Shown: positions 1 through 64,000, numbered from the stretch's first letter. The stretch: 64,000 bases of DNA from an uncultured delta proteobacterium (GCA_963815115.1 CAWFFN010000005.1:1152001-1216000); one strand, 5' to 3'. The notes: generated by a model not told the origin, from the sequence alone. Translations and numbers: made by a program.

Positions 1-189
1 GACGAGACCGCCGCACCGCTGACGATCGAGCACGTCGGCGCGGATTGCTTCCTCTGGGCCACCGACTACCCGCACCCCGACCATCCCAGCACGTGGGTGC
101 GCGCCCTCGAGCGCTTCGTGGAGCCGCTCGCCCCCGCTGCCCGCGCCAAGGTGCTGGGCGAGAACGTGGCGCGAATATACCGGCTCTAG
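1..189 (+). CDS. Amidohydrolase family protein, C-terminal part (partial)
   Basis: Frame 1 reads ...HVGADCFLWATDYPHPD...KVLGENVARIYRL*. The DYPH and GxNxxRxY motifs are typical of Amidohydro_2 C-termini. Confidence 0.8.
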   Translation, partial: DETAAPLTIEHVGADCFLWATDYPHPDHPSTWVRALERFVEPLAPAARAKVLGENVARIYRL

Positions 190-218
190 TAGTTGCCTCT
201 GGTCGGCCCCGAGAGCGA

Positions 219-488
219 TCAGTCCCAGTCACCATCGTGGTGATGGTGATGCTTGTGGTGCTTGTCCCAGTGTTCCCAGTGCTTCCAGTAGTGCTTGTGC
301 GGCGGAGGGCCGTAGTAGACCGGCGGCGAGTAGACCACCGCGGGTGGGGGAGTAACGACGACCGGCGGCCCGACTGGAGGGCCCGCATGTAAGGAGAATC
401 CGGGCGTGTGGATGGATACCCGAGCGCTCGCGGGTGCGATCAGCGCGCTGCAGGCCAGCAGCGTGGCAGCAAGTATCGTGGTTCGCAT
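219..488 (-). CDS. Small secreted Pro/His-rich protein
   Basis: GGAGG SD before ATG 488; signal peptide MRTTILAATLLACSALIAPASA; Pro-rich middle; His-rich tail KHHKHHHHHDGDWD. Confidence 0.75.
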   Translation of the reverse strand: MRTTILAATLLACSALIAPASARVSIHTPGFSLHAGPPVGPPVVVTPPPAVVYSPPVYYGPPPHKHYWKHWEHWDKHHKHHHHHDGDWD

Positions 489-799
489 CTGACGGACCTC
501 CTGCGTGTCGGTGAACCGTCCTCCCGCATGAAGGTTATGCGGGATACGCAACCGCACAAGACGCGATGTGCGACCGTTTTCGCGCGGGTACTGCGCCTTG
601 TCATCACGCAGACGCAGCGAGCGGGCGGTGCGCTCGGCGCCATCGAGTACTCAAGCGCCGTGTCCACCGTGGCTCCGCCGGTTGCGAAACGATCAGCATC
701 ACGGACTGACACGAAGCCACGGGCGCGATCACGCCGCGCCCGCGTCCGCTATTCCGCTCGCGGAAGCCGTCGTCGCGGCGGTTCGACTCCGGCCCGTTG

Positions 800-991
800 C
801 TACTGGCCGGTGACGCCCTGCTTGGTGGGGTGATGGGGTGGCCGCTGCTTGGTGGGATGATGGGGCGGCCGCTGCTGCTTGGTCGGGTGATGGGGTGGCT
901 TGCGGGGATGGGTCGTCGCCAGCACGGGCGCGGCGAGCATGCCCGACAGCGCGAGCGCGGACAGAGCGGTGCGCAGCTTGAGGGTGACCAT
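800..991 (-). CDS. Small secreted protein with 3x PPHHPTKQ repeats
   Basis: GGGAG SD; signal peptide MVTLKLRTALSALALSGMLAAPVLA; three tandem PPHHPTKQ units. Confidence 0.65.
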   Translation of the reverse strand: MVTLKLRTALSALALSGMLAAPVLATTHPRKPPHHPTKQQRPPHHPTKQRPPHHPTKQGVTGQ

Positions 992-1099
992 ATCGCCGAT
1001 TCTCCCTTCCATCCAGGAACACGCCGGAGGCGCCGGAGAGCGAGGAGCGGTCCGTTCGGTGGTTTCAGGACGGTCTGCGAGGTACGTCATGGCGTCGGG

Positions 1100-1342
1100 T
1101 CATTTGCAATGCCTGGTGGCACGCCGTGACCCCGAACAGGTGCCACTGGTGCACTGGCTGTTCCGTGTGCACGGTGCGCCGGAGGGGTGCGTGCGCGTCC
1201 GACCGCTTCGGCAGATTGCACCCTGGCAGTAGCGGGAGGCGCATTGCCGGTCGAACCGACAATGCGAGCCGTCTGGCATCCTCGCGAAGCTCGACGTCGC
1301 CAGCAACATCACCAGGCCTCCTGCCAGAACGAGACGATGCAT
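1100..1342 (-). CDS. Small secreted Cys-rich protein
   Basis: AAGGAGG SD; signal peptide; two GxxCxxxxQCxSxxC repeats, 8 Cys in total. Confidence 0.75.
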   Translation of the reverse strand: MHRLVLAGGLVMLLATSSFARMPDGSHCRFDRQCASRYCQGAICRSGRTRTHPSGAPCTRNSQCTSGTCSGSRRATRHCK

Positions 1343-1454
1343 CGTGATTTCCTCCTTGTGGATGTTGTCGCAACGAGAGGAGCGGTGCCAAGAGGGCCCG
1401 AGTAGTCCGTTGGCACAGGCGCCGCGGCGTCGGAAGAGCCGTCCCGTCCACCGA

Positions 1455-2228
1455 TCATTTCGAGCTCCGTATCGGGCGGCGGCGCCGGAGCATGCGGAGA
1501 TAGGCCCAGCCGGCGAGTCCGGCGAAGAGGTGCTTGAGCGTGTGGCCGCTGACGAGGTGGCCCAGGCGGTAGACCGGCTCGTCCAGAACTTCGAAGACCT
1601 TGGCGAGGCCGTAGAGCGCGACGGCGAGGAGAAGCTCCCGGCCGCCGGTGTAGCGCGGCGGAAAGAGAACGACCATGAGCGGGATCGCGAGCACCGCCAT
1701 TGCCTGGATGAGGAAGTAGAACCGGAGATCGCCGCGCGCGACCCAGTAGACCACGCTTCCAGCTCCGGCGGCGACCAGCGGGAAGAACAGGACTGCGCCC
1801 CACCGGAGGCTCACCCGCTCGATGATCGTGATGCCCAGGAGCGCGCTGAAGAGCAGTCCCAGCGGCAAGCGGTCCCAGAACAGGCTGCGGTCGTTCGGAT
1901 CCCAGTGGTAGTAGGCGGACCCGAACGCCGTGAGGAAGAGGGCGAGCATGAGGACGGCCGAGGGCGCGCGCTCCCAGCTCTCGCGGAACGAGGGGGAGGG
2001 CCGCGCCACGAACCGGAGACCGAGCGCGCCCACGACGAGGAAGGGTAGGTTCGAAAGAACGTTCAGCGCGTTGGGAAGATTCCGGAATCCACGCGTGTCG
2101 GCGAACTCATGGTAGCTCGTCCACTGGTGGAGGGCCGGAAGCGCGAGCGTGACGCCGAGGGCCGCCAGGCCCAGTCCGGCAAGGAGGAGCGCGCGAGGGT
2201 CGTATCGGTCGGGGATCACGTCACGCAT
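1455..2228 (-). CDS. Alkaline phytoceramidase-like (CREST superfamily) membrane hydrolase
   Basis: YHEFAD, NVLSNLPF, GSAYYH, WDRLP and SGHTLKH motifs; multiple TM segments. Confidence 0.8.
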   Translation of the reverse strand: MRDVIPDRYDPRALLLAGLGLAALGVTLALPALHQWTSYHEFADTRGFRNLPNALNVLSNLPFLVVGALGLRFVARPSPSFRESWERAPSAVLMLALFLTAFGSAYYHWDPNDRSLFWDRLPLGLLFSALLGITIIERVSLRWGAVLFFPLVAAGAGSVVYWVARGDLRFYFLIQAMAVLAIPLMVVLFPPRYTGGRELLLAVALYGLAKVFEVLDEPVYRLGHLVSGHTLKHLFAGLAGWAYLRMLRRRRPIRSSK

Positions 2229-2282
2229 GATGATGAGGGCGGGCCGCCCGTGCATTGCCGTCCTTGCCCCCCCGACAGGCGG

Positions 2283-3845
2283 CTATTTGCCGGAGGCGAC
2301 TCGCAGCGACTCGGCCAGATGCCATGCGTGGTAGAGGGAGCCATCGGCCCACGCGAGCGTCTCGAGAACGGTGCGGGCCGTCGCCGCGGGTACGCGTTGC
2401 AGGGCGACATCCTCCAAGGTCTTCTCGCGGCCGGCCCTGCATTCGGCGCTGAGCCGTTTCGAGGCATCTTCGAGCGCCGCGAAGATGGCCGGGTCGGGTG
2501 CCGATTCGGGGTCCTTCGTCGCGCCGAGCCACGCGGCGAGTGCCTGGGCGCCCGCAGCGAAGGCCCCGGGGGGCTTCCCGCCGCCGACGGCAGATGGGAT
2601 GCGCGTCAGGTCGTCGTGCAGCTGGGTGAGATGATCCAGCGCGTGTGTGAGGCGGACGAGGCGGGGCCCGATCGTCCCCAGATCGGTGGTTTCCAGCGAG
2701 AGCGATTCGAGGAAATGCTCGATCTGCTGGACCGAGTCGACCGGAGGGTCCTGGGTTGCGGATGCGCCGGCGAGCGTGCTGCGGACCGCATCGACGGCAG
2801 GGTGCGCGACCTCCAGGATCGCACGCCATGCCGCCTCGAGCGCGATGGGCGCTCCCGCGTCGGCCAGGGCGGGCTCGAGGCGGCCGACGGCCGACTCGCT
2901 TCCGCTTCCGGAGATCCGGACGATGAGCTGGGCGAAGCGATCGATCCAGGGCAAGAAGGCCGCGATTCCCGCAAACTTGAAGATGCTGCTGAACGCCGCG
3001 AGCGCCAGCACGCCGTCGGGATCGTAGAGCCGACCACCCACCCAGTCCGCGGCTGCCGCCAGCGGCCGGAGAAACAGCATCCCCAGGATGCCGACGATCG
3101 AGCTGAAGAGGATGTGCGCCAGCGCCGCGCGGCGCACCGCGAGGCCGCCGCCGATCATCACCAGCGCGCTCGTCGCCGTCGTTCCGATGCTCTGCCCGAC
3201 GATCATGGCGCAGCCCTGCTCGAAGGTCACCGAGCCCGCATTCAGCGCGACGAGCGTCACCGCAGCGGCCGCGGTCGAGCTCTGCATGACGATCGTCATG
3301 ACGATCCCGATGCCGGCGAGAATCCATTGCGAGCCGGGACCCGTGAACGCCTCGAAGTTCCACGAGACGCCCTTCATCCCCGTCTGCATGTACTCGATCG
3401 CGGTGAAGAGCAGTCCGAACCCCGCGAGGATCGCGCCGAGCGAGCGTGTCTTCCCCTTGGCGACTATCCACATCAGGGCGCCGACGCCGAGGATGGGAAG
3501 CGCCGCGGTCGCGATCCGCACCCGAAAGCCGAAGATCGCCAGCAGCCACGGCGTCGAGGTGGTGCCGAGCGTCGCACCCATGATGACCCCGATCGCCTGG
3601 GAGAAGGTGACCAGTCCCACGCTGACGAAGCCGATGACGGTGAGGATGGCCGCGGTGGACGACTGGATCAGCGCCGTGAAGACCGCGCCGGACGCGACGG
3701 CGCTGAATCGCCCGGACACGAGCCTCTGGAGTCCGCGGCGGAGCGAATCGCCCGCAAGCCCCTTCAGGCCTTCGGTGAGGTGGTGGATGCCGAGCAGGAA
3801 CAGGCCGAGCCCACCCAGGAGGGTCACGGCGGAGTAGGTGTTCAT
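2283..3845 (-). CDS. Na/Pi cotransporter family protein
   Basis: Two QSS(T)A repeats and GATLGTT/GQSIGTT signature motifs. Confidence 0.9.
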   Translation of the reverse strand: MNTYSAVTLLGGLGLFLLGIHHLTEGLKGLAGDSLRRGLQRLVSGRFSAVASGAVFTALIQSSTAAILTVIGFVSVGLVTFSQAIGVIMGATLGTTSTPWLLAIFGFRVRIATAALPILGVGALMWIVAKGKTRSLGAILAGFGLLFTAIEYMQTGMKGVSWNFEAFTGPGSQWILAGIGIVMTIVMQSSTAAAAVTLVALNAGSVTFEQGCAMIVGQSIGTTATSALVMIGGGLAVRRAALAHILFSSIVGILGMLFLRPLAAAADWVGGRLYDPDGVLALAAFSSIFKFAGIAAFLPWIDRFAQLIVRISGSGSESAVGRLEPALADAGAPIALEAAWRAILEVAHPAVDAVRSTLAGASATQDPPVDSVQQIEHFLESLSLETTDLGTIGPRLVRLTHALDHLTQLHDDLTRIPSAVGGGKPPGAFAAGAQALAAWLGATKDPESAPDPAIFAALEDASKRLSAECRAGREKTLEDVALQRVPAATARTVLETLAWADGSLYHAWHLAESLRVASGK

Positions 3846-3904
3846 GGGCTACTCGTGCCGGCGTTCACGACGCCGGCCGTGTCGTCCCGAAGCGATCCGT
3901 CATC

Positions 3905-4052
3905 GCGGGATGCCGCTGTCCACCACATACCTCTCGAATTCGGCGCAGACCTCGTGAAGAGCGCCGGCGGGCGCCTTCGAGAAGAATCCCATCACGGATT
4001 CGACCGTGGCGGCTTGTACCAGCTGCGGTCGAAGATTGCGATCTCCCCGCAG
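3905..4052 (-). pseudogene. Degenerate ppk2 fragment
   Basis: Reads GEIAIFDRSWY.../VESVMGFF/..VCAEFERYVVDSGI across frameshifts, aligning by eye to the intact PPK2 at 7587-8381. Confidence 0.75.
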
Positions 4053-4306
4053 TCACCTCGATCGTCGCCAACCGCCGCGCTCGTCGAGGCAATCGCGCGT
4101 CATGGGCAGATCGGCGCCTCCCGAGCGAACGCCCATTGACGCCCTGGCCCCATCGGAGGTACGGGGCGGGCGATTCAATCAGCAATGCGCTGAACGACGT
4201 GCTCGAGCTCCGGAGCGTCGCCTTCGTGATGGATGGCGGACTGGTCGTCGAGGATGCGCTGACGCACTGAGCAGGCCCTCGACACCTGTCCTGAAGGAGG
4301 ATCGCG

Positions 4307-4708
4307 ATGCAGACAGCGTTGGCCAAGCGGATGGACGAGCTGGTCGAGTGCGGCTGGGAACCCGTCACGACCACGGAGACCAGCGCATCCCTCATCGGGA
4401 GGCGGCCCTTCAACTGGTGGATGTTCCTGTTCGTCGTGATCTTCTTTCCGTTCTTCGGCGGCATTCTGTATCTGATCTTCTGGCTCGCGACCTCCCGGGC
4501 GACGGTCTTCCTTCATCAGGACGGGGAGCAGGTCCACGAAGCTGGCGACCTGTGGCTCGTCCGGCTGCAGGAGGCGCGCCGCGAGGCCCTGATCGCGGAG
4601 CAGCGGCAAATCAAGGAACGGGGCTTCCTGGCCGTGATGTGGCCGCAGCTCCTCGTCTATCTCGTGCTGCTGTTCCTGTGGATCACGATCCTGCGCCGGT
4701 ACTGGTAG
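4307..4708 (+). CDS. Hypothetical membrane protein
   Basis: AGGAGG SD; hydrophobic segments; directly upstream of the ATPase. Confidence 0.7.
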   Translation: MQTALAKRMDELVECGWEPVTTTETSASLIGRRPFNWWMFLFVVIFFPFFGGILYLIFWLATSRATVFLHQDGEQVHEAGDLWLVRLQEARREALIAEQRQIKERGFLAVMWPQLLVYLVLLFLWITILRRYW

Positions 4709-4755
4709 TCGAGCGTGTCTCCCCGCGGAGGCGGGTGGCGGAAGGGAGCCTGCGG

Positions 4756-7506
4756 ATGAATGGTGCGGCCAACGCTGGACCCGCGAGCGAAGCCACGGCG
4801 TGGCATGCGATCGCCGCCGACGAGGTCGTGCGGCGGCTCGACAGCCGAACCGACTCGGGCCTCGATGCAGCCGAGGCCAAGCGCCGCCTGGAGAAATACG
4901 GCCCCAACAGCTTGCCGGAAGCCGCCAAGCAGGGTCCGTTCATGCGACTCCTGCTCCAGTTCAACAACGTGCTGGTCTACGTTCTGCTGGGCGCCGGATT
5001 CATCAAGGCGATGATGGGTCTGTGGCTCGACGCGTCGGTCATCCTCGGCGTCGTCATCCTGAACGCGCTGCTCGGGTTCGTTCAGGAGGGCAGGGCGGAG
5101 AAGGCGCTGGATTCCATCCGCGGCATGCTGTCGGCGGAAGCCCGGACGGTGCGCGGCGGGGAGCCCCGCATGGTGCCGGCAGAGGCGCTGGTGCCGGGCG
5201 ACGTCGTGCTTCTCGAATCGGGCGACCGGATTCCGGCGGACCTGCGCCTCGCCGACGTCAAGAACCTGCGAACGGAGGAAGCGGCGCTCACCGGCGAGTC
5301 GGTTCCCGCGGACAAGTCGACCGCCGCCGTGGCCGCGAACGCCACCGTCGGGGATCGCGCGGGCATGGCGTTCTCCGGTACGCTGGTGGTGTCCGGCCGC
5401 GCGACGGGGGTCGTCGTCGGGACGGGCAGCGACACGGAGCTGGGCCGCATCAACCAGATGCTCGCCGGGGTCAGTGCCCTCGAGACTCCGCTCCTGCGTC
5501 AGATCAAGAAGTTCGGATCCGCCATCACCGCCGTCATCCTCGTGGTGAGCGCGCTGATATTCGCCTTCGGCCATTGGGTGCGGGAGATGCCCTTCGTGGA
5601 GCTCTTCCAGGCGGTCACCGGCATCGCGGTGTCGGCCATTCCGGAGGGGCTGCCCGCGCTCATCACGATCACGCTCGCGATCGGCGTGCAGCGAATGGCC
5701 CGGCGCAATGCCATCATCCGGCGCCTGCCGGCCGTGGAGACCCTGGGATCGGTGTCCCGCATCTGCTCGGACAAGACCGGCACGCTCACGCTCATGGAGA
5801 TGATGGTGGTATCGGCCGTCACCGCCGAATCGGCTTACCAGGTCACCGGCGACGGCTATGCGAACGAGGGGCAGGTCCTGCTGGACGGACGGCCCGCGGG
5901 CGATGATCGCGTCCTCGAGCTCATCGGGCGCGTCTCCATGCTGTGCAACGATTCGGAGCTCCGTCAGGAGGAAGGGACCTGGAAGGTGGAGGGCGATCCG
6001 ACCGAGGGAGCCCTCTACCCCTTCGCGTCCAAGCTCGGGCTGGAACGGCGCGCCGAGCAAGCCGCCGCTCCGCGCGTCGACGCCATCCCGTTCGAATCGG
6101 AGCACCGGTTCATGGCGACCTTGCATGGCTCGTCCGGCGGCGCTCAGGTCCTGTTCGTCAAGGGTGCACCGGAAGTCATCCTCGATCATTGCGACCGGCA
6201 GGAGACCAAGCGCGGAGAGCACGCGCCGATCGATCGCGATCATTGGATGAAGGCGTCGGACAGGCTCGCGGGGAACGGTGAGCGTGTGCTGGCCCTGGCG
6301 TGGCTCGACGACCCGGGGGTCACGGCGGGGAGTCTCGGTCCGGAAGATCTGCCGAAGCACCTGGTCCTGCTCGGTCTGATCGGGCTGCTCGATCCGCCGC
6401 GCAAGGAGGCCATCGAGGCCATCAAGGAATGTCATGGCGGCGGCATCCGCGTGACGATGATCACGGGGGATCACAAGATCACCGCCGCGGCCATCGCCAA
6501 GATGCTGGGCATCGGCGACGGGACGACGGCGCTCACCGGGGCGGAGATCGAGGGAACGGACAACGCGACGCTGCAGGAGCGGGTCCGCGACTGCGATGTC
6601 TTCGCGCGCGCCAGCCCCGAGCACAAGCTCCGACTGGTGAAGGCGATCAAGGCGAACAAGCAGATCGTGGCGATGACCGGCGACGGGGTGAACGACGCCC
6701 CGGCCCTCAAGAAGGCCGACATCGGCGTCGCCATGGGCATCAAGGGCACCGAGGTCACGAAGGAGGCTGCCGCGATGGTGCTCGCCGACGACAATTTCGC
6801 CTCGATCGCGGCGGCCGTACGGGAAGGCCGTACGGTCTACAACAACATCGAGAAGGCCATGCTGTTCATGCTGCCGACCAACATCGCCCAGGCGCTGGTC
6901 ATCATGGCGGCCATCTTCGTCGGCTTCACCTCACCGATCACGGCGCCGCAGATCCTCTGGGTCAACATGGTGACGTCCGTGGCGCTCGGGCTGGTCATTT
7001 CCTTCGAGCCGCACGAGCTGGACGTGATGCAGCGCCCGCCCCGGGCGGTCGACCGCCCGATCGTCGACGCGTTCGGTATCTGGCGCATCGTCTTCGTCGG
7101 TGCGTTGCTGCTCGCGCTCACCCTGGGGGCGTTCTTCTGGGCCAAGTCCCAGGATGCATCCGACGATCTCGCCCGGACGCTCGCCGTGAACGCCCTGGTC
7201 ATCGGCCAGGTCTTCTACCTGCTCAACAGCCGCTACAAGCTCGACTCGTCGCTGTCCCTGCGGGCGCACCTCGGCAACTCGTACCTTCCGCTCGGTATCG
7301 GCGCGGTCGTCGTCCTGCAGCTCCTCTTCACCTACGCGCCGCCGCTCCAGGCGCTGTTCCACACCGAATCCATGCCGCTCCGCTACTGGCCGCCCCTCTT
7401 TGTCGGGGGCTTCCTCTTCTTCCTCGTCGTGGAAGCCGAGAAATTCATCCTCCGTACCCGGTCTTCGTCACGAGGAGTTCCCGCGCCGGCGCTATCGAGG
7501 GTGTGA
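4756..7506 (+). CDS. Cation-transporting P-type ATPase (type II, PacL/CtpF-like)
   Basis: TGES, PEGL, DKTGTLT, TGD and GDGVNDAPAL motifs; start at ATG 4756 after a GGGAG SD. Confidence 0.95.
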   Translation: MNGAANAGPASEATAWHAIAADEVVRRLDSRTDSGLDAAEAKRRLEKYGPNSLPEAAKQGPFMRLLLQFNNVLVYVLLGAGFIKAMMGLWLDASVILGVVILNALLGFVQEGRAEKALDSIRGMLSAEARTVRGGEPRMVPAEALVPGDVVLLESGDRIPADLRLADVKNLRTEEAALTGESVPADKSTAAVAANATVGDRAGMAFSGTLVVSGRATGVVVGTGSDTELGRINQMLAGVSALETPLLRQIKKFGSAITAVILVVSALIFAFGHWVREMPFVELFQAVTGIAVSAIPEGLPALITITLAIGVQRMARRNAIIRRLPAVETLGSVSRICSDKTGTLTLMEMMVVSAVTAESAYQVTGDGYANEGQVLLDGRPAGDDRVLELIGRVSMLCNDSELRQEEGTWKVEGDPTEGALYPFASKLGLERRAEQAAAPRVDAIPFESEHRFMATLHGSSGGAQVLFVKGAPEVILDHCDRQETKRGEHAPIDRDHWMKASDRLAGNGERVLALAWLDDPGVTAGSLGPEDLPKHLVLLGLIGLLDPPRKEAIEAIKECHGGGIRVTMITGDHKITAAAIAKMLGIGDGTTALTGAEIEGTDNATLQERVRDCDVFARASPEHKLRLVKAIKANKQIVAMTGDGVNDAPALKKADIGVAMGIKGTEVTKEAAAMVLADDNFASIAAAVREGRTVYNNIEKAMLFMLPTNIAQALVIMAAIFVGFTSPITAPQILWVNMVTSVALGLVISFEPHELDVMQRPPRAVDRPIVDAFGIWRIVFVGALLLALTLGAFFWAKSQDASDDLARTLAVNALVIGQVFYLLNSRYKLDSSLSLRAHLGNSYLPLGIGAVVVLQLLFTYAPPLQALFHTESMPLRYWPPLFVGGFLFFLVVEAEKFILRTRSSSRGVPAPALSRV

Positions 7507-7542
7507 ACGTTCTGCCGCGCCGGCTCCGCCGGCCGCGGCACG
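7507..7542. repeat. REP-like palindromic repeat (single copy)
   Basis: ACGTTCTGCCGCGCCGGCTCCGCCGGCCGCGGCACG, near-identical to 26545-26580; lies between convergent genes. Confidence 0.75.
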
Positions 7543-7586
7543 CCGTTGATCTCCGGCCGCGGTCGTCCCGAGCTCGGATCGAACTC

Positions 7587-8381
7587 TCAATACCGGTCCC
7601 GCACGAACCGTTTGCCCTTGAGCGTCGCCTGATCGTCGTAGGCGCGCTTCGTCGAGCGCTTCGGGACTTTTATCTTCTTCCGCGGCACCTTCTTGTAGGG
7701 GATCAGGCCGAGCAGGTGGCTGATGCAGTTCAGCCGCGCGCGCCGCTTGTCGTCCGATCGAACGACGTGCCAGGGCGCAAACTCCGTGTCCGTGGCCTCG
7801 AGCATCATGTCGCGCGCTCGCGAGTACTCGAACCATCTGCTGCGCGAGCACAGGTCCGTCGGGCTCAGCTTCCACTGTCGCAGCGGATCCGTGATGCGCG
7901 CCTCGAAGCGCCGCTTCTGCTCCACGTCGCTCACTTCCAGCCAGTACTTGACGAGCATGATGCCGTCGTCGACGACGTAGCGCTCGAACTCGGGGCACAC
8001 CACGAGAAACCGCCGGTGCTGGGCCTCGGAGCAGAACCCCATCACGTACTCGACGCCGGCCCGGTTGTACCAGCTGCGGTCGAAGATCACGATTTCGCCG
8101 GCCGCCGGCAAGTGCCGGACGAAGCGCTGCATGTACAGCTGTGACCGTTCGCGGTCGGATGGCGCGGGGAGCGCCACCACGCGGAACACTCTCGGGCTGA
8201 CGCGTTCGGTGATGGCCTTGATCGTGCCGCCCTTGCCGGCCGCGTCGCGTCCTTCGAAGACCACGACCACGCGCAGACCCTTCTCCTTGACCCAGTCCTG
8301 CAGCATGCACAGCTCGACCTGGAGCGAGCGCAGGTGCGCTTCGTATTCCTTGCGCTTCATCGGGTCGCGGGCGGTCGCCAT
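7587..8381 (-). CDS. ppk2: Polyphosphate kinase 2
   Basis: FEGRDAAGKGG Walker A, FDRSWY and WKLSP motifs. Confidence 0.95.
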   Translation of the reverse strand: MATARDPMKRKEYEAHLRSLQVELCMLQDWVKEKGLRVVVVFEGRDAAGKGGTIKAITERVSPRVFRVVALPAPSDRERSQLYMQRFVRHLPAAGEIVIFDRSWYNRAGVEYVMGFCSEAQHRRFLVVCPEFERYVVDDGIMLVKYWLEVSDVEQKRRFEARITDPLRQWKLSPTDLCSRSRWFEYSRARDMMLEATDTEFAPWHVVRSDDKRRARLNCISHLLGLIPYKKVPRKKIKVPKRSTKRAYDDQATLKGKRFVRDRY

Positions 8382-8633
8382 CAGTCCAGTCCCCCTTCGT
8401 CGCGTGTCGTGCCAGGTTCGTCAGCGGGTCGCCTCGAGAGCGTCGCGCTGGTCCGGCATCGGTAGTGGACTTCTTAGTCTCGTCGCCCTGATCTTGTCGA
8501 CTCGCCGCCGGGCTGCGACGAACCGTACCGGCCGTGGACACGGATCGAACCGCACCCGGCGCAGCGTAGACGGCACGGGCGCCGTGAGCGGACGGCAAGA
8601 GCTTCGCTTCGTCGACGAGCCGGACGCGGCCCG

Positions 8634-9596
8634 TCACGATGCGAGCCGCTCGGGCGCCGCCTCCTCGCGTGCGCGAGCCAGGAAGACGGTGAAACACGCC
8701 CCGGCTTCCGGTTCGTTCTTCACGGTGACCCGGCCGCCGTGCTCCTGTACGATCGCCTGCACCACGGCGAGCCCGAGGCCGGTGCCCTCGCCGACCGGCT
8801 TCGTCGTGTAGAAGGGCTCGAAGACGTGCGGCAGGTGTTCGGCCGCGATGCCGGATCCCTCGTCGGTCACGCGGAGCCATATCCAGTCGGCGGCAGCGCG
8901 CCCGTGCGGTCCGGGAGCCTCGCCGATCTCCACCCGGAGCCGGCCGCCTTCCGTCATGGCCTGGATCCCGTTCATCACCACGTTGGTCACGACCTGCTGG
9001 AGCTGCGTCTTGTCGCCACGGACGAGGACCGGCTGCTCGGGCAGCGCGAGATCGACCCGGACCTGGTGCTTCTCGGCCAGCGGCTCGACCATGGCGAGCG
9101 AGCTGGATACCACCTGGCGAACGTCGATGAGCGCCATCGACGATGCCTGACGCCGCGCATAGTCCAGGAGCTGGCGCACGATCGCCGTCATCCGAGCCGA
9201 CTGGTCGAGAATCGCTGCGGCACTCGCCTGCGCTTCGCGGCCGGTGGCCTCACCCGATGCGATCAGCCGCGCTCGCACCCCGATGACGCTCAACGGTGTG
9301 CCCAGCTCGTGGGCGACACCGGAAGCCAGGTGACCGATGGTCTGCAGGCGATCGGCATGCTGAAGTCGCTCGCGCGCCACGATCCGCTCGCTCGCGGCAT
9401 TCGGCTCCTTCGCCGGCCCGCCGCGCTCGTCGTGGCGATCGAGCGCGATCGGTCGCAGCGCCCTGCCACGACCGAGTGCCCGCACCGACTGCCGGATCAG
9501 GGCGACGGGACGCTTGACCAACCACGCACCCAGGGCCGCCGCGAGCCGGTCGCTCGATGAGAAGTACGACCAAGGAGCGACCACCGAATGAGGCAT
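8634..9596 (-). CDS. Sensor histidine kinase, probably N-terminally truncated
   Basis: H-box AHELGTPL; N, G1 (DEGSG), F (FEPFYTTK) and G2 (GTGLGL) boxes; eroded HAMP; no sensor domain. Start uncertain. Confidence 0.8.
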   Translation of the reverse strand: MPHSVVAPWSYFSSSDRLAAALGAWLVKRPVALIRQSVRALGRGRALRPIALDRHDERGGPAKEPNAASERIVARERLQHADRLQTIGHLASGVAHELGTPLSVIGVRARLIASGEATGREAQASAAAILDQSARMTAIVRQLLDYARRQASSMALIDVRQVVSSSLAMVEPLAEKHQVRVDLALPEQPVLVRGDKTQLQQVVTNVVMNGIQAMTEGGRLRVEIGEAPGPHGRAAADWIWLRVTDEGSGIAAEHLPHVFEPFYTTKPVGEGTGLGLAVVQAIVQEHGGRVTVKNEPEAGACFTVFLARAREEAAPERLAS

Positions 9597-9740
9597 GTGC
9601 AAACCAGGACGATCCGGCCGCAAAGGATGTGTCGATCCCGGCAGCCCTTGCCCTCCGAGACACGGCCAGGCGGCTCTTCATCACCGAGGAGGGACGGCTC
9701 GGCCGAAACTCCATCCATGCCTTTGACACACACCGAGCTG

Positions 9741-10268
9741 TCAGCGGCGCCGCAGCACGAGCGTGGAGCCCTGTCGATTCATGTCGAAGCGGTCGAGGAA
9801 GGTCATGCCGAGCAGCCCAAATGGCAGCGTGTCGGCGTCGGTCACGAACCCGTCAATGTGGCGCACGGTCGTGTCGCCGACAGTCACCGAGTCGAGCGAA
9901 ACCCGCCATCGACTCGCTACCCCGTTCGCGGTCATCGTTTTCACGGGCGTGCCGGTACGATAGTCCAGGCCAACACGCTCCGCATCCGCCCGAGAGAGCG
10001 TGGTCAAGGTCGCGCCCGTATCAACCAGGAAGCGCATGGCCTGTCCGTTTACGGCGCCGCTCGTGAAGAAGTGTCCGTGCGCATCGGCCGACAGCGTCAC
10101 GGTGCCGCTCTCGGTGGCACCCGCGTTCAACGATCCCTCCGCCGTGGGTGGCAGCATCGAGTAGAAGCGCGCGTATGCCGAGGATGGGAGTCCGCCGAGA
10201 CACACGAGGACAACGGAAGCGAGCCACTTGGAATTCGGGCGGAGACGGGCAGCAAGCAGAAGTCGCAC
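9741..10268 (-). CDS. Retropepsin-like aspartic protease (TIGR02281-like)
   Basis: GHFF...FLVDTGAT...TANG...LLGMTFL. Start uncertain. Confidence 0.85.
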   Translation of the reverse strand: MRLLLAARLRPNSKWLASVVLVCLGGLPSSAYARFYSMLPPTAEGSLNAGATESGTVTLSADAHGHFFTSGAVNGQAMRFLVDTGATLTTLSRADAERVGLDYRTGTPVKTMTANGVASRWRVSLDSVTVGDTTVRHIDGFVTDADTLPFGLLGMTFLDRFDMNRQGSTLVLRRR

Positions 10269-10277
10269 GCTTCCACG

Positions 10278-10294
10278 AGCAAGGCTCATGCCGC
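10278..10294 (-). promoter_or_regulatory. Putative sigma-54 promoter
   Basis: GCGGCATGAGCCTTGCT has GG-N10-GC spacing; a TGCG-N-CGCA palindrome near 10337-10352 could be an enhancer. Confidence 0.4.
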
Positions 10295-10461
10295 GTGCTG
10301 TCCGTGCCGTTTGAAACCACTCTCGCTGGAGCCGACGTGCGCACTTTCGCACGAGTCGGAAACCGTTTCCTGCGGCTGCGCGGCCTGCCCCCGGCCATCG
10401 CAGGAGATCGTCGGCGGGTTCCTCCACCTCGACTGGGAAGGCACCTGAGCCGGGGATCGGG

Positions 10462-12063
10462 TCAGAGCGTCCGCAGGAGGGTCTTCATGTCGGTGCGGAT
10501 CGACGTGCCCTGAAACTCGAGCGCCTGGCGCGTGGCCGCGGGCACGAGGTGACGCGCGACCAGCGACCGGACCCGGAAGCCGAACGAGGTCATCTTCCGG
10601 ATCGCCGCCTTCAGGCGGTGCGTCGCCTGCTTCTTCTTCGTCGCGGGGAGGCCTTCCGCCGAAACCTTCCGGTCGCGCGCCTTCGTCAGCGACGCCAGCA
10701 TCGAGTGCTGCGTGCGGCCGAGGTCGGTCGCCGCCTGCACCTGCGCGATGAGCGCGTCGAGGCGGCAGTCGATCGAGACGAACGTGGGCGCACGCGGCAC
10801 GTCGCACGATCCGGGGACGGTCGTCGTGGTGGTCGTCGTCGTGGGGGTGGTCGACGTCGTGGTTCTCATCGTGCCGGTCGTCGTGGTGGTCGTGACGATC
10901 GTCGTCGTCGTCGGCAGCGCCGCGCCGCCCTCGAAGGCGCCGACGTCACACTGTCCGGCGGGGCGGGAGACCCCGCGCTGGTCGACGCCGTCGACGGGTG
11001 CGCCGGCGCACGCGTCGGGGTCCCCGTGGTCGATCGCCGGGCTGCCCGCCAGCAGCGCGATCGTCTGCGTCGGGCCGCCGTTGTTCGCCGGTCCCGCGGG
11101 GTCGAGCACGGGGTTCGTGTCGCAGAACGAGGTGCCGCTGGTATCGGCGCATCCGGAGCCCGTGAAGCGGCAGGTGGCGCCGTCGTCGATGTTGTGGCCG
11201 CCGTCGTTGGGTGGAGAGCCGATGTTGCAATTCGCGTCCGGGGTGCCGGCGACGATCGTGTTCGTGAACGTCGCGTCGCCGCTCAGGAAGACGTTGGCGC
11301 CGTCGATGCCGGCGCTGTTGCCGCTGATCGTGCAGTTGACGACGGTCCCGTCGTCGCTGTCGTGATAGAGGCCGCCGCCGTCGCCGGTCGGCGCGCCGTT
11401 GCCGGCGATGGTGCTGTTCGCGATGGTGAGGGTGCCCATGTTGTAGATGCCGCCGCCGTTGCCGCCGCCCGCGGCGGTGTTGCCGCGGACCGTGCAGCGG
11501 CTGACCGTGAGGGTGCCGTTGCTGTAGATCGCACCGCCGTTGCCGCCGGCCGTGGTGCCGTTGCCGGTGAGCGTGCTGTCGGTGAGGGTGAGCGTTCCGG
11601 TGTTGTAGAGAGCGCCCCCGTTGCCGCCGGCCGTGGTGCTGTTGCCGCTGAACGTGCAGTGCGTCGCGGTCGTCGTCCCGTCGTTCGCGATGCCGCCGCC
11701 CGAGCCGGCGTCGCGGCCGTCGGCGATCGTCAGGTTCTGCAGCGTGAAGGCGATGCCCGAGTCCACCGTGAACACCTGCACGCTGTTGCCGCCGCTGATC
11801 GTGACCACGCCGCCGCCGTCGATGGTCGTGGGGGCGCTGATGTCCTTCGTGCCGGTGACGGTGATCGAGGCGCTGCCGCCGCAGGAGAACGTGACGCTGC
11901 CGTCGAAGCCGCCGCCGGCGGGTAGGCAGGCGTCCAGTGCCGCCTCGGTGCAGCTCGGGGCGGTGCCGGTGCCGACGAGGCAGGCCCGGGCGGCCGCGGG
12001 GAGGAGGAGCAGTGCGACGGCGAAAGCGAGACCCGAGATGCGGCGTGCGCGAGCGGTCAGCAT
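10462..12063 (-). CDS. Secreted beta-helix (GGA[I/L]Y repeat) protein with choice-of-anchor Q-like domain
   Basis: Signal peptide; GGNGGAxY repeats; NNGGPTQTIALLAGSPAID...DQRG...CDVGAFE; Thr-rich linker; basic helical C-terminus. Confidence 0.85.
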   Translation of the reverse strand: MLTARARRISGLAFAVALLLLPAAARACLVGTGTAPSCTEAALDACLPAGGGFDGSVTFSCGGSASITVTGTKDISAPTTIDGGGVVTISGGNSVQVFTVDSGIAFTLQNLTIADGRDAGSGGGIANDGTTTATHCTFSGNSTTAGGNGGALYNTGTLTLTDSTLTGNGTTAGGNGGAIYSNGTLTVSRCTVRGNTAAGGGNGGGIYNMGTLTIANSTIAGNGAPTGDGGGLYHDSDDGTVVNCTISGNSAGIDGANVFLSGDATFTNTIVAGTPDANCNIGSPPNDGGHNIDDGATCRFTGSGCADTSGTSFCDTNPVLDPAGPANNGGPTQTIALLAGSPAIDHGDPDACAGAPVDGVDQRGVSRPAGQCDVGAFEGGAALPTTTTIVTTTTTTGTMRTTTSTTPTTTTTTTTVPGSCDVPRAPTFVSIDCRLDALIAQVQAATDLGRTQHSMLASLTKARDRKVSAEGLPATKKKQATHRLKAAIRKMTSFGFRVRSLVARHLVPAATRQALEFQGTSIRTDMKTLLRTL

Positions 12064-12336
12064 CAGCGGCCATTCTGTATGGAGGATCGGCTGCGCGGGC
12101 AAGCCGCCCTTCCACCCGCCGCATACCGGCGATCAAAAGCGTCTTTCGCGGACGGTGGAAGCGGTGCTTGGTAGGATCGCGCGGACCATCCTCGACGGGT
12201 AGGCGGGCGCGCCACCCCGCGTGTGCTCGGGCCCCTGCAATAGAGCGCGCGTCCCGCTCGTCTCATGGGGCCAGACGTCGCGGTGGCGGGCGCCTGCCGC
12301 CCGCGAACCGTGACGCAATCTCTCCGAGGAGGTCCA

Positions 12337-12738
12337 ATGAAGCTTCGCACCACCCTCACCGCGCTGGCGTGTCTGACGGCCGGCGCAGGCATGGCGCACG
12401 CGGCGCAGACGATCGCCAGCGCGCCGCTGTGGACCGGCTTGAGCCACGCGGGCGCCTGCTACGTCCGGAACGTGGGAACGCGTCCGGTCTCGCTGACGGT
12501 GTCGCCGCTGATCAACTTCACGCCCGACTTCAGAACGTTTAGCTTCGAGAACTGCAACGAGGCGCCGCTGGCGCCCGGGCGCACCTGCGTGGGCCTGTTG
12601 AACGCTCTCGACGACGACGTGACCTTCGCCTGCTCCGCGGTCGTGAACGGAAGCGCGAAGAACGTACGCGGCAACGTCGAGATCCGCGAATCCGTCACGG
12701 GCGGGCTGCGGGTCATCGCCGCCGACGAGATGCGCTAG
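12337..12738 (+). CDS. Secreted hypothetical protein (paralogue A)
   Basis: GGAGG SD; signal peptide ending AHA; four Cys in the mature part. Confidence 0.75.
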   Translation: MKLRTTLTALACLTAGAGMAHAAQTIASAPLWTGLSHAGACYVRNVGTRPVSLTVSPLINFTPDFRTFSFENCNEAPLAPGRTCVGLLNALDDDVTFACSAVVNGSAKNVRGNVEIRESVTGGLRVIAADEMR

Positions 12739-12762
12739 GGCGCAGCGAGAAAGGAGATCGTC

Positions 12763-13155
12763 ATGAGAACGTCCGTCGTCTCGACCGCCATCGCGTGCCT
12801 GCTGGCGCTCACCGGCAGTGCCCGCGCGTCTCAGCTCCTCGCCACCCCCGCGATCTTCGGGGCCTCCAGCCAGCGAAGCGCCCAGTGCAACCTGGGCAAC
12901 TTCGGTACCCGCGACATCCCGGTCACCGGCTTCGACATCGTCGACGAGTCCGGCAATGCCTTCCCGGTGAACCGGGGGTGCGGCAGCGCGATCCCGGCCG
13001 GCTTCATCTGCCAGATCTTCGCGCCCAGCATCCCTTCCGGCCAGGCCGTGGCCTGCACCGCGACCGTGTCGAACGGCGACAAGGTGCGGGGCACCTTGCT
13101 CCTGTTCGACAGCACCGGCACCGGCGTCCCGGTGCGGGCGCAGGCCCTTCGCTAG
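12763..13155 (+). CDS. Secreted hypothetical protein (paralogue B)
   Basis: AAGGAG SD; signal peptide ending ARA; same Cys, N-x-G and VRG pattern as the upstream gene. Confidence 0.75.
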   Translation: MRTSVVSTAIACLLALTGSARASQLLATPAIFGASSQRSAQCNLGNFGTRDIPVTGFDIVDESGNAFPVNRGCGSAIPAGFICQIFAPSIPSGQAVACTATVSNGDKVRGTLLLFDSTGTGVPVRAQALR

Positions 13156-13239
13156 GCCGATCGTCGCGGCCGATCGGCCGCGGCCGGGAGAGCTCCTCGA
13201 GGATGCGCGCGCTCCTCGAGGAGCTCCCCGCGTACCGTG

Positions 13240-13360
13240 CCGAGCGGAGCCTGAAGGAGAAGGTGCTCCGGCCTCCCGCGTTGCGCGCGCCGCTCAGGCT
13301 GCCGTGATGGGCTTCGATGATCGAGCGGCGCATCGAGAGCCCCATGCCCTCGCCCGCCCT
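13240..13360 (-). pseudogene. Histidine kinase HATPase C-terminal remnant
   Basis: GMGLSMRRSIIEAHHGSL...GGRSTFSFRL resembles a G2 box and C-terminal strand. Confidence 0.55.
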
Positions 13361-13369
13361 TCAGATGGG

Positions 13370-13695
13370 ACGCCGAGAGGCGATCGAGCAGCGAAAGACC
13401 GAGATCGCGAGTGCGAAGAAGCGGCGACGGGGTGGGAAGTACGTGGTCGAGGAGGCGGACGTGGACGGCGTGCCGCGCCTCTCCACGAAGTACGTCCGCA
13501 ACATCATCGTCGGCAGCTTCCGTGCGATCCTGCGTGACGCACTCGAGATCGACAGGATTCCGGTCCCGTTGAGACTCTCCGAGCTGTGCGTCGGCCTGAA
13601 GGGCGGCTGGGCGCACGAGGACGAGCATGAGCCCGATCCCGATCCGTTCACGCCGGCGGAACGCGACGCGATCCTCGAGTGGTTCCGAACGAAGA
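13370..13695 (+). pseudogene. Probable tyrosine integrase fragment (core-binding region)
   Basis: LSTKYVRNII.GSFRAILRDA...PDPFTPAERDAIL resembles the phage integrase linker region; no catalytic domain follows. Confidence 0.5.
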
Positions 13696-13699
13696 TTCC

Positions 13700-13830
13700 G
13701 CCCGCTGGACGTGAAGGCGATCCGCCGCCAGCTTGGCGTGTCGCAGACCGCTTTCGCCGCGCTCATCAGTGTGCCGGTGGGAACGCTGCCCAACTGGGAG
13801 CAGGGGCGCCGGGTCCCTGACGGGTCAGGA
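13700..13830 (+). pseudogene. XRE/HigA-like HTH antitoxin fragment
   Basis: DVKAIRRQLGVSQTAFAALISVPVGTLPNWEQGRRVP; no proper start or end. Confidence 0.7.
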
Positions 13831-13949
13831 CGAGCGAGGGCCGCTTGTCGCCTTGACCAGGGGCTCGTCCCGCTCAGCTGCGATGCGCCCCCCAAATGGC
13901 CGTCGGTCCCGTTGGATATGCAGGTCGGGTTGGAGTGCCCCGAATCGCT

Positions 13950-13979
13950 CATTGACTTAGTAAGCCAATGGCATAGAAT
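13950..13979 (+). promoter_or_regulatory. Sigma-70 promoter with overlapping palindromic operator (leaderless TA transcript)
   Basis: TTGACT-16-TAGAAT, 6 nt before GTG 13986; imperfect palindrome CATTGACTTA-G-TAAGCCAATG. Confidence 0.6.
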
Positions 13980-13985
13980 GCGGCG

Positions 13986-14277
13986 GTGCGAGTAGAGTGG
14001 GACCCGGAGAAGGACCGCACGAACCGCGTCGAACACGGTCTCGCCCTCGATGAGGTCCGGATTCTCTTCGAGCGCGATATCGACCACCTGGTGATCCATG
14101 ACCAAGAGCACGGCGACGACGAGGACCGGGTCCTTGCCATCGGGCCAGTTGCGAGGGGAGTGGCACGGTGGCGTATGCGGACCGAAAGACGATGTCGTCC
14201 GCGTCATCAGCGCTCGCATGGCGACGCGGATCGAGGAAGAGGCGTTTTACAGGCGAGCGGGAGGCCGAAAGCGATGA
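13986..14277 (+). pseudogene. BrnT family toxin, frameshifted
   Basis: EWDPEKDRTNRVEHG...EDRVLAIG; C-terminal VRVISARMAT is reached only after two frameshifts. Confidence 0.8.
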
Positions 14278-14561
14278 AGGACGAGATCAGGGAACTGACC
14301 GCCGCTGACTTCGAGCGTCCCTCGACGACTCCGCGATCGTTTGGTGCGCGGTGAGTTCAAGAGCGGTGAAGACGTAGCGGCTCTGCGTCGCTTCATCGGG
14401 CTGTCGCAAGAGACGTTCGCTCTGGCTCTGGGTATCAGCGCTTACACACTCCGTAACCGGGAGCAGGGTAGGCGCATGCCGGAAGGACCCGCCCTTGCGC
14501 TGCTGCGCATCGCCGCCCGGCACCCGAGAGTGTTCGTGAGAACCTCGCGCTGGCAGGGTGA
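14274..14561 (+). pseudogene. XRE HTH antitoxin, frameshifted
   Basis: ATGA overlap with the BrnT stop; LRRFIGLSQETFALALGIS..TLRN(R)EQGRRMPEGPA; frameshifts near both ends. Confidence 0.75.
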
Positions 14562-14665
14562 GGGATGTCGGCCGATGAAGTCGACTGGATCTTGCGCTCG
14601 CTGACGGGACTGAGCTGCCTCGCCTCGGCGTGTCGGAAGCTATTGACCCGCCGCGGAAGTCGAAA

Positions 14666-14780
14666 TGCGAGGAGGGGGACTTGACCCCCCTGGCAATCCC
14701 TGTGACTTCGAGGTTTTTCGGGAGCTTGTCGTGACGCTGCATGACGGGCCATGACGAGATCGGGTCCCTCGGCCCCGATC
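14666..14780 (-). repeat. att-like module copy A (tRNA-Leu 3' end + phased TGACG repeats + hairpin)
   Basis: 14666-14690 matches the tRNA-Leu 3' end with one mismatch; about 10 differences from copy B over ~115 bp (manual alignment). Confidence 0.9.
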
Positions 14781-14871
14781 TCACCGCGCCGCACCCACCT
14801 GCATGTGGCCCCGGCTGCTCGACGATCTATCTCGGGCCGTGTAGGTACGAAGTCGCCTCGGAGGACTAGCC

Positions 14872-15087
14872 ATGTTCGATCGCATCAGCTTCGACCCCCA
14901 CATCCTGCGGGGACGGGCGTGCATCCGCGGGATGCGCATCCCGGTGTCTGTCATCGTGGGGCAGATCGCGCACGGGGCTACCTTCGAGGAGATCCTGGAG
15001 GGGTATCCCGACCTCGAACGCGAGGACATTCAGCAGGCCATCGAGTATGCGGCTTGGCTGACCCAGGAGCAGGTGCAACTCTCGTAG
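14872..15087 (+). CDS. DUF433 family antitoxin
   Basis: RISFDPHILRGRACIRGMRIPV...EEILEGYPDLEREDIQQAIEYA; GGAGG SD. Confidence 0.9.
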   Translation: MFDRISFDPHILRGRACIRGMRIPVSVIVGQIAHGATFEEILEGYPDLEREDIQQAIEYAAWLTQEQVQLS

Positions 15088-15096
15088 CCGGCCGTC

Positions 15097-15469
15097 GTGC
15101 GCTTCCTCGCCGACATGGGCGTCGATCAACGGGTCGTCGCCTGGCTGCGCGCGGCTGGCCACGATGCCGTCCACCTGCGCGACGAGGGACTGCACCGCCT
15201 TTCCGACGAAGCGATCTTCGACAAGGCGATCGCGGAAGGCCGAGTAGTCCTGACGTTCGACCTGGACTTCGGTGAGATCGCTGCCCTTGCGAGGGGACGG
15301 GTGGCGAGCGTCGTCTCCGACTGCCCGATACAAGATACTCTCGGTCATCGAGCGCCTTCAGGCAGTTCTCCCTGCATCGGCGGAGGCCCTGGCCAGCGGC
15401 GCGGTCGTCATCGTCGAGCCGGCGAGGCACCGGACACGCGCGCTGCCGAACGTGCGACCGGATCCCTGA
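15097..15469 (+). pseudogene. DUF5615 PIN-like toxin, frameshifted
   Basis: MRFLADMGV...GHDAVH...D..I...A.AEGRVVLTFDLDFG; the C-terminus (VIERL...RHRTRALP) is out of frame after ~15315, apparently by two -1 shifts. Confidence 0.8.
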
Positions 15470-15591
15470 GCGCGCACGCTCCAACCGGCCAGCGAAGTTT
15501 GTTTCCGCACCGGTGATGAGCATTCGGAGAGCTGGATCGGCTCGAAACACAGGAGGGGGACAACCGCGTCCGAGGGCTGGAGACCCCGCCA

Positions 15592-15604
15592 AATCAGTAG
15601 CTTG
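15592..15604 (+). promoter_or_regulatory. IHF-like binding site adjacent to att core
   Basis: AATCAGTAGCTTG versus consensus WATCAANNNNTTR (one mismatch), immediately beside the core repeat. Confidence 0.45.
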
Positions 15605-15607
15605 ACG

Positions 15608-15723
15608 AGTGCGAGGAGGGGGACTTGAACCCCTGAGAATCCCCGTGACTTCGAGGTCTTTCGGGAGCTTGTCGTGACGCTGCATGACGGCCTATGACGA
15701 GATCGGGTCCGTCGGACCCGATC
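15608..15723 (-). repeat. att-like module copy B
   Basis: 15608-15633 is identical to 16380-16405 (26 bp); TGACG x3 at 10-bp spacing; perfect hairpin GATCGGGTCC-GTC-GGACCCGATC. Confidence 0.9.
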
Positions 15724-15754
15724 CGTGGTCGGCCTTGCTGGGTCGCGGACAGCG

Positions 15755-15988
15755 TCAGCCGGCACGCCGCATCGCGCGTGCGAGAATGTCATTGATCAGG
15801 GATTGGTACGGCATGCGGCGCTTAGCGGCCGTCGCTTTCAGGCGACTCAGCACCTCCGGGTCGACCCGGACCGAGATCGCGGTCCGCGCGACGCGCCCAA
15901 GGGGTGGCCGCCCGACCCGGCGCATGCTCGCGAGCTGCTCGTTGGACAACTCGGAGATGTCGCTGAAGTCGATCTTACGCTTCGGCAT
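15755..15988 (-). CDS. BrnA family antitoxin
   Basis: IDFSDI.EL...GRPP...ISVRVDPEVL..LK...PYQSLINDIL. Confidence 0.9.
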   Translation of the reverse strand: MPKRKIDFSDISELSNEQLASMRRVGRPPLGRVARTAISVRVDPEVLSRLKATAAKRRMPYQSLINDILARAMRRAG

Positions 15989-16244
15989 ATTGGTTGCGCT
16001 CTTTCCGGCTGGCGAGGCGTGCACTGATGATCCGTACCATTGTGCCCCGCAGCGTGTAGGCGACTACGACGATGCGTCCCATGGTGCTGCGTGCAAGACG
16101 CAGCCTCCGGGCCTCGCGAGTAGAGTGGCGCAGATCAGTGCCGTCAAGACCGACGGGGTCGTCGAAAGCACTCGCAGCCTCTTCGAACGAGACACCATGT
16201 TTCGCGTAGTTGCTCCGCGCCTTCCCCTCATCCCACTCGAACAC
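15975..16244 (-). CDS. BrnT family toxin
   Basis: FEWDEGKARSNYAKHGVSFEEA...VVAYTLRG..VRIISARLA; intact. Confidence 0.9.
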   Translation of the reverse strand: MFEWDEGKARSNYAKHGVSFEEAASAFDDPVGLDGTDLRHSTREARRLRLARSTMGRIVVVAYTLRGTMVRIISARLASRKERNQYAEA

Positions 16245-16250
16245 ACCGAG

Positions 16251-16266
16251 TTTCGTATATACGAAA
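16251..16266. promoter_or_regulatory. Perfect 16-bp palindrome, probable BrnA operator
   Basis: TTTCGTATATACGAAA, 6 nt upstream of the brnT start. Confidence 0.6.
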
Positions 16267-16381
16267 GGTCGGACGGCTGCAAGTGCTCGCGAGCCGACGA
16301 TTCGGACAGGTCTTCACTCTGGTGGCCAGCGTCGGAGAGCTCGTTGACCGAGGTGCGCCAATGCGTGTGGTCGGTCAGAAG

Positions 16382-16464
16382 TGCGAGGAGGGGGACTTGA
16401 ACCCCCACGGGTGTTACCCCACTAGCCCCTCAAACTAGCGCGTCTGCCATTCCGCCATCCTCGC
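16382..16464 (-). tRNA. tRNA-Leu(GAG)
   Basis: GCGAGGATGGCGGAATGGCAGACGCG-CTAGT-TTGAGGG-GCTAG-long variable arm-GGGGGTTCAAGTCCCCC-TCCTCGCA; CCA not encoded. Confidence 0.95.
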
Positions 16465-16527
16465 ACGGCAGGGACTCGGGCAGCGTCGGGTCCTAACAGA
16501 GCCCTCAAACGCTGTCGAGTCGGGGAG

Positions 16528-17028
16528 TTATTTCTTCGCTGGCGCCGGCGCGGGCGTGGGTGCGGAACCGCCCGCGGCAGGAGCGTTGCCTTCCGCCGGT
16601 GCGGTGCCGCCGGCCGGCGGAGTCGGGGAGGGCGCTTGCGCGGCGGGCGGTACGGCCTCGGGTGCGGCCGCGAAGGGCGGCTGAGGCGCGGGTGTGCCGC
16701 CCTCGGCGGCCGGGACCTCCGGCGCGACCGGCGGCGTCGGGAGCTGGGCAGCGGGCGGCGGCAGCCGCTCGATCAGCCGGGACGAGCCGGGCGTCTGGCC
16801 GTACGTCAGGACGAGCGATGTCACCATGAAGATGATCGCCGTCGCCGTGGTGAGGTGGGTGAGGAAGTTGCCCGCGCCGCTCGAGCCGAAGAGCGTCTGG
16901 CTGCCGCCTCCGAAGACGGCGCCCATGTCGGCACCCTTGCCGGTCTGGAGCAGGACCACCACGATCAGGAAGATGCACGAGACGACGTGGACGGTCGGAA
17001 CGACGTAGTGAAAGAGCACGGTTCCCAT
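16528..17028 (-). CDS. secG: Preprotein translocase subunit SecG (Pro/Ala-rich tail)
   Basis: VLLQTGKGADMGAVFGGGSQTLFG; canonical tpiA-secG-tRNA-Leu order. Confidence 0.93.
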   Translation of the reverse strand: MGTVLFHYVVPTVHVVSCIFLIVVVLLQTGKGADMGAVFGGGSQTLFGSSGAGNFLTHLTTATAIIFMVTSLVLTYGQTPGSSRLIERLPPPAAQLPTPPVAPEVPAAEGGTPAPQPPFAAAPEAVPPAAQAPSPTPPAGGTAPAEGNAPAAGGSAPTPAPAPAKK

Positions 17029-17792
17029 CAGCGAGACTCCTGATACTGCACGATCCGCGTGAAGCTGGCCGCGTCGAGGCTGGCGCCGCCAACGAGCGCA
17101 CCGTCTATGTCGGCCTCGGCCATCAGCGCGTCGATGTTGTCGGGTTTGACGCTGCCCCCGTACAGGATCCGCACGCCGTCTGCCACCGCGGCGCCGGCCA
17201 GATCGGCGAGCAGCCCGCGGATCGCCCGATGCACCTCCTGCGCCTGGGCCGGCGTGGCGGTGCGCCCGGTTCCGATGGCCCACACGGGCTCGTAGGCCAG
17301 CACGCAGCGTCCGACCGCCGCGGCGTCGAGGCCGGCGAGGCCGCCGCGTACCTGGCGCTCGACGACCGTCCCGGTCGTCCCGGCTTCGCGCTCGGCGAGC
17401 GTCTCGCCCACGCAGACGATAGGCACCAGGCCTGCGCCCAGCGCGCCACGGGTACGCGCGTTCACGCCCGCGTCGGTCTCGCCGAAGTACTGACGCCTCT
17501 CCGAGTGCCCGACGATGACGTGCGTGCACCCGGCCTCGACGAGCATGGCCGCACAGATCTCGCCGGTGAAGGCGCCCCTGGGATCGCCGTGGACGTTCTG
17601 CGCCGCGAGCAGGATGCGCGTCCCCGCGATCGCCTGGCGCGCGGCCTCCAGCGCGGTGAACGGCGGGGCGATCAGCGACTCGCGCCCGGTGACGGCGCCC
17701 ACGCTCTTCGCCAGCGCCCCGGCGAGCGCGCCCGTCTCGGCGCGCGTGCCGTGCATCTTCCAGTTGCCGGCGAGCAGGGGGATCCGGGCCAT
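17028..17792 (-). CDS. tpiA: Triosephosphate isomerase
   Basis: AGNWKM, GHSERR, AYEPVWAIGTG and LYGGSV motifs. Confidence 0.98.
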   Translation of the reverse strand: MARIPLLAGNWKMHGTRAETGALAGALAKSVGAVTGRESLIAPPFTALEAARQAIAGTRILLAAQNVHGDPRGAFTGEICAAMLVEAGCTHVIVGHSERRQYFGETDAGVNARTRGALGAGLVPIVCVGETLAEREAGTTGTVVERQVRGGLAGLDAAAVGRCVLAYEPVWAIGTGRTATPAQAQEVHRAIRGLLADLAGAAVADGVRILYGGSVKPDNIDALMAEADIDGALVGGASLDAASFTRIVQYQESR

Positions 17793-17797
17793 GAGCG

Positions 17798-18973
17798 CTA
17801 GCCCTCCAGGGCCTTCACGCCGGGCAGCTCGCGTCCCTCGAGGAACTCGAGCGACGCGCCACCGCCGGTGGAGACATGGGTGACGGCAGCGGTCTTTCCG
17901 GCGCGGGCCAGCGCGGCGACCGAGTCGCCGCCGCCGACGACCGTGACGCCGTCACAGCTCGCCAGCGCCGCCGCCACCGCCATCGTGCCGTGGCTGAACG
18001 CGTCGATCTCGAAGATGCCCATCGGTCCGTTCCAGAGCACGGTCCGGGCCGCGGCGATCTCCGCGGCATAGCGCCGTGCCGTCTCGGGGCCGATGTCGAC
18101 GCCGAGCAGGTCGGCGGGAAACTCGTCGGCCCCTACCACGCGAGTGGACGCGCCGGCCTCGGGCTTGTCTGCCGCGACGTGGTCCATCGGGAGCAGCACG
18201 CCGACGCCCGCTTGCGCGGCGCGCTCCAGGGTCTCGCGCGCCAGCTCGATCTTGTCGTCCTCGACGCGCGAGCGACCCACGGGCTTTCCCTGTGCGCGCA
18301 GGAACGTGTAGGCCATCGCTCCGCCGATCAGGAACGACGTCACGCGCGACAGCAGGTGCTCGATGACGCCGATCTTGTCCGACACCTTCGCGCCGCCGAG
18401 CACCGCCACGAAGGGCTTCTCGGGCGCGCGCATGAGACGCGAGAGCATCTCGACCTCGCGCGCCAGCAGCAGTCCGGCCGCGCTTTCGCGCACCAGCGGC
18501 ACCATGCCGGCCGTGGACGCGTGCGCCCGATGTGCGGCACCGAAGGCATCGTCGACGTAGACGTCCGCCAGGCGGGCGAGCTGGGCGGCGAAGGCGGGAT
18601 CGTTGCGCTCTTCCTCGGCGTGGAAGCGCAGGTTCTCGAGCAGCACGACGTCGCCGCGCTCCATCTTCCCGACCAGCTGCTCCGTCTCGCTGCCGACGCA
18701 GTCGGGTGCGAGCGTGACCGGACGGCCGAGACGCGACGCCAGCACGTCTGCCACGGGCCGGAGCGACAGCTCGGCGCTGCGCTTTCCCTTCGGACGTCCG
18801 AGGTGCGAGGCGAGCACGAGCTTGGCGTCGCGCTCGAGCAGCCAGCGCAGGGTCGGCAGCGTGGCGTCGATGCGGGTGGCGTCGCCGACGCCGCCGTTCG
18901 CGAGCGGCACGTTGAAGTCGGCGCGCACGAACACGCGCTTGCCGGCGACGTCGAGATCGTGCAGAGAGCGCAT
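17798..18973 (-). CDS. pgk: Phosphoglycerate kinase
   Basis: RADFNVP, LLENLRF, GGAKVSDK and STGGGASLE motifs. Confidence 0.98.
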   Translation of the reverse strand: MRSLHDLDVAGKRVFVRADFNVPLANGGVGDATRIDATLPTLRWLLERDAKLVLASHLGRPKGKRSAELSLRPVADVLASRLGRPVTLAPDCVGSETEQLVGKMERGDVVLLENLRFHAEEERNDPAFAAQLARLADVYVDDAFGAAHRAHASTAGMVPLVRESAAGLLLAREVEMLSRLMRAPEKPFVAVLGGAKVSDKIGVIEHLLSRVTSFLIGGAMAYTFLRAQGKPVGRSRVEDDKIELARETLERAAQAGVGVLLPMDHVAADKPEAGASTRVVGADEFPADLLGVDIGPETARRYAAEIAAARTVLWNGPMGIFEIDAFSHGTMAVAAALASCDGVTVVGGGDSVAALARAGKTAAVTHVSTGGGASLEFLEGRELPGVKALEG

Positions 18974-18982
18974 GTCCCGCGC

Positions 18983-19987
18983 CTAGAGCTTCTTGCCGAT
19001 CAGCAGGGACACGTCCCGCATGCGGTTCGAGAAGCCCCACTCGTTGTCGTACCACGACAGCACCTTGGCGAAGTTGCCGTCGATCACGGTGGTGAGCAGG
19101 CTGTCGAAGATCGACGAGTAGGGGCTGTGGTTGAAATCGGCCGAGACGAGCGGCTCGTCGCTGTAGCAGAGAATGCCCTTCAGCGGTCCGCTCGCCGCCG
19201 CGCGCATCGCAGCGTTGATGGCGTCCTTGGTGGTGGGCTTTCCCAGCTCGCAGGAGAGATCGACGAGCGATACGTTCGGCGTCGGCACGCGCACGGCCAT
19301 GCCGTCGAGCTTGCCGGCCAGCTCGGGGATGACGAGTCCGATGGCCTTCGCGGCCCCCGTGCTGGTGGGAATCATCGAGAGGGCGGCGGCGCGGGCGCGG
19401 CGCAGGTCCTCGTGCGGCAGGTCCAGGATGCGCTGGTCGTTGGTGTACGCGTGCACGGTCGTCATCAGACCTCGGGTGATGCCGAAGCTCTCGTGCAGCA
19501 CCTTGGCGATCGGCGCCAGGCAGTTGGTGGTGCACGACGCGTTCGACACGACGTGATGCTTCCCCGGGTCGTAGGCGGCGTGGTTCACCCCGTACGCGAT
19601 CGTGAAGTCGGCGCCCTTCGCGGGGGCCGAGATGATCACCTTCCTGGCGCCGGCCTCCAGGTGCTTGGCGGCCTTGTCCCGATCGGTGAAGAGGCCGCTG
19701 CACTCGAGCACCAGGTCCACGCCGAGGGCCTTCCAGGGCAGCCTGGCGGGGTCGCGCTCGGCGAGCACCTTGACGCTGCGCTGGCCGACCACGAGTGCGC
19801 CGCCCTCCGCCTTCACCTCGTGGGCGAGCGTTCCGTGTATCGAATCGTACTTCAGGAGGTGGGCGAGGGTCTCGGCGCTGGTGATGTCGTTCACCGCCAC
19901 GAAGTCGAGCTGATCCTCGTCGAGACAGGCCCGGAACACGTTGCGGCCGATTCGTCCGAAGCCGTTGATGCCCACACGGATCGCCAT
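18983..19987 (-). CDS. gap: Type I glyceraldehyde-3-phosphate dehydrogenase
   Basis: [17 protein letters not shown] and WYDNEWG motifs. Confidence 0.98.
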
Positions 19988-20161
19988 GCCCAGAACCTCT
20001 TTCTCCCGGAAAATGCCCGCGCCGACGGGCGCTTGGCGTATACCCAGCGTGCGCCGGCAGGGTCAAGGCGAGTGGCCGGCGGGTTTGACGCTCACCGACC
20101 CCTGCGATACACGCAGCGCAGTGGTGTGGAGAGGCGGCCGCGGCCCGGCCCTCATCGGCGC

Positions 20162-20932
20162 ATGGTTCTTCAGGTCCTGGGTCTTCTGATCGGTCTCGGG
20201 ACGGCCGCCGCGCAGACGAACGGGCTCGCGGTGGAGCCCTTGCCCGTCCCGCAGCGCGAGGTCTGGGAGCTGCTCATCGGCTCGGGCTGGATGGTTCGCC
20301 TCGTACTGGTGGTGCTGCTCGCGACGTCGATCGGCTCCTGGGGAATCGCGTTCGCCAAGGGACGTGAGATGCGCCGCGCCCGGCGCCAGTCCGGTCGCTT
20401 CATCGACGTCTTCTGGGAAGCGAAGAACCTGAGCGCCATCCAGGCAGCGAGCAGCGAGATGAAGGAGAGCCCGGTTGCCCAGGTCTTCCGGGCCGGTTAC
20501 CAGGAGCTGCAGCGGCTGACGCGGGCGAAGCGCGGGGCGGGCGAGGACGCCGACTCCGAGTTCGGGGGGATCGAGACCGTGCAGCGCGCCATGCAGCGGG
20601 CCCGGACGCAGGAGGTGACGCGGCTCGAGCGCGGGCTCACGTTTCTCGCCACCACCGCGAGCACGGCCCCCTTCATCGGGCTCTTCGGCACGGTCTGGGG
20701 GATCATGACCGCGTTCATGGGACTCTCCACCACGACGTCGTCGAGCATCCAGGCCGTCGCTCCGGGAATCGCCGAGGCGCTCATCGCGACGGCCGTCGGG
20801 CTCGCGGCGGCCATTCCCGCGGTCGTCATGTACAACCGTTTCGCGCGCCAGGTTCGCGTGTTGACTGCCGAGATGGACACCTTCGGCGCAGAATTCCTGA
20901 ACATCGCCGAGCGGCATTTTCTGAAGAAGTGA
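20162..20932 (+). CDS. tolQ: TolQ
   Basis: PFIGLFGTVWGIM and APGIAEALIATA motifs; first gene of the tol-pal cluster. Confidence 0.92.
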   Translation: MVLQVLGLLIGLGTAAAQTNGLAVEPLPVPQREVWELLIGSGWMVRLVLVVLLATSIGSWGIAFAKGREMRRARRQSGRFIDVFWEAKNLSAIQAASSEMKESPVAQVFRAGYQELQRLTRAKRGAGEDADSEFGGIETVQRAMQRARTQEVTRLERGLTFLATTASTAPFIGLFGTVWGIMTAFMGLSTTTSSSIQAVAPGIAEALIATAVGLAAAIPAVVMYNRFARQVRVLTAEMDTFGAEFLNIAERHFLKK

Positions 20933-21351
20933 GCATGGCCTTCGGGGGACCGGGCAGCGGCGACTCCATCGCCGACATCAACGTGACGCCGCTGGTGGAC
21001 GTCATGCTGGTGTTGCTCATCATCTTCATGGTGACGGCGCCCATCCTGCAGCAGGGCGTCGCCATAGACCTGCCGAAGACCACGGCCGGGGCTCTCGCCG
21101 GCGCGGAGGAGCAGCTCGTCGTCAACATCGCGAAGACCGGTCAGGTCTACCTGAACGACACGCCGTGCACGCTCTCCCAGCTCACGGAGAAGCTGCGCGC
21201 GATCGGCTCGGCGCATCGCGACCGCCCGATCTACGTCCGTGCCGACCAGGCGGTGCCCTATGGACAGGTCATGCGGGCGATGGCCGCGGTACGCGAGGCC
21301 GGCCTCGTGCGGGTCGGGCTGGTGACGGAACCGCCGCCCGAGCCACGATAG
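20929..21351 (+). CDS. tolR: TolR
   Basis: INVTPLVDVMLVLLIIFMVTAP. Confidence 0.93.
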   Translation: MSMAFGGPGSGDSIADINVTPLVDVMLVLLIIFMVTAPILQQGVAIDLPKTTAGALAGAEEQLVVNIAKTGQVYLNDTPCTLSQLTEKLRAIGSAHRDRPIYVRADQAVPYGQVMRAMAAVREAGLVRVGLVTEPPPEPR

Positions 21352-21364
21352 GAAGCGATAGGGA

Positions 21365-22640
21365 ATGTCGCGCACCCTGCCTCTCGGGATCGCCCCCGAG
21401 TGGGACCGGGACTTCACCGTCATGGTGGGCGTCTCGGCGCTGCTGCACGCGGCGCTGGGGGCGCTCGTCGTGTTCCTGATCACGCTCGCGCCCGTACCGC
21501 TCCCTCCGCTGCAGTCGTACACCGTCGAGCTGACCGATCCGAGCGCACTGGGCGGCCGGCTGGCCTTCGGCCCGCTCGATCGCCCGCTCGGCCGGCCGGC
21601 ACGGATCGCCCCCGCCAGCGGCGGGGCAGCCGAGGGGCCGGCCCGGACGGGCGAGCCGGCGCCGGTGGCCCCGCCGGAGGCGCCCAAGCCGGTGAAGGTG
21701 GCGGAGGCGCCGCCGCCGACGGCTCCTCCGGCGACGACGCCCCCGGCGACCCTGCCGCCGAAACCGGCGCCGCCTGCGGACGCCGTGGCGGTGCCGAAGG
21801 TCACCACCGAGCCACCCAGGCAGGTCGAGAAGCCCAGGCCGGTGGAGACCGCCAAGCCGACGCCCGTCGAGCCCGCGAAGCCGAGGCCGGCCGAGGCCGC
21901 CAAGCCGAAGCCCGTGGAGGCGGCGAAGCCGCCGCCGGCTGCCACACCGCTCGAAGCGGCGAAGGTCAAGGCGAAGACCCCACAGCCGACGCCGCCCGAG
22001 CCGAAGCCGGCGCCGGCGAAGGCCCAGGCCCATGCCGCCGTCCAAGCCAACCGAAGTGGCGGAGGTCCCGAGCGCGGCCCCCATGAAAGCGGGCGAGAGC
22101 AGGCCGGCGACCGTGAGACCGGGCGAGGCGAAGACGCCGCCGCCTGCGGCGCCCGCGACCGGTACCGAAGGAACGGGGAGCGGCGGATCGGCAGAGGAGA
22201 AGGTGGACGAGAAATTCGCCGCCGCCGCCGAGCATTGGCGGAGCCGCATGGCGAGCGGCGGCGGCGGGCTCGACGGCGCCGCCGCCGAGCACGGTCCCAT
22301 CGGCGAAGGCACGCCGGGGGAAGGCGGTGGAGGCACGGTCGTCGGGACCGAGTTCCTGGCCTACCGACAGCGCATCTTCGGCATCATCAAGACCAACTGG
22401 GTGCAGGCCGACCGCAAGTCCAAGCTCGTCGCCCTGGTGCGCTTCGAGATCACGCCCGAGGGTGAGATCGGCAACGTGCGGCTGGAGCGCAGCTCGGGCG
22501 ACAAGGCCTACGATCTGTCGGTCATGCGCGCCGTCGAGCGCTCCAGCCCGCTCCCGCCGCCGCCCGAGCAGCACCGCGACGCCTTCCACGAGGTGGTGAT
22601 CGAGTTCCATTCCGAGGAGGGAGGACGCGGAACGGGATGA
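21365..22640 (+). CDS. tolA: TolA (apparent +1 frameshift near 22025)
   Basis: N-terminal TM with SxxxH motif; P/K/A-rich linker; TonB_2-like C-terminal domain in a second frame. Confidence 0.8.
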
Positions 22641-23947
22641 GACGCATGGCCCTCATCGGCGCGGCGCTGCTCGCGCTGTTCGCCACCGCGCCGGCGTACG
22701 CCGTGGTCACGGGGAGCATCTTCGGTCCCGGCAGCGAGTCGTTCGCGATCGCCGTCGTGCCGCCCAGGAGCACCGGCGGCGGCACCGCCGCGTCGCTGGC
22801 GCAGCAGTTCGCGCGCGTGCTGTCCCGTGACCTGGAGCTCTCCGGGTACTTCCGGGTGCTCGACCCGCGCACCTTCGTCGAGGATCAGCAGACCGCCGGC
22901 GTGACCGCCGACGCCATCGACTTCGTCAGCTGGGCTTCCATCGGCGCGCAGCAGCTCGTGAAGGGCACGATCGACGGCGACGGCGATTCCGTCACCATCG
23001 AGGTGAGACTGTTCGACGTCGCGGAGCGGCGGGACCTGGCGGACTCCGGACGGCGGCTCCAGGGATCACGCGCGGACGTCCCTCGGCTGGCTCACCGCTA
23101 CGCCGATCAGCTGCTCGCGGTGGTCACCGGAGAGCGCGGTCCCTTCGACTCGAAGATCGCGCTCACCAGCACCCGCGGCGGTCGCCTGAAGGACGTCTAC
23201 GTCTACACCTTCGACATGACGGTGCCGGCACGGCTCACCAACGAGCGTTCCATCACCGTCGCGCCGGCGTGGCGTCCCGACCAGCGCAGCGTCCTCTTCG
23301 CATCCTATCGCGAGCACCAGCCCCGGCTCTTCGAGGTGGACCTGACGAGCCGGGCCGTCGCCCAGTTCTCGACCGATGCGCGGGTCTACATCGGCGGCGC
23401 CTGGTCGCCCGACGGCACGCAGGTCCTCGCCACGCGTGAGGACGACGGCAACACGGACATCGAGCTGCTCGATCGCTGGGGCGCGGTCGTGCGGCGCCTC
23501 ACCGATCACTGGGGCATCGACGTCTCGCCCGCCTGGGCGCCCGACGGGCGGCGGTTCGCGTTCTGCTCCAGCCGCTCCGGCTCGCCGCAGATCTACACCA
23601 TGGCGATCGACGAGAAGGAGCCCACCCGCGTCTCGCGGACCGGCGCCTACAACACCTCGCCGGCGTGGTCCCCGAAGGGCGACCTGGTCGCCTGGGCCAC
23701 GCGGACCGGCGACACGTTCCAGATCGTGGTCGCCCGCGCCAACGGCGCGGACGCGAAGACCATCACGGGCGCCGGCAGCAACGAGGATCCGTCGTGGGCG
23801 CCGGACGGGCGCTACCTGGTGTTCTCGTCGTCGCGCAGCGGACGGCGCACGCTGTGGCTCGCCGACCGCGACGGCCGGACTCAGAAAGAATTGACCACCG
23901 GGGGTGGCGATGATACGTCGCCGGCGTGGTCGTCGCGGTCCGAGTGA
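22637..23947 (+). CDS. tolB: TolB
   Basis: Signal peptide; PD40 repeats (PAWSP, PSWAPDG). Confidence 0.93.
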   Translation: MRRMALIGAALLALFATAPAYAVVTGSIFGPGSESFAIAVVPPRSTGGGTAASLAQQFARVLSRDLELSGYFRVLDPRTFVEDQQTAGVTADAIDFVSWASIGAQQLVKGTIDGDGDSVTIEVRLFDVAERRDLADSGRRLQGSRADVPRLAHRYADQLLAVVTGERGPFDSKIALTSTRGGRLKDVYVYTFDMTVPARLTNERSITVAPAWRPDQRSVLFASYREHQPRLFEVDLTSRAVAQFSTDARVYIGGAWSPDGTQVLATREDDGNTDIELLDRWGAVVRRLTDHWGIDVSPAWAPDGRRFAFCSSRSGSPQIYTMAIDEKEPTRVSRTGAYNTSPAWSPKGDLVAWATRTGDTFQIVVARANGADAKTITGAGSNEDPSWAPDGRYLVFSSSRSGRRTLWLADRDGRTQKELTTGGGDDTSPAWSSRSE

Positions 23948-23963
23948 GGCCACGAGCGTGCGC

Positions 23964-24497
23964 ATGACGAGGGCGAGGAGGACGCGGGGCTGGGTGCTGG
24001 CGCTCTGTGCCCTGGTCGCTCTCGGCGGGTCCGCCTGCAAGAAGAAGGGCCCATCCCCGAACGAGAACGCCGAGGCGCCCGAGAGCGGCATCGGCGAGGA
24101 AGGCCTCGGTGGGGGAGGTAGCCTCGACCGGGCCCGGGAAGGGCTCGGGGCCGCCGAGGGGGGTCCCCTGCAGGACGTGCACTTCGACTACGACAGCGAC
24201 GATCTCGACGAGACGGCACGCGGAACCCTCGACCAGAACCTCCAGTGGCTGCGTGACAATCCGAAGGCGAGGGCCGAGCTCGAAGGCCATTGCGACACCC
24301 GGGGGACCATCGAGTACAATCTGGCCCTCGGTGCCAGGCGCGCGAAGGCGGTGAAGGACTACCTCACCGGCCAGGGACTCGCCGGCGAGCGCCTGTCCAC
24401 GATCAGCTACGGGAAGGAGCTGCCCCTGTGTCAGGAGGAGACCGAGGAATGCTGGGCGCGCAACCGTCGCGTGCATTCCGTCGTGGCCGGCCAGTGA
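23964..24497 (+). CDS. pal: Peptidoglycan-associated lipoprotein Pal
   Basis: Lipobox GSAC; FDYD, EGHCDTRGTIEYN, SYGKE and NRR motifs. Confidence 0.95.
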   Translation: MTRARRTRGWVLALCALVALGGSACKKKGPSPNENAEAPESGIGEEGLGGGGSLDRAREGLGAAEGGPLQDVHFDYDSDDLDETARGTLDQNLQWLRDNPKARAELEGHCDTRGTIEYNLALGARRAKAVKDYLTGQGLAGERLSTISYGKELPLCQEETEECWARNRRVHSVVAGQ

Positions 24498-25392
24498 AGC
24501 GTCTGGTTTTGCGTGCGGCTGCGGTCGCGCTCGCCATCGGGCTCGCCGGGTGCGCGACGCGCGCGGACCTTCTCGACCAGGATCGCCGGCTCCGCGGCAT
24601 GATGCGCGAGCAGGGACGCTCGATCGCGCAGGTGAAGCGCGAGGTCGAGCGCCTCCGCGCCGACGTCGAGGAGGGTGGCCACCGCACCAGCAGGGCGCCC
24701 GAGCCCGTGCCCGAGCACGAGCGCCTCGGCGACCTCGAACGCAAGGTGCAGCAGCTCGAGTCCGGCTCGAAGCAGATCGGCATGACCCTGTCGCCCGAGG
24801 GCATGTCGACCGAGGAGCCGGCAGCCGACACCGGCAGCACCGGCGAGACGCCGCCCGCTGCCGGCGAGACGCCGACCACCACCCTCCCTCCGCAGCAAAC
24901 GGCGGCGCTCGCGCCGCCCCCTCCACCGCCGCCTCCCCCCCGCCGCCCGCGGCCGTCGACGAGGAATGGAAGCGCGAGGTCGCCCAGGACCAGGCCGTCG
25001 CGGGCACCATGGGCGTGCCCGAGCGCGCGGACTACCTGAACGCGCTCGAGGGGCTATCGCGGGGCGACTGCTCGAAGGCGGTGCCGAAGCTGACCGCGAT
25101 CTCGTCGGGCTCCAAGGGCTCGCCGCTGGCCGACAACGCGCTCTACTGGCAGGCGCGCTGCGCCGAGACGCGGGGTGACCAGAACGGCGCGGTGAGCAGG
25201 TTCTACGACGTCGTTCAGCGCTACCCGAAGAGCGACAAGGCACCGGCGGCGCTCTGGCAGCAGGGCAAGCTCTTCCTGCGCATGGGCGACGCCCCCGACG
25301 CACGGCTGTCGATGTCGAAGCTCATCAAGGACTATCCGGCGTCGAGCGAGGCCGCACTGGCACGCCAGAAGCTGGCCGAGCTCGACCAGTAA
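24494..25392 (+). CDS. cpoB: CpoB/YbgF-like TPR lipoprotein (apparent -1 frameshift at C7 run 24935-24941)
   Basis: Lipobox LAGC and coiled coil; TPR segment ADNALYW...YPKSDKAPAAL in another frame; follows pal. Confidence 0.8.
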
Positions 25393-25432
25393 CTTCAAAG
25401 GCGTCCGGGCCTGGGCTATACGGGCCGCAGCG

Positions 25433-26407
25433 ATGCGCGTGATCCGCCACCTGGCGCACGTATTCCCGCCCCTCCGGCGCGTCGTGCTCACGCTCGGCAA
25501 CTTCGACGGCGTCCATCTCGGGCACCAGGCGATCGTGCAGCGCGCGGTCAGCGAGGCGCGCGCGCTCGGCGGTCAGGTCGTCGTGCTCACGTTCCACCCG
25601 CACCCGGTGGCGGTCCTCGCGCCCGAGCGCGCGTCGCCGCTCATCCAGTCGCTGCGCGATCGCCTCGTGCTGCTTCGTGACCTCGGCGCCGACGTGACCG
25701 TGGTGCAGCGGTTCACGCAACGCTTCGCCGCCCTCGAGCCGGAGGCGTTCGTGCGCGAGTTCCTGGGCAACCATCTGGAGCTCCTGCACGTCGTCGTGGG
25801 GAACAACGTCAGCTTCGGACACGGGCGCGCGGGGACGGTGGACACCCTGCGCGCTCTCGGCCCGCGCCTGGGATTCGCGGTCGACGCCGTCGGCCCCGTG
25901 ACCGTCGGGGAGGAGCAGGTGAGCAGCACGGCGCTCCGCCGCATGGTCGCCGCGGGTGACGTGCGCCGCGCGCGGCTACTGCTCGGGCGACCGGTGACGC
26001 TGCGTGGCCGCGTGGTGCGCGGCGAGCAGCGCGGCCGGACCCTCGGCTTCCCGACGGCCAACCTGCATCAGCCGAGCGGCCTCCTGCTGCCGGCCGACGG
26101 CGTGTACGCCGTGTGCGCACGGCTCGACGGGCGGCCCCATCCCGCCGTGCTGAACATCGGCGTGCGCCCCACCTTCGGGGTGCTCCGGCGCACCGTCGAG
26201 GCACACCTGCTCGACTTCGACGGCTCGCTCTACGGGCGCTGGCTCGTGCTCGAGCTGGTCGACCGCCTGCGCGGCGAGCAGCGCTTCACGGGTCCCGAGG
26301 CGCTGCGCCAGGCCATCGCCGCCGACGTGACCCGCGCCCGCGAGGTCCTGGCCGCTCCTGCCGCGACCCGAGACTTCGTCTCGGGTCGGGATGGAGAGCG
26401 AGAATGA
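25433..26407 (+). CDS. ribF: Bifunctional riboflavin kinase/FAD synthetase
   Basis: GNFDGVHLGH, GRTLGFPTAN and EAHLLDF motifs. Confidence 0.96.
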   Translation: MRVIRHLAHVFPPLRRVVLTLGNFDGVHLGHQAIVQRAVSEARALGGQVVVLTFHPHPVAVLAPERASPLIQSLRDRLVLLRDLGADVTVVQRFTQRFAALEPEAFVREFLGNHLELLHVVVGNNVSFGHGRAGTVDTLRALGPRLGFAVDAVGPVTVGEEQVSSTALRRMVAAGDVRRARLLLGRPVTLRGRVVRGEQRGRTLGFPTANLHQPSGLLLPADGVYAVCARLDGRPHPAVLNIGVRPTFGVLRRTVEAHLLDFDGSLYGRWLVLELVDRLRGEQRFTGPEALRQAIAADVTRAREVLAAPAATRDFVSGRDGERE

Positions 26408-26430
26408 GACGTGATGATCAGTGCGGCCGT

Positions 26431-26580
26431 CGTGCCGCGGCCGGCGAAGCCGGCGCGGCAGACGTTCCGGAGCGCGAGGGGGTCGTTGGGTCGGCACGCT
26501 TGCAGATGCCGCAGGACTGGCTGAGTCAGAGCTTCGGGCGAGCTACGTTTTGCCGCGCCGGCTTTGCCGGCCGCGGCACG
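26431..26580. repeat. Inverted REP-like doublet (REPIN/BIME-like)
   Basis: 26431-26465 and 26545-26580 are inverted ~35-bp copies, each itself a GC-rich hairpin. Confidence 0.8.
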
Positions 26581-26657
26581 GCATCCGCCCGATCCACCGA
26601 ACGCCACACGTTCGCCTCCGCTCTCGACCCGAGACGGAGTCTCGGGTCGCGCTCCTA

Positions 26658-27629
26658 GTGGCGCGCGCGAGCCGGCTCGTGGTGCGCGTGCCGGTGGCGG
26701 CGGCCGGCATGCGGCTCGACCGCTTCCTGGCCACCCTGCCGGAGCTCGGGACGCGCTCGCGTGCGAAGGGCCTGATCGACGACGGTCGGGTCGCGGTCGA
26801 CGGATTGCCGCGCAAATCGGCCCACGCGGTCAAGGCGGGAGAGCGGATCGCCGTCACGGTGCCGCCGCCGGAGCCAACGGGCGTCGAGCCCGAGGCCCTG
26901 CCACTCGTCGTCCTCTTCGAGGACGCCCATCTCCTCGCCATCGACAAGCCGCCGGGCATGGTGGTTCATCCTGCTCCGGGCGTGCGGCGGGGCACGGTGG
27001 TCAACGCCGTCCTGCACCGCCTCGGCGCGCTGGAGACGGGCGGGGATCCGGAGCGCCCGGGAATCGTGCACCGCCTCGACCGCGACACCTCGGGCGTGCT
27101 GCTGGTCGCGCGCACCCCGCAGGCGCTCGAAGGACTGGCACGGCAGTTCCGGGAACGCACCCTCTCGAAGCGCTACCTTGCGGTGGTGCACGGCGTGGTA
27201 CGACCCGGCACCGGCGTGATCGACCAGGCGGTCGGTCGTCACCCGCTGGAGCGCCAGCGGATGAGCGTCGGCACGAGGCGCGGCCGGGCCGCCGTCACGC
27301 GCTTCGAGGTGGTCGAGCGCTTCCGGGGCGCCACGTTGATGCGCCTGACCCCCGAGACCGGCCGCACACATCAGATACGCGTGCACCTCGCGGCGCTCGG
27401 CCATCCCATCGTCGCGGACCGGGTCTATGGCGGCATCCGGGGGCGCCGCAGCCCGTCGATTCCCCCGGCGGTCGCGGCCGCGCTCGAGGCCTGTCCCCGC
27501 CAGGCGCTGCATGCCGAGGCCATCACGTTCACGCACCCGGTCTCCGGAGTGCGGCTGGAGGTCCGAGCGGCACTGCCGCCGGATCTCGTACGGCTGCTCG
27601 ATTCCCTGCGGAGCACTTTGCTGGCTTGA
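26658..27629 (+). CDS. rluD: RluA/RluD family pseudouridine synthase
   Basis: S4 domain RLDRFL; DKPPGMVVHP, HRLDRDTSG and GRTHQIRVH motifs. Start uncertain. Confidence 0.9.
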   Translation: MARASRLVVRVPVAAAGMRLDRFLATLPELGTRSRAKGLIDDGRVAVDGLPRKSAHAVKAGERIAVTVPPPEPTGVEPEALPLVVLFEDAHLLAIDKPPGMVVHPAPGVRRGTVVNAVLHRLGALETGGDPERPGIVHRLDRDTSGVLLVARTPQALEGLARQFRERTLSKRYLAVVHGVVRPGTGVIDQAVGRHPLERQRMSVGTRRGRAAVTRFEVVERFRGATLMRLTPETGRTHQIRVHLAALGHPIVADRVYGGIRGRRSPSIPPAVAAALEACPRQALHAEAITFTHPVSGVRLEVRAALPPDLVRLLDSLRSTLLA

Positions 27630-27654
27630 CAGCCCCGGGCGGTTTCCCTACCTT
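27626..27654 (+). promoter_or_regulatory. Sigma-70 promoter of rho
   Basis: TTGACA-17-TACCTT. Confidence 0.65.
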
Positions 27655-27791
27655 CCGCCTCGGCCGGTCGAGGCCGGCTCCCATCTGCAGCGAGATTCAC
27701 GTCACTTCCGACCCGATATCCCGCCACTCCCGGCGCTCGGGCGTCCATCTCTGATCGTCATGTCCCTCGCGTACCTTCGAAGGCACCGCAC

Positions 27792-29228
27792 GTGAGCCCC
27801 CGAGAACGCTCGTCCACCGAGACCACCACCCGCCCGCGGTCGAAGATCGTCCGGGCGGTCGTGGCGGAGGCGGAGGCGATCGCGGCCGCCGTCCCGGCAA
27901 CCGCGCCCGGGGTCTCGAATGGCGAGCCCGCGCCGGTGGAGGAGCCCGCCGCGCCGTCTCCGGCGTCCAACGTCCCGGCGCTGAACCTGCAGGAGCTGAA
28001 GGAGAAGAAGATCGGCGAGCTCGCCACCCTGGCGAAGGAGATGCGCATCGAAGGGGCTGCGGCGCTCCGTCGTCAGGAGCTCATCTTCGCCATCCTCCAG
28101 GCCCAGGCCGAGCTCGACGGGGCGGTGAGCGGGGAGGGCGTCCTCGAGATCCTGCCCGACGGCTTCGGGTTCCTTCGCTGTCCGGACTACAACTATCTGC
28201 CCGGTCCCGACGACATCTACGTCTCTCCGAGCCAGATCCGGCGCTTCAACCTGCGCACCGGCGACGTCGTGTCGGGACAGATCCGCCCTCCCAAGGAGGG
28301 CGAACGGTACTTCGCGCTCCTGAAGGTCGAGACCATCAACTTCGAGGAGCCCGAGCGCGCGCGGGAGAAGATCCTGTTCGACAACCTGACGCCGCTCTAT
28401 CCGCAGGAGCAGCTGCGCCTGGAGTTCGAGCAGCAGGAGTTCACGACCCGGATCATCGATCTGCTCACCCCGGTCGGCAAGGGACAGCGCGGCCTCATCG
28501 TGGCGGCGCCCCGCACCGGCAAGACGATGATGCTGCAGAACATCGCGCACGGCATCACCGCCAACCATCCCGCCGTCGTCCTGATCGTGCTCCTCATCGA
28601 CGAGCGTCCCGAGGAGGTCACCGACATGCAGCGGTCGGTGCGCGGCGAGGTCGTCAGCTCGACGTTCGACGAGCCGCCGACCCGCCACGTTCAGGTCGCC
28701 GAGATGGTCATCGAGAAGGCGAAACGCCTGGTCGAGCACGGCCGTGACGTGGTCGTCCTCCTCGACTCGATCACGCGCCTGGCGCGCGCCTACAACTCCG
28801 TGGTGCCGCCGAGCGGGAAGATCCTCTCCGGCGGCGTCGACTCGAACGCGCTGCGCGGGCCGAAGAAGTTCTTCGGCGCCGCCCGCAACATCGAGGAGGG
28901 CGGCAGCCTCACCATCCTCGGCACGGCGCTGGTCGACACCGGGAGCCGGATGGACGAGGTCATCTTCGAGGAGTTCAAGGGCACCGGCAACATGGATATC
29001 CACCTCGACCGGCGCCTCATGGACCGGCGCATGTTCCCCGCCATGGACGTCACCCGCTCGGGCACCCGCAAGGAGGAGCTGCTCCTTCCCCGCGAGGTGC
29101 TCAACCGGGTCTGGATTCTCCGCAAGCTCCTGACCCAGCTGAACACGGTGGAGGCCATGGAGTTCCTGCACGACAAGATCAGGGGAACGAAGGAGAATCA
29201 GGAGTTCCTGGATTCGATGAGCCAGTGA
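27792..29228 (+). CDS. rho: Transcription termination factor Rho
   Basis: DGFGFLR, GKGQR, APRTGKT and SGTRKEELL motifs. Confidence 0.98.
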
Positions 29229-29328
29229 GGCCTCGGGGACTTAGATTGCCTCGGCGCCTCGGTTTCTGGTACAGGAACCCGTTTCGACGGAGATCGCGAA
29301 GGGAGGGTGGAGCGCCCAGCGCCTGGTT

Positions 29329-30113
29329 ATGACCGACGTCACCATGAAGAATCTACTCGAGGCCGGCGTGCACTTCGGCCACCAGACCAGCCGCTGGAAC
29401 CCGAAGATGAAGCCGTACATCTTCGGCGCCCGCAACGGCATCTACATCATCGACCTCCAGCAGACGGTGAAGATGTTCCGCGACGCGTACAACTTCGTGC
29501 GCGAGCGAACGGCGCAGGGCGGCCAGATGCTGTTCGTGGGCACCAAGCCCCAGGCACAGGACGCCATCCGCGAGGAGGCCGAGCGCTGCGGCGCGTTCTA
29601 CGTGAACACGCGGTGGCTCGGCGGGATGCTCACCAACTTCCAGACCATCAAGCAGTCGATCGACCGCCTGAAGAAGCTCGACGAAATGCTCGAGGACACG
29701 CAGGTCGCCGACGCGCTCACCAAGAAGGAAGTCCAGGGTCTCCGGCGCGAGCGGGAGAAGCTGCTGTCGTCGCTCGGCGGCATCAAGGGGCTGCGCAAGC
29801 TCCCGGACGCTCTTTTCGTGATCGACCCGAAGAAGGAAGAGATCGCGGTCAAGGAGGCGAACAAGCTCGGCATCCCGGTCGTCGCCGTGGTCGACACCAA
29901 CTGCGACCCCGACATGATCGACTACAAGATCCCCGGCAACGACGACGCCATCCGGGCCATCCGCCTGTTCTGCGCCGCCGTCGCCGAGGCGGTGATCGAG
30001 GGACGGAACCTCTACGAGGAGCGCCAGCGCGGAGCCGGAGCCTCGACCGTCGCCGGCGGCAACGGTGCCGAGCCAGAGGTCGGAGAGGTGCAGGAGCTCG
30101 AGGCGCAGCCCTC

Positions 30114-30117
<4 letters not shown>
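29329..30117 (+). CDS. rpsB: 30S ribosomal protein S2
   Basis: [21 protein letters not shown] and [10 protein letters not shown] motifs. Confidence 0.98.
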
Positions 30118-32050
<1,933 letters not shown>

Positions 32051-32054
<4 letters not shown>

Positions 32055-32806
32055 TGATCGAGCTCGATCAGAGCCGGCTGCCACACCACGTGGCGGTCAT
32101 CATGGACGGCAACGGTCGCTGGGCGGAGCAGCGCGGCCTGTCGCGCATCTACGGCCACCGCGTCGGCAAGGAGTCGGTGCGCGCGATCGTCGAGTCGAGC
32201 CGCAAGCTCGGCATCAAGTACCTCTCGCTCTTCGCCTTCTCGAGCGAGAACTGGAACCGCCCGCCGCGCGAGGTGGACGGCCTGATGACGCTGCTCCGCA
32301 AGTACCTCGCGAGCGAGCTCGGCAAGATGATGCGGCACCAGATCCGCCTCCTCGCGGTCGGCAGCCTGCGGCGGCTTCCGCCCGCGGTCCGGCAGGCGTT
32401 GCGGGCGAGCATCGCGGCGACGCGCAAGAACAAGGGCATGACCGTGATCCTGGCGGTGAGCTACGGCGGCCGCGAGGACATCGCGCAGGCCGCACGCGCG
32501 ATCGCCCGGCGCGTCGAGCGCGGCGAGCTCGCATCCGACCGGATCACCGCGGGCACCGTCTCGGAGCACCTCGGGACGAAGGGAGTGCCGGACCCGGACC
32601 TGCTCATCCGGACCAGCGGCGAGATGCGCATCAGCAACTTCTTCCTCTGGCAGCTCGCGTACACCGAGATGTACGTCACCGAGACGCTCTGGCCCGACTT
32701 CCGCGAGCGGGAGTACGTCCAGGCCCTGGCGTTCTTCCAGCAGCGGCAGCGACGATTCGGGCGCACCTCGTCGCAGATCGACCGCGAGCGGCTGCGCGCA
32801 GTGTAG
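32051..32806 (+). CDS. uppS: Undecaprenyl diphosphate synthase
   Basis: IMDGNGRWA, FSSENWNRP and RTSGEMRISNF motifs. Confidence 0.96.
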
Positions 32807-32812
32807 GGCGCC

Positions 32813-33616
32813 CTGCTTCGCACGCGACTCGTCACGGCTGCCATCGCGCTGCCCGCGCTCTGGCTGATCATCGAGTATCTCTGGGCGCCGCTGTTCGTCG
32901 CCTTCATCTTGACGGTGGCCGCGATCGGCCTGCACGAGTACGGCGGCATGGCCTTCCCGCAGGATCGCCCGGCGCGCGGGGCGCTCCTGATCTTCGGGCT
33001 CCTGGTCGCGGCGAGCGTGATCGCGGGCATGATCCCGTGGACGGGGGCCGCCCTGTCGTTCGCGGTGATCGGCGGCCTGGTGCTCGCGCTCCTGCGCAAC
33101 GGCGACCTGTCGCTCGCCGTCGGGCGGCTCGGCCTGCTGCTGCTCGGCGTCCTCTACGTCGGCTTCGTCATCCCGCACGTGGCGCTGCTGCGCCAGCAGC
33201 CGGAGGGCTGGCGGTGGGTCCTGTTCACGGTCTACACCGCGATGGGATCGGATTCGGGAGGCTACTTCGCGGGGCGCGCCTACGGGCGCCACAAGCTCAT
33301 GCCCGCCGTGAGCCCGAGCAAGACCGTGGAGGGCTCGGTGGGCGCGCTCGCCGGCGCCGTGCTCATCGGGGCGATCTGCCGGCTGGTCTTCTTCCGCGAG
33401 CTTCCGGTCGCGCAGACCCTCGGGCTGGCGCTCGCGATCGGCATGCTGGCCCAGCTCGGCGACCTCTGCGAGTCGGCCCTCAAGCGAGCCTTCGGCGCCA
33501 AGGACTCGGGCTGGATTATCCCCGGCCACGGTGGCATCCTCGACCGCCTCGACAGCCTGCTGTTCCCGTTCGTCTTCGCGTACTACTACTACGCAGTCGC
33601 CACACGGGCCTGGTAG
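32813..33616 (+). CDS. cdsA: Phosphatidate cytidylyltransferase (start CTG)
   Basis: SPSKTVEG and KDSG..IPGHGGILDR motifs; conserved N-terminus (M)LRTRLVTA begins at CTG 32813. Confidence 0.93.
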   Translation: MLRTRLVTAAIALPALWLIIEYLWAPLFVAFILTVAAIGLHEYGGMAFPQDRPARGALLIFGLLVAASVIAGMIPWTGAALSFAVIGGLVLALLRNGDLSLAVGRLGLLLLGVLYVGFVIPHVALLRQQPEGWRWVLFTVYTAMGSDSGGYFAGRAYGRHKLMPAVSPSKTVEGSVGALAGAVLIGAICRLVFFRELPVAQTLGLALAIGMLAQLGDLCESALKRAFGAKDSGWIIPGHGGILDRLDSLLFPFVFAYYYYAVATRAW

Positions 33617-33630
33617 GAAGGAGACACCGC

Positions 33631-34713
33631 ATGGCCCTCCCCGCACCCGTCGTCACCATCGTCGCCTTTCTCGTGGCGCTCGGCCTCCTGGTCTTCGTCC
33701 ACGAGTTCGGGCACTTCGCGGTCGCGAAGCGCATTGGTGTCAAGGTGCTGCGGTTTTCGATCGGCTTCGGGCCCGTCGTGTTCTCGCGCCGCCGCAACGA
33801 GACCGAGTACGCGGTGTCGGCCATGCCGCTCGGCGGCTACGTCAAGATGCTGGGTGAGGACGACGAGGACGAGGCGGTGACCGAGCCCGAGCGCGCCTTC
33901 TCGACGCAGACGCCGCTGCGCCGGACTGCGATCGTGTTCGCCGGCCCGGCCATGAACTTCGTCTTCGCGTTTCTGGTCTACGCCCTTCTCTTCGTCGCCG
34001 TGGGCGCCGAGGTGGCGTCGAACGAGCCGCGCGTCGGCGGCGTCGCCGCCGGCTCGCCGGCGGAGCAGGCCGGGCTCAAGACCGGCGACAAGGTCGTGGC
34101 CGTCGACGGGCGCCCCACGACGACCTGGGAAGCGCTCGCGCAGACGGTGCGCGACTCGAAGGGGGCCCCGCTGGGGCTCAGCATCGAGCGCGACGGCCAG
34201 CAGCTCGCGGTCACGGTGACACCGAAGCTGCGCGACAATCGATCGATGTTCGGCGAGGACCGCGGCCAGGTCTACCTGATCGGTATCGAGGCCTCGCACG
34301 ACTGGCAGCGCGTCGGGCCGCTGCACGCGCTCGGCATGGCGGCCCAGCAGACGGCGAACGCCACCTACGTGGTGGCGGCGGGCCTCGTGCTCATGGTCCA
34401 GGGTCGGGTCCCGCTGCGTGAGCTCGGGGGCCCGATCGCGATCGCGCGCGCCGCCGGCGAGCAGGCGCGCGCCGGGACGCGCTACTATCTCAGCATGCTC
34501 GCCTTCCTCTCGATCAACCTCGGGGTGCTGAACCTCCTGCCGATCCCCGCCCTCGACGGCGGTCATCTCGCCCTCTTCGGGATCGAGGCCGCGCTCGGGC
34601 GGCCGATCCGGCAGCGGCATCGCGAGCTCGCGCAGCAGGTCGGGTTGCTCCTGCTGCTCAGCCTGATGGTGTTCGTGTTCTACAACGACATCCACCGTCT
34701 CGTGCAGGGCTGA
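33631..34713 (+). CDS. rseP: RIP metalloprotease RseP
   Basis: HEFGH, a PDZ domain and NLLPIPALDGG. Confidence 0.95.
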   Translation: MALPAPVVTIVAFLVALGLLVFVHEFGHFAVAKRIGVKVLRFSIGFGPVVFSRRRNETEYAVSAMPLGGYVKMLGEDDEDEAVTEPERAFSTQTPLRRTAIVFAGPAMNFVFAFLVYALLFVAVGAEVASNEPRVGGVAAGSPAEQAGLKTGDKVVAVDGRPTTTWEALAQTVRDSKGAPLGLSIERDGQQLAVTVTPKLRDNRSMFGEDRGQVYLIGIEASHDWQRVGPLHALGMAAQQTANATYVVAAGLVLMVQGRVPLRELGGPIAIARAAGEQARAGTRYYLSMLAFLSINLGVLNLLPIPALDGGHLALFGIEAALGRPIRQRHRELAQQVGLLLLLSLMVFVFYNDIHRLVQG

Positions 34714-34717
34714 GCTC

Positions 34718-35416
34718 CTGATCGTTCTCGGGCTCGACACGGCGACCTGGACCGCGACCGCGGGGGTGGCACGGGACGCAATCGTCCTCGCGGAGGACTC
34801 GGAGACGGCCTCGCGGTCGCACGTGGGTTCGCTGCCGGCGCTCGTGGCGCGCGTCCTGGCGCACGCCGGGCTCGCCATGGACGACCTCGAGGGGCTGGCG
34901 GTCTCGATCGGGCCCGGCTCGTTCACCGGGTTGCGCATCGGGCTCGGCTTCGCGAAGGGCCTGGCGTTCGCGGGTGGGCTTCCCGTGGCGGCCGTTCCCA
35001 CGCTCGAAGCGCTGGCCGAGGCCGCGGAATGCGCCCCGGGCGAGACGGTCTGCGCCGCGCTCGACGCTCGCAAGCGTGAGGTGTACGCAGCGCTCTTCCG
35101 GGTCGGCGAGACGGGCCGTGTCGAGCGGATGACCGCGGACCTCGCGCTCGCGGCCGATGCGCTGGCAGCCCGGCTGCCGGCGGGCACCGTGCTGGTCGGG
35201 GATGCCGTCGAGGCCTATCCGGAAGCGTTCGGGTCCGGGGCCGTGCGTCGTCCCTTCGCGACGGTCCATCCGCGCGGCGGCGTCGTCGCCCGGCTGGGGG
35301 CCGGCCTTCTGGCAGCGGGGGCGGCCGTCGCGCTCGGCCCGCTCGAGCCCGTCTACGTACGAGCGCCGGAGGCCGAGCTGGCGCGGGCGTCCGCGGCGGC
35401 CCCGGCCGCGCGTTGA
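34718..35416 (+). CDS. tsaB: tRNA t6A biosynthesis protein TsaB (start CTG)
   Basis: (M)IVLGLDTAT, GPGSFTGLRIG, DARKREVY and PVY motifs. Confidence 0.92.
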   Translation: MIVLGLDTATWTATAGVARDAIVLAEDSETASRSHVGSLPALVARVLAHAGLAMDDLEGLAVSIGPGSFTGLRIGLGFAKGLAFAGGLPVAAVPTLEALAEAAECAPGETVCAALDARKREVYAALFRVGETGRVERMTADLALAADALAARLPAGTVLVGDAVEAYPEAFGSGAVRRPFATVHPRGGVVARLGAGLLAAGAAVALGPLEPVYVRAPEAELARASAAAPAAR

Positions 35417-35472
35417 CAATCCATTTTCCGGCGTATTACCGTCGCGAAGCGGCGTTCTGGCGGAGGTTTCGA

Positions 35473-35697
35473 ATGGAGAGAAAGGACGAGGAGCTGATCG
35501 CCTCGCTGCTCGAGCGCGAGCCGGAGCTGCGGCGTTACTACGACGAGCACAACGATCTCAAGAAGCAGCTCGAGACGCTCCAGCAGAAGCACTACCTCAC
35601 CCCCGAGGAAGAGGTGGAGAAGAAGCGCCTGCAGAAGCTGAAGCTCGCGGGCAAGGACAAGATCATGGAGATACTCGCGCGCCACCGCACGCACTAG
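35473..35697 (+). CDS. DUF465/YdcH family protein
   Basis: EH..L...L...LTPEEEVEKKRLQKLKLAGKD; GGAGG SD; TTGACA at 35413. Confidence 0.8.
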   Translation: MERKDEELIASLLEREPELRRYYDEHNDLKKQLETLQQKHYLTPEEEVEKKRLQKLKLAGKDKIMEILARHRTH

Positions 35698-35705
35698 GGG
35701 GCCGC

Positions 35706-36223
35706 ATGCGTCACACCATCTCCATCCTGGTCGAGAACGAGTTCGGGGTCCTCGCCCGCGTGGCCGGGCTCTTCAGCGGCCGCGGCTTCAACATCGAGAG
35801 CCTCTCGGTGGCGGAGACGATGGACCCGACCGTGTCGCGCATCACGCTGGTCACGCGCGGCGAGGACCAGGTGCTCGAGCAGATCGAGAAGCAGCTCAAC
35901 AAGCTCATCAGCGTCATCCGGGTCATCGACTTCACCGACACGGCCCACGTGGAGCGCGAGCTCGTCCTCCTCAAGGTGGGGATCGATGAGCGTTCGCGCG
36001 GCGAGGTCGTCAACATCGTCGACGTCTTCCGCGGGAAGATCATCGACGTGTCGCGCCGCTCCTACGTGATCGAGGTGACCGGCACCGAGGACAAGATCGA
36101 CGCCCTGATCGAGCTCTTGAAGCCGATCGGGATCAAGGAGATCGTACGCACCGGCAAGGTGGCGATGTTCCGCGGCACGCGGCTCCTCACCGTGGACGGG
36201 AAGGACAAGGAGCGAGCCGCATC

Positions 36224-36227
<4 letters not shown>
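35706..36227 (+). CDS. ilvN: Acetolactate synthase small subunit
   Basis: [24 protein letters not shown]. Confidence 0.96.
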
Positions 36228-37240
<1,013 letters not shown>

Positions 37241-37256
37241 GAGAAGGATCACGAGC

Positions 37257-37913
37257 CTGATCCCGATCGCCCGCGAGGGCTGGCCGGTGATCGGCATGGC
37301 CGCCGGCGTCCTCGGTGTGGTCGCCGCCGTCGGCGTCGCGGCGGGGCACCCGGTGGCAGTGGTGCCGCTGCTGGTCGGCGTCGCCTTCTGCGTCTACTTC
37401 TTCCGCGATCCGGAGCGTGAGCCCCCGCCGGACGACCGTCTCGTCGTGTCGCCTGCCGACGGCCGCGTGCTCGAGGTACGCGCGGAGCGGGAAGAGCAGT
37501 TCCTGCACGGCCCGGCGACGCGCGTGAGCATCTTCATGTCGCCGCTCGACGTGCACGTGAACCGCAGCCCGGTTGCGGGTACCATCGAGCTGGTGCGTCA
37601 CACCGCCGGCCGCTTCCGCGCCGCCTTCGCCGACAAGGCGTCGCTCGACAACGAGCGCAACGCCGTCCTCCTGACGACCCGGGGCGGTCGCTTCCTCGTC
37701 GTGCAGATCGCCGGGGCGATGGCCCGGCGCATCGTCTGTCACCGGCAGGTGGGCGACCACCTGGCGCGCGGCGAGCGTTTCGGGATGATCATGTTCGGGT
37801 CGCGGGTGGACCTCTTCCTGCCGCCGGGCGTGCGGCCCGCGGTGTCCCGGGGTGATCGCGTGCGGGCCGGCCACACGGTGGTCGCCGAGCTGCCGCCCGG
37901 AGCGTCCGGATGA
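37257..37913 (+). CDS. psd: Phosphatidylserine decarboxylase proenzyme (start probably CTG)
   Basis: IAREGW, FFRDPER, SPADG, HVNRSP and FGSRVD motifs. Confidence 0.92.
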   Translation: MIPIAREGWPVIGMAAGVLGVVAAVGVAAGHPVAVVPLLVGVAFCVYFFRDPEREPPPDDRLVVSPADGRVLEVRAEREEQFLHGPATRVSIFMSPLDVHVNRSPVAGTIELVRHTAGRFRAAFADKASLDNERNAVLLTTRGGRFLVVQIAGAMARRIVCHRQVGDHLARGERFGMIMFGSRVDLFLPPGVRPAVSRGDRVRAGHTVVAELPPGASG

Positions 37914-38752
37914 GGCGCATCGGCGTCGCCGCCGATCCGGCGCGTCGCCCGAGGCGGCGCATTCCTCCGCTGCGCAAGGGCGTCTACATCCTGCCGAATC
38001 TCTTCACCTCGGCCGGGCTGTTCGCGGGCTTCTACTCGATCATCGCGACGCTGAACCACGACTACCGCCTGGCCGCGATCATGATCCTCGTGTCGCAGCT
38101 CTGCGACGTGCTCGACGGCCGCATCGCGCGCCTGACGAGATCCGCGAGCGAGTTCGGTGTGCAGTACGACTCGCTCGCCGACCTGATCGCGTTCGGCGTC
38201 GCGCCCGGCATCCTCGTCTACACCTGGGCGCTGCGGCCGTGGGGTCGCTGGGGGTGGCTCGCGGCCACGCTCTACGTCACCTGCGGCGCGCTCCGTCTGG
38301 CGCGGTTCAACGTGCAGTACGGCTCGGTCGAGCGACGCCACTTCCTCGGGCTGCCGATCCCGGCCGCGGCGGACGTCATCGCGGCGACCGTGCTGCTGTA
38401 CTACTACCTGAACGGGCAGGGCGACCCGAACAAGCACGTCCTCATGCTGCTGGTGATCTACGCGGTCGCGGCGCTCATGGTGAGCGAGTTCCGCTACTTC
38501 TCGTTCAAGGAGTTCCGGCTGCACCATCGCCACCCGTTCCCGGTGCTCCTCGCGCTCATCTTCCTCATCATGCTCACCATCGGCGCGCCCGAGGTCATGC
38601 TCTTCCTGGGCATCACGGGCTACGCCCTTTCCGCGCCGGTGACGGCGCTCTGGCGGCTCGCGCGCCGGCGGCGGCGCCCGCTTCCCGCGGCCGCGTCTGC
38701 GGACGCGTCGCCGGGAGCCGTCGTGCTTGACAAGCCAGGTGCCCGCGGATAA
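37910..38752 (+). CDS. pssA: CDP-diacylglycerol--serine O-phosphatidyltransferase
   Basis: LPNLFT, DGRIAR...G...DSLAD and RLARFN motifs. Confidence 0.93.
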   Translation: MRRIGVAADPARRPRRRIPPLRKGVYILPNLFTSAGLFAGFYSIIATLNHDYRLAAIMILVSQLCDVLDGRIARLTRSASEFGVQYDSLADLIAFGVAPGILVYTWALRPWGRWGWLAATLYVTCGALRLARFNVQYGSVERRHFLGLPIPAAADVIAATVLLYYYLNGQGDPNKHVLMLLVIYAVAALMVSEFRYFSFKEFRLHHRHPFPVLLALIFLIMLTIGAPEVMLFLGITGYALSAPVTALWRLARRRRRPLPAAASADASPGAVVLDKPGARG

Positions 38753-38764
38753 GCCCCGAGATCG

Positions 38765-38848
38765 ATGACGGAAACGGCCCGACTCCTCGGAGCGCTTCTC
38801 GGCGGCCTCCTGCTTACCAGCCCGCCCGGGGCGCGCGCGAGGGTGTAG
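38765..38848 (+). CDS. leu operon leader peptide (27 aa, 7 Leu)
   Basis: MTETARLLGALLGGLLLTSPPGARARV*, between a TTGACA promoter element (~38727) and a terminator upstream of leuA. Confidence 0.8.
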   Translation: MTETARLLGALLGGLLLTSPPGARARV

Positions 38849-38870
38849 GGCAAGCAACACCTACCAGCGC

Positions 38871-38912
38871 AAGGCCACGGGCGGATCGAGTCGCTCGTGG
38901 CTTTCGTGTTTC
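38871..38912 (+). terminator. Attenuator terminator
   Basis: AGGCCACGGGCG-loop-CGCTCGTGGCTT followed by a T-rich tract. Confidence 0.75.
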
Positions 38913-38968
38913 TGGGGTCAGACGGAAGCCGGGAGCGGCGAATCCCCGTGGCGGAAGGGAGAGCCACG

Positions 38969-40516
38969 ATGGACCGGGTACGAATCTTCGACACCACGCT
39001 GCGCGACGGGGAGCAGTCCCCTGGCGCCACGATGAACATCGAGGAGAAGCTGGTGATCGCTCGCCAGCTCGAACGCCTCGGCGTCGACGTCATCGAGGCC
39101 GGGTTCGCAGCATCGTCGGAAGGCGACTTCGAGGCGGTGCAGCGGGTGGCGGCCGCCGTGTCGAAGCCGGTCGTCCTCTCGCTGGCGCGTACGCGCGAGC
39201 AGGACGTCGACCGCGCGATCGCCGCGGTGGAGCGTGGGCAACGGCCGGGCATCCACATCTTCATCGCCACGTCCGACATCCACCTGAAGCACAAGCTCAT
39301 GATGAGCCGGCGCGACGTCGTGGACGCCGCCGTGTGGGCCGTCACCCGGGCGAAGAAGCACCTCGACTACATCGAGTTCTCCGCCGAGGACGCCTCGCGC
39401 AGCGATCCCGAGTACCTCGTGGAGGTCTTCACGGCCGTGATCGAGGCGGGCGCCCGGGTGATCAACGTACCCGACACCACCGGCTACATCATGCCCGAGG
39501 AGTACGGCTCGCTCTTCCGCATGCTGCGGGAGCGCGTGCCCGGCGCGGACCGCGTGATCTGGAGCGCGCACTGCCACAACGATCTCGGCATGGCCACCGC
39601 CAACTCGCTGGCAGCGGTCGAGAACGGGGCGCGCCAGATCGAGTGCACGGTGAACGGCATCGGCGAGCGCGCCGGCAACACCGCCATGGAAGAGGTGGTG
39701 ATGGCCATCAAGACGCGTGGCGAGCGCTTCGGCGTCGACACCGGGGTCGTCACCGAGGAGATCTTCGCCACCAGCCGCCTGGTCACGCAGATCACCGGCC
39801 TCGCGGTGCAGGTGAACAAGGCCATCGTGGGCGAGAACGCGTTCGCCCACGAGGCCGGGATCCACCAGGACGGCGTGCTCAAGTACCGCCAGAACTACGA
39901 GATCATGAGCCCCGAGAGCATCGGCCTGGCGTCGAATCGCCTGGTGCTGGGCAAGCACTCCGGCCGTCATGCGCTCGTGGCGCGCATTCGCGAGCTGGGG
40001 CTCGACACCACCGACGTCGACATGAACCGGCTGTTCGAATCCTTCAAGGCGCTCGCCGATGCCAAGAAGACGGTCTACGACGAGGATCTGATCGCGCTGG
40101 TGGCGCAGGAATCCGTCCGGGGTGCGCAGGTGCGCGATCGCTACGAGCTGGTCTATCTCAACGTGACCTCGTCGAGCGTGGACGTCCCCTTCGCCACGGT
40201 GAAGCTTCGCATCGACGGCGAGGAGGTCGGGGGGACGGGGACGGGCGACGGCATGGTGGATGCCTGCTACAAGGTGATCAGCGAGCTCACCGGGCAGCAT
40301 CCCCGGCTCGATCGCTACGCCGTCAAGGCGATCACCGGCGGGACGGACGCGCAGGGCGAGGTGAGCTGCCTGGTCAGCGCGCACGGGGTCACCGTCACGG
40401 GGCAGGGAAGCCACACCGACATCATCCAGGCGAGTGCGCTCGCGTACGTGAACGCCCTCAACAAGCTGGAGACGCGCCGGGCGTGCGGCCAGACGCCGCC
40501 CGAGGTCGGCCCGTGA
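38969..40516 (+). CDS. leuA: 2-isopropylmalate synthase
   Basis: FDTTLRDGEQSPG, HCHND and GIGERAGN motifs. Confidence 0.96.
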   Translation: MDRVRIFDTTLRDGEQSPGATMNIEEKLVIARQLERLGVDVIEAGFAASSEGDFEAVQRVAAAVSKPVVLSLARTREQDVDRAIAAVERGQRPGIHIFIATSDIHLKHKLMMSRRDVVDAAVWAVTRAKKHLDYIEFSAEDASRSDPEYLVEVFTAVIEAGARVINVPDTTGYIMPEEYGSLFRMLRERVPGADRVIWSAHCHNDLGMATANSLAAVENGARQIECTVNGIGERAGNTAMEEVVMAIKTRGERFGVDTGVVTEEIFATSRLVTQITGLAVQVNKAIVGENAFAHEAGIHQDGVLKYRQNYEIMSPESIGLASNRLVLGKHSGRHALVARIRELGLDTTDVDMNRLFESFKALADAKKTVYDEDLIALVAQESVRGAQVRDRYELVYLNVTSSSVDVPFATVKLRIDGEEVGGTGTGDGMVDACYKVISELTGQHPRLDRYAVKAITGGTDAQGEVSCLVSAHGVTVTGQGSHTDIIQASALAYVNALNKLETRRACGQTPPEVGP

Positions 40517-41613
40517 GGCAGGAGGCGACGGTCGCTCTCTTCGCGGGCGACGGCATCGGGCCCGAGGTGACGGCCGAGGCGGTCGCCGTCCTCGAGTCGG
40601 TGGTGCCGCGGCACGGCGTGCGGCTCACCTTCAGCTCGGGAACCATCGGAGGCGCTGCCATCGACGCCACCGGCATCCCCCTGCCGCCCGCGGAGCTCGC
40701 CCGCGCGCGGTCGGCCGATGCCGTGCTGCTCGGCGCCGTCGGCGGCCCCAGGTGGGACGACCCGAAGGCGAGCGTGCGGCCCGAGCAAGCACTCCTCGGG
40801 CTGCGCAAGGGGCTCGGGGTCTACGCCAACCTGCGCCCGGTCTGGACGGTGCCGGCGCTGATCGGCTCGTCGACCCTGCGCCCGGAGGTGCTCCAGAACG
40901 TCGATCTCGTCGTCGTCCGCGAGCTCACCGGGGGCATCTACTTCGGCCAGCCGAGCGAACGCCGGGGCCGCTCCCCCGAGCGCAGCGCCGTCGACACGCT
41001 CGTCTACACCGAGGAGGAGATCGTGCGGCTGCTGCACGCGGCCTTCGCGCTCGCCCGCCAGCGCCGCCGCAAGCTCACCTCGGTCGACAAGGCGAACATC
41101 CTCGCCTCGTCACGGCTGTGGCGCGAGATCGCGCACGAGGTGGCACGCGAGTACCCCGACGTGAGCCACGAGGACGTCCTCGTCGACGCGATGGCGATGT
41201 ATCTCGTCCGCCGCCCCGGCGACTTCGACGTGATCGCCACCGAGAACCTCTTCGGCGACATCCTGACCGACGAGGCGGCGATGCTGGCGGGCTCCATGGG
41301 GATGCTGCCGTCGGCGTCGCTGGCGGGTGCGCCCGTGCCCGGCCGCCCGTGCCAGGGTCTCTACGAGCCGATCCACGGATCGGCGCCCGACATCGCCGGC
41401 GAGGACAAGGCCAACCCGCTGGCGGCCATTCTCTCCGCGGCCATGCTCTGCCGCTACTCGCTGACGCTCCCGGAAGCGGCGGATGCGATCGAGCGCGCCG
41501 TCGCCGACGTGCTGGCCGCGGGCCACCGCACCGCGGACCTCGTCGCACAGGGCGAGGAGCCCGTCGGCTGCCGGGCGATGGGCCGGCTGGTGCGCGACCG
41601 TCTGGAGGTCTGA
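40513..41613 (+). CDS. leuB: 3-isopropylmalate dehydrogenase
   Basis: GDGIGPE, RELTGGIYFG and EPIHGSAPDIAG motifs. Confidence 0.96.
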   Translation: MRQEATVALFAGDGIGPEVTAEAVAVLESVVPRHGVRLTFSSGTIGGAAIDATGIPLPPAELARARSADAVLLGAVGGPRWDDPKASVRPEQALLGLRKGLGVYANLRPVWTVPALIGSSTLRPEVLQNVDLVVVRELTGGIYFGQPSERRGRSPERSAVDTLVYTEEEIVRLLHAAFALARQRRRKLTSVDKANILASSRLWREIAHEVAREYPDVSHEDVLVDAMAMYLVRRPGDFDVIATENLFGDILTDEAAMLAGSMGMLPSASLAGAPVPGRPCQGLYEPIHGSAPDIAGEDKANPLAAILSAAMLCRYSLTLPEAADAIERAVADVLAAGHRTADLVAQGEEPVGCRAMGRLVRDRLEV

Positions 41614-41623
41614 AGGTGATCTC

Positions 41624-42637
41624 GTGGAGCGGCTGACCGTCGCCGTCGTCGGGCCCTCGGGGCTCGCGGGCCGGGAGATCCTGCGCTTGCTCGGCGAGCG
41701 CGACGAGCCGCCGGGCGAGCTTCGCCTGCTCGGGTCGTTGCGCACCGCCGGGGCCACGATCGAGGAAGGCGACCTGAAGGCTCCCGTCCACCTGCTCGCT
41801 CCGGGCGTGTTCGACGGCATCGACCTGGCACTCTTCTCCGCCGGACCGACGGTGGCCGGCGAATGGGCGCCGGTGGCGGCGCAGGCGGGCGCTCTGGTGG
41901 TCGACCTGAGCAGCCGCTTCCGGCTCGACGAGACGGTGCCGCTGGTCGTGCCGGAGGTCAACCCGGAGGCGCTCGCGAGCGTCCGGGAGCGCGGGATCGT
42001 CGCCAGCCCGAGCAGCACGGTCGTCGGTCTCACGGTGGTGCTCGCGCCGCTCGCCGCGGCGGTGGGTCTCCGGCGGGTCGTCGTCTCCACCTACGCCGGT
42101 GTCGCGAGCGCCGGTCGCTCCGCCGTCGCGGGCCTGTCCCGCGAGACCATCGAGCTGCTGAACGGCCGCGGGCTCAAGCGCACGCGCTTCGCGCGCCGCA
42201 TGGCCTTCAACTGCCTGCCGCAGCTCGGCGACATCGAGCCCGGCGGCGCGACCACGCACGAGCTGCGCGCGGTGGCCGAGACCCGGCGAGTGCTCGATCA
42301 GCCGGGTCTGCCGCTGGACGTCACCGCCGTGCGCGCGCCGATGTTCTTCGGGCTCGGCCTGAGCGTGCACCTCGAGACCGAGGAGGCGCTCTCCCCAGAC
42401 CAGGCCGTCGAGATCCTGCAAACGGCTCGCGGGGTGCTCGTGCACGCCTCCGACGAGGATGCCTATCCGACCCCCGTCGAGGTCACCGGCTCGGACGCCA
42501 CCCACGTCGGTCGCATCCGGGTGGATCAGTCGACCGAGAACGGCCTGGCGCTCTGGATCGCGCTCGACAACGTCGGCAAGGGCGGCTCGCTCAACGCCGT
42601 GCAGATCGCGGAGCTGCTCGCCCGCGATCACCTGTGA
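41624..42637 (+). CDS. Aspartate-semialdehyde dehydrogenase homologue (USG-1-like, catalytic residues absent)
   Basis: VPLVVPEVN, AFN..P and VGRIR..DN..KG..LNAVQIAE motifs; SPSST replaces NPNCST. Confidence 0.85.
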   Translation: MERLTVAVVGPSGLAGREILRLLGERDEPPGELRLLGSLRTAGATIEEGDLKAPVHLLAPGVFDGIDLALFSAGPTVAGEWAPVAAQAGALVVDLSSRFRLDETVPLVVPEVNPEALASVRERGIVASPSSTVVGLTVVLAPLAAAVGLRRVVVSTYAGVASAGRSAVAGLSRETIELLNGRGLKRTRFARRMAFNCLPQLGDIEPGGATTHELRAVAETRRVLDQPGLPLDVTAVRAPMFFGLGLSVHLETEEALSPDQAVEILQTARGVLVHASDEDAYPTPVEVTGSDATHVGRIRVDQSTENGLALWIALDNVGKGGSLNAVQIAELLARDHL

Positions 42638-42665
42638 CGCTCCTGGCGTCGCCGCGGGGCCGGGC

Positions 42666-43406
42666 GTGCAGCTGCGCCTGACCGTCGAGTACGAGGGAAC
42701 GCGCTTCCTCGGGTGGCAGCTCCAGCCCGGCGGTCCGACCGTGCAGGGGGAGCTCGAACGCGCACTCGCCGTCGTGCTGCGGGAGCCGGTGCGCGTGCGT
42801 GGCGCGGGGCGGACCGACGCGGGCGTCCACGCGCGCGGCCAGGTCGCGGCGGCGCGCGTGTCCGCGCCGCCCGCCGACCCGGGCCGCCTGCTCCGCAGCC
42901 TGAACGCGCTCCTTCCGGACGACGTCGCGGTGCGTGACGTCGCGCTGGTGGACGACGGGTTCAACCCCCGCCGCGATGCCCGCAGCCGCGTGTACGAGTA
43001 TCGCATCCTCGCCTCGCCGGCCCAGTCGCCGTTCTGGCGGCGCTGGTCGTGGCACGTGCCGCGCCCGCTCGACGTGGGCGCCATGGCGGCGGCGGCGCTC
43101 GCGCTGGTCGGGGAGCACGATTGCGCCGCCTTTCGCGGTGCCGACGCCAAGGAGACCCCGCGTTCGACGGTGCGGCGGATCTTCGAGAGCACGGTGCGCG
43201 CGGACCCTCCTCTGCTGGTCTATCGCGTCGAGGCGACGGCCTTCCTGAAGCACATGGTGCGCAACGTGGTCGGCACGCTGGTCGAGGTCGGTCTCGGCGA
43301 ACGTGCGACCGGCTGCATGGCCGAGCTGCTCGCCGGCCGCGACCGCACGCGCGCCGGGGCGACGGCCCCGGCGCGCGGACTCACCCTGGTCGAGGTGCGG
43401 TACTAG
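42666..43406 (+). CDS. truA: tRNA pseudouridine(38-40) synthase
   Basis: YEGTRFLGWQ, GRTDAGVHA and FLKHMVRN motifs. Confidence 0.96.
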   Translation: MQLRLTVEYEGTRFLGWQLQPGGPTVQGELERALAVVLREPVRVRGAGRTDAGVHARGQVAAARVSAPPADPGRLLRSLNALLPDDVAVRDVALVDDGFNPRRDARSRVYEYRILASPAQSPFWRRWSWHVPRPLDVGAMAAAALALVGEHDCAAFRGADAKETPRSTVRRIFESTVRADPPLLVYRVEATAFLKHMVRNVVGTLVEVGLGERATGCMAELLAGRDRTRAGATAPARGLTLVEVRY

Positions 43407-43466
43407 CCCCGAGCCACCCCCAAGCGCTCTTTCTTCCCGCTTGCGGTCCTGCTAACGCCGCCGCCG

Positions 43467-44372
43467 GTGGCGGGACGGCGTCGCACGTGGATGGTCGGGA
43501 GCGCGGCCCTGGTGCTCGCGGCATGGCCGGTCTGGTGGTTCATCGGGGTGCTCGCGGGTACGCCGCCGCCGGTCGTGCTGATCGGGGTCGCGGCCGCGGT
43601 GGCCTGGACCGTGGTCGTTCGCGTGCTCGATCGTCGCAGGCGTGAGCCGCTGCGCGTCACCCTGGCGACGTTCTTCTGGGGGGCGATCATGGCGGCGTGC
43701 GCGTCGGTCCAGTTGAACGACGCTCTCCTCGCGTGGACGGGTACGAGCGGGGCCGCGGCGCAGCATCCCGATCTCGTGCCGGTGCTGCTCGCCCCCGTGG
43801 TGGAGGAAGGCGCCAAGGCTGCGGCGCTCGTCCTGGTACTCGTGCTCGCCCGCGAGGAGGTGCACGGGGCGCTCGACGGCATGGTTTACGGCGCGCTCGT
43901 CGGCATCGGCTTCGCGATGACCGAGAACTTCTCGTACCTCACCCTGGCCGCGCTCCAGGGCGGCCCCGCCGGGCTGCTGCGGGGCATCTACCTGCGCGGG
44001 CTGCTCGGCGGCCCGGTGCACGCGACCTTCACCGCGATCGCGGGCGCGGCGCTCGTGGGATCGCGCGCTTTTCGCCGTGCGGGTGTGCGCTTCACGGTCG
44101 CGCTGGCGGGGCTGCTTGCCGCGATCGGCGAGCACGTCGTCTGGAACGGCATCGCATCCCGGACCCTGACCGGCGTGCTGTGCGGGCCGCAGTACCCCGG
44201 AGCGTGCCGGCCAGCGCCGGACACCAGGGCGCTGCTCGTTCAGGCGCCGCTGGTCGTGGCGCTGTTCCTCGGACCGGGCGTCCTCATGCTGCTCGCGATC
44301 GGTCGCCTGGCGGCCCGGCGCCGGGCGGTGTCCGGTCCGCCCGTTCCGGACGCCGGCTCCAGAAGTAGTTGA
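43467..44372 (+). CDS. PrsW family intramembrane metalloprotease
   Basis: PVVEEGAK, GFAMTEN, HATFT and H..WN motifs. Confidence 0.88.
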   Translation: MAGRRRTWMVGSAALVLAAWPVWWFIGVLAGTPPPVVLIGVAAAVAWTVVVRVLDRRRREPLRVTLATFFWGAIMAACASVQLNDALLAWTGTSGAAAQHPDLVPVLLAPVVEEGAKAAALVLVLVLAREEVHGALDGMVYGALVGIGFAMTENFSYLTLAALQGGPAGLLRGIYLRGLLGGPVHATFTAIAGAALVGSRAFRRAGVRFTVALAGLLAAIGEHVVWNGIASRTLTGVLCGPQYPGACRPAPDTRALLVQAPLVVALFLGPGVLMLLAIGRLAARRRAVSGPPVPDAGSRSS

Positions 44373-45492
44373 AGATGTCGTTCACGCCGTAGCCCGGACG
44401 GAAGGTCTCGGGAGTGCCGCCCCCGCCCAGGTGCTGCTGCCAGCGCTCCCAGATGACGGTCTGCGGGCAGTCGAAGCAGATCGAGCGTGCCGCCGCTCCG
44501 CCGCCGTCGCGCGCGCGGTAGAGGCTACGCGCCTGGCGGAACCGCGGCCCGTTCCAGGCCTCGCGGAAGCTGGCCGTGCCCACCTCGTCGGGCGTCACGG
44601 CGATGTGTCCCATGTCGTCCTCGCGGTAGAAGCTTCCGCAGCACGGGGCGACACCGCCGTCGTTGTTCACCACCGCGTACGACCAGAGGTAGACGCAGGG
44701 AAACGGCTTCGGCTCGCCGTAGTAGACATAGCGCCCGTCCGGATCCCACTCGTCTCCGACCACCCATCCCTTCTCGACCACGAAGGTCATGTCGAGCTCC
44801 CGCGCCATGGCGCGGGCGAGCTCCACGTCCTCCACGTTGTGCGGGAAGACGTGGAACGACCAGTTCATCGCCGGGGTCTTCGAGCGCAGCTTCCGCTTCG
44901 CCTCCAGGACCAGCCGGCAGTTGCGCAGCACCGTCGCGAGATCGCCGCCCACGCGGTAGCGCTCGTAAGAGTCCTGACGCGCGCCGTCGATGGAGACGCC
45001 GAGGACGGTGAGCCCCGAGCGCACGAGGCGCTCGGCGCGCGCGGCGTCGAACGGCACGCTGAAGTTGGTACTGATGAGGGTCGAGATGCCGCGCGCCGAC
45101 GCCGCCTCGATCATCGGAACGACGTGGCGGCCGAGCAGCGGCTCTCCCCAGTTGCACAGCTCGATCCGCCACAGCGTGGACCCGAGCTCGTCGAGCAGCT
45201 TGTGGTAGAGCTCGAGGGACATGTGGCTGCGCGCGCGCCCGACCTGGCCGTCGCCGGTGAAGCAGGCGGGACAGCCGAGATTACAGATGTTCGTCGCTTC
45301 GAGGATCAGCTTGATGGGCAGGCTGCGCAGCTCGGCGCGCAGCGCGCGATGCTCCCAGCGTGCGCGCCACAGGTTGGCGAGGCGCCGCGGCGTGACGCGG
45401 GTGCCCTCGAACCCCGGATGCTGCAGCAGCCCGCGCGCCGTCCGCGTGACGTAGCGGAGCCGCGCGACGAGCCGGTCGGCGCCGAGGGGCAT
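44284..45492 (-). CDS. Radical SAM/SPASM domain protein
   Basis: CNLGCPAC, WGEPLL, and a C-terminal C...G.V.PCC...C..C twitch/SPASM pattern. Confidence 0.9.
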   Translation of the reverse strand: MPLGADRLVARLRYVTRTARGLLQHPGFEGTRVTPRRLANLWRARWEHRALRAELRSLPIKLILEATNICNLGCPACFTGDGQVGRARSHMSLELYHKLLDELGSTLWRIELCNWGEPLLGRHVVPMIEAASARGISTLISTNFSVPFDAARAERLVRSGLTVLGVSIDGARQDSYERYRVGGDLATVLRNCRLVLEAKRKLRSKTPAMNWSFHVFPHNVEDVELARAMARELDMTFVVEKGWVVGDEWDPDGRYVYYGEPKPFPCVYLWSYAVVNNDGGVAPCCGSFYREDDMGHIAVTPDEVGTASFREAWNGPRFRQARSLYRARDGGGAAARSICFDCPQTVIWERWQQHLGGGGTPETFRPGYGVNDIFNYFWSRRPERADRTPPGAGPPGDRSRAA

Positions 45493-45524
45493 GCGTGCAC
45501 GGTATGCGGGCCCGAGGACGCCCG

Positions 45525-46862
45525 TCAATCACCTCGCCGCTTGCGCCATGCGAGGAGGCGCTCGCCGATCTCGCGCTCGTGGCCGCGGTCGGTGGGCTCG
45601 TAGTAGCGCCGGCCGCGGAGCGCGTCGGGCAGGTAGTCCTGCGCCACGACGGCGTCGGCATGGTCGTGCGGATACTCGTAGCCCGCGCCGTATCCGAGAC
45701 CCTTCATGAGCGGCGTCGGCGCATTGCGGAGGTGAAGCGGGACGGGGAGGGGGCCCGTGCTGCGCACGTCCTCGGTGGCCGCGATCATGGCGCGCGTGGC
45801 GGCGTTCGACTTCGGACAGGTCGCGAGGTAGGTCGCCGCCTGCGCGAGCGGCAGGCGACCTTCCGGCAGCCCGACGAAGTGTACCGCGTCCTTCGCGGCC
45901 ACCGCGACCGCGAGCGCCTGGGGCTCGGCGTTGCCGACGTCCTCGGCGGCGAAGATCACCATGCGGCGCGCGACGAACAGCGCATCCTCGCCCGCCTCGA
46001 GCATGCGCATCAGCCAGTAGACGGCGGCGTCCGGGTCGCCGCCCCGCATGCTCTTGATGAACGCGGAGATGACGTTGTAGTGCTCCTCGCCGCCCTTGTC
46101 GTAGCGCAGCGCGCGTTGCTGCGCGGCCTCCTCGAGCAGCGGGAGGTCGAGCGCCTGGGTCCGGCGCGCGCGCGCCAGGTGGCCGGCGAGCTCGAGGGTG
46201 CCGAGCGCGACGCGCGCGTCGCCCTGCGCGTGCGCCAGCAGGAACGTACGCGCCTCGGGGGAGAGCGCGAGGTGCGCCTTGCCGAGCCCGCGCTCGGGAT
46301 CGGCCAGCGCCCGGTCGACCAGCATGCCGATGTCCTCGGCGTCGAGCGGCTCGAGCACGAGCACGCGCGTCCGCGACAGGAGCGCGGGGATCACCTCGAA
46401 GGACGGGTTCTCGGTGGTCGCGCCGACGAGGACCACCGTCCCGCGCTCGACGTGCGGCAGGAAGGCGTCCTGCTGCGCCTTGTTCAGGCGGTGGATCTCG
46501 TCGACGAAGAGGAGCGTCGGGCGGCCGCTGCGGGCGAGCTCGTCGGCGGCGTCGGCCACGATCTGGCGCAGCTCCTTGACGCCGTGGAGCACGGCGGAGA
46601 ACGTGACGGTGGGAACGTTGCTCGCCTCGCCCAGGAGCTGCGCGAGGGTGGTCTTGCCCGATCCCGGCGGCCCCCACAGGATCAGCGACTCGAGCCGGCC
46701 GCTGGCGAGGAGATCGCGCAGCACGCGACCCGGGCCGAGCAGGTGGCGCTGCCCGACGAACTCGTCGACGCTCCGCGGCCGCATGCGTTCCGGCAGCGGC
46801 GCGCGGCCCCTCGCCGTCGGCGTCGCCGCCTTGCGCGGGAACAGCTCCGGCTGCCGCGGCAT
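45525..46862 (-). CDS. rarA: Replication-associated recombination protein A
   Basis: PL.ERMRP, WGPPGSGKTT, DEIHR, ATTENPSFE and SAFIKSMRG motifs. Confidence 0.95.
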   Translation of the reverse strand: MPRQPELFPRKAATPTARGRAPLPERMRPRSVDEFVGQRHLLGPGRVLRDLLASGRLESLILWGPPGSGKTTLAQLLGEASNVPTVTFSAVLHGVKELRQIVADAADELARSGRPTLLFVDEIHRLNKAQQDAFLPHVERGTVVLVGATTENPSFEVIPALLSRTRVLVLEPLDAEDIGMLVDRALADPERGLGKAHLALSPEARTFLLAHAQGDARVALGTLELAGHLARARRTQALDLPLLEEAAQQRALRYDKGGEEHYNVISAFIKSMRGGDPDAAVYWLMRMLEAGEDALFVARRMVIFAAEDVGNAEPQALAVAVAAKDAVHFVGLPEGRLPLAQAATYLATCPKSNAATRAMIAATEDVRSTGPLPVPLHLRNAPTPLMKGLGYGAGYEYPHDHADAVVAQDYLPDALRGRRYYEPTDRGHEREIGERLLAWRKRRGD

Positions 46863-46943
46863 GCACGGCGAGGCTACCACACGCCTCTCGGACTGGAACA
46901 GCCGCGGACGCCATGGTACGACGGCGCGGCGGCGAAGGTGGTG

Positions 46944-47834
46944 ATGGGGCGCATCCGCACGGTCGGCCTGGTGGTCAAGCGCAACCGGCCCCGTGCCACG
47001 CGGCTCGCGCGTCGCATGGTCGCCGCGCTTCGCCGCCGTCGTGTGAGCGTGCTCGCGGACGTCACGTCGCCGCTCGCCGGCGTGCCGTCGCGACCCACCG
47101 GCTCGCTCGCCCGCGAGGCGGATCTCCTGGTCGTGCTCGGGGGCGACGGCACGCTGCTGGCGGTGGCACGGCGCGCCGGTCCCCGCGTGCCGATCCTCGG
47201 CGTCAACATGGGCGAGCTCGGCTTCATCACCGAGGTGGCCGAGGGCGAGGCGCTGGTGATGCTGCGGCGCGTGCTCGACGGCCGCTACGAGGTCGACCGC
47301 CGCATGACGCTCAGCGCCGTGCTCGAGCGCGGTGGCCGCGTGCAGCACCGCTTCCGGGCGCTCAACGACGTGGTCGTGTCGAACGGCGCGCTGGCGCGCA
47401 TCGTGCGCTGTGCCGTGACCGTCGACGACCACCCGTTCACCACCTATCGCGCCGACGGGCTCATCGTCGCCACGCCGACCGGGTCCACCGCGTACTCGCT
47501 CTCGGTCGGCGGCCCCATCGTCGAGCCGACCCTGGAGATGCTGCTGGTGTCGCCGATCTCGCCGCACACGCTGTCCAACCGCCCGGTCGTGCTCCGGCCC
47601 GAGTCGGTGGTGCGGATCACGATCGAGCCCGGCCAGCAGGATGCGATCCTCACGGTGGACGGTCAGGAGGGCACGCCGCTGGCGGGCGGCGACGTGGTCG
47701 TGGTGCGCCGCGGCCGCGAGCCGGTGTTGCTGGTGCACTCACCGGATCGGACGCACTACGACGTGCTGCGCTCGAAGCTCGGGTGGGGGGCGCTCCAGGG
47801 AGGTGGGCATGCTGCGCGCGCTGCGCGTCTCTGA
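46944..47834 (+). CDS. nadK: NAD+ kinase
   Basis: GGDGT, LND and ATPTGSTAYSLS.GGP motifs. Confidence 0.95.
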   Translation: MGRIRTVGLVVKRNRPRATRLARRMVAALRRRRVSVLADVTSPLAGVPSRPTGSLAREADLLVVLGGDGTLLAVARRAGPRVPILGVNMGELGFITEVAEGEALVMLRRVLDGRYEVDRRMTLSAVLERGGRVQHRFRALNDVVVSNGALARIVRCAVTVDDHPFTTYRADGLIVATPTGSTAYSLSVGGPIVEPTLEMLLVSPISPHTLSNRPVVLRPESVVRITIEPGQQDAILTVDGQEGTPLAGGDVVVVRRGREPVLLVHSPDRTHYDVLRSKLGWGALQGGGHAARAARL

Positions 47835-49500
47835 CCTCGCCATCATCGACGAGATCGAGCTCGTGCTCGAGCCGGGATTCAACGTCATCACCGGCGAGAC
47901 CGGCGCGGGGAAGTCCATCCTCCTGCAGGCCCTCGACATCGCGCTTGGCGGCCGGCCCGACGCCGACCTCGTGCGCACGGGCGCCGAGGAGGCCGTCGTC
48001 GAGGCGCTCTTCGTGGACGTCTCCCCCGCGGTGGTCGAGCTGGTGACGGCGGCCGGCATCCGGTGTGATGCGGGGCCGGAGCTGCTCGTGCGTCGCGTGA
48101 TCGGCCGCGGGGGACGGACGCGCGCCCACGTCAACGGCGCGCTCGGCTCGCTCGCGCTGCTGCGCGAGCTGGCGCAGCATCTCCTGCGTGTCTACGGACA
48201 GGACGAGCACCAGGCGCTCCGCCGCGTCGAGAGTCACCGCGAGCTGCTCGACGCCGCCGGATCGCTCGCCGCCGAGGTGGAGGAGATGCGGGCGCGCTTC
48301 ACGTGCCTCGCGGGCGCGCGCCAGGCGCTCGATGGGCGCCGCGAGGCGCAGCGCGCGGCGCGGGAGCGGCTGGACCTGATCCGCTTCCAGCGCGAGGAGC
48401 TGGAGCGGGCGGCGCTGGTACCCGGTGAAGAGCCCGAGCTCCTGACCGAGCGGACGCGCCTGGCGCACGCCGAGCGCCTGGGCTCGCTGGCGGGGACGGC
48501 GGAGGCGGCCACGTACTCGGGCGAGGCGTCGGCGGTCGACACGCTGGGGCGCGCGCTCGGCTCGCTGCGCGAGGCCGAGCGCCTCGATCCGGGGCTTGCC
48601 CCGATGCGCACGCTCGTCGAGACCGCGCTCGCGGAGCTCGAGGAGGCGGGCGGCCAGCTCGGACGCTATCTGCGGGGCCTCGCGCCCGACCCCGCGCGCC
48701 TCGAGGCGGTGGAGCGGCGGCTCGCCGACCTCACCCGCTTGCAGAAGAAGTATGCCGGCACGATCGAGGAGCTGATCCGCAAGCGCGACGACCTCGAGCA
48801 GGAGCTCGCGATGGCCGAGGACGGCGAGCGGGGAATCGCCGCGCTCGCCACGGCCGCCGAGGACGCCGAGCGGCGGGCGAGCGAATGGGCGGCGCGGGTC
48901 GGCGCCGCTCGCCGCCGCGCTGCCGGTCGCCTCGAGCGGTCGATGGCGATGGAGCTGCGCCAGCTCGCGCTCGAGGGCGCGCGCTTCACGGTCCGCTTCG
49001 CGGAGAATGACGGCGTCACGCTCGGGCCGTCCGGTGCGGACGAGCTCGAGTTCTTCCTCGCGGCCAATCCGGGGGAAGACCCGCGGCCGCTGGCGCGCGT
49101 CGCCTCGGGTGGCGAGCTGTCGCGTATCATGCTGGCGCTCAAGACCCTCATGGCGGGCGAGCGCGACGGCGCGACGCTGATCTTCGACGAGGTCGACACG
49201 GGAATCGGCGGCCGGGTGGCGGAGGTGGTGGGATGGAAGCTCCGCGAGCTCGGCCGGCGGCGCCAGGTGCTCACGGTGACCCACCTGCCGGTCATCGCGG
49301 CCTTCGCCGAGCATCACGTCGCGGTCGTGAAGCGCACCGTCCGCGGCCGGACCGTGTCCACGGCGAACCCGCTGTCGGACGACGCGCGGGTGGCGGAGCT
49401 GGCCCGCATGCTCGGCGGGGCGCGTCGCACGCGCGAAGCGCGGGAGCACGCCGAAGAGCTGCTGCGCGCAGGTCGCGGAGGGCGGCGTCCCGCGGCGTAA
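47809..49500 (+). CDS. recN: DNA repair protein RecN
   Basis: TGETGAGKS, ASGGELSR, FDEVD and VTHLP motifs. Confidence 0.96.
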   Translation: MLRALRVSDLAIIDEIELVLEPGFNVITGETGAGKSILLQALDIALGGRPDADLVRTGAEEAVVEALFVDVSPAVVELVTAAGIRCDAGPELLVRRVIGRGGRTRAHVNGALGSLALLRELAQHLLRVYGQDEHQALRRVESHRELLDAAGSLAAEVEEMRARFTCLAGARQALDGRREAQRAARERLDLIRFQREELERAALVPGEEPELLTERTRLAHAERLGSLAGTAEAATYSGEASAVDTLGRALGSLREAERLDPGLAPMRTLVETALAELEEAGGQLGRYLRGLAPDPARLEAVERRLADLTRLQKKYAGTIEELIRKRDDLEQELAMAEDGERGIAALATAAEDAERRASEWAARVGAARRRAAGRLERSMAMELRQLALEGARFTVRFAENDGVTLGPSGADELEFFLAANPGEDPRPLARVASGGELSRIMLALKTLMAGERDGATLIFDEVDTGIGGRVAEVVGWKLRELGRRRQVLTVTHLPVIAAFAEHHVAVVKRTVRGRTVSTANPLSDDARVAELARMLGGARRTREAREHAEELLRAGRGGRRPAA

Positions 49501-49593
49501 TCTGCTGTATCTCCGCATCTATGGCGTCATGTCTTGACACCATGGGATCGGTTCGATAGCCCAAGCGGACCCCACTCACCCCCGGAGGTATCG

Positions 49594-50511
49594 ATGCGCC
49601 AAGCGGAAACTCTCGTCCGCCGGCTGCGCTCGAGTCGGCTCTTGGCGCTTCTCACCGGCCTGGGCTTGCTCATCGCATGCGCGGTCCAGCTCAAGACGAC
49701 GCACGCGCGCCTGCGCGAAGCGAGGAAGGAGCTCGACTGGACACGCGCACGGCTGGACGAGAAACGCGACATGGTGCGCCGCCAGCAGAACGAGCTGGCG
49801 CAGCTCGCCGCCGGAGTCGCGCGCGCGACGCGCGTCGGAACCGACGCGCGCGAGCACGCCGCCCGGCTCCGCCGCCTGGCGCGCCTCGAGGAGAGTCGCG
49901 AGCCCGAGACGTCGCCGGTCGAGCAGATCGCGGTGCTCGACTCGGGACAGCCCCTGGTGTCGGAGACGACGGCGCAGGCCCTCGAGCAGCTCGCGTTGCT
50001 CGAAGGGCAGACCGTCGCCGTCCACGATTCCGTCGTGCTGCTGAGCGCGCTGGTCGAGCACGGAGCGCCGGGCGACGGGACGCCGCCGTGGCTCTGGCCG
50101 GTGTCGGGACCGATCACCTCGGAGTTCGGCAGCCGCGGCTCGCCCTACGGCGGAGGCTGGGAGTTCCATCCCGGACTCGACATCCGTGCGGCGGCCGGCA
50201 CGCCGGTGGCGGCGACGGGCGCCGGCACGGTGATGTTCGCCGGCTGGATGAACGGCTACGGCAACATGGTGGTGGTCGATCACGGCTTCGACCTGAAGAC
50301 CGTGTACGGGCATCTCTCCGCCGTCTACGCCGACGTCGGGCACCAGGTGCGCGAGGGCCAGATCATCGGCGCGGTCGGGCAGACGGGCCGCGCGACCGGC
50401 CCGCACCTCCACTACGAGGTGCGCGTCGGCACCGCGCCGGTCGATCCCATGTGCTATCTCGCCGGCGGCGGCCGCACCGCGCGCCCGCTGACGTTGACCA
50501 CGCAGGGGTAG
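49594..50511 (+). CDS. M23 family metallopeptidase
   Basis: N-terminal TM and coiled coil; HPGLD, YGHLS and TGPHLHYE motifs. Confidence 0.92.
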   Translation: MRQAETLVRRLRSSRLLALLTGLGLLIACAVQLKTTHARLREARKELDWTRARLDEKRDMVRRQQNELAQLAAGVARATRVGTDAREHAARLRRLARLEESREPETSPVEQIAVLDSGQPLVSETTAQALEQLALLEGQTVAVHDSVVLLSALVEHGAPGDGTPPWLWPVSGPITSEFGSRGSPYGGGWEFHPGLDIRAAAGTPVAATGAGTVMFAGWMNGYGNMVVVDHGFDLKTVYGHLSAVYADVGHQVREGQIIGAVGQTGRATGPHLHYEVRVGTAPVDPMCYLAGGGRTARPLTLTTQG

Positions 50512-50551
50512 CCGGCTATAGGGGCGGCCGGCGCGCCGAACCCGCCGTTGT

Positions 50552-50624
<73 letters not shown>

Positions 50625-50654
50625 TTCCTACCATTCCGCATGATTAGCACTCGC

Positions 50655-51833
50655 TCAGCTCAACGACGGCGCCGGCGCGGGCCTTGAATTTCTGACGTCC
50701 TGGGGCGGTTCTGGGGCGGTTTGCCCAAAGTCGCCCTTGATGACGTTCTCCTTGCGCCCCCGGTAGTCACTCGCCTTCTTCCCGGCGCGGCGGAGGTCGT
50801 CCAAATTAACGATGTGGTAGCGGCGGAGCATCGACTCGGTGCGGTGCCCCGACCACAGCATGACGGTATGCGGGTCGACGCCGGCGTCGATGTAGTGCTT
50901 GACGCCTGAGCGCCGCAGGTCGTGCGGGATGCGCCCGGCCATGCCGATCGCGGCGCAGGCGCGGTCCCAGACCTTCTGGAAATCCCCGAGACACGGCCGA
51001 CGACTACCGTCCCGGTCGAAACGAGGAGCGCCGCAGGTTCGGGCGTGGAAGATGAATGGGCAGGTCGGGCGGCGCTGCGCCTGCTGTCGCTCGATGACGG
51101 CCATCAGCTCGGGCGTGTGCTCGGGGTCGACGGGAATCTGCATCTCGCGCTTGGTCTTGTTGAGTTCCCGGCGGAGGGTGAGCGCCTGATCCACCTCGGA
51201 GTAGTCCCGCCATTCAAGTCGTCGGGCCGCTCCCACTCGCCACGGGCAGAAGAACAGGAACAGGACCACGGCGGCGATGTGCGACGGCAGGTGCTGGCAC
51301 AGCCGCTCGACGGCTGCGCGGCGGAAGAAGCCCTTGCGGACTCTGCTCTCGTCATCAGCCGGTTTCTGGATGTAAGGCCGCGACCGAGGTGAGAGTCGCT
51401 TCTTCTCCACTGCGAGCCGGCACCCGCGGTCGAGGAGCGCCAGTTCGATGCGGATGCTGGCGTCCGCTGCTCCCTGCTCGCGGCGGTGCGTGACGTACTC
51501 CTCGATGCGAGCCCCGAGGGTCACCACTTTGGCCCGGTTCCCGAAGTAGTGGACGAGGTGTCGGAAGGAACAGCGCATGGTCGGGAGAGAGCGGTTCTTC
51601 TTGAATCGGTAGTTGTCGACGAGCAACTTCTCGATGTCCCGCAGCGCGAGGCGCTCCTCGTGGGGTACAGCGTCTCCGCACTTCACCTTCTCGATCTTCT
51701 TGCGCAGCACCCGCCGCGCGCGTTCCTCGTCTACCTCCTCGGTCGACCCCCGCACGCGCTTGCCGTCCACCCAGAACACGTAGTGGTAGAATCGACTCCC
51801 TGGTTTCAAGAACACGTCGCCGTCACCTCTCAT
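50655..51833 (-). CDS. Tyrosine recombinase/integrase
   Basis: WR, HDLRRS, SGHRT and RRY catalytic motifs; N-terminal arm-like YHYVFWVDGKRVRGST; converges on the tRNA-Ala 3' end. Confidence 0.93.
   Translation of the reverse strand: MRGDGDVFLKPGSRFYHYVFWVDGKRVRGSTEEVDEERARRVLRKKIEKVKCGDAVPHEERLALRDIEKLLVDNYRFKKNRSLPTMRCSFRHLVHYFGNRAKVVTLGARIEEYVTHRREQGAADASIRIELALLDRGCRLAVEKKRLSPRSRPYIQKPADDESRVRKGFFRRAAVERLCQHLPSHIAAVVLFLFFCPWRVGAARRLEWRDYSEVDQALTLRRELNKTKREMQIPVDPEHTPELMAVIERQQAQRRPTCPFIFHARTCGAPRFDRDGSRRPCLGDFQKVWDRACAAIGMAGRIPHDLRRSGVKHYIDAGVDPHTVMLWSGHRTESMLRRYHIVNLDDLRRAGKKASDYRGRKENVIKGDFGQTAPEPPQDVRNSRPAPAPSLS
50700..50721. repeat. 11-bp tandem direct repeat, putative integrase arm sites
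   Basis: CTGGGGCGGTT x2, about 75 bp from the tRNA 3' end. Confidence 0.5.
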
Positions 51834-52006
51834 GTCTCCTCCTTGCGGGTGAGCACGACGCGGAGCCCTTCCTCGACGAGCGCCTTGAACGAGGTCTGCC
51901 GCTGGATGGCGGCAATCTTCGCGCGCTTTATCAACTCGACCGGGAGCGTGACCGTCGTGGTCATGTCCCTGCCGCGCCGTTTCTTGACCCGCCGTTTGTG
52001 GGGCAT
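51830..52006 (-). CDS. Small ribbon-helix-helix regulator (58 aa; absent from ORF track)
   Basis: MPHKRRVKKRRGRDMTTTVTLPVELIKRAKIAAIQRQTSFKALVEEGLRVVL...*; ATGA-coupled to the integrase. Confidence 0.75.
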   Translation of the reverse strand: MPHKRRVKKRRGRDMTTTVTLPVELIKRAKIAAIQRQTSFKALVEEGLRVVLTRKEET

Positions 52007-52043
52007 GGAGGCTAGGATCGTATAGTCAAATGCCTGCTAGCAA

Positions 52044-53497
52044 CAATGCCGGTCGCTTAACGCGTAAGCGACCGGGTTCTGGATCTTTTTTCCACCAGGT
52101 AGTAAATGGTCTCCCCCACGGAGGTGGGGGCGATGGGGTTGGGGGAGGCCATTGAGGCACTGGGCGCCGGCGAGCGGCCGGCGAGTTTCGAGCAGTTCAG
52201 TGCGGCGATCGACCCGCAGTGGATCGCCGAGGCGCTGGCGGCGACCGGCACGGCGTCGGTCCGCCGCCGCAAGCTGCCCGCGGAGCATGTGGTGTGGCTC
52301 GTCATCGGCATGGGCCTGTTCCGCGATCGCAGCATCGCGCAGGTCGTGCACCATCTCGAGCTCGTGGTGCCGACGGCGGGCGGCGAGCGCCGGCACGTCA
52401 CCAACGCGGCCATCGTCCAGGCGCGCGACCAGCTCGGCGCGGCCCCGCTCGCCGCCCTGTTCACGCAGACGGCGACCCCGTGGGCTCACGGCGCTGCCGC
52501 GGAGGATCGTTGGCGGGGGCTGGCCGTCTACGGCCTCGACGGCACCACGCTGCGCGTCGCCGACACGCCCGACAATGTCGCCCACTTTGGGCGGCCACCG
52601 AGTCGGCACGGCGAGGGAGCGGGCTATCCGCAACTGCGCCTCGTGACGCTGCTCGCCCTGCGCGCCCGGGTGCTTGCCGCCGCCGCGTTCGGCCCCTACC
52701 GCACCAGTGAACTCGCGCTGGCGCCCCAGGTGTGGGCCGCGCTGCCCGAGCACGCGGTCGTCATCCTGGACCGCGGCTTCTGCAGCTACGCCCTCTTCCA
52801 CGTGCTCGCGCCGCCCGACCACGACCGGCACTGGGTGGTGCGCGCCCGCAGCGGACCGACCGCGCTCACGCAGGCCGTCGTCGAGCGCTTCGGCTCCGGC
52901 GACGCCCTCGTCGAGCTGCGCCCCAGCCGGGCCACCCGTGCCGCGCACCCTGACCTGCCGCCCACGCTGCGCGTCCGTGCCGTCCGCGTCCAGCGCCGCG
53001 GCTTCCGTCCCTACTGGGTCTTCACGTCGCTGCTGAACCCCGCGACCCACCCCGCCGCGGAACTCGCCGCGCTCTACCACGAGCGCTGGGAACTCGAACT
53101 CGCCTTCGACGAACTCAAGACCCACACCTGCGAGCGCGCCGAAGCGCTGCGCAGCAAAGCCCCTCCCCGCGTCGAGCAGGAAATGTGGGGCCTGCTGCTC
53201 GCCTACAATCTCGTCCGCCTCGTCATGAGCCGCGCGGCGCCGCGCGCTCGCGTGCCCCCGGGCCGCCTGAGCTATCGCTACGCCCTCCTCGCCGTCCGGG
53301 CCTTCTGGCACACCGCCTGGGACACGTCGCCTGGCACGCTGCCCCGGCGGCTCGAGGCCCTGCTCGACGAACTCGCGCACTTCGTCCTGCCCGAGCGGCG
53401 GCCGCGGCGCTACCCGCGCGCCGTCAAGATCAAGATGAGCAACTATCCGCGGAATCGTCCGCATCGCAGGAGGTCTCGTGCAAAGTGACCGGCATTG
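52044..53497 (+). mobile_element. IS4 family insertion sequence (1454 bp)
   Basis: TIRs CAATGCCGGTCGCTT / AAGTGACCGGCATTG (14/15); 10-bp TSD CTGCTAGCAA at 52034-52043 and 53498-53507. Confidence 0.93.
52106..53488 (+). CDS. IS4 family transposase
   Basis: RRRKLP N-terminal motif; LDGTT, LDRGF and YHERWELE..F.ELK (YREK) motifs. Start may be 52133. Confidence 0.95.
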   Translation: MVSPTEVGAMGLGEAIEALGAGERPASFEQFSAAIDPQWIAEALAATGTASVRRRKLPAEHVVWLVIGMGLFRDRSIAQVVHHLELVVPTAGGERRHVTNAAIVQARDQLGAAPLAALFTQTATPWAHGAAAEDRWRGLAVYGLDGTTLRVADTPDNVAHFGRPPSRHGEGAGYPQLRLVTLLALRARVLAAAAFGPYRTSELALAPQVWAALPEHAVVILDRGFCSYALFHVLAPPDHDRHWVVRARSGPTALTQAVVERFGSGDALVELRPSRATRAAHPDLPPTLRVRAVRVQRRGFRPYWVFTSLLNPATHPAAELAALYHERWELELAFDELKTHTCERAEALRSKAPPRVEQEMWGLLLAYNLVRLVMSRAAPRARVPPGRLSYRYALLAVRAFWHTAWDTSPGTLPRRLEALLDELAHFVLPERRPRRYPRAVKIKMSNYPRNRPHRRRSRAK

Positions 53498-53500
53498 CTG

Positions 53501-53878
53501 CTAGCAACCGATGAGACGGCGCTGACGTAAGCGGTCGAACTCTGCACGGGGGAACTGCCACGACTTGCCGACCTTCCTCGCGCATGGGATCGCGCCAGCC
53601 TTGGCTTGACGTCGGAGCCAAGCGGGACTCTTCAGTAGCAGGGCAGCGGCCTCGCGCAGCGAATAGGGTGGCAGCAGCCTTCGAGAGCAGTTCTCGGCTT
53701 CGGCGCTGCCCACCACGTTGGCGGTCAGCAACTGCCTCACGACCGCGCAGCGTCCCTCGCACACGGCGACGGCGTCGAGCACGGCCTGTCGCTCCTCGGC
53801 TGGCACATCGACGGCACGCGACGGATCGGCGAGCAGCGCGTCGAGCGGCGCCGGAATGCCGAGGCGCGTCTCACCCAT
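53501..53878 (-). CDS. Excisionase-like HTH_17 DNA-binding protein
   Basis: GGAGG SD; YSLREAAALL..S..WLRRQAKAGAIP.ARKVGKSWQF. Confidence 0.75.
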   Translation of the reverse strand: MGETRLGIPAPLDALLADPSRAVDVPAEERQAVLDAVAVCEGRCAVVRQLLTANVVGSAEAENCSRRLLPPYSLREAAALLLKSPAWLRRQAKAGAIPCARKVGKSWQFPRAEFDRLRQRRLIGC

Positions 53879-53908
53879 GAAACGGCCTCCGGTGGTAGTA
53901 TCCCGCCC

Positions 53909-54877
53909 ATGCGCTACGTCGAGGTGAACGGGGTCCGCGTGTCGGCCATCGGGCTCGGGACCTGGCAGTTCGGGTCCTGGGAGTGGGGCTACGGCGACGC
54001 GTATGCCCAGCACGAGGCGCTCGCCATCGTGCGGCGCGCGCTCGACCTCGGGATCAACCTCGTCGACACCGCGGAGATCTATGCCTTCGGGCGCTCCGAG
54101 CGCATCGTGGGCGAGGCGATAGCCGGGCGTCGGGACGAGGCGTTCGTCGCGACCAAGGTCTTCCCGGTGCTGCCCCTCGCCTTCATCGTCGAGCAGCGAG
54201 CGCGCGCGAGCGCTGCCCGGCTCGGTGTCGACACGATCGACCTCTACCAGGTGCACTGGCCGAACCCGGTTATCCCGATCGACACGACCATGGAGGGCAT
54301 GCGGCGGCTTCGGCGCGCAGGCCTGATCCGCCACGTCGGGGTAAGCAACTTCTCGGCATCGCAGTGGGGGGCGGCCGAACACGCGCTGGGGACTCCGGTC
54401 GTCAGCAATCAGGTGGAGTACAGCCTGGTTGCGCGCCAGGCCGAGCACACCGTGCTCGCATATGCCCGACAGGCTGGTCGCCTCGTGATCGCGTACAGTC
54501 CGCTCGCTCAGGGCATTCTCTCAGCCCACTACGACGAGCACCGCGCCGCCCCTGGTGGCATCCGGCGGACGAATGCCCTCTTCACCCGCGAGAATCTCGC
54601 GCGCGCCGCCGAGCTGCTCGCTGCGCTGCGGGAGATCGCTCGCCGCCACGATGCGACCCCCGCCCAGGTGGCGCTCGCCTGGGTCATTCGCCGGCCGAAC
54701 GTCGTGGCCATTCCGGGAGCGAGCAGCGTCGCGCAGCTCGAAGCGAACGCGGCGGCCGCCGAGCTTCAGCTCTCTGACGACGACGATGTCCGCCTCACTG
54801 AGGCGGCCGACCGGTTCCAGCCCCGGCGAGGTCTCGCGGCGATGCCCGAGATGGTTGCGTCCGCCCTCCGCTCTTGA
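53909..54877 (+). CDS. Aldo/keto reductase
   Basis: GLGTW, DTAEIY, ATK, DLYQVHWP, GVSNF and YSPLAQG motifs. Confidence 0.95.
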   Translation: MRYVEVNGVRVSAIGLGTWQFGSWEWGYGDAYAQHEALAIVRRALDLGINLVDTAEIYAFGRSERIVGEAIAGRRDEAFVATKVFPVLPLAFIVEQRARASAARLGVDTIDLYQVHWPNPVIPIDTTMEGMRRLRRAGLIRHVGVSNFSASQWGAAEHALGTPVVSNQVEYSLVARQAEHTVLAYARQAGRLVIAYSPLAQGILSAHYDEHRAAPGGIRRTNALFTRENLARAAELLAALREIARRHDATPAQVALAWVIRRPNVVAIPGASSVAQLEANAAAAELQLSDDDDVRLTEAADRFQPRRGLAAMPEMVASALRS

Positions 54878-54899
54878 GGTCTCGGCGCCCGGCCATGCA

Positions 54900-55575
54900 G
54901 CGGCGGCAAACCGCCTCATCGCAGTCGGCCGAGGTCGGGTACCGGTCATAGTCGCAACGCGACCTTGGCTTGCTCGCCCTGCTCGCGCGTCGCAATCTCC
55001 AGCCTCGCGCCGCGACGCACTGGATGAGTGTCGGGGGCCGACGTGAACTGGCGGAGGTGAGCCTGGGAGCGCCGGCCGGCACGATCCGCGATGAGACGCC
55101 GATTCTGCTCCGACTGCTCGATGCCCAGATCCGCAGTGTCGACCAGGAACTCGCCCGGCGCTGGAGCAACGATCCGCGCGTGCAGCGGCTGCAGACGATT
55201 CCCGGTGTCGGGCCGTTCGTGGCGATCTTGCTCGTGCTCGAGCTCGCGGACATTGCCTGCTTTCCCAGTGCGAAACACGTGGCGAGCTACATCGGGTAAC
55301 GCCGCGGGTCCGGGCCAGCGCCGACCGGATGCGTACTGGACACGTCAGCAAGGAAGGCAAGCGGCTGCTACGCTGGGCGTTGGTCATCGCGGCCACGCAG
55401 GCGGCTCGTCGGCCCAGCCCGCTGCCGCGGGTGGTTCCGTGGCCTCCAGCGGCAGAAGGCGACGAAGATCGCGCGGGTGGCTTTGGCGCGACGACTCGCG
55501 GAGATCGCCTACCACGTTTAGAAGGAGGACAACGACTATCTCGCGGTGCTGCGACGCACGAGCGTGCGGGGGTGA
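54900..55575 (+). pseudogene. IS110 family transposase remnant (C-terminal half)
   Basis: LQTIPGVG...F.SAKHVASYIG* then SKEG.RLLRWAL and KIARVALARRLA; internal stops and frameshift; no N-terminal DEDD domain. Confidence 0.85.
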
Positions 55576-55720
55576 GTGAGCTCGCGGCAGACATGGTCCG
55601 CCGAGCGTCATGGCTCGCGGGACCGTCCAGGTGATTGGGCAGCCCCTTTCGCTCCAGAGCGAGAAAAGTGACACGATCATCATGAGCCCCGTCGGGGGCT
55701 CGAAGAGATGTCTGGCGCAC
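55568..55720 (+). ncRNA. Candidate IS110 bridge/seek RNA
   Basis: Non-coding region directly 3' of the IS110 tnp with two hairpin-closed internal loops. Confidence 0.45.
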
Positions 55721-55928
55721 CGCTCGGTTTCGTCGGGATTGCAATCCGAGAAACACAAGAAGGACACCACCTGACGGAGGGACGGGCACAACGACTTGAC
55801 CCGGAGGAAACTTGAGAAAGACTATTTACGAAGGTGCCTTGGCGGTGTAGTCGGACCACCGCGTACACACTCGCGAGGCTTCGCGCAGGGAAGCGCGACG
55901 CGACAAACTCCCGACTTTGGAGGTCGAG

Positions 55929-56135
55929 ATGATCGACGGCGCGCAGGGGGTTGAGTTCACAGACGTGGAAGTGGTGGCAGCGACCTACTTCACCTTGCGA
56001 TGCTTCGTCGAAGGAAAGTTCGTTGGGGTGCCGTCCCTGAGAATGCTGCCGGGGACGGACATCGCCCGGCGCGGCGACCGAGGCCGTCTCATCTTGCCGC
56101 GGGACGTCGCCGCAAAACTCGGCCTCTGTAAGTAG
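55929..56135 (+). CDS. Small hypothetical protein
   Basis: GGAGG SD; 68-aa ORF. Confidence 0.5.
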   Translation: MIDGAQGVEFTDVEVVAATYFTLRCFVEGKFVGVPSLRMLPGTDIARRGDRGRLILPRDVAAKLGLCK

Positions 56136-56176
56136 AAGTCACTCGCGGCCGGCGCATACGATGAAAGGAGCCAAAC

Positions 56177-56368
56177 ATGTCGTCTCTCTCACTGACGCAA
56201 GCCCACTTTGCCGTGCTCGGCGTCCTGACCCTCCTGCGTGGTGGCGCTAACGCGACGACCGTCTCCTTGGTGCTGGGCCTCCCCCGAGATGAAGGAGAGC
56301 GCCTGCTCGAGGACCTCGAGTGGCTCGGGCACATCCGCGGTGCTCCTGCCGGGCCTCAGCATAGTTGA
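56177..56368 (+). CDS. Small hypothetical protein (possible winged helix)
   Basis: AAAGGAG SD; ...LLEDLEWLGHI pattern. Confidence 0.5.
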   Translation: MSSLSLTQAHFAVLGVLTLLRGGANATTVSLVLGLPRDEGERLLEDLEWLGHIRGAPAGPQHS

Positions 56369-56469
56369 CCGCGCCGACAGGCGATCTGTCTTGACCCGCG
56401 CGGGCGGCTGGCGCGAACGTCGCGTCAGGGAGGATCGCAGTCGCGCCGAAAAGTCTGCTCGATGGGCTG

Positions 56470-56655
56470 GCGATCGGCACCGTGCATTCCCCGACATCGG
56501 GGGGGAGTTCCTGCGCTTCCGCAACCGCATCGACCGCGAGACACCGGGTGACGTGGACCTCCACCCATCCTCGACAACTCCAGCACGCACAAGAGCCCCG
56601 CGCGTCCAGCGCTGGCTCCGGTCATCCCCGCGTTTACCTTCATTCACTCCGACCC
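56470..56655 (+). pseudogene. IS630 family transposase remnant
   Basis: EFLRF.NRIDRETP..VDLH / ILDNSSTHK / VQRWL / FTPT across frameshifts. Confidence 0.7.
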
Positions 56656-56656
56656 T

Positions 56657-56955
56657 CGCATGCTCCTCGCAGCCTTGGAGACCGAGGTCGCGGCGTACCT
56701 GGAAGCCCATGCCGCTTAGCGCGACGCCGCTGACCATGCGTTGGTGGTCCGCACGGCAAGGCCGCACCCGAAAGGTGACCCTCGGCGCGGGAACGATCGC
56801 CGTCAATGCTCCCCACGCATCAACGACCGGCGGGTCGACACCGACGGCCAGCGGTGTAAGTTCACGAGCCGCATCATGCCGCCGTACATGCGGCGCTCGC
56901 CGAAGGTTGCCGAGGTCTTACCTGTGCTCTACCTGCGGGGCCTCTCCACCGATCC
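56657..56955 (+). pseudogene. IS256 family transposase remnant
   Basis: RMLLAALETEV..YL...VVR.G..RKVTLGAGTI.V..PR.NDRR...F.S.I.PPYMRRSPKV.EVLP.LYL.GLST. Confidence 0.75.
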
Positions 56956-57641
56956 CGACGCGAGCACGGATCATGGCTGCCTCCCCGCCGGAACGTGTGG
57001 CCGAACGGACTTACAGACTGGCGCTGCATGACCCATGCCTGCGCCGCAGCCGCTTCGCGACGCTAATTCGCCGCCTTTCGTCTCAGATCCGAGAACACGC
57101 CCGCACTTCCGATTTCCCGGAGGGTGCCCTACCCGGAAAAAGGGCAGTTCAAGCCGCGTGCTTGGCGAGGGTGAGCGTAGCCGAGGGCAGCGAGCCGACG
57201 CGCGTGCTAGCGGTGACGCGGTCGTGCTCATCCCCGTCGAAGTAGTTCTCGTACAGGCATCTTGACCGGACCATCCTGATCACGCCCGCTCCAGATCGAT
57301 GGCTCCAGCGAAAGCCCTCTGCCTCGGAAGGACGCATTTCCGTCCAAGAAGGGCATGTGAACGAACGCGTGGTACGGCGGGTGGCTCCGAGGACGATCGC
57401 CCTCGGTTGCGTCGACCGAGGTGAAAGCCGAAGGCCTTCCTCTCGAACCAGCCGGTGATCCGACTCACTTCATCGACCGTGAAGGGGTCGGGTCCGAACG
57501 GGTTTCTAGAGACAGGTCGAGCCTGGAAAGTTGACGGATCACCCCCAGATCAGACCGCCGCCCCGGCCAGTTCCCTGCTGCGCCCGGCTGGCGCGGGCCG
57601 CCGGTGGTACTCGGGAGCGTCACAATGATTCCGTAACGCGC

Positions 57642-58496
57642 TCAGGCACCGAGCCGCCCGGCGATGCGGCGGAGCAGGCGCTGTACCGGATAGCGTTCCG
57701 GATCGGCGGACTGCACCGCGAGCAGGTCGGCGATCTGCATCTCGATCGCGGCGGCGACCTCGCCGCGCAGCTTGCGGCAAGCCGTCGCATCCTCGTGTCG
57801 GCCGGCCCAGCAGCGGGTATCGATCGGTGGCCCGAACAGGAAGTACTGGCGCTCGAAGCGCGGCAGCCCGAGCGGGCCCTTCCCGCGCGAGAGCGGCGGC
57901 ACGATCTCGCCGCCCCGGAACCAGCGTTGCTCGGTGATGCCGAGCGCTCGCAACAGACCGCCCACGGGCGATCGCAGCAGGTCCACGGCGTCAGCAACGA
58001 TCTCGAACATGTCGTCGACGCCCACCGAGGCGACGGGCACGATCGGCACACCGTGCTCGATCGCGAGCCGCGCGAAGCCGACGCGCTCCTTCCAGATCAG
58101 CTTGTAGCGCTCGCCCTTGCGCTTCATCACCTCGCGTCCGCCGCCGGGGAAGACCAGCACGGCCTCGCCCTTCGCGAACAACGCGGCGCAGTTCTCACGG
58201 GTGCCGCGCACGGCGCCGAGCCGCCGCAGCACGTCGCGCCAGATCGGCACGGCGAAGTGGTTGTGGTCGCCGAGCGCGCGGACCGGGCGGCCCGTCTCGT
58301 TCAGGATCGCGAGCCCCAGCATCGGGATGTCGACGAGCCCATAAATGGTATGATTGCCAGCGATCAGCACGGCTCCCTCGCGCGGGATGTGCTCGAGGCC
58401 GATCGCAACGGGAGAGAACAGCCGCCGCAGCGGCTCGGCGACGCTGCGCAGGGAGTCGGACGAAATCGGCTCGAAGTCGAGGCCGGGGAAATCCAT
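57642..58496 (-). CDS. Lysophospholipid/diacylglycerol acyltransferase family protein
   Basis: NH....D, VFPGGGRE, GFARLA..GVPIVPV and FGPPI motifs. Confidence 0.88.
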   Translation of the reverse strand: MDFPGLDFEPISSDSLRSVAEPLRRLFSPVAIGLEHIPREGAVLIAGNHTIYGLVDIPMLGLAILNETGRPVRALGDHNHFAVPIWRDVLRRLGAVRGTRENCAALFAKGEAVLVFPGGGREVMKRKGERYKLIWKERVGFARLAIEHGVPIVPVASVGVDDMFEIVADAVDLLRSPVGGLLRALGITEQRWFRGGEIVPPLSRGKGPLGLPRFERQYFLFGPPIDTRCWAGRHEDATACRKLRGEVAAAIEMQIADLLAVQSADPERYPVQRLLRRIAGRLGA

Positions 58497-59537
58497 GGAG
58501 CGCGTCCCACGCTCAGCGATCGCCCGTCAAGACTCCGGGGTACTCGTCGATCGTCGCGACCACGATCGGAAGATACACTAGGAGGCGTCCTTCGCACGAC
58601 GTCGCATCGGTCGCGGGGGCGAGGTAGGAGCCACGAAGACGGTGTTCGCCCTTCGTGCGTCCCAGCCATCTGCCCTGCGCGTCCACCAGCCCGCCGCATT
58701 TCCGTCACGACGCGGTGCACACGGCCACGACCACCTGCGCGCGGCCGGTGGCGGCGGGTCTCCCACGATCATGGTGAAACCCGGGCTCTTGAGTGGTCGT
58801 CGGACCGGCCGCCCCGGAAGCGCTCCGACGTCCAGCGGTCGTCACGACAGAGTCGAGTCGCAGCACTCCGGCGCATCATCGACGACGGGGGTGCCCCCGT
58901 GCCCCCCACGTCGAAGCGGGCGGAGGGCAGCAGCCGGCGGGAATGCGGCGAAGGTGCCCCCGCTCTCGGTAGGCCCGGAGTTTCGGAAGTTCAGAGCGCC
59001 GGGGCGTCCACGTCGGGCGGCCCCGGCTCGACCACGGGGCGGGCTTTCTCATGCGCCGCGGGTGCCCCGCACGGGGGCATGGGTTGATCCTACGGAAATG
59101 GAGGTGGGGGCCGCATCAGGCAGCACGTGGGGTGAGTGTGACAGCGTAGCCGAGGGCAGCCTAGAACGCCCCAACGCGGCGCGCTTCTTGCCGGGCCTAC
59201 TTCGACGAGCCTGTGACCCGTTTCTGCCTGCACCGCGACACCGCGACAAAGGGGTGGACCGGGCGAGACAGCATCGGTGCAAACCCCCAGTTGCCATCGA
59301 TCGCTTGGACGCTCAGGATGCGACTAGAGCGCGTCGGCGTAGGGACGAGCTATGGAGCACCAGATCGGTCCTGACGGGGCAGTCGATCTCGCCACCGCTT
59401 TCGGCGCTCGCCTTCCAGCGGCGTCGCCACCCGTCGCGCGGCGGACGCGGGGTCCGCCGCCGGATGAGACCCAAGGTCGCATCTGTGGCAACGCGTTTCT
59501 GTCGACCATCGGAACACGAATCCAAGCAGGAGCCAAT

Positions 59538-60896
59538 ATGAAAGCGAAGTTACTTCGCATGAGCGCGGTCGTTCTGATGCTGAGCGCCTTTTTCCTCCCT
59601 CCGCCATCGGCCCATGCTGATCCCAACAGCCTCAGGCCAATCATTTTTGTTCATGGCGGCTCCGGTTCCGGAGCCCAATTTGAATCCCAAGCGCAGCGAT
59701 TTACCAGCAACGGCTACCCCCAGAACCTTATCGCGGTGCTTGAGTACGATTCCTCCCATTTTACCGCCCTGGTGCCACAGATTTACGCTAATCTCGATCA
59801 GCTCGTTGCGTCCGTTCTGCAAGCGACCGGCGCCGATCAGGTTGATATTCTGGGGCATTCTCTTGGCACCACATTGATGTTTGGGTACCTCACAAGTACG
59901 CCGGAGCGTGCCGCAAAGGTTGCGCACTATGTGAATATTGACGGCCAGAGCACCCTTCCGGATGGCGTGAACACCCTGGCACTATGGGCCGGGAGAGGAG
60001 TTCCCGGCCGGACGATGGTGGGGGCGACGAACGTTACCATCCCCGACGTGACCCACGTACAATGTGCGACCTCTGCCGAGTCATTTGTCGAAATGTACAA
60101 GTTTTTTACGGGTGAACCGCCTGCGACAAAGGACATTGTGCCAGAACCTCCCGGTCAAGTTCGGCTTGTCGGACGGGCGGTCCTTTTTCCCCAAAATAGC
60201 GGCGCGGAGGGCCGCACGCTGCAGATATGGAGAGTCGACGCCGATACCGGCGCGAGAATTGACAAGAAACCGAAGGCCGTCTTCGCTATTGGTCCAGATG
60301 GGAACTGGGGGCCGTTCAAGGCGAAGGGCGGTCAACATTATGAATTTGCCCTCGTGCTTCCGGGTGCCTTCACGCATCATTTCTATTACGAGCCCTTCTT
60401 CAGGAGCGATTACCTGATTCGCCTGAACACTGAGGAGCCCGGCACGGGACTTGGCGCAGTCCTGGAATCGGATTTGAGCGATGACACCAGCGCCCTGATT
60501 CTCATCAGATACAAGGAGTTCTGGGGTGATCAGGGCGTCGAGAATGATACGCTGTTGATCAACGGAGTCAACGTCGTCAACGCTGCCATCTGCCCGATCA
60601 GCAGACGAGTCACTGCGATATTCACCTATGATAACAACTTGGATGGGGTAAGCGACCTGTCCACGCCCGTCTTCCCGTTTGGGCTGTCCTTCCTGACCGG
60701 GGTTGATCTCTTTATTCCTGGAGCAGATCCCCCGGATGCGACCATATCGAACGTGCTTACACCACGAGGCGGCGGCGGCACGGAAGAGGTGGTCAACGTC
60801 CCGAACTGGGCATCATCGACTCATAGAATAAGCATCCAGTTTCATGACTACGTGCAGGCGATCAATTCCTTCGTCGAGTACGTGCAGTCCCACTGA
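59538..60896 (+). CDS. Secreted lipase (alpha/beta hydrolase, Archaeoglobus AFL-like two-domain type)
   Basis: Signal peptide; PIIFVHG..GSGAQFESQ..RF.SNGY; GHSLG nucleophile elbow. Confidence 0.85.
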   Translation: MKAKLLRMSAVVLMLSAFFLPPPSAHADPNSLRPIIFVHGGSGSGAQFESQAQRFTSNGYPQNLIAVLEYDSSHFTALVPQIYANLDQLVASVLQATGADQVDILGHSLGTTLMFGYLTSTPERAAKVAHYVNIDGQSTLPDGVNTLALWAGRGVPGRTMVGATNVTIPDVTHVQCATSAESFVEMYKFFTGEPPATKDIVPEPPGQVRLVGRAVLFPQNSGAEGRTLQIWRVDADTGARIDKKPKAVFAIGPDGNWGPFKAKGGQHYEFALVLPGAFTHHFYYEPFFRSDYLIRLNTEEPGTGLGAVLESDLSDDTSALILIRYKEFWGDQGVENDTLLINGVNVVNAAICPISRRVTAIFTYDNNLDGVSDLSTPVFPFGLSFLTGVDLFIPGADPPDATISNVLTPRGGGGTEEVVNVPNWASSTHRISIQFHDYVQAINSFVEYVQSH

Positions 60897-60907
60897 CCAG
60901 GAACGTA

Positions 60908-60945
60908 AGGAGGCAGGGGGGCTCGAGCCTCTCTGCCTCTTTTGG
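60908..60945 (+). terminator. Rho-independent terminator
   Basis: GAGGCAGGGGGG-CTCGAG-CCTCTCTGCCTC followed by TTTT. Confidence 0.65.
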
Positions 60946-61209
60946 GGAGAAACATGTTGAATCAGTCGGTACCGCGAGCTCGAGCGGATCGGACATGGGC
61001 CAGTTGGCGTCGTCGAGGCGCCGCCTGCCGAGCGCATCTCCGTCTGGCGATCGATCGTCGGTGGGGGTGACGGAAGTACGCGACGTGCACCTCGTGCTGC
61101 GAGTCGAGTACCTAATAGTAGAGGAGGGGCGACGGTTGTGCCCGCCTGCATGGTGGCCGCTCGTACCCTGGCGCACGGGCTTGGCAGCCCGCCGGCGGCG
61201 AGTTTGGCC

Positions 61210-61440
61210 ACACGCTCAGCCGGCGAGGCTACGGATCAGCGCCTGCGCCGACTCGATCACGCCCTCCAGTGTCGATGCGCAGTCGCCTGGAATCGTCTCC
61301 CGGGCCTCGACCCGCGATACGCGGCGCCGCAGGGCGTCGAGCTGCCGTGCGACCTTGCCCAGCCGCATCGCGCCCGGCAGCCGCTGGGGCGAGCGCCCGC
61401 ATCACGTGGCGGCCGATGAACCCGGTCGCACCGCGAAGTC
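61210..61440 (-). pseudogene. NAD-dependent SDR/epimerase fragment
   Basis: GATGFIGRHV Rossmann motif without an intact ORF. Confidence 0.5.
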
Positions 61441-61595
61441 GATGTTCAAGCCGATGCGCGAGTCGACCCGCCCCGGGGCTCGTGAACGGAAGGTAGGAGT
61501 CGCATCACCGAGCGCATGAATGAAGAAAATGTTTGTTCAAGGGGACGCACAAGGTGCCTGCTATCCTGGGGTGCCGGGCCGCGGTCCCCGAGCGC

Positions 61596-62027
61596 TCAGC
61601 GCGGCTCGAGCACCACGACCGGGATCACGCGGCTCGTGCGGGACTGGTACGTGGCGTACTGGCCCTGATTGACCTCGTCCGCGCGCGCCCAGAGTCGGGA
61701 GCGCTCCTCGCCCTCGGCGACCCGGGCGCGCACCGGGATCCGCGCGCGGCCCACCTGGATCTCCACGTCGGGCTGAGCGGTGAGGTTGTGGAACCACCCC
61801 GGGTGGTGCGGCGCGCCACCCTTCGACGCGATCACCGCGTACGCCTTCCCATCGCGCACGTAGAGCAGCGCGGCGGTGCGGGGCTCACGGCTACGACGCC
61901 CGACGGTGCGCAGAAGCAGCATCGGCCGGCCCCCGAGGCTCGCGCCGATCCGTCCATCGGTGTTCTCGTAGAGCCACTGGTGCACGGTGAGCAGCGGACC
62001 CATGACGCTTTCGAGGAGTGGGTTCAT
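61596..62027 (-). CDS. Deazaflavin (F420)-dependent nitroreductase/quinone reductase family (Ddn-like)
   Basis: LLLRTVGRRS.EPRT..L...DG...VIASKGG...P.W.HNL.A.P...YQ.RT.R.IPVV.L. Confidence 0.9.
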   Translation of the reverse strand: MNPLLESVMGPLLTVHQWLYENTDGRIGASLGGRPMLLLRTVGRRSREPRTAALLYVRDGKAYAVIASKGGAPHHPGWFHNLTAQPDVEIQVGRARIPVRARVAEGEERSRLWARADEVNQGQYATYQSRTSRVIPVVVLEPR

Positions 62028-62084
62028 GCCGGCGAACCTAGCAGCAAACTGGGTTCTGCCACGACCGCCCGTCGCCACGGACGC

Positions 62085-62355
62085 GCCCACACGGTGGCGC
62101 TCCCTGGGGCGTCGTCGGGCGTTCCTTCGGGAAGCGCGATGCCGCGCGACGCGAGAAACGCCCCCCCTCGAGACCCGGGGCGGCCGTCGACGAACGACCG
62201 GTAGTCTTCGTCGCTGAAGGGAACGACGGGCCGCTCCCCGGCGTGGCCGGCGAGGAACTCGTCGAAGGTGCGCTTCCAGGCAGCGGCGTCCGTCCGTGCG
62301 GTGTGCGTCACGACGCCGTCGAGGTCGAAGATGACGGGGTCGAAGCGGGCGGAGG
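62085..62355 (-). pseudogene. HAD/beta-phosphoglucomutase family N-terminal fragment
   Basis: VIFDLDGVVT.TA....AAWK..FD.FL...DY..FVDG.P...FLASRGI.LPEG. Confidence 0.7.
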
Positions 62356-62449
62356 AGCGGGCCCTCGCCCGGGTTGCCCGAGGCGCAGCGCGGCAACGCG
62401 ATCGTGTACAGCGGCTTCTCCCCCTTCATTGGCGCGGGCATAACCCAGC

Positions 62450-62600
62450 CGGAAATCCGCCAGATCCCGGCTCCCTCGTCTCCACCCCCAGTAGTCGACG
62501 AGCCGCCACGGCGACGTGGTCGTCACGCGGCCGGCGGCGTTCTTGTGCCAGCTGCCCATGCCGGGGTGGGACCAAAGCGCTGGATGACTGCCAAGCACCT
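62450..62600 (-). pseudogene. Baeyer-Villiger (flavin) monooxygenase C-terminal fragment
   Basis: WSHPGM.SW.KNA.GRV....PWRLVDYW....DLADF. Confidence 0.6.
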
Positions 62601-62855
62601 CATGCTCCGGAACCGCAGCCCAGCCGAGTAGTCCACGAGGGCGGGACCTAGCCTGGTGAAGGCGGGGGGGTCAGATGGTGTTCCGATTCCCGAGAAAGGG
62701 CTGCTGCCCCCTGGCCGTTTTCCGGGGTGTCAATGGACGAACGGGGCCGGCTCGCGATTTGCACCGGCTAGCCGCCAAAGGGTGCGACGCGTCCGATGTC
62801 CGCCATTGCTGCGATGAATGCCGTCGGAAACGGATCTCAGGGGGGGCACGCTGGT

Positions 62856-63704
62856 ATGAGCGCCCTCGTCGAGGACGGCTCGCGCATCAGCCCGACCGCG
62901 CACTACACCGCGGACGTCTGGGTGCGCTCGGGTCTCTCGGATCCTGCTCTCTCCACCCGGCTCGGCGCGGTGCTCCATGCCGCGCTGGCACCGCTGAACC
63001 AGACCTACGGCCGCCTCTCGGGGCGGCCGAACCTCGACGCGATGCTCGTGGCGCGTCATCGCGCGCTCGACCGTCTCCTCGAGCGCGAGATCGCGGCGGG
63101 ACGCGTCGGGCAGGTGATCGAGATCGCGGCCGGGCTCGCGGGTCGTGGCTACCGTTTCGCGAGACGCTTCCCCGCCTTGCGCTACATCGAGACCGACCTG
63201 GCCGGCATGGCGGCGTACAAGCGCCGCGCGCTCGACGAGGCCGGGTTGCGCGGACCGAATCACGAGGTGCGGCCGCTCGACGCGCTCGCGGGCGACGGGC
63301 CGGCGAGCCTCGGAGCCGTCGCGGCCGAGCTCGTGGCGTCGCGCGGGCTCGCGATCATCACCGAAGGTCTTCTCAGCTACCTCGCCCGCGACGCCGTCCT
63401 GACGCTCTGGCGACGCGTCGCCGCGACGATCCGCGGCTTCGCGCACGGCTTCTACCTCTCCGACCTCCATCTTGCCTCCGACGTCGACGGGATGTGGATC
63501 CCCGAGCTGTTTCGCGTGGGGCTCGAGCTCTTCGCCCGCGGGCCGGTACGCTATCACTTCGCCTCGGCCGACGAGACGATGGCGGAGCTCCGCGCCGCGG
63601 GTTTCCGCGACGCACGTCTCTACTATCCGTCCGAGGTCGTGCCTCCCGATCGACCCGGCCGCGAGCCGGCGCACGTTATTCGCGTGCTGGCAGCGACGAC
63701 TTAA
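62856..63704 (+). CDS. Class I SAM-dependent methyltransferase (LCM-like)
   Basis: ISPTAHYT, ARH..LD, QVIEIAAGL, ETDL and ITEGLLSY motifs. Confidence 0.85.
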   Translation: MSALVEDGSRISPTAHYTADVWVRSGLSDPALSTRLGAVLHAALAPLNQTYGRLSGRPNLDAMLVARHRALDRLLEREIAAGRVGQVIEIAAGLAGRGYRFARRFPALRYIETDLAGMAAYKRRALDEAGLRGPNHEVRPLDALAGDGPASLGAVAAELVASRGLAIITEGLLSYLARDAVLTLWRRVAATIRGFAHGFYLSDLHLASDVDGMWIPELFRVGLELFARGPVRYHFASADETMAELRAAGFRDARLYYPSEVVPPDRPGREPAHVIRVLAATT

Positions 63705-63754
63705 AGGAGGACGAGACATCCCGCCCGCCTTGCCCCGTACTCTCCAGATAACGC

Positions 63755-63965
63755 GTGACCCCAACTTCGAGAACGGATCGTGCACCAACGCGATCGCGTC
63801 GTGCGCCGACATCGCAACCTGCCTCGCTGCGTCGGCGAGTCCGCGGTGGACCAGGCGATCACGCTCTCCTACGCGATGGTCGAACCAGGATCAGTTCGGC
63901 ATGAAATCGACTCTGAACAAGTGCCAGGGCGCGATCGGCAAGGAGACGACGAAGTTTCTGCAGCG
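63755..63965 (+). pseudogene. Fragment of Cys-rich secreted-protein domain
   Basis: PNFENGSC..AI.SC.DI.TCL / C..E.AVDQ / NKCQGAIGKETTKF, out of frame with each other. Confidence 0.35.
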
Positions 63966-64000
63966 AGCGATCTCGACCATGAGGCCGCGGCGTTGCCGAC

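Follow-up and report, generated by a model that had tools for sequence, protein, structure and literature searches.

Integron arrays, chromosomal ones included, can hold toxin-antitoxin cassettes. The work referenced for CIMEs and for ICESt1/ICESt3-type elements is reportedly that of Pavlovic et al. of 2004. In the part of the review PMC5704250 that deals with them, CIMEs (cis-mobilizable elements) are elements without integration genes that retain attL and attR, and are described in terms of integration, decay and accretion; both they and tandem accretion are defined there on ICESt1/ICESt3-type elements of Streptococcus thermophilus. Tycheposons, in the portion of 10.1101/2020.12.28.424599 that treats their junctions, are elements that can lie adjacent to one another, parted only by a partial tRNA, and are accompanied by fragmented integrases and extra partial tRNAs.

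The locus considered here belongs to an uncultured soil bacterium, and is an array that sits behind a leucine tRNA gene in a window (the whole stretch of DNA that was analysed) of 64,000 nucleotides. The tRNA-Leu(GAG) gene, at 16381-16464 on the minus strand, is intact (ARAGORN; Rfam tRNA, 51.6 bits) and is the sole match of an Rfam scan. Its upstream neighbours are gap-pgk-tpiA-secG, and synteny with six relatives breaks exactly at 16381/16382, the 3' end of the tRNA gene. Reading away from the tRNA, a packet of 772 bp (packet 1) is followed by one of 944 bp (packet 2) and then by a wreck of 1.5 kb. Because the G+C content of the array (63-66%) lies below that of either flank (71%) and synteny ends at the tRNA 3' end, the array is judged to be foreign DNA. 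A terminator scan found no sites.

Packets 1 and 2 are each flanked on both sides by copies of an att core, which is the final 26 nt of the tRNA gene (16381-16406), with further copies at 15609-15634 and 14665-14690. As in a tRNA-targeting tyrosine-integrase island, the array starts at an intact tRNA and is closed opposite it by a direct repeat of the tRNA's 3' part; of the integrase gene that such an island contains, only an internal fragment of 88 residues was found (13431-13694). The Pfam content of the two packets is restricted to toxin-antitoxin domains, with no integrase or transfer genes, and their operons face opposite ways. DNA without an assigned role amounts to at most about 140 nt on either side of each operon, and contains no recognisable gene fragment.

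Each core copy is adjoined on its tRNA side by an arm, with which it forms a module of about 115 bp. Core B (15609-15634, minus strand) agrees with the tRNA 3' end at 25 of 26 nt and core A (14665-14690, minus strand) at 24 of 26, and the three cores differ from each other. Arm B (15635-15723, minus strand) consists of a perfect palindrome with an 11-bp stem (15699-15723), then three CGTCA repeats with a 10-nt period, and last a spacer of ~45 nt. Arm A (14691-14780, minus strand) is 91% identical to it; its palindrome carries two non-compensated changes and its three CGTCA repeats are intact. Identity is 91% over the 94 nt of 14687-14780 and 15630-15723, and likewise 91% over 114 nt for the whole modules (E 1.1e-39, whole-genome search); a global alignment gives nine mismatches and one gap. 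By these scores the likeness of the two modules is far above chance, and in both it breaks off at an identical base, where the palindrome has its outer edge. No further occurrence of the palindrome and the triple repeat was found in the whole genome. Folded in either orientation, the module had z-scores between -0.8 and -2.8, no better than shuffles with the exception of the palindrome, its only stable part. A search down to position 8001 for a fourth, degenerate core found none above chance, the best having 8 mismatches in 25 where shuffles average 1.3 matches with nine or fewer mismatches. The intact tRNA and the direct copies of 25-26 nt, each preceded by an arm that would derive from an element, give the geometry that recombination at the 3' end of a tRNA gene should produce. 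Much of the original prediction is borne out to this point: a tRNA-Leu-anchored array with conserved arms, cassettes of ~770 and ~940 bp, and modules that differ at about 10 of ~115 positions, terminate in a tRNA 3'-end copy (26 nt, with one mismatch in B and two in A) and act as att junctions.

Packet 1 encodes a type II BrnT/BrnA pair, as had been predicted, with adjacent genes whose full-length Pfam matches exceed the curated cut-offs and are both intact. The BrnT toxin gene (15975-16244, minus strand, 89 aa) matches PF04365 over profile positions 1-77 of 77 (E 1.6e-23; 83.2 bits, cut-off 34.5), and the BrnA antitoxin gene (15755-16024, minus strand) matches PF14384 over positions 1-68 of 68 (E 6.6e-11; 42.9 bits, cut-off 26.1), its start likely being the ATG near 15988. 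The tRNA-side flank, P'1 (16245-16380, minus strand, 136 nt), contains the palindrome TTCGTATATACGAA directly upstream of BrnT, which is a likely operator or promoter; tblastn found no coding remnant of an integrase C terminus in this flank. In packet 2, the predicted DUF433/DUF5615 pair holds for its first member and is broken in its second. The DUF433 antitoxin-like gene (14872-15087, plus strand, 71 aa) is intact, matching PF04255 over positions 1-56 of 56 (E 1.1e-24, 86 bits). The gene for the PIN-like toxin DUF5615 (15097-15469, plus strand) is frameshifted: it matches only positions 1-72 of the 110 of its profile, the part homologous to the C terminus is read in a different frame, and comparison with the homologue in relative G020 shows an indel of 17 nt. 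The tRNA-side flank of packet 2, P'2 (15470-15608, minus strand, about 138 nt), is nearly equal in length to P'1. Over 12 residues at 15565-15627 on the minus strand there is a borderline, unestablished resemblance to integrase box I, for which a search of 4.2 kb gave a best E of 7.8e-4. The flanks P'1, P'2 and P'3 are mutually unlike, with local alignment scores no better than those of shuffles.

The distal wreck holds a pair of frameshifted genes and three gene fragments. The pair, a decayed BrnT with an XRE/MqsA-like antitoxin (13986-14604, plus strand), was recognised by partial Pfam matches in two frames and by three-frame translation, and is preceded by a promoter-like site at 13952-13979 (promoter scan). 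Beyond it lie a second XRE-type antitoxin gene fragment with a WEQGRR motif (13705-13830, plus strand; HTH_3, E 9e-7) and the internal fragment of a tyrosine integrase (13431-13694, plus strand). The latter corresponds to residues ~130-216 of the 447-residue integrase of relative G009 (tblastn, 42% identity, E 1e-11), with 42-43% identity across the G009 and G012 queries (E 1e-11 and 3e-9), and is oriented toward the tRNA, as are family members that abut tRNA-Leu(GAG) in relatives. Last comes the C-terminal fragment of a histidine-kinase gene (13224-13345, minus strand; HATPase_c 75-109 of 111, a weak match at E 0.02), which has DNA matches of 74-82% to kinase paralogues, is cut off by the integrase fragment and marks the ragged far end of the array. 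The BrnT/XRE remnants and integrase-like fragment of the original prediction are present, the former with both genes frameshifted and the latter now placed as an internal piece. A match of 14344-14691 to an integrase C terminus (E about 1e-3) was rejected, as the frame is that of an XRE-type antitoxin with a WEQGRR-like motif and the end of the match is merely translated tRNA core. Decay grows the farther a unit lies from the tRNA: packet 1 shows none, packet 2 has a frameshifted toxin, a damaged palindrome in arm A and a core with two changes, and in the wreck both genes of the pair are frameshifted. This order fits the predicted serial insertion at the tRNA, with the newest arrival adjoining it.

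Among eight relatives' loci, tRNA-Leu(GAG) is a hot spot for one integrase family, with the architecture Arm-DNA-bind_2 + SAM_3 + Phage_integrase. A full-length integrase abuts the tRNA in two of the eight (G012, G009), the gene is IS-split in one (G024) and survives as C-terminal relics in two (G002, G005); in three it is absent (G023, G013 and G003, the last on a contig that stops at the tRNA). The integrases carried by relatives have 445-447 aa, with a frame that runs into the tRNA end, and their islands add replication genes (AAA_25, Toprim). The G024 island, of 11.8 kb, carries a 323-aa tyrosine recombinase (PF00589, E 1.4e-23) in addition to the IS-split integrase, and the far end of this ordinary island is closed by an arm of the same build as A and B. 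That build, a palindrome of nine or more pairs at -127 to -91 from the tRNA-end copy followed by two or three direct repeats with a 10-nt period, is found in six of the eight arm-plus-core copies examined (five of seven if A and B are counted once): modules A and B, G012 C14, the far end of the G024 island, and C7:900 kb and C9:368 kb of this genome. The sequences are unrelated, and no likeness to arm B was found in the six other arms that precede tRNA-Leu 3' copies. The palindrome window was picked after the data had been seen; as a control, 3000 segments of 200 nt were drawn at random from this genome, and 62 of them contain such a palindrome in it. Since the same arm layout stands before tRNA-Leu 3' copies at the G024 far end and elsewhere, modules A and B are assigned as attR-type junctions. 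The counter-case foreseen at the outset, that in relatives such modules close large ordinary islands, is nearly realised at G024, as regards arm build and not as regards sequence, and this tells against minimal cassettes moved in trans. No far ends of the G012, G002 and G005 islands were found within the DNA examined.

Within the genome of the array there are 20 matches to PF00589, the nearest to tRNA-Leu(GAG) being 34 kb off, beside a tRNA-Ala. The tRNA-Leu integrase family is represented there by fragments, with no close full-length relative, and no integrase in the genome stands beside an arm of the A/B type, so the cognate integrase that was expected next to the same arm did not materialise. 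Nor was an integrase C-terminal remnant found beside the tRNA or beside either of cores A and B, though the family varies so much over its last ~30 residues that such a remnant might go unrecognised. Two full-length homologues of the G024 far-end recombinase occur at C9:387134-388087 and C8:38086-39039 (47% identity); inspection by eye of the next 400 nt found no tRNA-Leu core or palindrome-repeat arm, and they were set aside. The tRNA-Leu core copy at C9:368082-368128 lies near an IS110-family transposase, and a bridge-RNA/IS110 reading of the module was likewise abandoned, the IS ending about 390 nt from the core copy.

Searches for the arm beyond this locus covered 24 family genomes (no match), a class sample of 400 genomes (none at E 0.001 or better), a phylum sample of 400 genomes (no extended match; ten genomes with short matches of 19-45 nt, E 4e-4 to 1e-2), and plasmids and phages (no match). 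The pattern GTCGTGACG-N5-TGACG-N5-TGACGAG, which in this exact form overlooks diverged relatives, occurred at one locus in genome_contigs and 15 in metagenome_contigs, and all 16 were discarded as simple GTGACG-type tandem repeats or as otherwise lacking the module. In IMG/VR a 21-nt arm pattern gave no loci, and the 30 loci with a 16-base pattern were set aside, the longest module likeness among them being 24 nt. By sequence comparison, then, the arm is private to this genome, with two copies only in everything searched, and the predicted recurrence of the arm elsewhere with variable small cargo was not encountered in this genome or in any of these collections.

The best explanation of what is directly observed (the repeats, arm build, cargo, decay gradient, private distribution and relatives' integrase family at the site) is, we think with moderate confidence, tandem accretion followed by reductive decay to CIME-like relics in which toxin-antitoxin genes outlived the remainder. 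The insertion of mobile islands one after another, and their decay, is a process already known. In essence, at least three integrative elements would have entered the 3' end of tRNA-Leu(GAG) in succession, each displacing its predecessors away from the tRNA gene. Deletions and frameshifts would then have shrunk these elements, the packets having once been larger, to integrase-less relics. The 115-bp module would be the left arm of an element fused to the tRNA-end copy that recombination leaves, in which the palindrome and the three phased CGTCA repeats are putative arm-type sites, probably bound by an integrase or excisionase. Toxin-antitoxin genes would have been kept, probably because loss of an antitoxin is penalised while an island may shed its other parts at no cost. 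At present the array is most likely unable to move, since the genome is without a matching integrase. Several observations weigh against such a history: the packets are compact and free of debris, contrary to random deletion and to the wreck, which did keep debris; an integrase C terminus survives beside the tRNA in the G002 and G005 relics and was not recognised here; the near-equal lengths of P'1 and P'2 are not predicted by decay; and the likeness of A and B ends sharply at the palindrome edge. Furthermore, no parent island with this arm was found among the genomes searched, and the only integrase fragment of the array lies in the distal wreck.

Metagenomic contigs bear on these points and on a second reading. 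Logan contigs of four runs were used, with a depth of 2-6 and several parts of the stretch uncovered. Exact short contigs from independent runs confirm three junctions (14625-14775, 14757-14995 and 15703-15865), and none of the listed contigs spans core B. In run X2, from a soil metagenome, record 14 is exact over 16225-16405 and continues with 73 nt unlike the tRNA body; because it departs from the tRNA after the core, another junction at this core exists in nature, which counts against decay and leaves some room for mobilisation in trans. The same run has exact contigs over packets 1 and 2 and, at very low depth, pieces of the wreck that differ at 6 of 100 and 11 of 201 letters. These observations would suit the integron-like reading of the original prediction, in which the packets are minimal non-autonomous toxin-antitoxin elements with arm plus tRNA core as their sole cis site and an integrase acting in trans. 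Such packets might be minimal integrative elements, each a toxin-antitoxin pair with a one-sided att site, that ride the integrase of a passing island and stack as addiction modules, and the X2 junction might then be an unsampled member or arrangement. Their compactness, the like lengths of their tRNA-side flanks, and the sharing between unrelated cargo of one arm, 91% alike with its three phased repeats fully kept, speak in the same direction. We nevertheless regard this reading as unlikely. Only two copies of the arm exist in everything searched, a matching integrase is absent from the genome, conservation does not extend to the other arm (P'), and packet 2 has a broken DUF5615 toxin and a damaged palindrome in arm A. 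The homologues of these toxin-antitoxin pairs in relatives are at a distance from any tRNA copy and resemble these in the coding region only, without such flanks. No circle or core-core skip joint is reported for the four runs, which as contigs of this depth carry no weight for or against circles or empty sites. The predicted family of cassettes that share one arm and move in trans is not supported.

It is also conceivable, if improbable, that the end of one ancestral island, arm plus core, was duplicated in place, and that toxin-antitoxin genes then entered between the copies by ordinary recombination or illegitimate insertion, in which case the packets were never elements of their own. The privacy of the arm to this locus, the confinement of the A/B likeness to arm and core with sharp edges, and the existence elsewhere in family genomes of counterparts that are 75-78% identical in the coding regions and lack the flanks would all be in keeping with this. 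However, unequal crossing-over at the 26-nt cores would have copied the cargo too, and the cargo differs; the 9% arm divergence and the decay gradient suit separate arrivals better, and no trace of a duplicated flank extends beyond the arm. That the array is an assembly artefact, the repeated core having caused a wrong join in a metagenome-assembled contig, is scarcely credible: at the tRNA-side core of packet 1 the sole contig to extend that far does leave the tRNA sequence, and no listed contig crosses core B, but the three other junctions are matched exactly by contigs of separate runs, the assembly has 12 contigs with the array on one of 1.8 Mb, a 26-nt repeat is below the usual assembly word size, and the three cores are not identical.

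As a product of accretion and decay, the locus illustrates cleanly and on a small scale how islands linked to tRNA genes build up and wear, att junctions and toxin-antitoxin genes being what survives longest. In the layout that recurs in this uncultured lineage, the palindrome ends about 92 nt short of the tRNA-end copy and direct repeats with a 10-nt period follow; it could be of use there for finding the limits of islands and for matching integrases to sites. Were the packets mobile, which the evidence does not favour, no smaller tRNA-site integrative element would be known to us.

Compared with the described systems, the array resembles integron arrays in that small units, toxin-antitoxin pairs among them, follow one another with a repeated recombination site in between. 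Unlike integrons, it has no intI, attI or Pc; a tRNA gene with no adjoining tyrosine recombinase gene stands at its head, its joints are tRNA end plus arm and not attC hairpins, and there are two units only, in opposite orientations and with their own promoters, and the label of an integron-like array is not supported. It differs from the CIMEs in that its units are below 1 kb and hold a toxin-antitoxin pair only, it targets a tRNA gene, in a soil lineage that is uncultured, a single arm is conserved between units and, in a comparison made by sequence alone, no intact resident element is able to mobilise it in cis. It shares with them integrase-less units in tandem at a target gene's 3' end, which here probably arose through repeated site-specific integration and decay. 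Tycheposons, in so far as the portion of their account drawn on here extends, have their own recombinase and larger cargo, whereas no unit here keeps a recombinase, and the integrase family here is a different one (Arm-DNA-bind_2 + SAM_3 + Phage_integrase); within the same bounds, the array is like the tycheposon islands of Prochlorococcus in its probable successive integrations at one tRNA, with older ones pushed inward, in neighbours parted only by a partial tRNA, and in its relics, which are integrase fragments and extra partial tRNAs. The islands of relatives G012, G009 and G024 differ in their 445-447-aa integrase and AAA_25/Toprim replication genes, which packets 1 and 2 lack, and have in common with the array the tRNA target, the kind of core repeat, the integrase family of its fragment and, at the far end of the G024 island, the build of the arm.

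The source genome amounts to 6.9 Mb in 12 contigs, with the window lying inside one of 1.8 Mb. At 16381-16464 on the minus strand is a gene for tRNA-Leu(GAG), directly preceded by open reading frames that, from a reading of their translations, are secG, tpiA, pgk, and gap. In six family members, likeness at the DNA level spans secG-tpiA-pgk-gap and ends exactly at the 3' end of the tRNA (16381/16382), and all DNA below that boundary is strain-specific. Here, the 3'-terminal 26 nt of the tRNA occur twice more, as core B (15609-15634, one change) and core A (14665-14690, two changes), each flanked on its tRNA-facing side by an arm of ~90 nt (arm B, 15635-15723; arm A, 14691-14780). The two modules, each an arm with its core, differ by nine substitutions and one gap over about 115 positions. 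They divide the DNA into packet 1 of 772 bp, packet 2 of 944 bp, and a distal remnant of 1.5 kb, beyond which a search for a fourth core copy, down to position 8001, found none. The G+C content is 63-66% across the array compared with 71% on either side. The original prediction of two toxin-antitoxin (TA) packets, closed by a conserved module that includes a tRNA-Leu 3' copy, is borne out by the core copies and by the match of module A to module B (E 1.1e-39 in a whole-genome search).

Read in the orientation of the tRNA, the arm begins with a palindrome with an 11-bp stem, perfect in arm B and carrying two uncompensated changes in arm A, the presumed older arm. Three CGTCA repeats with a 10-nt period follow, then a spacer of ~45 nt and the tRNA-end copy. 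Recombination of tyrosine-integrase islands at a tRNA 3' end puts the left arm of attP into an attR-type junction, and the arms of the modules occupy that place; the phased repeats are putative arm-type protein-binding sites. A search against Rfam matched the tRNA alone, the module folds no better than shuffled sequences except at the palindrome, and the palindrome and the triple repeat are found nowhere else in the genome. It is the build of the arm, and not its sequence, that recurs before other tRNA-Leu 3' copies, namely at an orphan copy in the relative G012, in the relative G024 at the far end of an island of 11.8 kb that adjoins the same tRNA, and at two orphan copies within the source genome (C7:900049 and C9:368082). 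In each case the palindrome has 9-13 pairs and falls within the interval -127 to -91, counted from the tRNA-end copy, with two or three direct repeats of 10-nt period after it. This build is present in six of eight copies, or five of seven if A and B are counted once; a palindrome in the same interval, the limits of which were set after the data had been seen, occurs in 62 of 3000 random 200-nt segments of the genome. In G024, the arm comes after a gene for a 323-aa tyrosine recombinase and closes an ordinary island. We conclude that both modules represent true ends of islands, belonging to a local class. Of the by-products of the analysis, the arm build that recurs in this uncultured lineage is the most useful.

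Partial-tRNA joints also lie elsewhere in the genome. Contig C7 carries two copies of the tRNA-Leu(GAG) 3' end 3.6 kb apart (896397-896417 and 900049-900074), with three genes for secreted proteins, no integrase between them, and no tRNA gene nearby. The second of these is an exact 26-nt match, and upstream of it are a palindrome with a 13-bp stem, a 10-nt unit repeated in tandem in three exact copies, and a miniature fold resembling a tRNA. Orphan tRNA-Leu 3' copies at C8:78059-78084, 700 nt from tRNA-Ser(TGA), and at C7:896375-896417 have 43 nt in common (93%), reaching 19 nt past the T arm, and constitute a second family of such joints. The copy of the tRNA-Leu(CAG) 3' end at C9:368082-368128 has an arm of the same build, with an ATGGCGG-like phased repeat resembling that of the orphan arm on contig C14 of G012; the tRNA-Leu gene that one arm type serves may therefore vary from genome to genome. 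Contig C9 also bears four copies (366035-367600 and three more) of a 1.57-kb IS110-family element with at least 99% identity. The element sits within a ~92-nt repeat family, with ~10 copies between 1376 kb and 1419 kb on C5 and many on C9, and this family is a possible target array of attC-like or REP-like type.

At the loci compared, tRNA-Leu(GAG) is a hot spot for a single integrase family, with the domains Arm-DNA-bind_2, SAM_3, and Phage_integrase. Among the eight relatives' loci, the gene is full-length in G012 and G009, split by an IS in G024, and reduced to C-terminal relics in G002 and G005; none was found at G003, where the contig ends at the tRNA, or at G023 and G013. The gene and the tRNA are convergent, and the open frame of the gene extends into the tRNA end. 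Behind the G012 copy come an excisionase-like gene (recognized from its translation; no Pfam family) and then AAA_25 and Toprim replication genes. In the relatives, the frame continues antisense through the tRNA 3' end to a C terminus of ...RGGG(L/F)EPP or ...EEGDLNPHG (14926-16263 of L069 from G012, 356-1699 of L070 from G009, and 6055-7347 of L037 from G024), so that the end of the integrase gene and the att core overlap. The source genome contains only fragments of this family. One, at 13431-13694, corresponds to residues 130-216 in the same orientation and lies ~970 nt from core A, with TA debris between. There are 20 PF00589 matches in the genome, the nearest 34 kb from tRNA-Leu(GAG), beside tRNA-Ala. 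Adjoining tRNA-Ala(GGC) in the window is a tyrosine-recombinase match at 50551-51314 (456-aa open frame), and ~6 kb beyond it, at 57248-57504, is a tRNA-Leu-type integrase fragment (residues ~194-279); this region is another island.

The cargo is preserved to differing extents. In packet 1, the BrnT/BrnA pair on the minus strand is intact, both genes matching their Pfam profiles over the full length and above cut-off. Packet 2 has two genes on the plus strand. That for DUF433 is intact; that for DUF5615 (PIN-like) matches profile positions 1-72 of 110 only, its homologous C-terminal part is in another frame, with a 17-nt indel relative to the homologue in the relative G020, and the gene is read as probably broken. 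The G020 homologue (L073 on contig C36, the counterpart of 15097-15469) switches frame in the same region by a different shift, and so either the two were independently broken or the gene family is read unusually here. In the distal remnant, a BrnT gene and an XRE/MqsA-like antitoxin gene are each split by frameshift, alongside a fragment of a second XRE-type gene, the internal piece of the integrase, and the tail end of a histidine-kinase gene. Decay thus grows with distance from tRNA-Leu(GAG).

The best-supported account, which we regard as probable, is that islands accreted in tandem at tRNA-Leu(GAG) and then underwent reductive decay, of which the TA genes and att junctions would be the survivors. 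The original prediction had instead envisaged a family of mini-cassettes that share an arm and are mobilized in trans, and several features are in keeping with this: the packets are strikingly clean, without gene debris, their flanks past the core measure 136 and 138 nt, and the likeness of A and B stops at the same base. In addition, a 254-nt contig from metagenome run X2 is identical to 16225-16405 and then continues for 73 nt unlike the tRNA body, for which no junction with either arm was reported; one or more natural populations thus have a different partner joined to the tRNA-side end of packet 1. The run data are contigs with a depth of 2-6, unable to reveal circles or empty sites. Contigs from runs X2 and X4, at a depth of about 2, also join 15231 to 16058 with five extra letters, which would delete core B, arm B, BrnA, and part of BrnT; the contiguous form is in X2 as well, and the joint may be spurious.

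Against mobilization in trans, a search for the arm at other sites, as the original prediction had proposed for a check, shows it to be private to this genome in the collections covered. It was absent from all 24 family genomes (the whole order in the collection), where relatives match the tRNA core only and a single 29-nt match in G001 (E 0.006) is no better than chance. Of 400 genomes in a phylum sample, 10 gave matches of 19-45 nt (E 4e-4 to 1e-2), none extended; a class sample gave 0/400 at E 0.001 or better, and nothing matched among plasmids or phages. Scans with exact patterns, their reach limited by the pattern, returned simple repeats or chance matches only from GTDB representatives, JGI metagenomes, and IMG/VR. 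Moreover, the three units have unlike flanks on the tRNA side (local scores are 8-11 where shuffles average about 9, and 31-247 of 300 shuffles attain the observed score), and hence only one arm is common to them. Homologues of the cargo DNA occur in G020 (DUF433/DUF5615), G007 (BrnTA), and G010 (XRE gene); their likeness stops at the coding region, and none has a tRNA or core copy within 1.5 kb. A family of trans-mobilized cassettes does not fit these observations and is unlikely. Duplication of an island end in place, as the origin of the two modules, is slightly less probable again, and an array produced by faulty assembly is very improbable; a modest share of the probability is given to none of these accounts.

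Tandem accretion followed by decay would place the array as an example of an already known kind of tRNA-linked relic. It fits the route of integration, decay, and accretion to cis-mobilizable elements (CIMEs), which have lost their integration genes and kept their att sites, as set out in the review PMC5704250. The islands of Prochlorococcus, as described in the preprint 10.1101/2020.12.28.424599, likewise combine partial tRNAs with fragmented integrases, in the pattern of the array described here.
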